DNA of 64,000 nucleotides from Lepidodermella squamata. Taxonomy: Eukaryota > Animalia > Gastrotricha. Shown here piece by piece: positions 1-64,000 of the stretch (positions are counted from its first letter, which is position 1; every line of letters begins with the position of its first letter). A program made the translations under genes and the position numbers. Location of the stretch: the NCBI GenBank assembly GCA_047495785.1, contig JBLDXI010000017.1:2294001-2358000 (forward strand), read 5' to 3'. The notes under the pieces are model-generated. The model was not told the DNA's origin. It searched no databases and saw nothing but the letters and a program-made list of their open reading frames with translations.

Positions 1-1034
1 GTGCTCTTTGTCTTATCACCAGCAGCAGATTTTATCAACGGAATCGACGCTAGTTTTTTCTTCTCAGCTTCAAGGGCCAATTGAATACTGGAGGCTGCCT
101 GGCCATGGCGATTTTGACCGATGTATATTCCGGCATGGGTCGCAGCCAGTCGAATCTCGAACCAGGTAATATGCGCCTCGCTTATTGTAGGTATTCCCTT
201 GATAATTTCGAGCAGCTTTTGCGCTCGTTTCGCAGCCTTTTCGGCTTCATCAAACTGACGCAATCCAACGAGTGATTTGCCTTCAATCAAATATAGCCGA
301 CATATAGTTATGCGTACGACTGTGTTAACTGCTTCGTTCGCTTGGACAGCCTCGCTTCCGGCTAGCGCTAACAGAATGCCCTTTGCCGTCTTACAATGAC
401 CAAGAGCTTGCTTGAAATATCCTTTCCAGTCAAGGTAAGCTTGAGCGAGGTTGACTAAAGCTTCGGCATGGTCAAAGCTGTGATCGCCGTAAGCTATTCT
501 AGTGAGCGGAATGCACTGAATTAGAACCTTCATTTTTTCGGCCATGTCGGCTGAAATTAGGCGCAAACGACGCTCTTCAACTTCCGAAACTTCTTTCACA
601 GCATCTTGCCTTTCCTTTTCCTCTTCAGCTTCAGTTTGAGCAAATAGCTCCGCAGTCGATGATTTTGCGGATCCTTCCGCGGCTGGCGTATCACTTGCCG
701 TTTTTACTGGAAGCTTCGGCTCCTCCAATTCAGCGACTAGATATTCCGCCCAAAATTGTTCTTGTTTAATTATCTCCATAAACGATTTCAGCAGCACCTC
801 AGCTGGTGAAGCGCACGGAACTGGGCACGGGTAAGAGTTTTTCAGCATTTTGTAGGTCGACGCCGTTTTCGAGCACGCATGCATCTTTTTGTCCTTTTTG
901 GAGTAATAAGGAACATGGTCGGGGTCGGGAGAAACAAACTCCAGTGGTTGAATTCGGACGCTCATCGGTTTATTAGCCTCGTGGTCGTCGTCATCGACGG
1001 CGATTATCGATCCTTTCCTCATCAAATTACTCAT
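1..1034 (-). CDS. TTC23: TTC23/TTC23L-like TPR protein (5' part; continues off the window start)
   Basis: Manual translation from ATG 1034 gives a long open frame containing LIQCIPLTRIAYGDHSFDHAEALVNLAQAYLDWKGYFKQALGHC, matching the TTC23 N-terminal motif. Absent from the ORF track, probably because its stop lies outside the window. Confidence 0.75.
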   Translation of the reverse strand, partial: MSNLMRKGSIIAVDDDDHEANKPMSVRIQPLEFVSPDPDHVPYYSKKDKKMHACSKTASTYKMLKNSYPCPVPCASPAEVLLKSFMEIIKQEQFWAEYLVAELEEPKLPVKTASDTPAAEGSAKSSTAELFAQTEAEEEKERQDAVKEVSEVEERRLRLISADMAEKMKVLIQCIPLTRIAYGDHSFDHAEALVNLAQAYLDWKGYFKQALGHCKTAKGILLALAGSEAVQANEAVNTVVRITICRLYLIEGKSLVGLRQFDEAEKAAKRAQKLLEIIKGIPTISEAHITWFEIRLAATHAGIYIGQNRHGQAASSIQLALEAEKKKLASIPLIKSAAGDKTKS

Positions 1035-1231
1035 TTTAAGAACGGCTCTATCTAAAAGAAATATTGTGAGATTTAATAAAGAGAAATTAAATGAATAATT
1101 TATTGAACAGTTGACTTCGAGCAGTGCCACAATTCCATTCAACTAATTGGTATAACAAAAGTTGAATAAGGAAACAACAAATGTTTTAAAATAGCATATA
1201 TGTATCACACGCCAATTATATGAATAGTTGT

Positions 1232-2856
1232 CTACCAGAAGTCAGAATCTGCGTTGCTGGAATCGGGCCTTTGTTCAGCGACTTTCGCTCCTGGGATGGC
1301 CTCATCCGTTTTCTGACGAGTGTATAATTTCTCTACCTTGCTGTTTCTTTCCGATGAACCTGGTTTTTCCACATCAGTATCCTTCTCGTCGCCAGCAGAG
1401 GCAGTCTCTCCGTCCATACTAATAGTTTGAAAGAATGACGATCCTCTTGTAATTTGATCTTTGTCAGTTGTGAAAGGTTTTGGCTTCGGCTTCGCAGGGC
1501 TAGCCTTTGCATCATCAACAGGCGAAGACGTTTTGCCGGTTTGTAAAAACTCAGTAACTTGATTAGCTTTTTGAACCATCTTCTCATCGAGAGCGCGGCC
1601 TGATGATTTTATCTTCTGAATGTTCTCGTGACATTTGTTCATTAGCGCTACAGCTTTGTCCATGTTGTTACAGTTGATGTAAAATATGGCCGCATTCAGT
1701 ATGATCGTCGGATCCCCGGCTTTGTCCATTTCAAGAGCTTGCTCATAAGCGAGTTTCGCATGATTGATATCATCCAACCGAGCAAGGGCCACAGCAAGAA
1801 ACATGAACAATTTAGCCCTTGGCTTGTGAGCGATAGCAGCAGAGATGTAATGAAAAGCTGAGGCATTGAGGCCGACCGACAAATGAATAAGACCGAGGTT
1901 AAACAGAATTTTCCAATCCATTGGAGAGAGATAAGCAGCTCGCTTAAGACAACTTATAGCTGTAAGATGTTTGCCTTTTTCGAAGTAGCACATCCCAACA
2001 TTGTTCCACAGTGCTGCGCTATCTGGGGTTTCAGCTGCAGCCTGCCTATATCGAGTCATAGCACCATCATAGTCACCTGAAAATTATAACGCCCATGAAA
2101 AGAGATGGTTATGCAGAAAAGATAATCATAAGTTTATAACGCTGAAAATATAAACATACCCAGCGAGTGTCGAATGCTTCCACTTGCCAAAACAGCACCG
2201 TTATTGCCAGGGTTAATGCTGGCGGCCTTATCTAGGCATTCGCCAGCTTTTTTGAAGTCATCTTGTTGAAGATACAACAAGCCAAGATTGGAAAATAGTT
2301 GTGAACTATCAGGAAAAAGTTCAATGCCCCTCTTGTAGACCTCGAGGGCAGCGTCCAGCTTACCGCTGCTAATGTGAACTTTCGCCAGCATCAGAAATGT
2401 CTCTTCTTGAGGCTTGAGCTCCAGCGCCTGGAGGAAAAAATCGGCTGCTTTCGGATATTGCTGTAAAAATGTACATGCTACTCCTTGGTCATGATAAAGC
2501 TGCCAGTCTTTTTCCTCAAATTTAGCAATAATTTCGGAGAACAGTTCAAGAGCAGCTTTGAATCTTCCAAGCAACAATAAAGATTTGGCAAGTTGTTTCA
2601 AATATGTTATGTTCGTCGGATGCAATATTGTACATTTTTGGAATAGATCCAACGAATCTTGGATGCGACCTTGTTGCCTGTATATTAATCCTTGCATGTA
2701 TATCGCAAACTCGCAACTGTTGTTACTGGATGAAAGCTGTTCGCGAATGAGATCCAAACATTTATCGTATTCCTTTCGTAGATATAGAAGATGTATCAAC
2801 CAATTTTTCCCATCAATCGATGGCAGTTCGTAGCGACTGCGGGGTTTTGCGCTCAT
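1232..2856 (-). CDS. BBS4: Bardet-Biedl syndrome 4 protein (TPR), 2 exons
   Basis: ORFs 2134-2856 (NWLIHLLYLRKEYDKC...QQGRIQDSLDLFQ) and 1232-2059 (LWNNVGMCY...AISCLKRAAYLSPMDWKILFNLGL) are joined by a short GT-AG intron near 2078-2159. Confidence 0.92.
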
Positions 2857-4114
2857 CGTCGATCAAATAATTCTAAATATAGATACATAGTAATCCATCT
2901 GAAAAGTAATATGCTTGACCAAAAATGTTCAGCCATACCGGCGAAGGAAGGAAAAGATTGGAGCAAATTATAGAATTATTTGTTCAAGCCCATATTATAA
3001 AAAAGGCCACGTCCCTTCCGGCCAGGGACGCTCTCGGGACTGGAGGAAACAAGGTTCAATAATCTATTCAGCTCAAGCCCGTAATAATAGCTAGTTTAAT
3101 GTGATTTTCCTCCAGACATTATGGTAACAAGAACATATCTTTAAAGCAAAAGAAAAAGCGGACTCATACAGCTTCCCAAAATTGCTGCGCTAGAGAAGGA
3201 ATCTTAGATAGTAGTCTCTGTTACTGAGGTTAGTTTGCGACTGCAGGCACCGGTTCCCGCAGCGGCTATATCTGATTATATTGCTAATGGTCGTGGTCAA
3301 AATTCGTCTAAGGTAGGGTACTGACTAAGGCGAGGCCGCAAACGACTCAAAGTCATGACCATAAGATTAGCGTAGAGGCTAAGTCCGACCAGCAACCAGA
3401 AAAACTTTACTGACTGAGCAGCCCTTCTCCTGAACGCTTATAACTGACTCTGACTGACGGTAACTATTAAGGTATTTGAGCTTCTGAGCATACCAAGCAC
3501 ATACGGGTGGAGTTACTCGACTTCTACGCCCTTAAGTTGTGGCTGCAGGCGTATCCGGGTCAGAAGCTCGATGCCAGCCGATCGACTTTTCAGGGCAAAC
3601 CCAAATGTTGCCAACAACGCTAATATGTGGCAACTTTAAACTTCCTACAGAAAATATAATAACATATTATCCATTTAAAAATTAATTTAAACAAGATCTG
3701 CATGTCAAAAGCAAACTAATATGGCGCGTATTTTTTTAAAAGGATTCTGATTTTCGCTTGTGTATGTGCAAAAGGCACTAGTTCGATCCGCCTTCCGGTG
3801 CGTTTTTTATGCGAAATAAGCGCAAACCGTATCCGTTACACTCTCATAAATATATGCTGTACGGACCCTATAAGCGTTGGAGTCTTAAAATTTGTATTTT
3901 TCTCACCAATTCCAAGACGAAGGTCTCTTTTATTTGGATTTTTCATTGCCAAAAGGGAGTGTGAGGAGCTTTGCTTTATGCAGGCGTTACATGCAAATCC
4001 AATGGCTGCTGATACACTGTTGTGCATTGAATCTAGCGCATAATCTCTAAACCTATGTTCAAATTTTTCCGTTTTTTTTATTTAGGCTGCAGTTATTCCA
4101 TAGAATCCAACGAA

Positions 4115-4444
4115 ATGCCGCAGTGGGGAGGAGCGACTGAAAAATGCAAGGCCTGCAACAAGACCGTTTACGAAATGGAGAAGTTGCAGATGGAAAAGGA
4201 TGTCTATCATAAAACCTGTTTTAAATGCATGAAATGCAGCAAAGTACTTCGTGCTGGTGATTACACAGCTATCCATGGCCAAATTTTCTGCAAGCCTCAT
4301 TACAAGCAACTGTTCAATGTCAAGGGTAATTACGAGGATGGTTTCAACGAAGCTCTCGCTGATGCTCAAAAAGCCCAACTACAGCAAGACAAAAAGGCAG
4401 CCGACAAGAAAGCTGCTGTCGAAGCCGAGGCTTCTGCTGAGTAA
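4115..4444 (+). CDS. Small single-LIM-domain protein (LIMD2/EPLIN-type LIM)
   Basis: CKAC-x17-HKTCFKC-x2-C...FCKPHYKQLFNVKGNYEDGF. Likely start MPQWGG at 4115, downstream of a tttag acceptor. Confidence 0.85.
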   Translation: MPQWGGATEKCKACNKTVYEMEKLQMEKDVYHKTCFKCMKCSKVLRAGDYTAIHGQIFCKPHYKQLFNVKGNYEDGFNEALADAQKAQLQQDKKAADKKAAVEAEASAE

Positions 4445-5242
4445 CTGCGTTATTCCTATTTTATTCAGAAATATTCGGTGCCGAATCCAATCGCTTAACT
4501 GAGTTCGTAACTATCAGTTAAGCAACGCTGCTTCTGCATTACACTTTTACTTGTAGATAGCTTCCCGCAGGCGCGTTGTTATGTTTTATTCATTGATTCT
4601 TCTATAGCGCCCTGTTGTCTAAGCCATGCGTGATATTCGAGTCCGTCTTCCTATTGATATCCAAATCTCTAAACAACGAATTCTAACCGCAATCGAAAAA
4701 ACAGGAACGACAAACGATGTGCATGACTTGACTCATGGCTTCAATAGCTTTGACGTGCAATAGTTTTGGGACGCATTTTGTTGTTTTATTTGTTTCACAG
4801 ATTCGTTTTCCGCCATGACTACATTAATTTATTATAATTCGATTCGGTATATTGCCACTACGTTCTAGAGGTATCCTGAATTTGAGAAATGTTAATTTAT
4901 CTTCTACACATGAATTTCTACAATCACACGCGTACGCTGCATATACAGTCTTCGACTTTGAATACCGTGTTTCTTTTCTTGATACTTATTATTAGTGTAT
5001 AAATATGCTTGTTTCCTGTTAACCGTTGACCAAGTCCGCAGAGTTTGCATACTCGTTCAATTTTACTTGCTCGTTTTTGTCTTGCATGCTCTGTGTTTTG
5101 TGGTGAGATATTTTTGTCTCTGTAATATTACGCTATTAGCTTTCTATCAGTTCGATGCAAGAATCCCTGCTGGAATTGCGTTTCAGTAAAATTTTAATTT
5201 GAAACATGCCTTTTATTTTTTCATATTAGGTTTTTTATTGAA

Positions 5243-8200
5243 ATGCACGAAGCTTACGCCTTGGAAAGTGTACTCTCGCTGGATAAATCGTCGCCTCATG
5301 ACGAGTTTTTATCAGCAACTGCTTACGGTATTGTAATTTCGGTGTCATGAATTTCGTCAATGTAATGCTATTATTTTCCCCGTCAACAGAAGATAGACTC
5401 TTGGTTGGCACTCAAGCAGGTGTTTTGCATATATTTTCGGTTGAAAAGAGCCCTAATGGTAAGTTGATTGCTGTGCTGTTAATTTTGCATAATGTCTGGC
5501 ACTCGCTATTAGGCATTTTCAAGGTGGTCGCAGCCCGGCAACCTGTTAAACAATTCGCACGGAAAGCTATAATAAAGGTATGTTACTTATGCATTCGAAT
5601 GATCAGATAAACTTAGTGTAACCCCAACAGCTGAAGGCTTTCGATGAAATTGGTCTTTTGCTATGTCTTTGTGGTAAATTTATGCGCGGAAACTAAGTTT
5701 GGTACACCATGTATGTTTCTAGATGGATATATCGGATTACATGACCTGAACACGTTGGTTCAAATAACTTCAATCGAGAAATCAAAGGGGGCCACAGATT
5801 TTTCAGCCAAAGTTTCCGTAAGCCGTTCATAAGCCGCTCGCATTTTATCCTATTTTGGGCATTTTTATGTTTAGAGAGGGCCTGAGGGCAGGCTGGAGCT
5901 GCATATTTGCGCTGCCGTTAAGAAACGCGTGATGGTTTGTTTATATTAGCGCGTTGTAAATAATTACCGGGCTGCTTTTTGTTTAATAGCTGTTGGCAGT
6001 TCGCGATAAAAAAGTGATCGATTTATTTCCGACCCGCGAACTGACGTTCCCGGAAGTTATCAAGAAGATCGAATGGGTTGGTGAAAAAGCTGTTGTTGCG
6101 GCCACGAAAGTTGAGTACCATTTATTTACCGACGTAAGTTGAGCGCACCTACTTGAGCTAGACAACGAAAACATAGAACATGGAATTTAACAGATCTTCG
6201 CCTCGGATAAAACAGTCGGGTTGATTGCGACTAGTAACCACACTGAGCCGTTTATCATGCCACTGCCGTTTGGTGGACAGCAGATATTTGCGATTTGCCA
6301 AGACAGCAATATGCCCTTGTTTGATTTGACGGGAAATTACGTTAAAAATGGGCGAGTTGTTGTGAGTATCAAATGGTCTGAAGCGGTATTAGCCGTCGGT
6401 AAGAATGAACTGAAATTATTTTTTGAGCAGTTACTATGGTGAATTTTTTTCAAGAGTACCGAGAGCCATACGTCATAGGGCTGTTATCTAATAAGGTGGA
6501 AATTCGCTCAATCGACCCCCAGGCTATTGTTCAAACTCACGACGTTCATCAGCGCCCACTCTGTATTACCGTCCCTCAGCTAGGGAGATTGAAAACAAAA
6601 CCGTCTATTTGGAATGATGCAGCTGAATCCCCTGCATTTTTCGTGACAAGCGCACAGTCGTATGTGTTGAAACCGATTCCGATTTTGAAACAAATCGACT
6701 TATTGCTCAAAAACGGCGATTTCAATCTGGCGAACCGCCTAGGGGACAAAGTTGTCGGAAATGAAGGAGATACCGTCAGAATCAAAATTAAATCAGACTG
6801 CGCGTTGGCTCTACACTCGAAACTCGAATTTACCAAAAGTTTGGCGCTGTTCGAGGAGTGCAATACAGGTATGATTTGGACTATTTATTGAGTTCATACT
6901 CATGTGCCCTTTAAGATTTGGTCAGCGTTATTTGCCTATATCCTGGAATCCTTCCTGACGAATCAAGGTCTCAAGCCGCGCCTGTTGATATGAAGGTTTC
7001 GATTCCGCAAGGAGAGCGCCACAGAGCATACTCGGAATTGGCAGATCATTTAGTCATTGTAAAATTTATTTTCTGGTTCTGACTGCTATTGTAATTTTCA
7101 ATATTTTTCAGCGTCGATCTAATATATCGGCCAGTACATTGGATGCCGTGGAAATGTACACGTTCGCTGGTCTTAAACGGACTATAACAAAGGCTGAAGC
7201 ATTAATGATGATCGATACAGCTACCATCAAATGCTACATTGATGTGAGATTCCGCACATTTTAAGGTTGATTTTTGTAAATAATTTTTTTCATTTTAGAC
7301 GAATAATATGGCTGCAGTTGGAGCGATGCTTCGCCAACCGGATTGTGCGTGTCACCTTCAAATTACTGAAAGATTACTGAGAGAGCGACAAATGTATCCA
7401 GAATTGATTCAATTATATCGCAGTTTCAAACAACACCGCCGAGCCCTCGAAATGCTGGAACGTCATGCGAAAATGGCCGACTCTGTGCTTCGAGGTCACG
7501 AGCGAACGGTTGCTTATTTACAGGCCCTAGGCGAAAACGATATGGCTGTGCTTTTTGAATTCGCGGAATGGGTCGTCAAATTGCACCCTGAAGATGGCTT
7601 GAAAATTTTCACTGGGCCTGGCTCGACCATCGCGTCTCGAGAAGGTGGCTACCTGCCGGTCGAAGCCGTCATAAATTATTTGGAGCGTAAAAATCCCGAT
7701 TTGCTGATACCTTACATCGAATTTTTCGCCCTTAAACCTCAGAGAATCGTATCAACTACCTCTGAGTCTGATAATTTGGTTGAATTCGATTTGAAAAGTT
7801 TGCACAGTCGATTGGCTGTGCTATATTTGGAACGCTATAAACGTCTACTCACCTCGGAGGAGGCGAAAGCCAGTCAAGCGAATCAACATTCTTTTATGTC
7901 TTCGAATTTTCAAATCGGCTCTCCTGGCTCAGTATCGCTTTTGGGAGGGCCCTTGCCGCCTCCTGGTACGTTCCTTTCGGGCGGATCATCCTCTTCATCT
8001 TCTCAAATGACAGCCGAAAGTGCTTACAAGAAGTTGATGGATTTTCTTGCTTCTTCGAATTATTACGAGCCCGATCGATTGATGAGCTTTTTCCCGGAAA
8101 ATAGTGAGCCTAAAGCTATGTTGTTGGGCCAAAGTGGCAATCACGAGAAGGCGTTATCGATTTTAGTCACCTCTTTGCGAAAATTGGAACAGGCCGAGCG

Positions 8201-8778
8201 GCACTGTGATCGCTTTTATCAGCAGACTGGACCTGCTGCTAAGATTTATCACATATTTGTGCGATTATTGCTCTCATTTAAACCGGACGAATCAAATGGC
8301 GCGATAACACCGTCGGACAGCGTTTTCCAAACCGAATGCGTCGACCGGGCTGTTTCCGTGTTGGAAAAACACGCCGGTAAAATGGATCATGCCGAAATTC
8401 TAAAATGCTTGCCCGGTTGGGTGCCACTGCGAAAGTTGAAGACGTACCTGCTGAATGCTATGCGGCTGAGCAGCATGCGCCTGCGCCAGTCACAACTGCA
8501 CCGCGCGCTTAACGAAGCCCAATTATTGATTGTGAAGCACGATATGGTTAAGCAACACAGCGTGCATTTCACCGTGGACGATGAAAGCGCCTGTGCCGTG
8601 TGCAACATGAAAATCGGCCTCGGGTATGTTGTTTTTCACGGCCATACTTATCATTATCGTTATTATTTGTACAAATTGTTTTCGCAGAACATTTGTTCGA
8701 AATCCTAGCGGAGCTCTGGCGCACTATTTATGCTTTAACGAGCAAAATCAGAAGCAGCAACAGTTGCTTCGAAAATAA
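5243..8778 (+). CDS. VPS39: Vam6/Vps39 HOPS subunit, multi-exon
   Basis: Starts MHEAY...LLVGTQAG (CNH domain); later RALEML..GHERTVAYLQALG..FEFAEWV..PEDGLKIFT; C-terminal CAVCNMKIG...FVRNPSGALAHYLC. Many short GT-AG introns. Confidence 0.9.
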
Positions 8779-9664
8779 TAATCACTCGTGCGATTCTGCT
8801 TAGTAAAAATATGGTGCAATTATTACTTCAATTCCATGTATTAACGCTTGCTTTCAGATCAAAGAATAACAGTGATAATAATAATTTATAAATGTATTAA
8901 TGTTTTATGCCGCTGCAATCAGACTCGCTACATTATTTGGCACTCTGGTGAGAAATAAAGATTGAAAATTGCCTTCTTTATCCTGCCATTTTTTGTCTTT
9001 TTTTCCTCTCCTCATTTGCCGCGAAAATTGCTCGAGCCGTAACCTGAATACCGATGCTATACAGTTACACGTTTAACAGATGCTGAATACTTTCCGGTGC
9101 TATGTTATGGTATAGGCGAAATATGATGTGTTTGGGCAAATAAACCTTTGTTTTATAATATGCGCCCAGTGCATTGCGAGGCTCTCACACAAAGCCGCTG
9201 GCTCGGCGATTGAACGCAGGGCCGGCTACGCATCTAACATTATTAGCCGTCACTTTAATACCTCGGACGAGCCCACGTGTAATTGCGCTCGTATTTCCGC
9301 ATCTATTTATACCTTTGTATTTCTTTGTATCTCTATGGTACTCCAGACTCTTCACATGAGGCCAATGTTTCTTTGTTCCGAGGGTAATGAAAAACAACGC
9401 TTGCTAGGAAATGTGTTTATTTCATACCAGGCGATAGCTATTTCAACAAGGGAAGTTGAGTAGGTAAAGTAAAAGTATTGCAAGTACTTTGATTAAATTG
9501 GCAGCGCACCCAAAAAGTGCGCAACCTTTCCTGAGCCTAGGTACTTATGTAAATGGCCTCGCTTTACAGATTCACAACATGAAATTGTGCCTAACTAATT
9601 CAAGTCATTTTTCGCCAACCGCTGCAGCGCTCTTCCAACAGGATTCTGAAACTGCACGTTAGGG

Positions 9665-9720
9665 CAACGTCGTCGAAACCTTTGGTTCCAAATGTTTCCC
9701 AAAGATTTGTCATTAACAGC
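9665..9720 (-). promoter_or_regulatory. SECIS element in the 3' UTR of SelW copy 1
   Basis: Minus strand ATGAC-AAATCTTTGG-GAAACATTTGGAA-CCAAAGGTTT-CGAC: AUGA/GA core, 10-bp helix (one G-U) and apical AAA. Confidence 0.85.
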
Positions 9721-9770
9721 TGAATCCCATTGTCCGCTCGCCGCAACAATCAGCGAATTGCACAGCCTCT

Positions 9771-10198
9771 TTACTTCAGGGCGGCTTCGATGGCTTTGAC
9801 TACGCTTTCGAGCTTGGACTTGTCATCGACGAAGCCTTGGCCACCCTAAATAAATGAAATCAATAATTGCCCAATTCGGTGGAAATATTTAGAAACCTTA
9901 CCAGTTTCGAGTGTACCAAGTTGTCGTTGACGGTGACTTCGAACTTGCCCGTTCTCGTTGGCGTACCTTCGCCGGAAATGTCGACATCCGCCCCGAAGAT
10001 GTCTTGGATTTCCGTCTCAAACTTGCGGTACTTTAATAAAATGGAAAAATAGACCATATGGGTAACCTGGATAACTCAAGCTTACTTTGCTACCGTAACC
10101 TCAGGCTCCGCTAAAAGCAACAGATCATATGAAATTATGTCAATTGAAGGAAGCTTGAAATCGCCTTACCAGTAAACGACGTGAACCTTGACCGGCAT
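9771..10198 (-). CDS. SELENOW: Selenoprotein W (Rdx family, CxxU), 4 exons, 85 aa
   Basis: Exons 10198-10170, 10110-10086, 10030-9902, 9845-9771 give MPVKVHVVYCGAUGYGSKYRKFETEIQDIFGADVDISGEGTPTRTGKFEVTVNDNLVHSKLGGQGFVDDKSKLESVVKAIEAALK. In-frame TGA at 10103-10101; SECIS downstream. Confidence 0.93.
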
Positions 10199-11080
10199 CG
10201 TGGAAGCTACGCGAGCGCAGTAGCGTACGGCTGTTACAAATATGTTGCTAATTTTCTATTAGAATATAGCAAAATATAGAGCGAGTCAAGCTGCCTAATC
10301 AATTGCCCCACTGCAGAAGTCGGATACGTCAAAATATTCACTCCACGGCAGGGCTCTAGCCACCTCATAATAAACTTGATAAACTTATGCACTCCCCAGT
10401 CAACATTCCAAGCGCGAAATATGTTCGCTATAGTGAGTAAAATGTGAATGATAGAAAGGTTTCTTTATGGGGTTTGGGACTTGGCATTCTAAAAATACTC
10501 AAAATAATGCCAGTCTTCAGGTCGCCAGACGCAAATAAAACAAATAAGTATTAGAGCAAAAACTGCTTGGCCATTATTATTTCGTATTTATCAAGCGCTC
10601 ACAACTTGCAGCTTACTTTTGACGGTTTTTTCTGCCATTGTGCATAAGAGAATGACACAGAACCAACTTATGTGATAAGCAGTATGGATAATAATTTGGC
10701 GCATTATCAAAACGAGGATATCAATGGGAACAAAGCAAGCCTTTTACGACGCAGTCACGCCCTCTACGACAGGACCATTCATTTTCAGCGAAGCTCTTCT
10801 TAACGCCGTTAACGCTCAAGGCTCAAGTAGTTAATAATTCGAGGAGGGGAACTTCGATGAAACCATCTTACGAAGATTTTGGTATGGTATCTACCTCGAA
10901 ATTCGGACGTCGCGCACGGTTAGAAACTGGCTGATTGAAAATAAAAATATTTTGCACGAGCTTCAAATAGTTTTAGGTCCAAGCTTAAGACCGTTTTTGA
11001 ACTTGATGAAGCATCATCTCGCCCAACCGCAAAATTCTATCAAAAATGTAACCATTTTTAGGGTAAACCAAATGAGAACA

Positions 11081-11286
11081 CGCCTCATCCAATTTCGTTG
11101 GTAGAAGTGCGCTCTTAGAGGGCTCCCGCCCGGATGGCTCGGAGGGCACCCCGCCCCCAACCTAACCCTAACCCTAACCCTAACCCTAAAACCAACCCTA
11201 AACCTTCATCTTGACCGTCTGAGAGCGATCCCTCCGAGAGCGATGCCCTCTGAGAGCGCACTTCTAGCAACGAAACTGGAAAGGCG
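11081..11286. mobile_element. MITE-like non-autonomous element with about 28-bp terminal inverted repeats and a (CCCTAA)n core, copy 1
   Basis: TCCAATTTCGTTGGTAGAAGTGCGCTCT (11088-11115) versus AGAGCGCACTTCTAGCAACGAAACTGGA (11253-11280); CCTAAC repeats near 11158-11204; second copy at about 20187-20392. Confidence 0.8.
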
Positions 11287-12849
11287 AGAATAAACAATTT
11301 ACAAGTTGATTGATGTCAAAATGTGTCTTCAGCTTCACCCCATTTATCGGATGTCATGAAAATTGAACATAAGCAATGAAGAAAATACCTATCTAACTAT
11401 TAGTACCTCAAATCACTATACCGAAGTTGTTGAAGTCTGATGTCTGGGGCTTTAAAATAACAGATGTTCATGTTCATCGATTGCCCTTACAATCAAATAT
11501 TCGAGCATTGAGCATTGAGCGGCTAGAATAAAGGTATCTCCACGCTTCTTCGGGAATTCTTGAATTACACCTGATTTTCTCACACGGCTGAGTGATAAAG
11601 CAAATTAAATTCAACTAACCGAAGTAAAACGTGAGCTTCCAAACTTCGAATGTCAACCTTTGCCCTTATCAGGGAAGCTCAGTTGAATGTTTCGAATCTT
11701 CCAGGTATCATAACGGGATTTAGTATAAGATACTTAGTTCCTTTCAAATTTAAATTAAACCAGCAGAGATCACGGGAGGTAGCTAAGAGCGAAGAGTATT
11801 TCTCTTTGAGCTTAAAACTTTGGTGTGACGACAAAGGAGAACAAATTGGCATATAGCATTCGTCGGCAACAGCTTCTATCAACTGCAAGTATGAAATGTT
11901 CGGTCTCGAGTCTTGAATAGCCGTTAGCTGTCAGTCTCCTCTTTGAAGCGTGAAGCGTCTAGTCAAACGTCACGAGTGTCACTCGATCGATCACTTTTGC
12001 GGGTCACTCTTTTAGAAGCGCCTATGGAGACAATTAGGCTGGTGAAGGACGAAAATTAAAATTGCAAAAATTGTTTCCTGAGTTTTAAGAAATAAATCTG
12101 AACTATTTTTATTGATAATAACCCTGCCATTGAAAGGAAAATCCTGTGAGCACCCCGCGCACTCGAAAATCTTGGCGCTCAGCTGAGCGCGGCGTGAGGC
12201 GCGGGCACTTTAGCGCTAGCAGTACCCGCCTCTACCTGCTGGTTGTCCGGATGCTGCCTACAACTGTCTACCAAGCCCGGGGAGCTACAGTAAGTGCTGT
12301 TGCGAACAATACATCGATTCATTCATTTTCACTGACAGTCGAATCTCTCAAAAGATTCTTCAAGAATTCTTGAACCGATTCAGATATTTTGAGACCGCAA
12401 TTATCACAAAATAAGCTGAGCTGAAAAACAGAGGCGAAACACGTTGGGACAGTTGTTAGCTATCTAGGAGGCAGTGCCATGGCACCAGAAGCGCCCCGAA
12501 AACCGGAATTACGTTTCAAATCTAAATTAAAGCTCAGTTTAAGTAAATCAAACGCTTTCAAACTCATTTGGAAGATATTTAGAGATAACAAATGAACGCT
12601 GCTATAGAATATACTGGAGGATTTTTAAATGGTAGAGAATGCTTTAAAAGCTGTTAAGTTTAATGAAATTGGTGTTGTGCCAAATCGCCGACCTGATGAA
12701 CGTCGCTTATCAGGAATGCGAACTCTTTATTCACACGAAATTGGATATCTCCGGCTAAACAACAAGCCTGTAATGTACTCTAACGTGACATGTAATAAGT
12801 AAATAGCGAAATCCACATGCAAGACTGCTGAGTCCAATGCTTTAGTGAG

Positions 12850-12922
12850 ATGCCTTAGGGGCGTCGAGAAGCGCGGGTTCGATTTGGGGGTCGACTTTAC
12901 CGCGTTTCTGTCATATAGGCGC
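12850..12922 (-). promoter_or_regulatory. SECIS element (type 2-like) in the 3' UTR of SelW-like copy 2
   Basis: Minus strand GCCT-AT-ATGAC-AGAAACGCGG-TAAA-GTCGA-CCCCCAAA-TCGA-AC-CCGCGCTTCT-CGAC...AGGC: core, 10-bp helix with one mismatch, AAA bulge and apical mini-stem. Confidence 0.85.
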
Positions 12923-12978
12923 CACCGAAAGCATATTTGTTTGCAACAGCAGATGTTGGATTTCTCGCCTACTGTGTC

Positions 12979-13507
12979 CTATTGCGAACAGCAGCCATTG
13001 GATTTCCGGGTTTTCACCACAGCCACACTCTTCCGCTTGGCATCGTCTATCGGCTTGGTAATTTTTTCGAACTCGCCAGGCGCATCCATGGGTACAGTTC
13101 CCTATTTTTTGAACTATAATTACAAATGCTGAAACACGAGCGTAACTTACGTCAATAACTTGAACTAGTTCACCTTCAACCTTGACTTCTATCTTGCCGG
13201 TCTTCTCCGTGGTCTTTTCACCAGTCTTTGAATGGCAAAAATATAATTTCGGGGGAAAAGTCTAACATATTAACTCTTACTATCGAAACATCTTCCCCAT
13301 AGATGTTCGACAACTTGCTACTCAATTCGAGGTAAGCCTAGATAGAAAATCACGAGGTCAATTCAAAAGGATAAAGCGTAGCGCCTTACTATCTCGAATC
13401 CGGATCATCTACCTCTGTTTTCAAAAAAGAACACGTTTGTTACGTTATGAGTAAGAAGCGCCTTGAATTATTCCATACCAATAAATGAAGTGAACTTTGA
13501 CCGGCAT
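12979..13507 (-). CDS. SelW/Rdx-family selenoprotein paralogue with predicted UxxU motif and C-terminal CaaX-like tail, 5 exons, 102 aa
   Basis: Exons 13507-13479, 13414-13390, 13337-13281, 13225-13151, 13101-12979 give MPVKVHFIYUGRUSGFEIAYLELSSKLSNIYGEDVSITGEKTTEKTGKIEVKVEGELVQVIDGTVPMDAPGEFEKITKPIDDAKRKSVAVVKTRKSNGCCSQ. Exon 1 and 2 lengths (29, 25 nt) equal those of the SelW at 9771-10198. SECIS present. Confidence 0.85.
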
Positions 13508-13836
13508 CTTGGCGATTTCGGTTAGGTGTTTTTGTTTTCTGGAGAAGGTTGAAATATAGCAGCGTTGTATTTTCACCGATAGAGCGATTGTAGGGCAAAT
13601 AAAAAGCCAGTGGAAAAAACAATGTCATATTTTATTTAGGTATTTCACATTTCAGCATGGAATATATCAATTTTTCAACACAAAAATGAAGCTTGACCAG
13701 AATGTTCATGAATTTTTAACCGAACGTGCGACTTTTGGCTATGAAATATAATTTAAATTATGCAGTTCGAAAAAATTCGAAAGAGACAGCAGGGCAGCAG
13801 AGAGATAGACGGCAACAATACGGTATGCGTCAGTTT

Positions 13837-15149
13837 TCACTTAGTGAGTTGAGCTGCGCCATTGGGAGTAGCCGGTTGGTCGCGCTGGCAATATTTCAAC
13901 CTGCACAGGAACGCATCGACGAAAAAACCGACGACAAAGTGCAAAAATCCAGTGGTCGCAAAAACACCGCCAATAATGCCACACAACCGGACGATGAACT
14001 GCCAGTACGGCTTGTGATATTGCTGTATTTTCACGGCGAGCGGGGAGAAATCGTACTTAATAAAAATACCCGGTACACCGTGGCTGCCTTCATGGTGATC
14101 AATCACTCGTTCCATTTCAGTGACAGCCATCTGAAATGTTTGCGCGTCATTTGCGTGAATCGTATCAACTTGCGTAGGGATGACTTTCAGAAGATACTGA
14201 TACATAACAGCTTCACTGTTCGCTATTTTTTCATCGCCATCCAACGGATGAACCATGCCAGGGACAGGGGTTCCGAACGACAGGTGATGGATTCGGTGGC
14301 TAAAATTAACAGGGGCAGGCTGTCCGCCTAAAATAATGCCGCCACCACCAATTGGCATCATCAGCTGCATGTGAGCTGCAAGAACAAGTATGTTATATCA
14401 CCTATTTCGTATTCGACAGTTCACCTACCATGGCCGAATGGGAACATATTCATCGATTTCCCAGCAATAATATGGAGATTACCGGCAATTTTGTTTAGCG
14501 TGAAGAAGCCGTGGATTCGGCAGCCATCTTTCGGCCGTTCAGCATCAAAAGGAAGATCGCGCCGGTCTGTTAAATGCTCGGTTGCCTGTTTTTGGTTGAA
14601 ACCCTGTCGCCAGAACACGTCATGGAGGGCGTGATGCTCCCTTCGGACGTATTCAGCCATCTGTGAGATCATTTCCCATTGCATGCGCTCATGACGCGTC
14701 ATTGTGAACGAAACAGGCTCTTCGACTATTTGATCTTCGCCGGCAATGGTCGACGATTCAGTCACATCGACAATATCAGCGCCAATAGCTAGAAACAAAA
14801 ACAGAGCAATTACCAAGCCATTTCTAAATTGTCACCTTTTGAAAATGGAAAACTTACATTCGCATTTTGCAGCGACGGTTATATCAATATTCAGTCGAAT
14901 TCTTCGGTTATACTCTGTATCAACTGAATAGCTGTAGCGCATTTCTGAATGCAGGTAAGATCGAAATTCAAGAAAGACCAAGAATGCGATGACAAGAAAA
15001 GTCGCGATTGAAACCCCGCCACCGCTGCTTGTCTGCTCTTTGACATCGTCTGCGACTTTCGGAAACGCGTCGAGCGACTTCACGGCCTCGGCAGGGCGCA
15101 ATTTGCGCTGCCGAAGCATTGAATCTCCACCGCCGGGTAGAACACTCAT
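13837..15149 (-). CDS. ERGIC2: ER-Golgi intermediate compartment protein 2 (Erv41), 3 exons
   Basis: VKSLDAFPKV...SSGGGVS; GCRIHGFFTLNKIAGNLHIIAG; NFSHRIHHLSFG..HPLDG; GVPGIFIKYDFSPL..RLCGIIGGVFATTG. Confidence 0.92.
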
Positions 15150-15210
15150 TTTTCAATAAATTATAAAAACGACACTAAATGAAAAGTTAAAATAATTAGT
15201 TTTCAACATG

Positions 15211-18200
15211 TTATTTAGAGCGATATAAATCTAGCCGCGCTTTAGAACGATCGAAACCTAAAATTTGAATAACTTCTCCAACTGGAAGACCATTCGTCCG
15301 ATCGGTAAGAGCTAGCCTTAGTTCTCTCATAACATGGCCGAATTCAAGAGAATTTTCTTTTGCGAATGACCTCAGCCGCGTTGAAAGATTATTGAATCCA
15401 TCTTTTTCCTCGAAAGAACCCAATACCAATGCGACTAGTTGCGCTTTCAATGGAGCAGGTATAGGACTAGACGAAACCTTAGAATCAATGCCAGGCTTCA
15501 ACCAAATGAATCGGTATTCCTCCGCCAATAGGTCGCGGAAAGATCGAAGCCGATGACTGAAGTAAACAGATAACAAATGACGTAGAAAATCTGAGCCAAT
15601 CGAAGACGGCTCGAAATTAGGAAGGGACCCAAAATTGGCTTTCACAAGTTCGGCACTTTCCGCAACTGCTTCACTCAAGTTTCGTGTCAAATACAACCGC
15701 ATCATATCGCGATTCAAATCATGCAATCTGTCCAAATCCACCTGAAAAATTAGATATTTAAAGGTTGCATCAACAACTCAGGTGATAATATATGAGATTC
15801 TTATTCGGCACCATTCGGCACCATTCGGCACCCTTCGGCACCCTTCGGCACCCGTCGGCACCCTTCGGCACCATCTGCCTTAATTAGCGCTTAAACACCG
15901 CGGCAAGACAGCAGTGCGCGCATATTATTACGCAAGAATATTACTTATCTAATGCGTTTCGCTTGCATTTACATACATGTACAAATATATAAGTACAAGC
16001 AACATTTTTGCGCTGTTTAGCGCTTTTTTCCAATCTAAGCACGCGTATTTTGTTACGAACAAAGGCGCGCAGTAATCGCCGGTTACGACATAGGTAGCCA
16101 GTTACGGCATAATTAGCAGGTTACGGCAACTCGCTATTCTCAAAGCAGGGAATAACAGCCGTTATGTATAGCGCATTATTTGAATTTTGCAAATATTCCT
16201 TCCGTTTTGAAATACACGCGGTTTTTACCTGCTGTGAAACAGTGCGATATTCAACCCATTCCATCCTAATTTCACGATTATCGTTCATTTTATCAAAAGC
16301 CTGTCCATAAAATTTTTCCGCGCTGACGTTACCATCTTGGGTCCCTAGATGCTGCATATACTCCTAGCGTATAACAAATTTATCTTTCCATTCATTATTG
16401 AGCAGTGTTTTCATGAGACGTAAAATGAGACGTCGCGGCTCGGCACAAGAAGAGGGATTTTTTATAAATTTTGCGATCTTGAGCTTTCATCAAAATCATC
16501 TTTGAGGGATTGCGGGCTTCGAAGCCGCAGCGCCTATCTAGAGTATACGTCTCATGATTTTTGTCTGGCCCATGCTATCACCTATCACTATCTTTTTGAA
16601 TGGTTTCACAATCGCTGCACATTTTTTCTCATTTTATGATGCGCTAACCGTTATCGTTTCAGTAGCAATTTTTTTTCCTCCGAGCCTTGCCCAAGTCTCG
16701 TCATTATACATCTTCTTACTTAAATTTGATCGTAAAACTGTAGGTATTGCTCTACATCGATAGCAGACTTAACATATCAAAGCAAGCTCTGATTTTCATG
16801 ATTCAGGAAATTAAAGGAACATTCACTGGGTAGTTTATGGCCGCCAACCGTCTAGTTGGGTGCAGCAAGAAATCCTCACTGCAAAAATACTCGTTCGAGC
16901 GCCCTCTAAGATTCTGAAAAGTGCTATCTTTGGTATCTTCACTTTGTGCGATTGAAGTTGTAGGAAAAGTTATTTTTGCGTTAGTTATAATGTTGCTCCT
17001 ACTAAAACTATGTGTCACTACAACTCTTGGTTGGTTCTAGGTTGGAACGCGGTGCGGAATGAGAGTGGCGGATTGATTTCGCCTCTGATATCTAGAAGAA
17101 TTGAATGTCCGCTAAAGCACACTTGATTAATTATTAAAGAATCCGTTTCGTCCCATTGCAAGCTGAATGAGCCACTTCTATACCCGAGCCATAGTTGAAA
17201 TTTTATGCGAAAAACGGTATTCTGGTTGCCAGTGCAATATTTCAAAAGGGAGGAAGTAATTAGTTGGCAGATTCAAAGCTCTAAAATTTGGCATCGTTTA
17301 GGTCGGCGATAGTAAGGGTGCCATCCCAATATACGTTACTCATGGAAGAATGGACCCATTTGTGGCAGAATTCATTAAAAGATACCGCTTCTCCCGCCAA
17401 AAACGTGAGGACGCGAAGCCTAAATCCTTTCCTGTAAGAAAGGCAATGAAGTTAGATATCAGTTCAATTGCTATGCCAAGCGCTTTTATGTGAAAGATTC
17501 CTGATTCACCACAAGCCACATCCTTGACCAGACCGGCAGGAGAATTTGCTCAGGTTTTGCAAGCAAAGACGCGAGATTCTAACGACATTTCGTAAAATCA
17601 TGTTTATCAGAAGCTAGCCCCGCAAAAGAAATTATTATTCAAAAAAGTAATGCCGAGCCTTTAGCAGCTTCGAGCTACATCAGCATTCGGTGCTCTGTGA
17701 TAGCGCTTGTATTTCAAAAATGAATAATAAAATGAAGGTTCCAACCATGGCTCTAAGCACGCCTTTCCTGATTGATTTTAATAAAATAAAATAAAATGCA
17801 AATAGTACGCTGATGACATGACCTCTTGCCATTTTACCTATCTTTTTCAGTCAAATACTAACGTTGCAGAAGTGTATAAATAAAAAACGGTACTAAATAA
17901 ACAACAGTCTAACTTCTTCCCCACCTTTTAAAGATATTTTTAGCACTACATACCGTTGTTTCGTCGAATAACGCAGTAAATTTGAAGATTCTACTTTCCG
18001 TGCCAAAAAATAAAAAAATCTGCCTACGAATTATCTAACTGATATTACTCTAGCGAACTGCGAGCCGATTTTATCAATCCGAAATTTTCTCTTGGCTAAA
18101 GACGGTAAATCTAAGCAATCTTCAACTGAATCAGCCACGTGACCGCCCATTTGGAGAACAAAACAATTTAGTGCCTGTGGGAACATCCCGTCTTTGCGAA

Positions 18201-19059
18201 GACTCGCAACTGATAAATCGTTCTGCCGCTTGGATAATTTAGTGCCATCATTGTTGAGCAGAAGAGGCAAATGGGCGTAAGCTGGTGGTTTCCAGCCGAA
18301 AGCTTCGAACATTAGCAAGTGTTTCGGAGTTGAGGTTTGCCATTCAGCACCCCTTAACACATGACTTATTTCCATTTCGTGATCGTCTATTACGTTAGCC
18401 AAGTGATATGTCGGGAATCCATCTCGTTTCAAAACAATGGGATCGCCTTCGACGTCAGCAACATTATGCGTGATATTACCGTAAATAAGGTCATGCCATG
18501 GTTCGGTAAAATCCCTCAGTTTGAAGCGGATCACATGCTCATCGCCGGCCTTGATTCTGTTGCTAATTTCGCTTGGTGTAAGAGATCTTCGATCGAGCAA
18601 AAATAGTATTAATGATGTTTAGAGGGTATATAAGTATCAAGAATACCTGCATCTATTGTCGTATCGGGGAACCTCACGTCGCCGAAGAGCTTCTTTTCTC
18701 ATCAAATCTAACGTCTTTTCCGAGCAAAAGCACCGATATCCAGCGCCTTTTTCAACTAATATTTGAGCGTACTTGTTATAAAGTTCCAAACGTTTAGACT
18801 GTACATAAGGGCCATAAGAGCCACCTTGAAATGGACCTTCGTCAGGTTCAATTCCTAACCACTTTAGGTCGGTATTTAAGCTTTCAACTGCTCCTGGAAC
18901 GAGTCTTTGCTGATCAGTATCTTCGATTCTCAATATAAATCGGCCATCATTTTTAGGAGCAGAGCGGGAAAACATATAGTTGTAAAGCGCTGTTCTTAGG
19001 CTACCGAGGTGCATTGTTCCAGTTGGACTGGGAGCGAATCTTACGCGAACTGGTCTCAT
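15211..19059 (-). CDS. EARS2: Mitochondrial-type glutamyl-tRNA synthetase, 3 exons (2.3 kb intron 15742-18048)
   Basis: [23 protein letters not shown] (HIGH), [36 protein letters not shown] (KMSKS); C-terminal anticodon-binding LRLALTD..GLPV. Confidence 0.92.
15803..15872. repeat. 10-bp tandem repeat (consensus TTCGGCACCM) x7 inside the large EARS2 intron
   Basis: attcggcacc attcggcacc attcggcacc cttcggcacc cttcggcacc cgtcggcacc cttcggcacc. Confidence 0.9.
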
Positions 19060-19244
19060 GGCTTTTCTTTCTTGGAAGCCTCCAACTCTTCTTTAGTTTT
19101 CTTGCGAGATAGAATAGGTCGAGCGCCGTATCGTTTTTTCAAGTCTTCCGGGTCAGGCAAGACTGCAATAGTCATCAAATAACCAGCCACTGATATGCTG
19201 ACGCACCAAAAAAGTCCAACAGCCCAGCCTCGCACGTTAGCCAT
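19056..19244 (-). CDS. Small single-pass membrane protein (62 aa), UQCC3/Cbp4-like
   Basis: [39 protein letters not shown]...: hydrophobic helix with GY, then P-x-P-E-D-L-K-K, a pattern resembling Cbp4/UQCC3. Preceded by a ttttag acceptor; stop overlaps the EARS2 ATG. Confidence 0.55.
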
Positions 19245-19396
19245 CAAATCAAAAAAGAAAACATTAAGCTTTCTAAAAGTCAAATTAAGTTTTCATTTGA
19301 TGTGAGAAGGCAACCCAATGTTTAATTCATATCCGAATCCACAACCCGGTTAGAAAGACAAATAATTCTGTAATCGTGCAAACGGTTAAATTAATA

Positions 19397-19975
19397 TTAA
19401 ACTGGCAAAACTGAATTAGCAGCTCTCTTGCAAAATATTGTTGCCACCTTTGACACAAACTGAATTCCGAATCGACCACCTGGAACAAAAGAGGCCCAGT
19501 ACCACATGAGACTGACGAGCTGAAGGCAAGCAGCAATGATTGTCATCGATGTACTTTCAAGAGACATGGCGGCATAAATTGTGAATCCCAGGGAGAATAA
19601 GTAAGCGGTGGAACATAGCCAAGTCTCCGAGGATAAATGGCGCTTGAAATGCTCCCATGGTCCTCTAAGAGCGGCAAAACTCGCGATGAAAAAGCAACTT
19701 CCAAGCGTGAATAACGCGACAAATTTCCGCGCCCTCAGGATAAGCACAGGTATATAGAATGTCGATAAAAAGAAGCAGAACAACGAGAGTGATAGAAATA
19801 AGATGAATCCCAAAATGCGTTGTTTGTGACTCAACTCAGGAATATAAGATCCGGTGCTAGTATCCGACTGAGATTCTGCTGGAGACTTTTCTGCCTGGCG
19901 GGAAGCGAATAGCGCGTTCAATTTTTCCCGAAGATCGCCGCTAGACTGCTGAGCCGGTTGAGCACTACCGAACAT
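19397..19975 (-). CDS. SFT2D3: Vesicle transport protein SFT2C-like
   Basis: LSHKQRILGF...YIPVLILRARKFVALFTLGS...WYWASFVPGGRFG; four predicted TM segments; single exon. Confidence 0.85.
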   Translation of the reverse strand: MFGSAQPAQQSSGDLREKLNALFASRQAEKSPAESQSDTSTGSYIPELSHKQRILGFILFLSLSLFCFFLSTFYIPVLILRARKFVALFTLGSCFFIASFAALRGPWEHFKRHLSSETWLCSTAYLFSLGFTIYAAMSLESTSMTIIAACLQLVSLMWYWASFVPGGRFGIQFVSKVATIFCKRAANSVLPV

Positions 19976-20186
19976 CTTTATTGTAAGAGATATGCTATCT
20001 AAATAGTTGAAATTTTAACAATCAAGTTATGGGCAAAGTATGTGAGCAAACATGGAATTTCTGCTAGCTAAAATCTAACAGATCAAAAAATCTCCTAGCT
20101 GTTTCAAACCACATAAAAAACCAGTCTAGAAAAACGAGAAGCTTCATATAGCCCGTAGCATACTTAATTTGCCGTCTTTCGTCATT

Positions 20187-20392
20187 CGCCGTTTCCAATT
20201 TCGTTGGTAGAAGTGCGCTCTCAGAGGGATCGCTATCAGACGGTGAAGATTAAGGTTAAGGCTAGGCTTAGGCTTAGTTTTAGGATTAGGGTAAGGTTGG
20301 GAGGTGGGGTGCCCTCTGAGCCATCTGAGAGGGAGCCCTCTGATAGCGATGCTCTCTGTGAGCGCACTTCTACCAACGAAATTGGAGGAGGC
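20187..20392. mobile_element. MITE-like element, copy 2 (inverted relative to copy 1), degenerate TTAGGG/TTAGGC core
   Basis: TCCAATTTCGTTGGTAGAAGTGCGCTC ... GAGCGCACTTCTACCAACGAAATTGGA; the interior is the diverged reverse complement of 11115-11250. Confidence 0.8.
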
Positions 20393-21362
20393 TGTCATTC
20401 ATCCCCTGGGTCTGCTTAGGCATCCGCGGCCGGTGGCTTGTTCAAGTATCAGGCAATGATGAGCAAGATGATCTGGCAATGCTTTGGCGTAGCCTCTCTG
20501 GTGAGCCCTGCCACACTAATCTCACTCAGAGACATGGAACATGGGCATGGTTACTGAAATCTGACACGATACATGATACATCGGTTACTCATCGCACGTC
20601 GCGCGGACTGTTTTTCAGTCTCCCCAAGAGCGCCAAGCCTACAATCCGGCGAAGCTACGTGGCGATTCTCCATAAAATAGTTTCTTTCAGAGCTAATGCA
20701 GAAAAAGCATGAGGCATGTCAGTGCTGTTCTGGAACCTAAATCGAACCCTAAACTGCTTTTCAGGACCACAGCTACTCAGCAAGCAAGCGTACCTGGCAA
20801 CATCAGGTTCCAAACCTTTCATTCATTATTCAACTTTATTTAAATCTAAAATGTTCAGTATTTTTTGAGAAGCAAAAATAAATTTATCTTGCATACGACT
20901 TATTTTATTTTAATTATTTTACCGTTGGTCGGCTAGGCTTCGGGTTGCAGCTGCGGGACGCGGTGGGTGTGACGTGTGTTCTGCGCGTGATGATCGCAGG
21001 TGCCGAATTCCGAATCTGGCCTTTAGCCTTCCCTCTCCCATTTCCTCTCGACCATTGACTCTTCCTCCTAATTCTTACTCTTACTATAGATATACTCCTA
21101 ATCCCCAAAATTATTGCCTCACCTTGAAAACGAGAAATTCCCCTGAAAAGTTGGCTGAAGGCTGATGTCGCCTTAAAGCGTGTGTTATTGAATCCTTTGA
21201 AGGAAAATCCTATGTGATTGAAACGCGGCTCTCAAATTACTAATCTGATATGCATTTTGTAGGAATTTCCCTTCACTCTTTCTCAGTATTTTCTATTTTG
21301 ACGATTTTGATGTCGCCTCACTTTTGAATTAGGCTTTGTTGTTTTAATAATTTTAACCAAAC

Positions 21363-22109
21363 ATGGTTAGCCCCACTAAAATCGTCAAAACTGAAGATTC
21401 CGCCCAGCCTCCTGAATTTCAAGAAGCTCTGGAGAAAATCGACGAAGTCCAGAATGAAATCGAAAAGCTGAATGAGCAGGCATCCGAAGAAATTTTGAAA
21501 ATCGATCAGAAATATGACAAATTGCGCCAGCCTTTCTACAAGAAGCGGAGTGAACATATCGCGAAGATTCCCAAGTTTTGGATGACTACCCTTGTTAATC
21601 ATCCGCAGATCGCGTCCATTATTAGCGAAGAGGATGAAGAGATCTTGAAGCATTTAACTGAAATCGAAATCCAAGACTTGGAGGATGCCAAATCTGGGTT
21701 CAGGATCAACTTTCATTTTGAGTCTAACCCGTTCTTTGAGAACTCTGTGTTGACTCGTGAAGTTCTAGTATCTGAATCTCCTATCAAGCCAGCTGTTTGT
21801 GAAATCAAGTGGAAAGAAGGTAAAGGTCCTAACGCACAACAGAAAGCTACCTCAGGCAGAAAGCGCGCCGGTTTAACCGACTCATTTTTCAATTGGTTCT
21901 CGTGCACGGGAGAGGGTGACGAGGGTGAGGGCATGGTTATCGATGAAATCGGAGAATTGATTAAAGAGGAAATCTACGCCAACCCTCTACAGTATATCGT
22001 TGAACAGGATGGCGATGAAGATGAAGCCGACGAAGAAGGCAGCTTTGGCGAAGACGATGACGATGATGATGACGACGAAGATGGCGAGGGTGAAGGTGAT
22101 GATGAATAA
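21363..22109 (+). CDS. SET: SET/TAF-I nucleosome assembly protein (NAP family)
   Basis: IDEVQNEIEKLNEQASEEILKIDQKYDKLRQPFYKKRSEHIAKIPKFW; IKEEIYANPLQY; acidic tail. Confidence 0.93.
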   Translation: MVSPTKIVKTEDSAQPPEFQEALEKIDEVQNEIEKLNEQASEEILKIDQKYDKLRQPFYKKRSEHIAKIPKFWMTTLVNHPQIASIISEEDEEILKHLTEIEIQDLEDAKSGFRINFHFESNPFFENSVLTREVLVSESPIKPAVCEIKWKEGKGPNAQQKATSGRKRAGLTDSFFNWFSCTGEGDEGEGMVIDEIGELIKEEIYANPLQYIVEQDGDEDEADEEGSFGEDDDDDDDDEDGEGEGDDE

Positions 22110-22260
22110 GCTTTACAGCTATCCGGGTGCCTTTTGTTTCTAGCATTTTCGTGAAGCATTTGCGCTTTCTTTATGTGGATTTGTAATTAACAAGTGACGC
22201 GGAAATAATGGCGCAATTTCAAAATTCTTTATTTGATTTTTCTTTAGACGCGAACTCTCA

Positions 22261-24215
22261 ATGAATTTGTTTATTTTTGTTGTAATTTTGGCGATTATCG
22301 CGCCCTCATCATCAACGATATTTGATCCAGTGAAAGAAGTCCGTGAATTCTCACAAGACAAGGTTTTCACTCGTTCATTCGCGGCATTTGCTCACACTAA
22401 CATCTACGCGAAAGCCCACTGCAAAGTGAACGGCAATGAAAAGCAAAAGATAACGATTAGATGGAGCCTTCACTATATTTATTGCGCCAAGATGGCGTAT
22501 ATGACTGAAAACAGTTTTTTCGATAACCCTTGCGATCCATCGATTCAGTCGGAGTATATCGCAAGTGAAGATATGGTATTCGACTGTACACCTAATGGAA
22601 ATGACTTCGAATTCACGGTTTGATTTTTGATGATCATATTTGCTTTCATTTTGCTTTCATTTTCCAGAGCGAGCGAGATTCTAAGCCGATGAACTACAGA
22701 AGCTGCAGCAATGCGAGTCTTTCAAACTCAGCTCTTCACAGCCATCTCAACCATACTGAGAAAAATGATGCGTTAGTGATGACATGGAACAGCGGTGTTT
22801 ACATCTTTGTTCTGGGCGGCAGCCAGAGCAGCCCAGATAAGAACTGGACGATCTCATTAACTTTTGAAGTTAAATCGCCTAAGGGTGACCATCTCAGTGC
22901 CATTAATTGGCCACTTTTACCGTTTTGGGCCTGCATGTGCGGCATTTACGCTCTGCTCGCCATGGCCTGGCTTGCGTTGTGCGGCTGGTACTGGCGAGAT
23001 CTTCTGCGTCTTCAAATTTGGATTGGCGCTGTTATTTTCTTGGGAATGATCGAATCTGCTGTTTTCCTCGGTGAGGTTGATAACATCAACAAAACTGGCG
23101 TTCAAAGTGAGTATCTGATCCTCGGACTTTGTTACAAGTACATTCTATTTCGCTCCAGGTGTTCAAACCAATATTGGCGGTGAAATCGTTTCAGCATTCA
23201 AGCGAACGATCGCTCGCATGCTGGTGATCATTGTTTCCCTTGGCTATGGTATAGTCAAGCCACAATTGGGCCCAGCTCTACCTCGAGTCGTCATTTTCGG
23301 AGTCAGCTTCTTTGTAGCTGCTTCTGTTTACGGTGTCATCAATGTACTCAATGTAAGTTTTTCATTTTATAATGAAAAATTCGTTGAAATCGGCACGTTT
23401 TTCAGCTGCAATTCGAGAAAGTGATTCTCTACGCTAGCATTCCTGTTTCAATCGTAGACGCGATCGCAGCCTGGTGGGTATGTATTTGCTGGGCTTTCTT
23501 AGAATTGGCGAGGAGTTCATTCCGATTTATCACAACAGATTTTCTCGAGCTTGGTCGAAACCACAAGGCTGCTTCGAATCCGTCGGAATGTTGTGAAACT
23601 AGCGCTATATAAGCATTTTATCAACACATTGGCGCTTTGCCTTCTAGGTTCGTTTCAGATTTGCCCGGAGGCATTAGTTTTATCCTTGAATTTCAGCTGC
23701 TGTTGCCTTCATGGTCTGGTCCATCCGCCTTAAAATTTTCGACGAGTGTCCCGAGTGGTCTTGGTGGTGGTTAGAGGAAGCATACTGGCCTATGCTCTTC
23801 ACCATCATTCTCATAGTTATTTGCATCCTTTGGCGACCGAGCCAGAACAATCAAAGATACGCTTTCTCCCCACTGCGTGATTGCGATAATGACGACGAAG
23901 AAGACAATCTGGTTGTTACTGAACTATACGGTAGAGTTTAACCGACCATAAAATACTTTACTCTTTACTATATTGTTTCTTACATCAGATCATGTTAAAA
24001 CAAGACCGGTGGAACGTCAAAAGCTTCTTGGACAACAGGAAGATGCCGAAGACGATTTAAAATGGGTCGAAGAAAACATTCCATCATCCTTGCCAGATGC
24101 GTAAGTATAGCTTGAAAATATGAGATGGCATTTTTGAAACTTGGAATTTATTAGGCTCATTGACAACGACGACGAGCGTCGGGCTGCTAAGTTCGAGCTT
24201 TCGAAAATGCAGTGA
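22261..24215 (+). CDS. TMEM87: TMEM87 (GOST family 7TM), multi-exon
   Basis: Signal peptide; HLSAINWPLLPF, YWRDLLRLQIWIGAVIFLGMIE, IVSLGYGIVKP, LWRPSQNNQRYAFSPL, EDDLKWVEENIP; ends FELSKMQ*. Confidence 0.9.
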
Positions 24216-27200
24216 TCTAGATTCACAACTGCCTTCTAGTGTCTTGGGTCGAAATCTTATATGATGTGATTTGATAGAAAAATGAACACTTGAAAACGTT
24301 ATGTTATGCTAACTTTCACCGGCATTGGTATTCAATGAGATAACCTCGCGTTTTTTGTTTCTGCCGTGAATGATTGACGGAATACTAATGTCATTGATAA
24401 TACAATAACACAAACTGCTGCGTGTGCCTATCTCAAGAATCTGACTGTTTTTGTGACACATTCAGTTGACCCTCGTTTTTGGTGTTTTGTTACGACAAAT
24501 TTGGTGATATTGTGCGACTTGCGTGTGTAAAAAGGCGTGTTATAAAATATTATATGGTATGAAATAACCTGCTTCATGGCTTTGTGCACTAATGGAGGTG
24601 GAAACCATGATTCCAACGTTTATATTCAGAAATTATCTCTTGTTATTTTCCAGCTTGCTCTTTCGGACTAAGTTGTTTTGGCTGTCACTCTTCATGCCGA
24701 ATTCATTATGCAAACCTATCGGTAAAACGCCCTGCCCTGAATGCTCGCTTTTGCAGCATTCAAGACGCATTTTCTTAGTTACGAGTGGACCTAGTTTCAT
24801 TCGGCTTCTAACCTAGCGGTTAAATATGCTTGGAAAATACTATCATTATTAAATTATTATATTCATATGAAAATGTTGAACTCTATTTGTTTCGAAAGAA
24901 ATCAGAAATCTGGCGATCTGCAAAATAAAAGAACACATGGTCGCTTATAGTCCTTTGAAATGCTTTCGTTACTTCTAGTTTTGTTACTCGGCATTCAGAA
25001 TTGAAGTTTTCGACTCGCGTGCGAGAAGCGAATGAAGAGATATGTCGGAGTTAATCCGAATCAAAAGAACTATTTTTTTAGATTGAATTCTGATTAGCTG
25101 ATAATCAGATATATACTGACTGTAATGACGACTATAAATTGGCTCCAGCTGATTAAATATTTTTGACCTGAGTGACCATCATTCATAATTAGGTAGAAAG
25201 AAGATCCACCAGATTAATTTAGGCGTGTAATACGAGGCTTGATGATTCAGGGTGATGTATCATGTAACATGTATCGAGGATCTTACCTATGTTGCTGATA
25301 GGGAAGCAGCACGTTCAGCAATAACGCTCACGTTTAGAATAGTTTGCTGCTATCCTAACCTGGGTTATGCAAAATCTAGGCCTAGAAAATGACAATAGAC
25401 TAGAGGCTTCTACTCGCGACTAGGCTCCTACTTGAGGTAGGGCTTTGCAACGAGGGCTTCATTTTGATTGATCGCCACATCTCTTAGTTTTAATAAGGCC
25501 GAATTCTAGTTACCTAATTAGACTATTGACTGTGCTTCTAAAGAACAATATGGCTCGCTTTTCCGTCTAACTTCGCCCTAATCGTCAAATATGGTTATTG
25601 TTAGAGTCGATCAGCTATAAATTCCCGCCTTCAAAGCATATTTTCAATAGGCATATGAATTGGTAGTACGTCTTCCCTCTACTACGAAATGGCTACGAAA
25701 CGAGGTAGTTTACTATTTCAGTTAGAAGTCCATTTTCTTAGCAGCCCTAATGGCTATCAGCTTTCTTTTGGTATCGTTCGACTCCGCTTTCTTTTATCTT
25801 AAAATCAGCATCAAAATTTGACAACGTCAAATATATTGCCAAACCTCAATTTTTACCTGTCATTTGTCATTTGATTTCCAACAGTTGTCGTTCCTATTCG
25901 AGATTTCCAATAATTATTTCAGACTCATATTATTACATTCTACGAGCAGGATTCATTCCTTGTTTTTGAAAATCCCGTTTTTACCCCGCCTCGTTCAATT
26001 ACCACGCTGCCAATTTCCCTTCGCACTTTATGCACTTTGTAATCAATATCTATTCATTATTGCACGGAAATACCTCGAGCAAGTGGCAAGCGGAGAGAAT
26101 GCGGTCTCAGAATGAATGAATTTGCAATACGCACAGCCGTCAGCGATATGCGGGGTGGGAAAAGGTTCGCAAATCAGCGAAACAACACCCAGATCGGCTA
26201 ATTTTGCATGTTTATGTTTGTCACAAGACTGCGGCGGCGATTTTGCCGTCGAGAGCGCCAAGCCTCTCGGTCTATTCACGACAAGTATATTGCTAAAAAC
26301 AGTATCGCACGTCGGCGTTTAGAGCCGCGCTCTGAGCCAAGCTCTGACCACTCTGCACGTCCGCGGTCGGCGCGCAGCTCCGTGATGAAAAATGGGCGGA
26401 ATTCTAACGCGCATGTGCGTAATGGAGAGTGAAATGTACGATTCATTAGTCATCGCAGTGCTATAATAAAATGATGATTTTGAAAAATCGTAGGTCGATA
26501 TTCACGCGAGGGCGACGCGGCAGTCATTCGCCGCTATGATACTATAGTATACAGCAGTACCTAATAGCAAAAATTCAATCGGTACATTTATGAATACAAA
26601 TAGCCATATGATTAGCGTCTGTGGACAACTCAGAATCGAATATCGTCAACTTGATAGAGTCATCGGAATTACGCGCGCTACTCATCGCCGCCATACCCCG
26701 CTTCCTCCCGAAAAGACAGTGACCCTGGGATGCGGCTTATTAATATATTTTTTCCGTCTTGCTGCTGCTGCTGCTAATGTAATACTACAATGATATCATC
26801 GTGTTTTTATTAAAGCCTACCGCGCATTTGGCCTACTCCTGATTTTCGATTTTTTGTTGAAGTTGAGATATAATAAGAGAGGCAGCGATTTGTTTTTTTT
26901 CAAAGAGGAAAAAAAGTTGCCTACTCACACAATCTAGGCGCATCTTATCATACTGCCACTGTATACTACACGTGCTTGTAGAGCGAAAACACGCTGAGAA
27001 ACTTGACACTAGGATATATTCGCGCGTGGCTACTCATCGTTGCCGCTGCAATTTCCTGACATAATTGGCTGGAGAAAAACCGCTCTTCGTCATCACCTTC
27101 GTCAAAATCGAAAAATTCCTTCTGCGCGAGAGAAAATAGTTTCTTATATACGCTTTAATACTGCATTTAAAAGTTGTAGCTTTATAGCTTGCTTTTCATA

Positions 27201-28590
27201 ATAATTCGATTGAAATCAAATTATCATCCTACACGATTTTGACCACTTCGATTGATCACGGCGCCCGTTTCATCTCAGAAAACAATTTATAGCATTGAGT
27301 ATCGCCGCGTCAATTTTATTTCTTTGACGCGTCTGCTTCCAGTCATTTCCCGGGCGTCCTGATAATGCAGTCGAGTGCGTAATTCATAGCACAGCGTGAA
27401 CGACTGAGTCGATTTGGCGGCGCCAGTGCTTGTCACAAAAAAGTGATCATTTAGCGCGCTTAGTCGTTTTAGATGAGCGCGCAGTGGTAGGTGAAATAAT
27501 GCATCAAAAATCATAGCATGTCGTATCGATTTATTACCAACATGGACAAATGCTTTCGCGAAATGGCAAAATGAGTGAGAGTGTGCATTCCGTGACGCCT
27601 ACTCGCGCCGCAAGTTGGACAATTCAAATTTTTCCACGCACTCAACATTTTGGTCTTTCTATTGGCGGAAATTTCAGGTGGGCCTGAGCGTAATTTTTTA
27701 CTAGTGATTAGATCGGGCGATAATTATTATAGCGACGGCGGTATAAGTCTCTTTATACCTGCCAATCTGTTCAGATCCTGAGACTTTCTTATCACAACGC
27801 TACCTCCAGCGGCTCTAATGCACTTACGTGTACCCTGAACTATAATAATATAGCTTTATGCTAGATCCACTTGCCGCCACATGTCTGGCACTTATCGATG
27901 AAAAGCAAGTGCTTGAAATCGAAATTTCGGCGAGACGAGAGTGGGCTCATTACTTTTCTCAGTTTTTTTTATCGAAAACATTATTACCTCATGTTTTTTA
28001 TCGCCTTTCCTGTCGCAAAATCGAAGATTTATTACACGGCATACTAGATATGAGAGTAGAGGCGGCGATAGCGCAAAAAGTATGTATTCTTGGGAAAATG
28101 GATAAGTTGCGCGCAGATTTGAAAAAAAAACAAGTATAGAGCTTTGTTGACTCTAAATGTGTTCGATATTTTGTCTACTCTCAGCATATTATGTGTATTG
28201 CGTAGGATGGTCGGCGTAGAGCAATATCACACGTTTATACCTGGGCGAAATAATCACACGCGCGCACGCGCTTCGCATCATAAAACAGGTTTTTATTTAT
28301 GGCGCGGGTGGTGGAAAATCAATCTAAATTCAAAATGTAACTCTGAATAAGCTATTTTCATTATCACAGCGCGAACTTTCCTTATCTACATATGTTTTTA
28401 GGAAAGTTCATTTCTTTTTATTATTTTTTATAGGAAATTTAGACTTATTAATATATCAACAGTTGTCACCTTGCCTATATGTTATAGACGCGGTGAGGTG
28501 GCAATTTCAATTATTAGCGTTCTCAATTTAGCTCGAGTAATGCAGATGTAACCGTGGTCGGTTGTCTGGATTCTTCTCTTGACAAATAGA

Positions 28591-29974
28591 ATGCCGCGAA
28601 AGTCAACGTCAATCTTGCTGTGTTTCCCAACATCTTCGTCGACGCCGTCGCTGGCCGGCGCGGCTGGCGTTACATCCAAGTCGCGCTTTCCCTTCAAATC
28701 AAACTCAGCCGTCGGCTCGTCGCTACTATCAGTGGTGTACTTCTTCTTTCTACTATTCTCAAATTTCGCCCTTCTCTGCGTTGGGTCACTCTTCCTATCT
28801 TGGCTGGAAATGCCAGCCGAAGATGACCTGCGCAAATTTATGGCGAAAGAACGGTCCCGCTTTATCGAGGTGTTCCTCGGCAATAGGTCAGATCGGGCCC
28901 GGGAGCTCGACAAACTTCTGGGCCTAGTCCAAGACTCGGCGCAGAAGGGCATTGTAACTAACTTCCCTGATGGCAATCTTCACCACAACTCCGTCTGGTC
29001 GTTCGGAAGCGCATTCCTTTTCCTGACGACCATTGCTACTACAGTCGGTTAGTTGTAACATTTTAAGGCGGATTTTTCTGTAATTTTTGCTTAATTCCTT
29101 AGGTTACGGACATGCCGCACCCCAAACCACAATGGGTAAGGCGTTTTCGATGATTTACGGGACGATCGCGATCCCGCTATTGCTCGCCTTTTTCGGCGAG
29201 TTGATTCGAAAATTGGTGGCCCTGCTGAACTGGATCTTCATGCACTCGGTTGGACGGCGGTGCCGATCAGCGAGCAGCAGCGATGGTTCGTCCAGCAGCA
29301 GCAGGGGCAAAACTGATGTTCGCGTTAAAATCGTATTCGTGCTGTTCGTATCACTCGTGCTCATCTTTTCGACCGTCTTCATACCCGCGTTCGCATTTAC
29401 CGCCCTTGAGCCGCGCTGGGGCTTCCTCGACGGCCTCTACTACACGTTCATCTCGATGACAACCGTCGGTCTCGGCGACGTGGTGCCTGGCGAGGGTCCC
29501 GAGTGGAGCCTCGACCCCGAAGCGAAGGAGCTATACCACATCAGTGTTGCGTTTTACCTGCTAATAGCGCTACCCCTGTTCTTCCTAGCCATTAAACTTA
29601 TCAGCAGTTTAGTCTCTACCGCTGAAATGTCATTCCGCCTGCCGTTCTGCGGCGACGATGACGTTGAAACCACAGATGCGAGCCGGGCTAGCCGGCCGAA
29701 GCCGCGCATCAAGGTATCTAAGAACGGTGATGATTACGATGATGACGATGATAGCGATGATGACGACGAATACGACGCGTCTTCTGGACTGATCGGCCGA
29801 GCTAAAAAAGTGCGCGCCGACTCGGATACGCAGATAACATCGGACGGCGAAGAGTCGCAACATTCGGCAGCCGAAGAGACCAATAAGCCACAAGCCATTC
29901 CAGCCGGCGAGGTCAGCGGGTCGTTCACTCACCTGTACCCGCAGCCCGATAGCAAGAAAACAACAAGGAAATAA
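28591..29974 (+). CDS. Two-pore-domain K+ channel, TWIK/KCNK1-like, 2 exons
   Basis: P1 WSFGSAFLFLTTIATTVGYGHAAP; P2 FLDGLYYTFISMTTVGLGDVVPG (GLG as in TWIK); acidic C-tail. Confidence 0.88.
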
Positions 29975-30976
29975 TTTCACTTCACATTTTTTTGTAAATC
30001 CCTGGTCGACCGATAGTAGCAGCTTATCACCATTTCTTATAGAGCCATGAGCGAAATTTCAAAATTCTAACTTCGTAGCATGACAATTTGTATGATAGTA
30101 TAACTTCTTCAATTCGATTTTTTTACAAATTAATATAATCTTTTTATCATTGTTGGATTTCAAGTGCTGTGATCGTTGTTTTTTATATATTTATTTTAAA
30201 GTATGTAACTTAAGATTTTTGCTGATTATTATTATATTTTTGGCTGTTGCAAACAGTCATTGTCTCTGTCGGTCGATAGTTTTTCAATTTGTTTTGTGCA
30301 TATGAAATTTTAATCACGACATTTGTTTTAGTAATTCATGACGCACCAAGCCACCCACTTAGCCTGTTCCTATTCCTAATCCTGATGTTGTGCTCGATTG
30401 ACAGGGGACTTATCTTCACCCGCCTATTATTTCTGAACATCGACAGCTCTGCGCTTTTGTTTTATATCGGTCATATTTTTTTTTCTAAAAACGGCTCGTT
30501 TTTTCCGAATGATTCACCACAAAGAGTCATTCAAAATTGGGAATAAAATCGATTTTAAATTCAGAGAAATAGATTTAATATGCACCCTGTAAAGTGCTAG
30601 ATTAACGTGCCTTGCACGTCAAAACTGATTCCCTGAATACAATGACCAGACATATCGCTAGAGGAAGCCTCTTATGGGTAACACTATCTTTTTCTTGAAT
30701 CTTTTGACATAAATATAAAAATCTTTGGTTCAAAGTGCTGAATGTGATCTGAATATCCTAAAACTGTTGTTAGAGCGGGTAATACGCCAGAAAATCTGTC
30801 GGCCAATCATCTGAATGAAGCTTATTTTATTGTGTTTGAAACAAACGATCGTCTGCGCGGCCTATAAACTGGTTAAAAATCGGAAATTACGACGAACGTA
30901 TAGTCAATATTAACGAATAACACACTGATCTTTTTTGAAATAAATCGCATGTGAATTATGAGCGAAATTTTTTATT

Positions 30977-32510
30977 TTAAAACTGAGTTTTCCCCACTTT
31001 ACACCGGCCCTGTGTTGTCCACCAATCGTCGATGTCGCTGTACCATTTCGGCTCAACCGGAGTAGCCCGGTTCAACACCTCACACAGATCACAGAAATGT
31101 TTCGTGAAAGTAAAGTTGTCAGCCAAATGCTCGATGTCGTAGTGAGGTTTCCACCAGAAATATGAATTGTACAGCGAGACGTCATCAGCGACTGTCGTTA
31201 AAAACGCGGCTAGTTCACGAGGCGACGCGAAGTCGTTTGCGTCAATGTAGGAGTGTGGGGGAGCGAAAAGCGACATGTTTGCGCCATTCATGACGACTGG
31301 GATCAAGTCCATTTTAGCGGCACGATAAAATTTTTCAGTGACGTAGTCGCGGCATAGCGAATTTTCGAAGGCGAGGTAGAATTTGTATTTCGACGAAATG
31401 TGATCCACGCATTCGGGTCGCGTACCTGTGTATGTATCAAGCCGCTGACATACGCCAGCCGTCAGATTCGGCTGGTTGTTGTTGCACCAGCCTATGATGT
31501 CGATTTCAATGTATTTTCTCATCTCTTGTATGTACAATTCTCGGTGAGCTATCGTGTCGCAATGAGAAACCATCTTAAGGGGGAATTATTATTAGCAATT
31601 AAAGTGTAATGATTTTCATACCCATATGACCATTCCAGTTTTCGAGGCAAGACGGTCTACTACGGTCCTAGAGTAATCAGGAGTTGGCAGTGGAATGTAA
31701 CGACCGTAGTGATATCGAATGTCCGAGTCAAGTCTAATTTTTTTGGAAAAATATCAACAAATTAGCGAATAACTCTCAATGCTCTAACCTGTAAGTCATT
31801 GTCAAGTTGAAAAAATTGTTGAAAGTCTTCAAGAAACGAGCTGAAGCGGAGTTGGAATGCCAGTCTCCACCTAAACAGTCAGAACATGAAAGATAAAGCC
31901 AAGTAAAACATAATTGACCAACTGTAGGTATGATCGGGTGATTCCCATAACACGAAAACCCATAGTTGCTGAGGCGTCCTTTGACCAGGTAAGGGGAGGT
32001 CCCTACGTTAACAAACAAAGTCATCGAGAGATAGTTTAAGCTGGACTGGTTTACAAACACATAATTGTAGTTTCGAATGTGCACCAAAACTGCATCCACG
32101 TTAGGCAACAGTGATCGATCATTGGTCACCATACAGTTAGTAACCGGACACTTCAAGTTGATAAAAGGCTGCTGACCAGTGGCGTGAAGGTGCCAATCCG
32201 TAGTTTCGTAATACATGGTCCATAGCAGTATCTTCTTTAAATCTTGGGTATTGTTTGCAGGTGATTCACGCTGGCTCGATGTTATGCTGGGTTTCAGGCT
32301 AATCTGTTCTAGCTTATCTCTGAAAGCATTATGGTGCTTCGGGAAAATCGGATAATTCGGCAGTTCAGGATCAACTTGTGGGATGAACAACCGATAAGCT
32401 TTGTTCGAATCGTAAACCCAAGGTAACGCAATGAAAAGAACGTAGAATGATGAGGCTGAGATAAGGCATAACAACAAGTTCCTCAGACGCCGCTGCAGGT
32501 TTGCCGTCAT
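30977..32510 (-). CDS. Alpha-1,3-fucosyltransferase (GT10), copy A, multi-exon
   Basis: Type II TM; ILLWT..CPVTNCMVTNDRS; FNLTMTYR/LDSDI; YKFYLAFENSLCRDYVTEKFY; PPHSYID; YNSYFWW. Confidence 0.9.
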
Positions 32511-32966
32511 CCTTTCCCGCGATTTGAAGTTACGTTCAGTGCATGCTTACTTAAGCTTGCTGCCGAAATATTTGCTGGGTGGTTCCGAGCCGATAATCCA
32601 ATAAAATAGCGCCACATCTCTGATTTCGAGCAAACATGCCACGAACCATTTTAATTAGAAACACCGGTTTACGCAAACGAATCGATACTTGGACTCACTT
32701 GGATCTTGACTTGATAATCTAGACGCTTAAGTGGGCGAGAAACTCTCTGGAAATTTCCAATTTTATTACATTTTTTGGCATAAATCTAGCCGTCAATATC
32801 ACAGTCATGAACAAAATTATGAAATATTGGCCGTCGATTCAACATTTCTCAACATTTCTTTCAAGCAGCGTCCATCATTGTAAAATTGTAAATACCTCGC
32901 ACGAGGATGAGGTTATAAAAATTGTCTGAAACGCAATAATTCGAAGTTCAACAAAACCTCGTGAAA

Positions 32967-34742
32967 CTAGAATGTTTTCTTTCCCTCATAGCATCGTCCA
33001 TCGTCGGTCCACCATTTGTCCATATTTTCGTATGAATGGGGCGGGAAAATTGTAGAAGCATAATGAGCACGAGCGCAAAGTGCGCAAAAATGTTTGACGA
33101 ATTTTCCGAATGCCCATAAATGTTCGACATCGTAAAAAGGTTTCCACCAAAAATACGAATTGTATAAAGCTGGATCCGATCCAACCTAAAAATTACATTT
33201 TCAAAGCTATACACATCACACATCGCTTGATTTCCTAACCTTTTTGAGATAAGCGGCCAAGTCTTTGGGCGATTTGAAATCGCTGGCGTCAATGTAGGAA
33301 TGCGGTGGTGCAAATAGTGACATGTCGGCGCCATTTAGCACTACTGGAATCACGTCCAGCATAGCGGCTCTGTAAAATTTCTCCGTCACGTAATCTCGGC
33401 AAAGCGAATTTTCGAATGACAGGTAATATTTGTAATTTGCCGATATAAATTCCAGGCACTCGTCTTTACTGCCGCTGTAATGGTCCTTCCGCGCGCATAC
33501 GCCATTCGTCATTCCCGGCAAACTTGTTCCGCAGCCACCGATGGTGTCAATAGTAAGGTATTTTGAAAGCTCGCGAACGTAGTCTTCACGATGGCTGGAC
33601 GTATCGCAATGGCTCGTCATCCAAACAGCATCTTTCGTTTTATTCTGCAAACGATCGAACCCAACACGAGTGAAATCGGCCTCAGCTAAAGGGATAAACC
33701 GGCCATAATGGAAGGGCACTTCAGAGTCCAATCTGAGAATTTGTATCGTATATACTCAATCTTAGGTGATCAAAATGCACGAGACAATACCTGTAGGTCA
33801 TCGTCCAATTAAAAAAATTGCTGAAGTCTTTAAGAGCTCGATAGGCCTTGTGACTATATTGCCAAACCCAGCCTAGATTCAAGTCGCAACATTGAGGAGG
33901 TTACGCTGCCCGGAAATAAAAACTCACTGTAAGTGTGGTCCGGAGTTTCCCAAAGTACAAATGTCCATAACTGGTTGGGTTTTCGCTGTGCAGGAGTAGG
34001 TCTATCCCTATCAACAAAAATTAGTTAGATTCTACGTAAGATCAAAAGGGATGGCTAACTTATAGTCGAAATCATCTCGAAAATTTATCAGCACAACATC
34101 GGCTGTATCTAAATATTTGCGATCAGCCGTGACCATGCAGTTGGAAATGGGGCATTTTAGATTCTCGAAAGGCTCACGGCCCATGCTTCCAAGCCGCCAA
34201 GTTTCATGCGCAAATAATTTTGTCCAAAATAAAATAGTTTTCGTTTGCTTAGGATCACTATTCGATGGCGGAGGTTCCAGGATAGGTTGAGGGTTCGGAA
34301 AAATTGGATAGCTAGGCAAGACCAATTTTGCGTCCGAAAGGACGGCTGGTTGATTAGCCCATTTGACCGGCAATTTCGATGTAGAATAAACTTTGGAAGA
34401 TTGAGTTGTTACGTATGGTACGAATGGTGTCGATTCATAGAAATTCACGATGGAAGCCGGAACAAAATGCTGCGGGTTTTCCGCCATGGTGAATTCGGCA
34501 TTAACGCCGGGTGATGATGCGTAAAATGGCGCCATCACGAATATTAAGCTGAAAAGGCTCATTGAGAACAGCACAAAAACAGCGCACTGTCTGCGCCTAT
34601 GATCGATTTTACCACCGCCGCCGCTGCTGAAAACCCCAATTGCGGTGTTGGCAAGCCGCTTCAACAAACTTCTTCCGCCTGGTGATGGTCTATTTACTAC
34701 TTCTGCCTCGTTCAGCAATAAGGCATTGTCGTCCGAAGACAT
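32967..34742 (-). CDS. Alpha-1,3-fucosyltransferase (GT10), copy B, multi-exon
   Basis: TM then ILFWT..CPISNCMVTADR; YKYYLSFENSLCRDYVTEKFY; last exon VGSDPALYNSYFWWKPFY...WWTDDGRCYEGKKTF*. Confidence 0.9.
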
Positions 34743-37700
34743 AAATACGCAAAACAACCTAAGGCCAAGGTAATTAAATATTGTCAAATTAATTCGTGAA
34801 AAAACTACAGCTACAACCAGGTTCGAGGTAAACGCGGCTGTTTAATATGTTTACAGAATTATTTTGTGGAATTTCTGCTGTTTGCCCTAAATCATGAAAT
34901 AGGTATATTTTTAGCAGCAGACAGCAGATATAAATGGCATCGCTATAAATTTGAATTATAATGAATAGCGCTTAAGAAAATACAGCTAAAGATCCTGTAA
35001 TGTCGTGGTATGACTGCATGACAATTGTCTTACAAAGCAACTGCTTCCATTAGCAGAATCACCCTGAGAAGGTATTCTCTACGTTTTACTCTAGAACACA
35101 AGCAACAAGCGTGCGAGCCGGTGAGAGCCCGCGCTATATAATGCATGTCGAAAAACAAGGCATTATTATGAATAGCTTAGCATGTATTCTTCTTTAGCGC
35201 TATCCCACACTGCCGACAAGATGGCGATGAAACTCGTATTATTGTCGCCTAATACTGGTTTGTTAGGTATATACGAGGCGTGTAAGAAAAGAGGCGGTGT
35301 AACTTCAGTTTATCACTGCATTTATCGCATAGTCATGCATTATTCATTTAATTGGGCGCAGGCGCAGTCTTCCACCCTGAAAACGACTACGTCAAAAGAA
35401 ACGCCACAGATCCTATAATTTACTGCTCTAAGGCCGGTTTGTAGATTGTGTTTTAGCGAATGCCTTTTAGCGTATCACGCCCGCTTATCGTAAGAAAACT
35501 AATGCTTCCAGATAACAATTAATATTGTCCAAAATAATTTGTAATATAAGTATAAGTAAAGTTGTTATCGATCAGTTATGGGAATTCTTAGATATGAGCG
35601 TCAACGGTGGAGATAAGTGACGCCTTGATGAACGTGTATTTTCTGTTCTGGTGGGTGCGGCGAATATTGGGAGATACTCAACTCAACGCGCTGATTTGCG
35701 TTGCTCTCTCTCGATCCCATGCGACGACACGTAGAGGCAATAGAGACAGAGCGAGGAAGATAAATAGTGACGCGGAAGACTTGCTTTATGTGCTGAATAA
35801 GCCGACGGTATTATTATGTTGATACAATATTGCTATGCCAGTAAAATATTCATGACCTGAACAATAATCAATCTCTCTCTCTCGTTTTGTTTACCTTGTG
35901 GAAGTTGACGACTAATTTTCCTACAAGTACAGCTTGTGCCTGAAATCAGCCATTTTTTATCATGCGCTCTAAAATTTAAACGCATGGGTTATAGCTTTTG
36001 GCAAGAAATATATCAGTCAAAAAGTGAACTTGATAGTCAGGTCGAATAATTTTATTGCAAATGTTTGTTGTTTTGCTTGAGAAACATGGTAAACACTGTG
36101 TTAGCGTATGTGGAGGTGATAAAAGTGTGCGTAGAAAACATTTCAGCATTATTTACTCGCTTGTATTTGCAGATAATTAAATCTATGTTCAGTGTGCCGT
36201 TGGAAATTCGTCTTTCGTCTTATTTCGAAAGTTGATGGATCAACTTGACAGCAGTTTCCTATCGAGAAATCAGCCTGTCCGAATTTATAATACTCAAAAA
36301 TTAAAGACATTCGTTATATAATATACAATTACCAAAATATGGTGAAATTAAGCCACAAACGGCTTGAAAACAGCATCGACATGAGGGACAACATCGGCTT
36401 ATTGTATTAGATGCCGTTCAAGTGCCGTAAAGTGCCGTTTGCAATTCTCAATTTTTTTCATTTTTAAAACCACATCCCATATAATGCAATGGTGCAGTTG
36501 CAATAATTAAAAAGGAACCGGGACGCTGAGATTAAATCAGATTAAAGACTAACGACTAATTGTTGTTACACGTAGCCTATTATTCAATATCTCGAAGATG
36601 CAGTCATTAGCTGTGATCTTAATGATTTTTCGCTCAGATATGCCAATGGAATCCAAGCTTCATGCAGCTCCGTGATACTGTTTATCTAGGAAATAGGAAA
36701 TTTTCGAAGCGCGGAAACTGAGATGAAGCTTAATTTCTCGAGCGTTAAACTTATCTTGCAAATCGCATATCTCCTTCGCCAGCTCCGAAGAGCTAATTGT
36801 ATTATCTCAATGGAAATCACGCTGGATCGGCAATCTTTATCAATTCAATTGTCCACATTGCGCCTCAGTCACAGTCGCTCCTCGGCGATGGACGAAATTG
36901 GTCATGGAATTTGGTACCCATAGATTCCCGGTCATTCAGTTTGCTATCCTCTGAAGCTCAAAAGCTTCAGAATTGCTGGAACTCGGGCAAAAACTGGAGT
37001 TTTGACAACAAACAATCAGCGAAAATCGCCATGGTAGACTAACCCTGACCCACACTCTCTACGAGGAAACCCGAAACTCGAAACCAAAAACCAAAAAACA
37101 GACCCGCCCAAAAACGTTAGCAAATGCGAGCAAAATCTGTTGTTTTTTATTTAACGGTGATACTCTAAATAAAAAACTTTTTGTATTTGTTCATTAAATG
37201 GAAAAAAATATAAAGTCCTTGACATCTCTAAATTCAATGTTTTGGCGGGCCATCAATGTGTTGCCCGAAGACAGTAGCTTTCTTGCTACGACGGCGTTTG
37301 TAGGCTTCTCTGAGTGAGTGGAAAAGCCACCTGGGCACTAATGCCTGGGCCCTAGAGAAACAGTCAGCAATAACTGAAGTACCAGGGGTAGGGATTTCAA
37401 TTAAGTAGTTATTAAACCAGTTCAAACTTTCCTAGAGCGTAAGCTCGCGATTTTCTCACAAGCTCCGCCTTATGGCGAAAGCTTGAGTCCGTCAGGGCGA
37501 GGAGAAATCGTAATTCCTGATCCTGATCCTGATCCTGAAGATATCTGAAATATCTTACCTCGCCGCCCTAATCTGCTTCCATTGGATGTTGGATGGAAGA
37601 TTGCTCTTGTAGCGAATCCGACATATAATCATTATTTGTATCTAGACCAGCTGGCAGGCAGGAAAACGTGAATTTACTGGCTTGAGCTTTGAGCTGCTGC

Positions 37701-37965
37701 ACTGTATTCCTGCAGTGGTAGATTTCGAGGTTAATGGTTAATCTACCCTCCAGAGATCCTTCTTGATCGGAGACTAGGGTTTTGGTTTGATAATTATTGA
37801 CTTTTAAGGATTGGAAGCAAGAAACTATGACTGCCTGTAAGCTTTAAGTGCATTTAGCTTTATTACTTTTCATCAAACCTTGGGTTAGGCTTGCTTTAAG
37901 CCTATTTCACTTCATTCCAGTTTTTATGCGTTTTCTAGCATGTTTGATTGACTGATTTGCTTGCT

Positions 37966-40900
37966 ATGCCGCAACGCCCCGGTACTTTGTTATCTCTGCG
38001 CATGCAGAATTTCGGGTAAGCTTCAACAATGATTTTGAGTGATGGCCAGTGATACCTAACTTTTTTCTATAGACCTCATGTCGATACCACATTTGCATTT
38101 CCATCCTCATTGAACATCATTGTTGCGCCGAATGGATCTGGCAAGTCAACCATTGTAAACGGAATAAGTTTGGTCTTTGGAGGTGCACCTCGAACTCTTG
38201 GTCGCGGTTCGACGCTTGATCAATTTATCAAAGATGGCGAACAAGAGGCCAATGTTACTGCCGAAATGTAATTAATTAAGGGATAAACTTTTATTGAATC
38301 ATTCAAATACTTCATATTTTCTTTCTAGAATCGGGCCGAGTGGCGCGGTCATGAATATAAAACGAACTATTATTCGAGGAGCTCCAACACAAGCACCAGC
38401 TGGCCGGAAAAGAGGCGCTGCTGATGAAAGCGAATCTCATACTTCAAAGTCTTACTTCTACATAAACGACCGTAAAGTCACTAAGGACGAAATGCAGAAT
38501 CTTGTGGAAAACATGCGCATTCAAGTCGAAAATCTAACGCAATTTTTGCCGCAAGATCGTGTTGACGATTTTACTAAAATGACGCCTATCGACCTGCTGA
38601 AAAACACAGAACTCGCTGTTGGTGGTCGAGAGCTTCTCGAGCTGCACACTCAGCTGAAAGAACGAGCAAGTGCACTGAATAATGAACACAATGACGTTGA
38701 TTCAAAAATAACCGAAGTCGCGCGTTTGAGAGATCAAAACAAACCGCTGGAAGCTCAAATCACTGCTGACGAGCATCGACGTCAGCTGGAAACGCGTTTG
38801 AGTAATATGCGGGATGTTCAAGTCGCTCAAGATTTTCAAACCAAGAAGCAGGTCGCTCAACAAGCAAAGCAGGTAGCAGAGCAAGCTGCTGCTGCATTGG
38901 CTGTGGTTGATAACGAATTGAGACCTTTAGAGCAGAAGTTGGAAGAAAATTCCCGAGCCTTGTCGCAGAACAGCGAAGCTGAATTCGTGAGAATTAAGAA
39001 ATTGATCGCCGATAAGTTGAAGCAAATGCAAACCGTGGCTCAGCAGCAATTGGACATTGGTTTCGAAGCATCGAAGACGGCTCGCAATCGGGTTCGTTCC
39101 TCAGTCGACGAGCTGAAACGATCTCGGGAGCAGATTCCAGCAATTCGCGCTGATCTCGAGGAAAAGAAGCAGCGATTAGCTCAACGGCGATCACAGGCTG
39201 AGGACGAAGAGGAGATGAATCGATTGAAAGCCGAGCTCAGAACAGCCGAAGACAGCCGCATAAAATGTGACCAAACTGCAAGATCTGCCCAGCAAGAGGT
39301 TTCTGCTCTTGAAAAACAAGTTGTTGATTTACGAAACCGCCTGGCCCAATTGAACAGTGTCCAACAACGTCGCCTCGATAACATGAGACAGCATGACTTC
39401 CACACTTATCAGGCAGCTAATTGGGTGCGAGACAATAAAAACGTGTTTCAAGACGAAGTTTATGGCCCGATCCAAACCTTGCTCAACCCCACTTCGAAAT
39501 TGGCAGCTCGCATCCTTGAATCAAAGATCCCTCATGGAGATATGCGTGCTTTCATGACTTTGAACCCCGCCGATCAAAAAACATTGGCCAACTTGTCTCG
39601 ACCTCCCAACAATTGGAAAATCAACGTCAGTTACGCCGGATCAATTCCAGATTCAATTCAAGCACTCAATATCGAACCTTTACGCCGTTTCGGCATCGAT
39701 GCAGTTCTCTCAGATTTGTTCGACTGCCCTCCCGTTTTGAAGCGTATTTTGTGTCAGCAGTTTGGCTTGCACATGATTCCGGTCTGTACCAAGCCCGGTG
39801 GTCGTGTTGATACTCAAGGCATATTCGATGCGAATCGATCTATTCGAACAGTTGCGACGGACGAATTTTTGTACAACGCTGTTACGATGCGCTACGGCCA
39901 GGGTTCTCGCATTTTCACTGACTCAGGCCTCAGCGATCAAATTCGCTGTCTCGGCGAGTCGATCGACCCGAAATTGGTTGCGGAATGTGAGGCTGACATC
40001 GCAAGCGCCACTGAACGTCTTGACATCGCGAAGGCAACTGCCCGAGAAGCAGCTAGCAAGGTTGAAGTTGAAGCTCGCAATGTTCAAACAATCAGAGACC
40101 GTGGCACTGCTGTCTACAACCAGCTGGTCGCGACTCGGCGTTTGGCGAAGGAGGTTAATGATGTTCGAGATGCTTTGAAACGAGCTCGTGACGTCACCAT
40201 CGACTACGAACGACTCGCCGCCGAGGCTCAACGCGAACTCGACGCAACAATTGCGAAGCAACTGAAGTTGAACGACGAGATAGAGAAGACTGGCCGTGCC
40301 TTGAACGACGCGATTCGTCGTGGCTGTGAGTTGTGTGTTGAAGTTCGCGTGCTAGAACGGCTTGTTGAGCAATCGGTCGGGCAAGTCAACGAACTGCGAG
40401 TTTTGAAACAGCAGAGGCAAAACGAAAAACGGCATGCTGATAACGATCACGAACTTGCTAGAGCGGCAGCTGCGCAGTTGAGGGCCCGAGCTATCGAAGC
40501 CGTTCAACGCCTCGAGCAAGCCGGCATTGATATTCGCGATTACACCGACCCTGAGACTGTTATACGCGAGATCAGCGAACTGACCAATCAGCTCGACGCC
40601 CTTCAAGCCCCAATGGACCAACGCCAGCGTCAGATTTACGAAGACCGTTGTCAGCGGATTGCTAAGCTCGAAGATGAGATTAAACGCGGTAAACTGAGTG
40701 CAGATTCAGAGCGAGAGATTCTCGAACGTGACGGGGCAGCTTGGCGGCAACGGATCAACGAAATCATTGCGGGACTTTCACAACACTTTGCCGAGTCGAT
40801 GAATTCATTTGGGACTGGGTGCTCTGGCGAAGTCGCTTTCAATCAACCCGAGGATATAACCGATTATAGCAAGTAAGAAAAAATTATTTAAGGCGGTTGA

Positions 40901-41326
40901 AAAATAAAATCATTGACATCTTTTCTATTTAGTTATGGTCTGGAACTTCGCGTTGCCTTCCGAGCCAACATGCCGAAACGACCAGTTTCGCCGGCCTATC
41001 AAAGCGGTGGCGAGCGAGCTGTTACCGCACTTAACTTCATTCTAGCTCTGCATCACTACACGTCTTCGCCTTTCGTTGTTGTTGACGAGTTGAACCAGGG
41101 TATGGATCCTATCAACGAACGACGCTCTTACCAGTTTCTAGCCAGAACAGCGCTGACCCACGGTGCTGCGCCCTGCCAGTTTTTATGGATCACCCCGAAG
41201 GCTTCGCTTCTGAACGCTGATGTTTTCTCAACTCCGGGTGTAGCCATGATAACCATCGGCCGACGAGTGGCCACTATCACAATTGACAATGCCGAAAATG
41301 AGGAGCATGCCGCAAGTGGCTATTAG
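37966..41326 (+). CDS. SMC5: Structural maintenance of chromosomes protein 5, 4 exons
   Basis: LRMQNF; Walker A NIIVAPNGSGKSTIV; IQVENLTQFLPQDRV; coiled coils and hinge; QSGGERAV and FVVVDELNQGMDPINER; QFLWITPK. Confidence 0.9.
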
Positions 41327-42259
41327 ACATTTTCATTTCATCTTACTGTTTCCGGTGATTTTGTTATATACCATTCCTACTTAGTACTCGTGAAATATCT
41401 CTTTTCGTCGAAAACACGGGCCTTATCGTGTTGAGTAAAAGGCGATAGTTGCAGAAAATATCTCGTTTTATTACAAAGTTGAAAAAATATTTTTTACGAA
41501 TATGAATTATGATAGAAACCCGAAAGAATAGGTAAACAAACACTGTGCGCAATATGCTCCATGCAGTCGATCTCCGAAAATATGGCTACGAGAAACAAAA
41601 ATAGAATTCAAGCGCAGCGTTTGTTGACTAGAGAGAGATAGAGAGAGCAGAAACAATTGCAGTCATCATTACAGATCATGCAAACAATAAAAACACTGAC
41701 TAGACGAGAGCGAGTAATTCAAAATAAGTTGGTATGATAGATCGTAAAAATGTTCGGGTATTTATGCGACTAGTCGACGAACGAGTTGCTGAGAGAAACG
41801 AGCAAGGAGAAAAGTACCACCTCATCCTGATAAACCAGTGAAAAATTCAGAATTAGGATGATCGTATCATTGTTTAAGTCTATCCAAGGAGATCACAACG
41901 TAAGTTCACGACCGAAAGGCGCGATTCAACGGAAAACCTGAGCCCACAGCGACGACCGATGATGCGAGTCATCGTCAACGCAGCTATATTCGACCAATAA
42001 GTAAGCATTATTCCGGCGTCGATAGAGGCGAGTTGACGTTCAGCTTTTGATTTCCAATGATGATTATTGCACAAATGGCCTCTCGCTCCACGACACGTAG
42101 GAAGGAGATATAACAATAGTTTAAATAGTCAACTTGCAAGGTCGTGGCAGTAAAAAGCAGATAAGTTTGTAAATAGTATATAATGGCATCTCGATTTATC
42201 GATTCGGTGAGTAAAAAATGAGAGAACGAAATTCGATTATGAACAATAGCACGGCACTA

Positions 42260-45200
42260 CTATGTGGATTTTTGAGATTTAATTTGTTGCTGCAACGACT
42301 CGGTGGAATTCGCATTCGCCAGGCCGGCTTTGTCTTGCGCGTTTAGAGCAGGCGTACTTGCACAGGTTTGCAATGGGGCTTGAGCCGAAAGCAACACGCC
42401 GGTCGATACCGCATTTGATGGGTTACTGCTAGCCGCTGGGGCAAGTTGTAATATCATACCACGAACAGCGTCCATTATCGAAGCCTATCAAATCAAAATA
42501 AATAATTAGTCCTCCGTTGTGATAAAAATAAATGCGTGCTCAACAGATTTCTTTGGTGTCTAAGTATCCTTCGAGCTCTATCCTTCAAACATCTAGTAAA
42601 CGTACGCAATCTATCCGACTATGTTCAGGCAAATTGGCTAACAACAAAGTTACTTATTAAGCTTATTAGGTATCTGAATAAGTCTAATGAAACAAAGGTA
42701 AAACCATACTTGTTTTCAATCAGACAGGTGGATTAAAATGCGAATCGGCATTCCCATGTTTTGGTGAGGTACATCACATGAAAGTGGACAGGAGTTTCTA
42801 GAGAGACATCGGTAAAAATTTGCATTGAACAAAACTTTGAATCAACTCGCAACGGTAAAAATGGTACTGATCTTCACTACATTAAGCGGCGGAGTAGGAG
42901 CGACGAGGAAATGATAAAAAAACGACAACAGTAATGCAAATAGGACTCGGGTGGATTTTTACAAATTTCGATCAATCAATCAAGCCATATCTTATAACTC
43001 ACCGCGCCCTTGATTGGATTGAATGAAACAAAAATAAAAAATTTAATTTACATCATTGCGAATATTTCAGCTTTCTCATCCTGTCTACTCGTATTCATGC
43101 AATGCATCAAGTTTATAGTAACATAAAAAGCTAATAAGCATAGTAATCTACATAGCGAGCATCGAGAGTGTCAATATTACGATGAAATTACGTACTCGTG
43201 TTCAGATTTTTCGAAATTTTGAGGCGCATAAACACTTTAGTGGAACCAAACGGGACAAATTAAAGACGTTTCCAAATAATTAATTTCCCCGCTAATATTT
43301 AAAATGATATCACATGCGAAAATAATCATCGAATTATCATAACCACGATAGATTGAAACAGAAAAGCGGAAAAATCTGAACAGAGTGGGTCAAGGGATAC
43401 TTTAGGGGTGGCTATGATTTACCGCCAACTCTATATGGTGTCCTGCTTAGCCGACGACGGAATCAGACTACGCCTGAATACAGCTAAGGACATCTGTAGG
43501 GAAAGCAGTTGAGTAGTAGTTGGATAACAAAATAAGATCATCATAGTATCGAAATAGTAGCTTAAATTAAATTAAAGTAAAGGGAAGATGATATATCAGA
43601 TCATACGGGCCAGATCCCGAAATGAAGAGGGTTGGGCGATCGAATTTGCAATAAATCAACTAATGCAGCTAAAATTAACTGGGATGTTACCGCGACTGAC
43701 CAGTCGGCTTAGGTTAGTGGTAGTAGTGTTGAAACAGCTGCTACTGTTTGACAGATGATCTAACTATTCTCAACTGAAAAGCAGCGTGAAAAAAACCCGC
43801 TCAAATAACAGGTAGAAACATAATGGTCATAGTGGTCTTGCTTATTAGTGTGAAACTTCTACCCTATCAAAAGGACTAAAAAACTGTAACTTACTTTCTT
43901 CTTCGCCGCTGGAAGCTCCCGGTAAAATTCAGATCTGATGAAACGATTGTAGCTATCGTTTTTCATCAAATTATAAATTTGATCCTAAAACGAAAATTCC
44001 CGGTTTGACTAAATTTTAGAAGAATCACAAACACTTTACCTCTGCTTCATCAAATGTATAACGATCCAACTGGGCCTGAGCGATTCTAGATCGAACAAGC
44101 TCAGCGACCCTGCTGTCGATATTTACCGGGTCGGAACAGCCAGGGGCAAGATGCTCACTGGGGAAATGCAGGTTCAAGTTTTGAAGAATTACTCAATCTA
44201 AAATGATGCTTACTTGAAAATGATTTGAACTCGGCTTTTGACGTCGCGGATAGGCAGTTGGCTCAACTCACGGCAGGCGCGGTAAAACCGGAGATTCTCA
44301 GCTGAGAACTCCTTCTCTAGGAAGCGCGAGAACTGGTCGACCCCGGCTGGGTCGCGGAGCAACTCGTGTATGTTGAACGCCCAGCGTCTCACTCGCCGGC
44401 CCGACAAGTTACCTGCACTTGCGTTGGCCTTCTCAGCCTCCCAAAAGTCGGCCGAGTCGCTGACCCACGGATTAGATGGTTCAACCCGGCTGATGAAACC
44501 ATCGTAATCCGAGTACATGGCGGTAAAAGCCTTCAGATTTTCAAAGGTCTTGGAAACCTTCGATCGCGTTCTCTCCAGAGTTTTCTTAATAATAATTATC
44601 TGAAAGCATAAAAAATGGTTTTTCCCAGATTCAAACTTAGATGAGAACACACCTCTTCCATCAGTTTGGCTTTCCGCTCCTCTTCAAGCACTTCTTTGGT
44701 CTTGGACTGCCGCTGAATGCTGACAAGTCGAAAGCTCTTCCTGTAGTCCAATTCCATTGGTTTCACACAACCAGGCTGTTGAAAATTTGTGTATAAATAA
44801 AAATTCGATTATTTGGTGATTTCGACTTACGACAGGCTGAAAAACATCCCAGAAAGCGCGCTCCTGTCCGTCAAGAATTTTCTGTTGACTTTTCGGTCGT
44901 TTGCGATCGACACGGTACTGCGCTTCGGCTTGTATGCAAATGGAGTCCCATTTGCGAGCGAGCTGGCGCTGCAGCCGGTCGAGCGCCTCGGTTTCGTAGT
45001 CGAGAAGTTGCAGGCGCTGCTTATCGGTAAGCGTCCGCTTGCAAAGGTAGATTGCATATTCACTGTCGTCTGGCTCGAGGCAGTTCGACAGCCAAAGACA
45101 TGGAGTCTGGAACCGGTAGAGTGAATTATCATTTTTCACTGTAAGGCAGTGGTCGTCGATAGGAAACACATAGCCGTGAACAGCCATCAGGTGAGCGAAG

Positions 45201-46248
45201 TGCAGAGCTTGCACTAATGAATAAATTAATAAATTAATAGAAGCTTGGCTTTTTGAGAAATCTACTCACTTCTGTCAACTTTAAGGTGGTCCAATAGCCA
45301 AGTAACGAGGTCAACGCCTCGAAATACGGAGGGCGTAGTTGTCAGCAGAGTCTTAACATTACGAACAGGCACACGGTCGTCTTCATAGACCATCCGCTTT
45401 AAAACAGCCTCGATCTAGAAAAATCAAAACAATTCAATTCGAGCGGGTTTTTGATGATAAAATTAATTAGGAAGCCAAGGTGAAAAATCGACTAATTTTT
45501 AGGACAGTATATTTTCATTAAAATTAGACTCAAATTTCAATGGCGAATCTTAAACCTAAAAACGCCTTGATATAAACAAATGAGTATTCAAACCTATTCC
45601 AAGGTAAGTCGAAAATTTGTCAATTGGCGAAAATCAGGTAAAAATTGAAAAATGCTCATAATTTGCAGAATTTATTTTTCGGTTTTTTAAGCTGATTTTT
45701 CATCCTAATTACGGATTATTTGGGAAGGCTGGCTATAAGGGAAGAATGTGAAAAAAACTTACTCGTCTGAAAGATGCATAGTGGGGGTGATTTTCCAGCG
45801 TTGGCAGTTTGTTAGCAGCGGCATTGCTGGCGGTCGCCTCTGAACTGACGGCAAGGGCGCGGCGTGCGAGTTGAAGCGTTGCGACAGACGGCGGCGCCAT
45901 GTCCTCGGTGGATTGCTGGCGGTCTGAAGATGGCAAGGCGTGATGGTCAGAGTCAGCAGCTGACGCCGAATCGCCACGTTTGTTGGAACCACCGGCAGCC
46001 GGTGGCCCGTCCGGCGACGTGGGCGATCCGAAGTGCAGGCTCATGGTGTGAAACGACAGGAAACGGTGCCGGCGATCATCTGCAGTCGACTCGGACGTTG
46101 ACAAAGACTTGGTAGGCTTTTGCAGAAATGTACTCGACCTGTGAGCTTGCAGGTGAATTTGCTGTGCTGGCGGCAGCAAGGTGCTCTCAGAAGTTTTCTT
46201 TTTCAGTAAATGATTTGAACTACTACAGGAAGAAGGCGGAGAAGTCAT
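42260..46248 (-). CDS. RGS7: R7-family regulator of G-protein signalling (RGS6/7, EGL-10-like; DEP-DHEX-GGL-RGS); start and last exon uncertain
   Basis: VPVRNVKTLLTTTPSVFRGVDLVTWL; HLMAVHGYVFPIDDHCLTVKNDNSLYRFQTP; KILDGQERAFWDV; EPSNPWVSD; FLEKEFSAENLRF; IYNLMKNDSYNRFIRS. Confidence 0.85.
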
Positions 46249-47383
46249 TTTTTGTGGTGCGTTGCAAAACGCAAGAATGTCGCGTTATTGCAGCGTCATA
46301 TATATGTGTATTTATATATAAACAGAGAAATAAGAATATAACGTGTTTGAGCTAAAAATCGTTTGCATCTAATTTAATTTTTGGATTACCATCAAAGCGG
46401 AAAATAGGCAAATATCTTAACAATGTCACGGCCTGGGCAACATCGGAAAAACACTTGATCAAGTGCGGCGAAACTGGGGAATACTAGAACCATTATTACT
46501 ATTTTTATTGTCTGGCGAATCGAAACGGTACATGGCAATTTTCGCATGATATAAGCAGTAGGAAGGAATGTAGTAGAGATAGAAAGAAGCCCGCTGCCGC
46601 TGCCGCAGCAGCAGCAGCAGCCACCCACCAAGCTTTTACATGATGGCGCAAGTGAAAAATTACAGTAGCAGAGGCAGCAGCAGCAGCAGCAGCGCCCGAG
46701 GCTTGCTACGATACTTGCGCGCTTTTTGTGCTTCTCTGTTGCGATCGTCGTTGTATAAAAATCCGCCTTATCCTACTCAGTATTACTCAGCTACAGCGCC
46801 ACCGTATGTGCCCAATTAAGCGGAAAATAACTGGAGACGCGCTAGCTTGCTCTGCAGCAGCAGTAGAAGCAAGCCACAGGCCGCAAACTTAACTGCTCGT
46901 CGCCGTAGTTCCGTACTATACGACGAAAAAATCGATGCCACTACGTTCGAGCTTACGGCGGCACATGATCTCACGGAGAAATAACAATGACACATGTGCG
47001 CATACTACTACGAATACTAGCAGCTCTGCGCACCGATTAAAAATAATATTATAAACACGTTTTAATATTTGCACACAATTATTATCGCAAAAATATATAT
47101 AAGTATAATATATAGGATCTAGGTAGTATTATGCTGATTTTCAGCTATAAGTATAATCTATAGGTGGCTTGTTTCACACTCGGGTTATTCGCGATTTAAT
47201 ACTGAAAATATTAGATCGAAAGAAAATTCGATCAATAAAATTTACGAGGAAGGCGATGCGAGCGGAAAAATGGAGCAAAAAATTAATTAAAGACAACGCC
47301 AGCAGCAAACAAGGAAGTGTCTCTGAAAAAATTGCATCACACGGGAATTAATATCGTCAAGGAAAGCGCTGTTAATGATAATA

Positions 47384-50272
47384 TCAAGCCTCACGCTTGG
47401 CATTTGGGTCTTGATAATAAACGAGACAGCGGCTCGTTGCATCGCCAGAGTGCATGGCGAACGACTTGCCAGCCTCGATCAACAAGCTATCATCGGTTTT
47501 CAACAAAAACTCGCCGCCGTCGTCGACTGTAATTTTTGTCTCGCCGGCCTAAAAAGTTATTACTGAGGAGAAATCGATCGATAACATGTAGCATTTTTTT
47601 ACCAGCTGGATGCAAAAAGTCTCTAGACCAGCATGGCATTCCGTGAAATTGCCCGGGCCATATACATAAACCTTCGACTGCCATTTCCGTTCATCAAAGA
47701 GAGCCTTTTTGCCAGCACTCTTGATTTCAGAATCATGCTCCCGCAGCCAATTTTTCAAATTAAATGGAGCATCCATAATTAATTCGGTGTCAACCGGGCA
47801 GGGGAGTGGTTTTGAGCCATCACTTACTGTTCCAGGAATTGGCTTACCAGTTTTATATTGCTCAGACGCGAAAAAACTTGTCGATGACACAGAAAGTCGT
47901 TGAATTTATTGTCAGTTGATACTAGGCTTACCCGTTTATAACGGGGACGAGCTGAGTGCCCAAATCTTCGCAATAAAACCAGGCTTCGTAAAGCGGATTC
48001 GCACTTGGCTGGTCGTTCGCTTCCACAAAATACCTGAAGAGCAGCAGACGGAAACATGAAACCAATAATTTCGATATCTCGCGCAATAAATGCTGTGATT
48101 CTTAGGTAAGTTTAGAGAAATACGGAAGAAGTATGATTCCCATTATGATTGCGGCTGCGCGTAAAAGTGGCGTACTATTTTATATGTAATAATAACGATC
48201 GATGGAACCAAGCTAAGACGAGCGTAAATTGCACGGTAGGGGAACGGCGTATTGCGCAGCTGAGCTTCTTGCATCAACGGGACCAAGTGAAGGGCGCGGG
48301 AGGAATGTAGCGCAAAAAACATAATAAAATAACACTCAAGAGTCACTAATGCCCGCTAGGCTACAACAACGCACACAGCCAACTTAATATCGCATGCATC
48401 ATCGATAAACACGGAGAATTATTATTTTTTATTGCTGGAACAATGAGGAAGATCCTATTGATTGTGAATTGTTAAGGTTGGAGCGGTCTATAACGAAGCT
48501 GGTGCGCCGCGATGAAACACGCCGGCGTCTGGTGGTTGGTAGTTGGCAGTTAGGGTTTTCGAGGCGAAAAACCAACAAAATAATAGAGGCGACGCATACA
48601 TAAGCATGCTGGGTAATATTTATGATTATTCCCATCTATTATTTTTTAGACGATTGTTCGAATAAGCGCGCGCACACACGCACAATATCGGCTGAAGAGG
48701 AAATCTGTGCATCACATGAATATTAGCACATATATAATCGGCAAAAAGCCGCCTGAGCTATCAAATAAGAACGCGCATCCTATCAATGATTGAAAACCGT
48801 AATATATTCTTTGTTTCCTCGCCTCCCGCGGCCATTTTCTCAGATTCAAGAGTGAAAGAACAATAAAACAACGACGTAGGAGAATTATCATTTCCCAATA
48901 GAGCAATAATAAAAATCACTGTGAGCTCAGAAAAAATCATCATCAAAAGTCTCGAGATTTTTATGGAAATATGTGATTACGAAAAAATCACTGGGAAATT
49001 AAATTTCCTGCCTGAAAATAACATGCTTAAAGCTGTGCAACCGATAGTAGTTCATAATAATAATAGCACTAGTATTGACAATAATAATAATAATAATGAT
49101 TAAACAATAGCTATGATCGCAAAATCTACGCAGATTATAGTGTAAAATGTTTGCACAGAGCTTCCGCAGTGATTCGCCTTCACGCATGGTGCATGGCGAC
49201 AAAAATCGACGCAATATCGACGACGACGATGCAGCGACGAGAGCAGCTCTGCGCCTGCCTGCCTGCAGCATGCGCATTAAAATCACGCCAGTAGGAATGC
49301 GCCATCGCGAAAGCAATACGATAGTGACACTGCGTTGGGTGGCTAATTTAAACGTATCGCGGCGCTCATGTACTTTTTCGGGAAGCGCGTTTGCAGCACG
49401 CGGATAAATAAATGCCAAGTACACTATATGTATATGCTTCGCGAAAATCATCGCAATATATGGATTTTCCGTCGCCGTGCGCCTGACAAGCGGAAGGAGC
49501 CAAGAAGACAAGTGGCGCTCGAGATGAAAAAACGAAGCAGCAGGAGGCGCATAACACGCGCCTAGCAAAGAAATGAGCTTTTACACTTCCGAAACAAGTA
49601 CTAAGAGCTAATAGCGGCGTTGCGACATCGATACAAATTACGCCGTAATGGATATCTGTTCCGGATAATGGGCGGCTGATTGCTTTAATTCAGAAGTCTG
49701 TGTCGTTTCAAAAAATAAGGCGGTCCGGAAATAGGAAAGGGAGATCAAGGCCACGAGGGAGGGAAATTTTGCATAACAAGCTCACCGGATTCCGTCAGTC
49801 TCCTTACCACGGATTCGCTCTCGTTCGATCACCAAGCCAATCGTGTTTTCATAGCGCTGTGGCGAGTGGTTGACGTTACCAGGCAACAAGAACACCTAAA
49901 CATCAACTATTTTGAGAACAACTTGGCGGTCTGTTACGTCGATATACCTCTCCTTCTCTAATGATAATATCTTTCGGCTGATTCCTCTCGAAAACCTTCA
50001 GGCACATATCGCCTTTTAGTTGGTAAAATAGCTCTTCACCGCCTTCTAGATGGTAGTCTTTGCGAATATTTGGACCTCCGACGCAGAAAACTTTCAGTTG
50101 TCCAGCACCATGCCTGGAAAAATGCACATGTTTTAGTACAAGGACTCGAATTCTAACGAAAGGCCTACATCATTTTGTTGCAGACCGGCGGCAAAAAGCT
50201 AGCCTTGTTCATTTCGATCCATTGGGGAAGATTCCAATGAAGTTGGCGGTCAATTTTAGCCTGATTCACCAT
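47384..50272 (-). CDS. HAAO: 3-hydroxyanthranilate 3,4-dioxygenase, multi-exon with a ~1.75 kb intron
   Basis: [79 protein letters not shown]. Confidence 0.93.
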
Positions 50273-50758
50273 GGTAGAAATAATCTAAAAACAGCGGGTT
50301 GATTGTAAAATCGGCAATTAAAACGTAAAGAACGTTTATTGTCATCATTTCCGAACAAAAATAGATCACACATATAAATTGATAACAATAATTTCCTATA
50401 CATACTTCGTCCAGACGTCACAATTGCATAAAGATAGAGTCCCGTCGTGATTTGATGCATGATATAAAGTATAAAAAGGCTTGAGTTGTCGATTGAAGAC
50501 AAAGAAACTAAGCGATGGCAGCCAATTTCTTGTTTTCGCCATCAACGAAAGAGCACAACACATGACTTAAGAACATGAGCCGGGCAGATTAAAGCAACCC
50601 GTTACACGAAGAAACTAATGCCGTAGTAAAGCAAACAGGTATATCAAAAATAAGGGGATTTCACTAAAAGAAGTGTATATTGGGGTATATATATAAGTTT
50701 CCGATACTCATAAATTGCAAGAAAATCTGAAACCTACAAGCGACAGATGGGGGAGCGA

Positions 50759-51427
50759 TTAATCGATACTGCGATAAAGGTCATTTTCAGGCTTTTTTAG
50801 GAACTCGCCATTATTATAAGCCCCAACTAGGAAGAAGTAAATGTAGCCTAAGAGAGCGATAACGGCAGGAAGAATAACGAACAGCGATCGGTGAGATACC
50901 GTAAAAGCTTCGGCAGGCATGTGTCGATGAGGATGGTGGTGACCGTCTTCAATTGGGGCCCAGCTGGCATTCAGAACGATTTTGACGATGACTGTTTCCG
51001 TCGCCAGGCCGACGACAAACCACATAGGAGCGTACTCAAGCGTGATAAAGCCGCCCAAATTCATCGCGAATAATTTGTAGTCCCACGGCTTCGCATCGAA
51101 AATTTCTAGTAGTACGCCACATGCCAGCTCGACAATATATATCCAAATCGTGTAGAGAAGACCGCGGAATAATACGTTGTATCGCCAGGCGAAGCGGATA
51201 AAAATCTGCTCGATGCCAAACAGACCAGCTGCGTACATGAAAACCGCCCAAATGCTGCTGAAGCCAATCGCTTTAAAGTTGAGCCGAGCGATTTCCCAGA
51301 TTGCTGTATACAGCACCTCCATCGTGACGCCGTGTAGGCCGTAGATGTAGAACCGCGCCCACCATGAAAAACGGGTGGTCGGGTCTTTCGCTGCTGCAGC
51401 AGTCCTGCTTCGCGTGCTAACAGGCAT
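50759..51427 (-). CDS. TMEM229B: TMEM229B-like membrane protein
   Basis: RFYIYGLHG..EVLYTAIWE...GFSSIWA...RGLLYTIWIY..E...PWDY...GFITLEYAPMWF. Confidence 0.85.
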   Translation of the reverse strand: MPVSTRSRTAAAAKDPTTRFSWWARFYIYGLHGVTMEVLYTAIWEIARLNFKAIGFSSIWAVFMYAAGLFGIEQIFIRFAWRYNVLFRGLLYTIWIYIVELACGVLLEIFDAKPWDYKLFAMNLGGFITLEYAPMWFVVGLATETVIVKIVLNASWAPIEDGHHHPHRHMPAEAFTVSHRSLFVILPAVIALLGYIYFFLVGAYNNGEFLKKPENDLYRSID

Positions 51428-51945
51428 CACTACTACCTAATTAACAACCTAGGCGGATAATTATAAATGTATAAAATCAATATTTTTACACTGAGGAAAT
51501 GAGAACAGACCGCTTGAGATCGGAACTTGATAAAATCGATCAACAGCCTAGTTTTAAGAAGAAAGACTTCACACTATAGACCTAGATCAGAAGCACACTC
51601 TAAAATGTCCCAAGTGCCCTCTGAAAGTAGCCGAACATGATGGTATTATGCAGATTATAAAAAACGCCAAGAAAACCCAAAGAGTAGCCATGAAACTGAG
51701 AAACGCTGTGGCCCCATAAAAAAAAACACAAATGTCGAATGAAATGATAAGGCTTACAACTTTCGAAGATCTTGACAGCAATTTTATTGAATTTTGCTGA
51801 TGTATTCCGTGAAAAGCTTAGCACCCTCATTACAGCACAATTCAATCATATCGGTAATATGACAGCCACCTTATATTTATTGTGACGCCGTCAGCAAGCG
51901 AGAGCCACAAAGTAATCGAAAAATAGCAAAATCCAGTAAATGGCA

Positions 51946-53460
51946 TTAAAACAAGTTATAAGGGAATTTGAATAAGAAGTTTTTGGATAGAGTGTTCAAT
52001 TTGACATTACTGATTTGGTTGGAGCGAGCTCTGCTCAAATCTGACGCGACCTCTCCAACAAACGAGTTAACTTCGACCACGACATCGTTAATTGTCATCA
52101 GATGTCCCCATTTTTGAACGACTTCAGTGAATCGATTTATAAACGGAGATCCAAAAGGCACTCCAGGTTTTATATGGGTCTGAGTATGATTTTTCGGCAA
52201 ATATCGAGCCGCATAGGACCCTACGCGATGCAGAGTAATGAAAAACAAACAACGGGCGTGAAAGAAAACAATACCCGGAGTTGTCGCACAAAACATGAAC
52301 ATATCGGCGAATGAATGCCCGGTGAAATCCGGTGACTGTGCAGGAGGTGGTAACTCAACGTCTACTCCTTGGCAGGCTTGAATAACAAAAAGTTTGGGAC
52401 AGTTTGAAAGAACCGGGCAATTTTGGGAGGAGAACTGGAGGCATACGTCGAAATCGAGGCGAATGAATTTCTCATCCCGCGTAACTATATGATCATTTAT
52501 CCCATGCGACATTATTACCACAACTAGACAGTCGTACAGATTATCCCCAATAATTTCGCGTATTGTTGTGAACGATTGCATGAATTCCTATAATGTGTTG
52601 GTAAAATATGACAACAAGAAAATTACGCACGATCGATTTTAGGATTAGATGCGCCCACTTGATAGGATAAATTTTCGTACAATTTCACATCGTAGCCCAA
52701 CTGTTCAAAACACTCGCGGCATTTTGCCACATCGAGTTCGCTGCCTCGCCTGGTCATATTAGGGCCGCTATCAAAGAAAGTGTTGTTTATGACCACGCAT
52801 AGTCCCTTGCGCCATTTGTAGAAATTCTTTTACGCGTAAATAACTGGGTGTGGCTTTTTGGCTCGCAAATAAATGCAGTTAGCAAACCTCAAGTGCTGCC
52901 GCGCCGAATTTTTCGGCGAAATAATATTTCAGAATCTCTTTGTCAAGTCCGGAGACGCTCCCATAGCGAAGGACTAGGTCTAGCAAAATGCCGCGATCAA
53001 TAACTGAATATCAAAGGAGTTCCAGTACCTTCTTCGATACGCTGAACAGCGTGAGGCTTTTCCTCAAGCGAAATCTCCGCTAGTTTTAGACTCTCCAGGA
53101 CAACTTTATCTCTCAATGACAGTTTGTCCAAAATATCGAACTGCTTTGACAGAAATAAAGCCTCGGCGAATAAGCGAGGCGCTGTTGAAGGGCTCCGTTT
53201 GCTCAAATATTTCAGAAACTTTTGATTCCGAGAAACCGTAGGAGTAGTGCTCTATAACAAAGCGAAATTGTCCGCTCAATCATTTAATGTCCGAAATGAG
53301 AGCATACGCAAATTTTAGCGATCATGTACCGTGTGAGCACATTAGAATCCGTTAAGTAAAGCATAAAATCCAGAGATAGCTTCAAGTTCCAAGATAAACT
53401 ATCCAATTGTGATAGAATCAGCTTGTTAAACCACCGAAAATCGTCCATTGGTAATATCAT
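51946..53460 (-). CDS. Caspase with N-terminal CARD-like prodomain, multi-exon
   Basis: KGLCVVINNTFF..RRGSELDV; VVIMSHG; PKLFVIQACQG; GSPFI. The N-terminus has FLKYLSKRSPSTAPRLFAEAL, resembling the last CARD helices. Confidence 0.85.
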
Positions 53461-53554
53461 TAAATAATACAACGTAACCAACCTATGAATTACATAAAAA
53501 TTTGATTATAAACTGATTTGTAGAGATTATTCAAACAACAACAACAAGGTCAAC

Positions 53555-55544
53555 TTAGGTAACTTTAACGCAACACAAACCAAACTTTGGCTTGTTGTCG
53601 ATTCGAGTTGATTGCGTTGTCTTTGGTCGAGCTTTACCCGTGGCCACCAAGATGAAAAGTGTATTTTTAGGGGTTGAAGCAATAACACGGGACAGCCTTT
53701 TGTCTAATCGAGAAAGTATTTTTTCGTCGTTCTCATCAAGCGAAGAATCAACGCCTTGATCAGCTTTGTTGGCTTGCGCAGCACCGTAGCCAAGAAATTG
53801 TATCAGCGAAAGAAACGGAGGCTTTTCACTATTCAAGACTCGTCTAGCAAACTTTGCCACATGCTTGTCGGACCAGCAGCGAACTAATCGAAGCGATTCG
53901 GGTGAAGCCTCAGGCGGAGGCCAATCGTAACTAAAATTACAAAAAGCTGGTGGGTAAGAAGTGCGGTTACCGGGGAAAAGATCCTTACCTAATCAGCGCA
54001 CTTTCACGGTCACATTGGTTAGCAATGGCAAATAAACTTTCGTACAGACGACCTGACGCGTGGCGGTAGAAAGTTTGCTTCTGACTCATCGACGGAATAT
54101 CAACAGGATACTTTGATAGCAATCCAATCGAAGCCACAGATTGGCTGAAAGAAGGAGATATTACCGTAGCTTCACTGATCGTTTGAACAGAGGTGCTTGC
54201 GTTTTGCGCAACAAAATCCCCAAAAGCCAAATCTCGAGATAGCTGAAATTGAAATAATAAATCAAGCAACTTCGCCATGAATTGTCTTTACTTTCAATTG
54301 CACAAGCCGCATTGTAGCCTCAGCATCTTCGGTGGAACAGTGCCCCAACCTAGATTCCGACTGAATTTCGCAATCCAGGAAATATTCTGCTAGCCTTTTC
54401 AACGAAGCTTTATTTGCATATGAACCAGATAAATTGAAGATAACACTAGTGTCGATAACAAAGGGATGCATCAGCTTCAACGCGTGGAGATCTGATGGCA
54501 AGGAATGTCCAACTAAAATTGCATTCGGGGGAAGAAGTTTCTCCATGGCGATTTGAGCATCTCGCAAAGTGGTAGTCACGTTGTTGAGCATCTCGCGAGT
54601 TATTCCGCTGTATGGAGTGAGGTAGTCCACTATTTGATTAGATGGCTTGACAAGTGTATCCAAAATACATTCTAGTTTCTCATTTACGACGGACAGCCGA
54701 GTCAATTCTAACATTCCAGTGGACGTTAAGCACATCTCGCAATCAATGGCGAAAATTGGACTCGACGCTGTCGTAGTTCTGACATGAAAACCTATATTCT
54801 TCATAAACAGCGCAATCCAAGCCATCGGGTGGCGGAAGGGGAAATCCCTCGGCCAGCATTTGCGAAGCCGACAACAATAAGGACGTTCGAGGAATTCCAA
54901 CGCTGCTGCTATTGCTACCATTTTCATCCTGAGCTTTCAGAGGCAAAGAAAGCTTAGCCAACCGACTATGAGTCATTGGAGTGTAAACCAGCTCGTCCAA
55001 AACCGAGCAGCCGTAAGTCAAAACTGGGTCGATTTTCACGCTCGTGTCAAAGAGAGCCAGCGTTTTGGGGATATGGGATTTCGCGGTTTCCTCGTCCAAT
55101 TCTTCTACAACAGCTACGACAACTCCACTGATAACAAATAAACTCAATACTCAATAACACAGTTAGTAGTCACAGTACTAACCTAAGTTTAGATGGTCGC
55201 AACAGCCGACACCACCTTGTCCGAGCATTATATTGCGTTGAAGTAGCCATCGATCGCAGAAGTAGATGTTGGATGTCCAAGAAATATATCCAGTCAGCAG
55301 GAGTTGTGTCGTCGTTCGATGGTAACAGAAAAATTTTCGGGCGCTCCTAGAACAACTACGTATTACGAAATAAAAATAAAAAAGTATGAAGTACCATTGC
55401 CTGCCGCTGCTTCTCTTTTGCAATCAGCTTGGCATTTGCTTGAGCATCGTCCAACTTAGGTTTTTTAACTGGTATCTCATCGCGCGTGCTCAGCAGAAAA
55501 TGTTTAACTTTATTTTGAATTAGATCCATTTCTAAACGTGACAT
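53555..55544 (-). CDS. REXO5: RNA exonuclease 5 / NEF-sp (DEDDh REX1-like), multi-exon
   Basis: IFAIDCEMC..LELTRLSVV..DTLVKP..IVDYLTPYSGIT..ILVGHSL..DLHALK..VIDTS..GHCSTEDA; N-terminal PRWC. Confidence 0.85.
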
Positions 55545-57305
55545 ATTGAAAAAGTCATTATTTTAACAGCAACCCTCAAAAGCTCTCAATCCAAGTTCCA
55601 AGAAGGGAGACAGGACTATGATAGGGAGCGGCGAAGTAGTTATCAAAGAGACAATCGGCACGTAAGTACACGAGACAATATGCTAACAGAGTAAATAGCG
55701 CAATAAGCGCACTTGATAGAACGCATATTTGGGTGGATGAGAGAAACCGATGCTCCTAAGTAATTTACTGCGAGTGACAAGAGAAGGTAGAGTTGGCTCT
55801 TTCCTGCTTCTACAGGTCGAAGACAACGCCGGTAATCCGCGACAAGGCGAAGGATCATTCTCGCCAATGTTGCGCGAGTGTTCAAGCGTTGTGCGTCTCA
55901 AATAACGTAGTAAAGCGTTTCTAAAACTCCCACGAAGCGTGATTCGGCTGACAGGATTTTTTGAACTCTCCGCAACAAATAGCCTGAACATGAACCCAGT
56001 TGGAAATAAAGATTCAATGATTTTCGTTAGGCATGAAACCAGAAGATTAGTTTTGAAGCCCCAGACCTCCACCTGACACCTGTCCCTATGATCTATTGGT
56101 TCATTCAGACACGTGCTCGACAAAGAAATCATACAGACAAGCGACTTTGCAATATGAACCGAGCTTGCTAGCTCAAAGTGCTAGCAAGCGCTAGCAAGCT
56201 TCACTGCCCGAAGTCACCACATTTTACGGTACTTGCTGCGAAATGCGCAGTATGTTACAAGCACAGTCTCCCATTTTGAGTGGTGCATGCGCACCAACTG
56301 CCATCATTCAGTCCATTTGACTAAAATATTATTTACGGAGTAATCGTGTTGGACCAAAATATAGGATTAGTTGGGGCCTGGGGTCTTCAGATAAGCTCAT
56401 AAGTCACGTTCCCCGGGTTCTCTTCACTATTAGCTTCTCCTAGACGGCTTCCCACTTCCCAACTGCAGAGTTGCGCAATATTTACCCGGGATAAACCTCT
56501 GGAAGCATTTTATGGCGCATGCAATCTGAAACGGCGGGCATATCCGTGTCGAAAGTTAGTAATGGACGTCCCACAATCGACGCCAAAAGCTTTTGCAACC
56601 TGGATCCACACACCCTCTTCAGAAAAAACCTGCGACTAACATCAAATTAACAATATAGTTCTGCGAGTAATAAATAAATATAATAAAGTACAACTAGCTT
56701 TTTAATATATGTGTGAATGTTTGCGCGCTATATTTGTTCAAAATATGACCCGCGTGCTGGGCGCGCTTTCTTCAAGCTGCGGAAGCTAGTAGTCACTGCT
56801 GTCTTTGACGCAACATGACGCAAGAAAGGTAGCAATACTGAGGAGGCGCATTGAGAAACTTTTCGCGATTGTGATCTTCGGGAAAACAACGCTGGTAGAG
56901 TCAAGTTTGAAGTTTGAAGTTTGAACGCTTTTCAGCCCCTAATGCTTGGCAGTCTATGGAGTCATGCTAGAATTCGACTGGAATTCTACAACCCTGTCAT
57001 TACAGTGTTCCTTGAATCCTAGTTTTCTATGTTTACTGACTTGAGCTATTTGACCCGTGTAAAACAGCGACAATTTGTTGTGTACTTGAGCCTGATTCCC
57101 AAGTATCTTGTCGATAGCTTGGCTGGACTCAGAAATCCACCCAACCTGCTTGTTTCTCAATACCACATTTCCTTTGTCTTTTCAGCTCGAAGTTTGAATG
57201 TTTTAGTCACCGATTGAATATTATATCCTCTGTCAGCATAAATAGAATTGTCCACCTTATTATTCCATTGATTTAAACTCTTTGTCTGTTCATTTCTAGG
57301 AACAA

Positions 57306-59063
57306 ATGGCCGCCCATAGAAAACGTCATAGCTATTTTGAGCTGCTTAAAAACAGTCTGTTATATCGAAAATTGCGGGATGCGATAAAGCAGAATGATGC
57401 AGAAGTCGTGTCTTCAGTGGACGAGTCTGGCGCAATATTCAACAAAGGGCTTACAGGAAACTGTTGCAGACATTGCAATATATCTTTCCCCAGTATTGTG
57501 CTCTTCCGAGAGCATTGCAAGACTGATGAACATGTTTCCAATCTGAAATCATCTATCAATCGGAATTCCTCCGCTGCTGACCCGATAGAATCCAGCGGCA
57601 ATATGGAATTGATTATACACAGCGCCGATGGCGACCCTGCTAGGATCTGGCTTCCCGTTGAAGATGAGACATCTCGTTTGTATTACGGCTTTTTGAAATC
57701 CCTGATTACCCGGCGAGATGCTGCTAGGAGTGATCCTGTAAATCGCCGAGCGTTTGCTGAAATGCTCTCGATTAATTCAAACATTTCGTATTGCGTTTTG
57801 TTGGTAACTGCAGGACATTTTGCTGGCGCAGTCTTTAAAGGCGAGCAAGTTGTTGCCCACAAGGCTTTTCATCGGTATGTGATAAGAGCTAAACAAGGCC
57901 ATGCTCAGTCTAAACGAGATGGTGCAGGTAATCGATGCAAATCTGGTGGTAGTAGTCTGAGGCGGCATAATGAGATCGCATTTCAGGAGGATATCCAAGA
58001 GCTGCTGGCGCAATGGTCATCAGATTATTTTTCAGCTACCAGCTGCATATTTATCCATTGTCCTCATCGCTTGGCTAGTTTATTTTTTGACAAAGAATCC
58101 GGTTCCTTGCGCAATTTTTCTGAGAAAGTTAGGTCAATACCTTTCAATCTGAGTAGGCCTACATTTGATCTGTGCCGCGAAGTCGCCTCTAAGCTATTTT
58201 GTGTGATCGAAGCTGATTCGTTAAACTTACAAGCAGAACCAAAGATATCGGAATCAGAAGAGCCTGAAGATGACGGAGAGCAGCTCGGGCTGGATTTGTT
58301 TGATTTTTGGACATGTGTTGATTTGGACGAAATTGGCGAAGAGAAGGATGCACCAACTATTTCCAAATCTTCCCGCAATGTTATTGAAAGCACACTGCCT
58401 GAACTGGCGGACCCCGCCATTATCTCAGTGCCTCTTATAAACCCTGAGCGAATATTCGATGAGATTTACACTGCCTGCCGGAAGCCGGATCGCGAAAAAT
58501 TGGTTACTGTGCTTTCTGGCGTAGATGCTGTGCACATTCAATCCGCTTTGACCCGAAAATTTGGCCCAAACAATGAGACTTTACTTCATCTTGCAGCGAA
58601 AACGAGCGGAGCTGATGAAATTATCGAATATCTCATCAATTTTGGCTGCGAAATATCATCTAAAAACAAACAAGGGCAGGTTCCATACGAATTGTCATGC
58701 GATGAAGCAAACCGTAATGCCTTCATACAATTCCGTCTCGATAGTTCAGATGAAAGTCGGAATTGGGAGAACTCGAAAATTCCCGCTCAATTTCCGCCAG
58801 AAAAATCGGCATCTCAGACTAAGAAGAGGAGGAGAGCACCGAAAACCAAGAAAAAGGAAGGCACGGCAAAGCCCGCTGAAAATTGCGAAGAAACAGAAAA
58901 ACAAAATTTTCTCAAGCTTTCCGATAATGACAAGAGAGGGAAAATGAGATGCTTCCTTTGTGGCAATAAGTACGCTCAAGGGTCTTCCTTCGATTACTTG
59001 AATTTCAAGTTCTGTTCTGTGCAATGTCTGAGAAACCACAGATATGATCGCAAAGAAATTTGA
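57306..59063 (+). CDS. ANKZF1: ANKZF1/Vms1 peptidyl-tRNA release factor (C2H2, VLRF1, ankyrin, C-terminal zinc finger)
   Basis: FREHCKTDEH..NLK; GHFAGAVF...HKAFHRYVIRAKQGHAQSKRD...SGGSSLRRHNE; TLLHLAA; CFLCG...FDYLNFKFCSVQCLRNH. Confidence 0.92.
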   Translation: MAAHRKRHSYFELLKNSLLYRKLRDAIKQNDAEVVSSVDESGAIFNKGLTGNCCRHCNISFPSIVLFREHCKTDEHVSNLKSSINRNSSAADPIESSGNMELIIHSADGDPARIWLPVEDETSRLYYGFLKSLITRRDAARSDPVNRRAFAEMLSINSNISYCVLLVTAGHFAGAVFKGEQVVAHKAFHRYVIRAKQGHAQSKRDGAGNRCKSGGSSLRRHNEIAFQEDIQELLAQWSSDYFSATSCIFIHCPHRLASLFFDKESGSLRNFSEKVRSIPFNLSRPTFDLCREVASKLFCVIEADSLNLQAEPKISESEEPEDDGEQLGLDLFDFWTCVDLDEIGEEKDAPTISKSSRNVIESTLPELADPAIISVPLINPERIFDEIYTACRKPDREKLVTVLSGVDAVHIQSALTRKFGPNNETLLHLAAKTSGADEIIEYLINFGCEISSKNKQGQVPYELSCDEANRNAFIQFRLDSSDESRNWENSKIPAQFPPEKSASQTKKRRRAPKTKKKEGTAKPAENCEETEKQNFLKLSDNDKRGKMRCFLCGNKYAQGSSFDYLNFKFCSVQCLRNHRYDRKEI

Positions 59064-59218
59064 TATGAATGCGTTTACATTCTCATCCTGCTGGTCTTGT
59101 TTATGCTAAATTATACGTCATATTTTTGTGAAGACTTGGAAGAACCTGAATAAATGCAGTTGTGGGATAAACTAATAGTTCTGTTTTACGCTTAGGTAGA
59201 ATCTTAAAAATCGTTAAC

Positions 59219-61453
59219 ATGACGAAAGCTCCTGCTGCTCCTGGTGAGATGGAGAAGTATTGGAAGGTACTATCCAAGGGTTCGAGATATATGTTTTTAC
59301 CCCAAATGTGTTGCAGGCTTGCTTTGACAACCCGGATGATTTTAACGCATGGACTTACCTGATGGCGTACACCGAACATGTGGTCTGTTTTTGGCGGAAA
59401 TAAATTATCGCAAAATTTATTGAATGTTCGATCATAGAACAACATCGAAGAGGCTCGGAAAGCTTTCGGAGAATTCTTAGCAAAATGGCCGTATGTTTAA
59501 GTTTGAGAGCTAAGATCTATGGTATCTAGAATTACCTGTAACATCCAGATATTGTTACGGCTATTGGAATCGGTATGCTGACATGGAAAAGCGGAACAGC
59601 AATCCGGACAAAGCTCGTGCGGTAATTTTCGAATCTCACCTTCGAAAACGAAAATAATTTCCCTGTAATTCAGATTTACGAAAATGGTGTAGCAGCTACT
59701 CCTCTCAGTATCGACCTCTGGTTGCATTATATCAATTTTGAAACTGTACAGCATCAAGGGAAGCCTGATGCTGAGGAAATCCTTAGGAAGTAGGTTTTTC
59801 ACTAGGGCATCGGAAACTTGATAACGAAACTTTCTGTAGGCTTTATCGTCGCGCTGTCGATAATGCTGGCCTGGATTACAAATCAGACAAGCTTTGGGAC
59901 GCTTTTATTACGTGGGAATCTTCCCACAGCCCGACCAATGCTCTCCAGCTTTACGATGAATTATTGAAGATACCAACGCAAAATATTGCCAAGCATTTTG
60001 AAAAGTTGACCCTTCGATTTTGTAAATAACTAACCTAAATTTGAGGTATTTTTCAGTGCAAAGCGTCTGATTAATCAGCATAAGCCCCGTGAGCTGATTG
60101 GTTCGGATGAATTTTTTGAACTGCACAAAGCGGTCGTTGGTAGCACCGAGGAAAGTGCGATGGAAACTGATGAGGGAACTGACGCTGTTCAAGCTAAGCT
60201 TGATCAACTCATGAATGCCTTGACAGGTGACCAACTCAAAAGCATTCGCAATAAAATGGCTGCGCAACGCGAAGCTGTTTACAAAGCTACGTTAACCGAG
60301 TTGGAGAAGCGAAAAACTTTCGAAGATAACATTCGTCGCCCATATTTTCACGTCAAGTCTCTGGAACCTGGCCAACTGACCAATTGGAAAGACTATAGCG
60401 ATTTCGAAATCAAACAGGGTGATCACAAACGAATTGTGTTCCTATTTGAGCGCTGCTTAGTAGCCTGTGCGCTATACGAGGAGTATTGGATTAAAGTACG
60501 ATTTCAAGATTTCATCCCCGGTTTATTCTAGTTTTATTTGTGTTGACAGTACGCGTCTTACTTAATGAAGCATGACATTGAAAAAACCAGCAGAGTTTAC
60601 GAGCGAGCTTGCACTATTCATTTGATCAACAAGCCTTTTATACACTTGGCATGGGCTGCGTTTGAAGAGGCTAATGCCAAACTGAACAAAGCCGTTGAAA
60701 TTTTGGACAACTTGGATAAAAAAGTGCCAAACCTTGCCATGGTTCAGTCTAGACGCATAAACGCTTACCGGCGAGCTGGAAAAGTTGAAGAGGTAAGCTG
60801 ATTTAGCTGATAGCTAAGTGAATGATCATAAATCGCCATATAGGTGAAACGGCTGTACACCGAAGCCATCGAATCGGCTCAAACGTCAAGTGGAGCGTCA
60901 TTTTTCGCTTGCAAATACGCTAGATATTTGCACCTCGTTTTGAACGATGTTTCAGGGAGTCGACAAGTTTTGGATTCTGAGCTCGCCAAACACAAGTCGA
61001 ATCCGAAACTCTACCTTCAATTGCTTGATTTGGAGCTGAATACTCCAGGGCAAGACCGTGAGCAACGAGTGATCGCTGTCTTAGATCGAGCGATAGCTGC
61101 TATGAGCACGCCTGAGGATAAAATTCTTTTCAGCCAACGCAAAATGGAGTTTTTGGAAGATTTTGGAGAAAGCACCTTGAGGTATAGGCTTCAATTTGTT
61201 TTTCGCTAATTATGAGATCCATTTTTCTTTATCACCAAGCTTGTTTGAGTCGTATGATCATCATCAGAACTTGCTGAAAGGCGTTGCGCTCGATTTGAAG
61301 CACAAGCTGGATGGGTTCGTTAATGAATGATACTTTGAGCGAAATTTCAGTTTTTCTGTATGTTCTAGGGGAAAGGACGGTTCTGTTGCCAAAAAGCCGT
61401 TGAATACTGAGGCTACCAACGAGAACTCGCAGCCAAAGGTGGCAAAGAAATGA
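59219..61453 (+). CDS. PRPF39: Pre-mRNA processing factor 39 (HAT repeats), multi-exon
   Basis: NPDDFNAWTYL, WPYCYGYWNRYAD, PLSIDLWLHY, SDKLWDAF, FEDNIRRPYFHVKSLEPGQLTNW, LFERCLVACALYEEYWIK. Confidence 0.92.
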
Positions 61454-61654
61454 CATTTTTATGTTGGAACTTCACTGCGTTTTTTGTCAATCTTGTCATA
61501 ATTCCACTGCTCACTAGTTGAACCATGATATATAAAAACCGGTACACAAAATAAAATTTCTATCGCGTGCGTATTACTATTCGAGGACCAACACCTGGCA
61601 CATTTTTGTCTCTTTATTTCTCAACTTCACTGAAAAATATACTATCATATGCTA

Positions 61655-64000
61655 TTACTTGGGTTTACTTGCGTTGGCAATTTCTCTAGCCATGGCTGTA
61701 TCTACTGCTCCGATTACACTGTCTCTAAAAACAGGCTTCTTATTGCCTGTAATTTTCGAGATGGTATGCCGAACAGCAGGTAAGCCAAGCTCATCTCCAG
61801 CATCAGAAAGCTCGCGAAGACCTAAACTAGTCCCATTGCTGTTGGTGAAACACCGGTTGATCCAACGATCGACAAACATTTGAGCCTGTTGACTCTCGAG
61901 ACCGAAATTGCTGTACTCAATGACACTGATTTCGCCTTCGACTTTGTCCTCAGCTTCGCCAGCTTTTAGGTACAGAACTTTGACAAAAGTGCGCCATTTG
62001 GATTCCAGAACCTCAGCCAAGGCTGCAACCAGCTTCGAAACTGCGTACACAGACTCTAGCACGTTTTGTCCAAGCTTATTTTTGATAAGCATCGATGCCC
62101 CAAGAGCGGCAAGGAGTGTAATGAACCTCAGACTCTGTTAATTTCCTCAATAGATAAAAATTCGGTAGATTAAAGTAAATTTACCGGCGTTGGCAGCGTA
62201 ACAAGGAAATGGAGGATAGTATTGCCTTCGCCATCTTGCGTATCGAAAACATTCGGCATCTTTGTCTGCCTCTCAGATTCTTCTCGACTTTTAGGGTTGT
62301 TGAAGCTCTTCGCAATAAAACGTAAACAAGCCTCAAGTCTGTCTTCGAGCTCAACTTGACCCGTCGTCGTATTTTCGAACTGATAACTATTCGCGTTTTC
62401 AATCAAGTAGTGCAACGGCGTTTTGCCCGATGCATCGGGTTTGGTCACCTGGGAACCTCGATCAGCTAGAAGTTGAACAATAGTAGTGTCAGCCTGGCGG
62501 CAAGCAAAATGCATAGGGGTAAGTCCAGTTTTATCGGCTTGGTTGGAATCGGAGCCCAGTTTCAACAGCTTTTCTACAACATCTGTTTTCTTCTTCTGAA
62601 TCGCGTATATCAGGGCCGTCCTGCCGTCGTTATCTGGCACGTCCAGCATTGTGCTGGACTGCTCGAGTAAAATCCTGGTCATGACGTCGTCGTCTGCGAG
62701 TATCGCCTTGGTTAGCAGCACCTGATTGTTTGATTCGACATCTTTCACGTTGAGAATACTCGCGCCCTTTGACAAGAGAACAGTCAACGCTTCTTCGTTT
62801 TGCTTTCCGACCAGGACACCCAGACACGTCAATCCCCTGACGTTGGGAATGGCAGGGTCAGAGCCATGAGAAAGCAAGTATGACATCATGTCGGTGTCTT
62901 CAAGCTCCGTAGCTAAGAAAAGAGCAGTTCTGCCAAGCTTATCTTGAGCATTCAAAGGCTGCCTGGAAAATGTTCAAAAAAATTGATGAAAAATAAGCTT
63001 ATCAACAGCTGAACAGAAGTGCAGAAAATCGATCAACACGCAAGTGCTCACAAAATCTAGTGACATGCAGAAGAGTGAGAAACACTACAGTTTCATACCT
63101 GACGTCAATATCAAAGCGGCTGTTTCATGAAAGATGAATTTGAGAAAAATAAAATGAACGAAGTAAATAAACCATTTTTGCAATGTTTTCCCACGACAAG
63201 CTTCAGATGTAAAAATAAATTTCGAAGCAGTTAACTATCCTGAGCTGTAGCTGTACCAGTATACTTCGGGTGCGTATCTATTTTGGCCTCAAAAGCGATC
63301 ATTACCTTCCAGCTTCGATCAAAGCTCTAACCATGTCCAACCTCCGCATCGTTACCGCTTTCATCAAAGCAGTGAAACCGGTTCGTTTAACAGGTGTCGT
63401 CATGAGAACGTTGAACTGCGTTGCAATGCTTAGAATATAGTTGAAACACCGTTCCGAGTTATTTTCGATAGCAAGGTACATTAATGTGTGACCCGCAAAA
63501 TCAACTGCGTTCACATCAGCCTTGCATTTTTGCACGAGGAACTTCAATAGTTCATCGTTATCTTCGACCGTTGCAAACATCGCCGGGGTACGGCCGTTAA
63601 TTTGACGCCCATTTACATTGGCGCCATATTTGATTAGTAGTTGGATGCAAGCGGGATCGTTGTTCAATACCGCCGTGTGCAATGGCAAATATTCGCCCCG
63701 ACCTTCCCATATTTCGGCTGAAATTAAAATAGCCGAATTAGTTTATGGTGATAATCATTGGAAAATTCCTACTGTTGGCGCCTGCTAGAAGCAGACTTTG
63801 CACAACCTTTGCATAGCTTGATTGAACTGCCAGATGCAAGGCTGTGAAGCCATAGTCGTCGCGAGTGTTCATTCTGATTTTCGAAGATTTAACCAGCAAT
63901 TCGACAACTACTCATCGGCACTACTTATAAGAGAATTTAGCACGTAAATCATTACATACCTTCGTTGTGATTTCTGTAAGCGGCAAGATGTAGTGCGGTC
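61655..64000 (-). CDS. Multi-ankyrin-repeat protein (3' part; continues beyond the window end)
   Basis: Repeated G.T(P/A)LH.A units in ORFs 63302-63688 and 62170-62955, plus C-terminal exon 61655-62128. Confidence 0.8.

Follow-up and report, generated by a model that had tools for sequence, protein, structure and literature searches.

A rare form of the antioxidant selenoprotein W (SELENOW) with two selenocysteine (Sec) residues in a UxxU motif has been predicted in amphioxus (Branchiostoma floridae; PMC3473315, PMC7539508) and in Ostreococcus lucimarinus (PMC7539508). Several prokaryotic families also have UxxU. In SELENOL, one SECIS serves both UGA codons (PMC3316567), and the diselenide of SelL has been shown. 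Gains of Sec from Cys are rare, and none has been inferred within vertebrates. The original prediction for the locus described here was an Rdx-family UxxU gene without precedent in its family. This reading was partly right. The gene is transcribed, has UGA at both redox positions, Cys and Sec, and carries a real SECIS; the claim that UxxU was unknown in the SelW family fails on the two SELENOW cases named above. Two features had been passed over, namely that HSKKxG is lost and that the C terminus reads CCSQ.

The locus was analysed within a window of 64 kb (the whole stretch of DNA under study). It belongs to a compact animal genome and has GT-AG introns of 49-64 nt. The interval from an ERGIC2-like gene (15149-13837) to position 9400 holds two small minus-strand genes, A and B. 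Their features are collected in Table 1. Our preferred reading, in which we place slightly better than even confidence, is that gene A is a divergent paralogue of the SELENOW1 type that still functions, and that its product would act as a double-Sec, membrane-anchored, slowly reset redox switch with partners unlike those of B.

Table 1. Positions of the features of genes A and B in the window
Feature	Position	Strand	Description
Gene A	13507-12979	-	Five coding exons, 102 codons, SECIS 65 nt past the stop
Gene A exon 1	13479-13507	-	29 nt; MPVKVHFIY and TG of codon 10; length and phase as in paralogue B and in coral and fish SELENOW1
First UGA of gene A (codon 10, ancestral Cys)	13414-13480	-	The 64-nt intron 1 separates TG (13480-13479) from A (13414)
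Gene A exon 2	13390-13414	-	25 nt; carries the second UGA, 13407-13405, at codon 13 (canonical Sec); cDNA joins its last 9 nt to exon 3
Gene A exon 3	13281-13337	-	57 nt (54 nt in coral and fish); cDNA joint 13225/13281
Gene A exon 4	13151-13225	-	75 nt; QVID in place of the family's HSKK; from cDNA joints and alignments
Gene A exon 5, coding part	12979-13101	-	123 nt including TAG; last helix, basic extension, CCSQ at 12993-12982; acceptor 13101 fixed by cDNA joint
Gene A SECIS, form 2	12863-12914	-	AUGAC core, helix II of 9/10 bp, AAA, apical mini-helix, CGAC; transcribed
Gene A polyadenylation signal	12726-12731	-	AATAAA; cDNA coverage ends near 12700
Paralogue B, canonical SELENOW1	9771-10198	-	C-G-A-U, 85 aa; exons 10198-10170, 10110-10086, 10030-9902, 9845-9771; UGA 10103-10101
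SECIS of paralogue B	9672-9713	-	AUGAC...CGAC core as in A; from pattern scans

The double-UGA motif U-G-R-U of the original prediction is present in the DNA. Exon 1 of gene A ends with TAT TG/gtatgg and exon 2 starts with aaacag/A GGT AGA TGA, and with the exon 1/2 splice predicted from homology, codons 9-13 read Y-UGA-G-R-UGA. In the SELENOW1 genes of coral, fish and a third animal, a Cys codon is split at the same place, as TG/T, and paralogue B reads TG/C. Since the homologues split a Cys codon here, the first UGA occupies the ancestral Cys position and is one base off it, and a Cys-to-Sec change is its simplest reading.

The finding hangs on a single base, 13414, and if this base were an assembly or sequencing error, gene A would be an ordinary CxxU SelW. 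A check of the base in other reads had been proposed, and it was found unchanged in a second sequencing run, X2. One X2 contig spans 13377-14672 at a depth of about 112 and differs from the window at 15 sites. None of these lies at 13414, 13479-13480 or 13405-13407, and both UGAs are untouched. Those within the ERGIC2 coding sequence are all synonymous, as expected for true polymorphism. Since the differences spare both UGAs, an error at base 13414 is very unlikely, and we give this explanation next to no weight. Against the 15 differing sites in this stretch of 1.3 kb, only one was seen in the adjacent 2 kb (11237-13235); haplotype divergence at the locus is patchy.

Transcription of gene A was seen in the cDNA run X1, whose adapter we take to be the SMART cDNA adapter and whose joints skip introns. 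Contigs from this run confirm the introns 13280-13226 and 13150-13102, join nine bases of exon 2 to exon 3 (loose end at 13337) and contain the SECIS-bearing 3'UTR down to about 12700. Gene A is thus transcribed, and its exons 2-5 are spliced. By depth bookkeeping, the cDNA contig reaches in the 5' direction only to the last 9 nt of exon 2. The frame is open across exons 3-5 up to the TAG at 12981-12979, in line with the three further intact exons predicted originally. The upstream exon 5 acceptors 13128 and 13113 were ruled out, as the cDNA uses 13101. An acceptor-like, pyrimidine-rich site (ccttctccag) at 13541-13540 on the minus strand, 33 nt before the start codon, could mark a 5'UTR intron or a trans-splice site.

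For intron 1, only the acceptors 13414 and 13408 keep the reading frame, and codon 10 is UGA with either. Acceptors 13461, 13412 and 13392 and retention of the intron all lead to early stops. Use of 13408 would give Y-U-U-S, with adjacent Sec residues, the second UGA kept and a protein shorter by two residues; alternatively, the mRNA might lack exon 1. The cDNA contigs start 3' of exon 1 and of the 5' part of exon 2, as such splicing would allow, and Schistosoma, Lottia and Trichoplax are reported to have SelW isoforms without exon 1. We consider both variants quite improbable. A contig can prove that a splice form exists but not that another is missing; 13414 comes after the first CAG past the U tract and yields an exon of 25 nt, which is conserved in coral, fish and B; and across 40 nt, with the donor included, exon 1 of gene A is 85% identical to that of B.

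When both strands of the window were scanned for the SECIS pattern, exactly two matches came up, in the 3'UTRs of A and B. Simulated windows contained 0.2-0.8 matches each, corresponding to a chance of 0.0005-0.002 per 300-nt UTR. One of the two matches is the well-paired element that had been predicted about 65 nt past the stop of gene A. Its region folds at a z of -2.8, and the AAA is at the right distance. With a looser setting, SECIS-like elements were also picked up behind homologous genes, and with a stricter helix-I setting the element of gene A was missed. Rfam models detected the SECIS of neither A nor B. Because the element of the expressed gene B was missed too, the silence of Rfam is treated as insensitivity.

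Paralogue B is an expressed CxxU sister 3.3 kb away from gene A. All three of its junctions were seen in cDNA, including that between exons 1 and 2 (loose end at 10111), which agrees with the predicted 29- and 25-nt exons and the Y-C-G-A-U motif. The third and fourth exons are fused in B (54+75 = 129 nt), an intron that A, coral and fish have kept being lost. Gene B is invisible to ORF callers.

The family placement of gene A was tested with a profile of 18 SELENOW1-like homologues, A and B being left out. Gene A scored 55 bits, compared with at most 13.5 in 2000 shuffles of its sequence and with 131 bits for gene B. The best PDB match is mouse SelW (2NPB; E 4.7e-5, 26.9 bits), followed by MIEN1 (E 0.57, 13.9 bits). 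BLOSUM62 scores show the same order, 111-161 for SELENOW1 and 80 for MIEN1. The exon lengths of A (29/25/57/75/123) resemble those of coral (L005) and fish (L006) SELENOW1, both 29/25/54/75. The Pfam Rdx model (PF10262) did not match gene A with X at the UGA positions, whereas exon 3 of gene B passes it. TIGR02174 gave gene A 18.5 bits (E 0.0018), below the cut-off of 34.2. Gene A has a branch length of 1.55, the median being 0.42. It has lost the conserved LVHSKKxGxG motif and reads LVQVIDG; H58, S59 and K60 are invariant in 12 homologues.

Residues 14-30 are the only part of gene A that favours MIEN1; within the helix 1 segment (residues 14-24), 8 of 11 positions are identical to the human protein. 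A small tree joined A and B with 79/75 support, short of proof. The grouping of A with MIEN1, which was represented by one partial row only, was not rejected (p-AU 0.153). UGA positions had been set to C in all rows, and Ser10 of the mouse construct likewise, so that the motif did not drive the grouping. Assignment to MIEN1/SELENOW2 was not adopted, the match scores being weaker overall than those for SELENOW1. We file gene A, as judged from its profile score and exon layout, as an atypical, fast-evolving SELENOW1-type gene and not as a canonical member.

The last exon of gene A encodes a Lys/Arg-rich extension ending in G-C-C-S-Q-stop, in a frame that is fixed by cDNA. All 8000 CXXX ends have been screened in yeast (PMC10320760); the enrichment of CCSQ was 1.91, compared with 1.61 for the natural substrate CASQ and 0.13-0.19 for CCSK, CCSP and CCSR. 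The end of gene A hence has a substrate-level score for farnesyltransferase, obtained in yeast and in another protein context. Human MIEN1 is membrane-bound via its C-terminal CaaX (PMC3527542). On the basis of the yeast assay and of MIEN1, the gene A protein probably bears a lipid anchor.

Divergence between the two genes was evaluated over 60 codons, giving a pS of 0.70, a pN of 0.38 and a dN/dS of about 0.26; dS is close to saturation. In their introns and UTRs, A and B do not align. Gene A has been under purifying selection for most of its history; the UGA at codon 10 is not dated by this signal. Both genes have an upstream motif in common, CGCTCTAT then GCTATATT, at about 13587-13555 and 10283-10263 (minus strand). 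Together with the AUGAC/CGAC core of both SECIS elements, this motif fits a tandem duplication or a shared type of promoter. In another animal (L011, about 1050-1630 and 1910-2880) there are two tandem SELENOW1 genes, both CxxU and each with a SECIS-like element, and the second of them lacks the same internal intron as B. Between A and B, a telomere-like (CCTAAC)n run of 7.5 copies and a 16-nt repeat occupy 11161-11258. This stretch is multi-copy in run X2, at about ten times the depth of its flanks, and a similar short repeat runs at 20318-20364.

No orthologue of gene A was found in the protein and metagenome searches or in a syntenic relative. A homologue search with the piece past the second UGA returned nothing, nor did the viral contigs searched. 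The sole metagenome match (L004) was a chance match in an unrelated frame, with the motif absent. The relative, from marine metagenomes (L001, 7328-11141), has 68% identity in the neighbouring SFT2 gene and keeps the order SFT2-EARS2-ERGIC2, which corresponds to 19975-13837 of the window, with no SelW pair after ERGIC2. Its ERGIC2 is a single open frame of 427 aa; that of the window has two introns.

These data bear on whether gene A is still a working gene. As a young pseudogene or near-null copy, it would mainly stop at the first UGA and yield nine residues, with decay just begun since B covers the function. Such a state would suit the long branch, the lost motif and the redundant paralogue next door, and two early UGAs three codons apart reduce read-through. 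The frame, the eight splice sites, the SECIS and a CaaX end of the working type are nevertheless all intact, and neutral decay keeps such features only briefly. When neutral decay was simulated, frame, start, Sec codon, splice sites and SECIS core remained intact in 12% of runs at 0.05 substitutions per site and in 1.4% at 0.1. In addition, spliced mRNA is present, and we know of nothing that would let a SECIS ignore codon 10 yet serve codon 13. We therefore regard loss of function as improbable.

It is also conceivable that the UxxU protein is made and that its first Sec is a recent, tolerated change, rescued by the existing SECIS. The protein would then be CxxU-like at a lower yield, and the diselenide would have no selected role. 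One base change is enough where a SECIS pre-exists, a route that has been described (PMC7539508). The selection signal spans the whole history of gene A and not codon 10 in particular, and the failure to find an orthologue is compatible with a recent change. On the other hand, two samples of the species share the UGA at codon 10 and yet differ from each other at many neutral sites nearby, the same change is predicted in two other lineages, and it is accompanied by other changes in the active-site loop (G-R-U-S in place of G-A-U-G). We judge a merely tolerated Sec10 to be unlikely.

Under the preferred reading of a functional double-Sec paralogue, gene A probably arose with gene B by tandem duplication. 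Substitution of one base, the first of exon 2, would have converted the split codon of Cys10 to UGA. The one SECIS already served UGA13 and would therefore insert Sec at both sites, as in SELENOL. The predicted product is a thioredoxin-like protein of 102 aa with U-G-R-U. Farnesylation of CCSQ and the basic tail, perhaps aided by acylation of the neighbouring Cys, would attach it to a membrane. The Sec13 position of SELENOW engages targets such as 14-3-3 (PMC8508763). In gene A, Sec13 would attack an oxidised target or an oxidant and Sec10 would resolve the intermediate, leaving an intramolecular diselenide. Diselenides have a very low redox potential and are hard to reduce (PMC2397514), and for this reason the protein would likely serve as a redox sensor or switch that resets slowly, rather than as a glutathione-cycled enzyme. 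The membrane anchor and the remodelled surface loop would give it partners of its own, different from those of B.

Several known proteins are close to gene A. SELENOW1 (mouse, 2NPB) is the best sequence match and likewise has five coding exons, a Cys codon split by intron 1, Sec13 and one SECIS. Gene A differs in having UxxU instead of CxxU, one extra residue past the motif, a replaced HSKKxGDG and a basic extension of 17 residues with CCSQ. MIEN1 (Rdx12, SELENOW2) shares the Rdx family and a C-terminal prenylation motif, CVIL in the human protein. CCSQ, however, predicts a farnesyl and not a geranylgeranyl group, and MIEN1 has CxxC or CxxU. The likeness to SELENOL, namely two Sec two residues apart in UxxU and one SECIS, is an analogy of chemistry only. 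All significant matches of gene A in the profile, PDB and TIGR02174 comparisons are SelW/Rdx, and these matches place it in a different family from SELENOL.

The UxxU SELENOW of amphioxus and Ostreococcus, here compared by description, agrees with gene A in the SELENOW scaffold, in Sec predicted at both redox positions and in a Cys-to-Sec change upstream of an existing SECIS. Gene A also lacks HSKKxG and ends with CCSQ, features that may set it apart from the two. The grouping of A with its CxxU neighbour (79/75 support) weakly suggests that its UxxU arose independently of these two. A stronger version of the preferred reading would make gene A a neofunctionalised SELENOW1, old and conserved, that had independently acquired a selected diselenide UxxU and a MIEN1-like anchor, forming a membrane-tethered diselenide redox switch. 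We regard this version as possible but doubtful. In a limited literature search, we found no description of a lipidation tail on a UxxU SelW or of a UxxU diselenide site combined with a lipid anchor in SELENOW1.

In summary, gene A opens no new class. Both previous cases of UxxU SELENOW were predicted from sequence. The locus adds to them what is probably a third origin, supported in part by cDNA, along with a putative lipidation tail and an adjacent CxxU control. Being expressed, sister B provides a ready-made control for what a diselenide does in the SelW fold and for the decoding by a single SECIS of two UGAs that are three codons apart.
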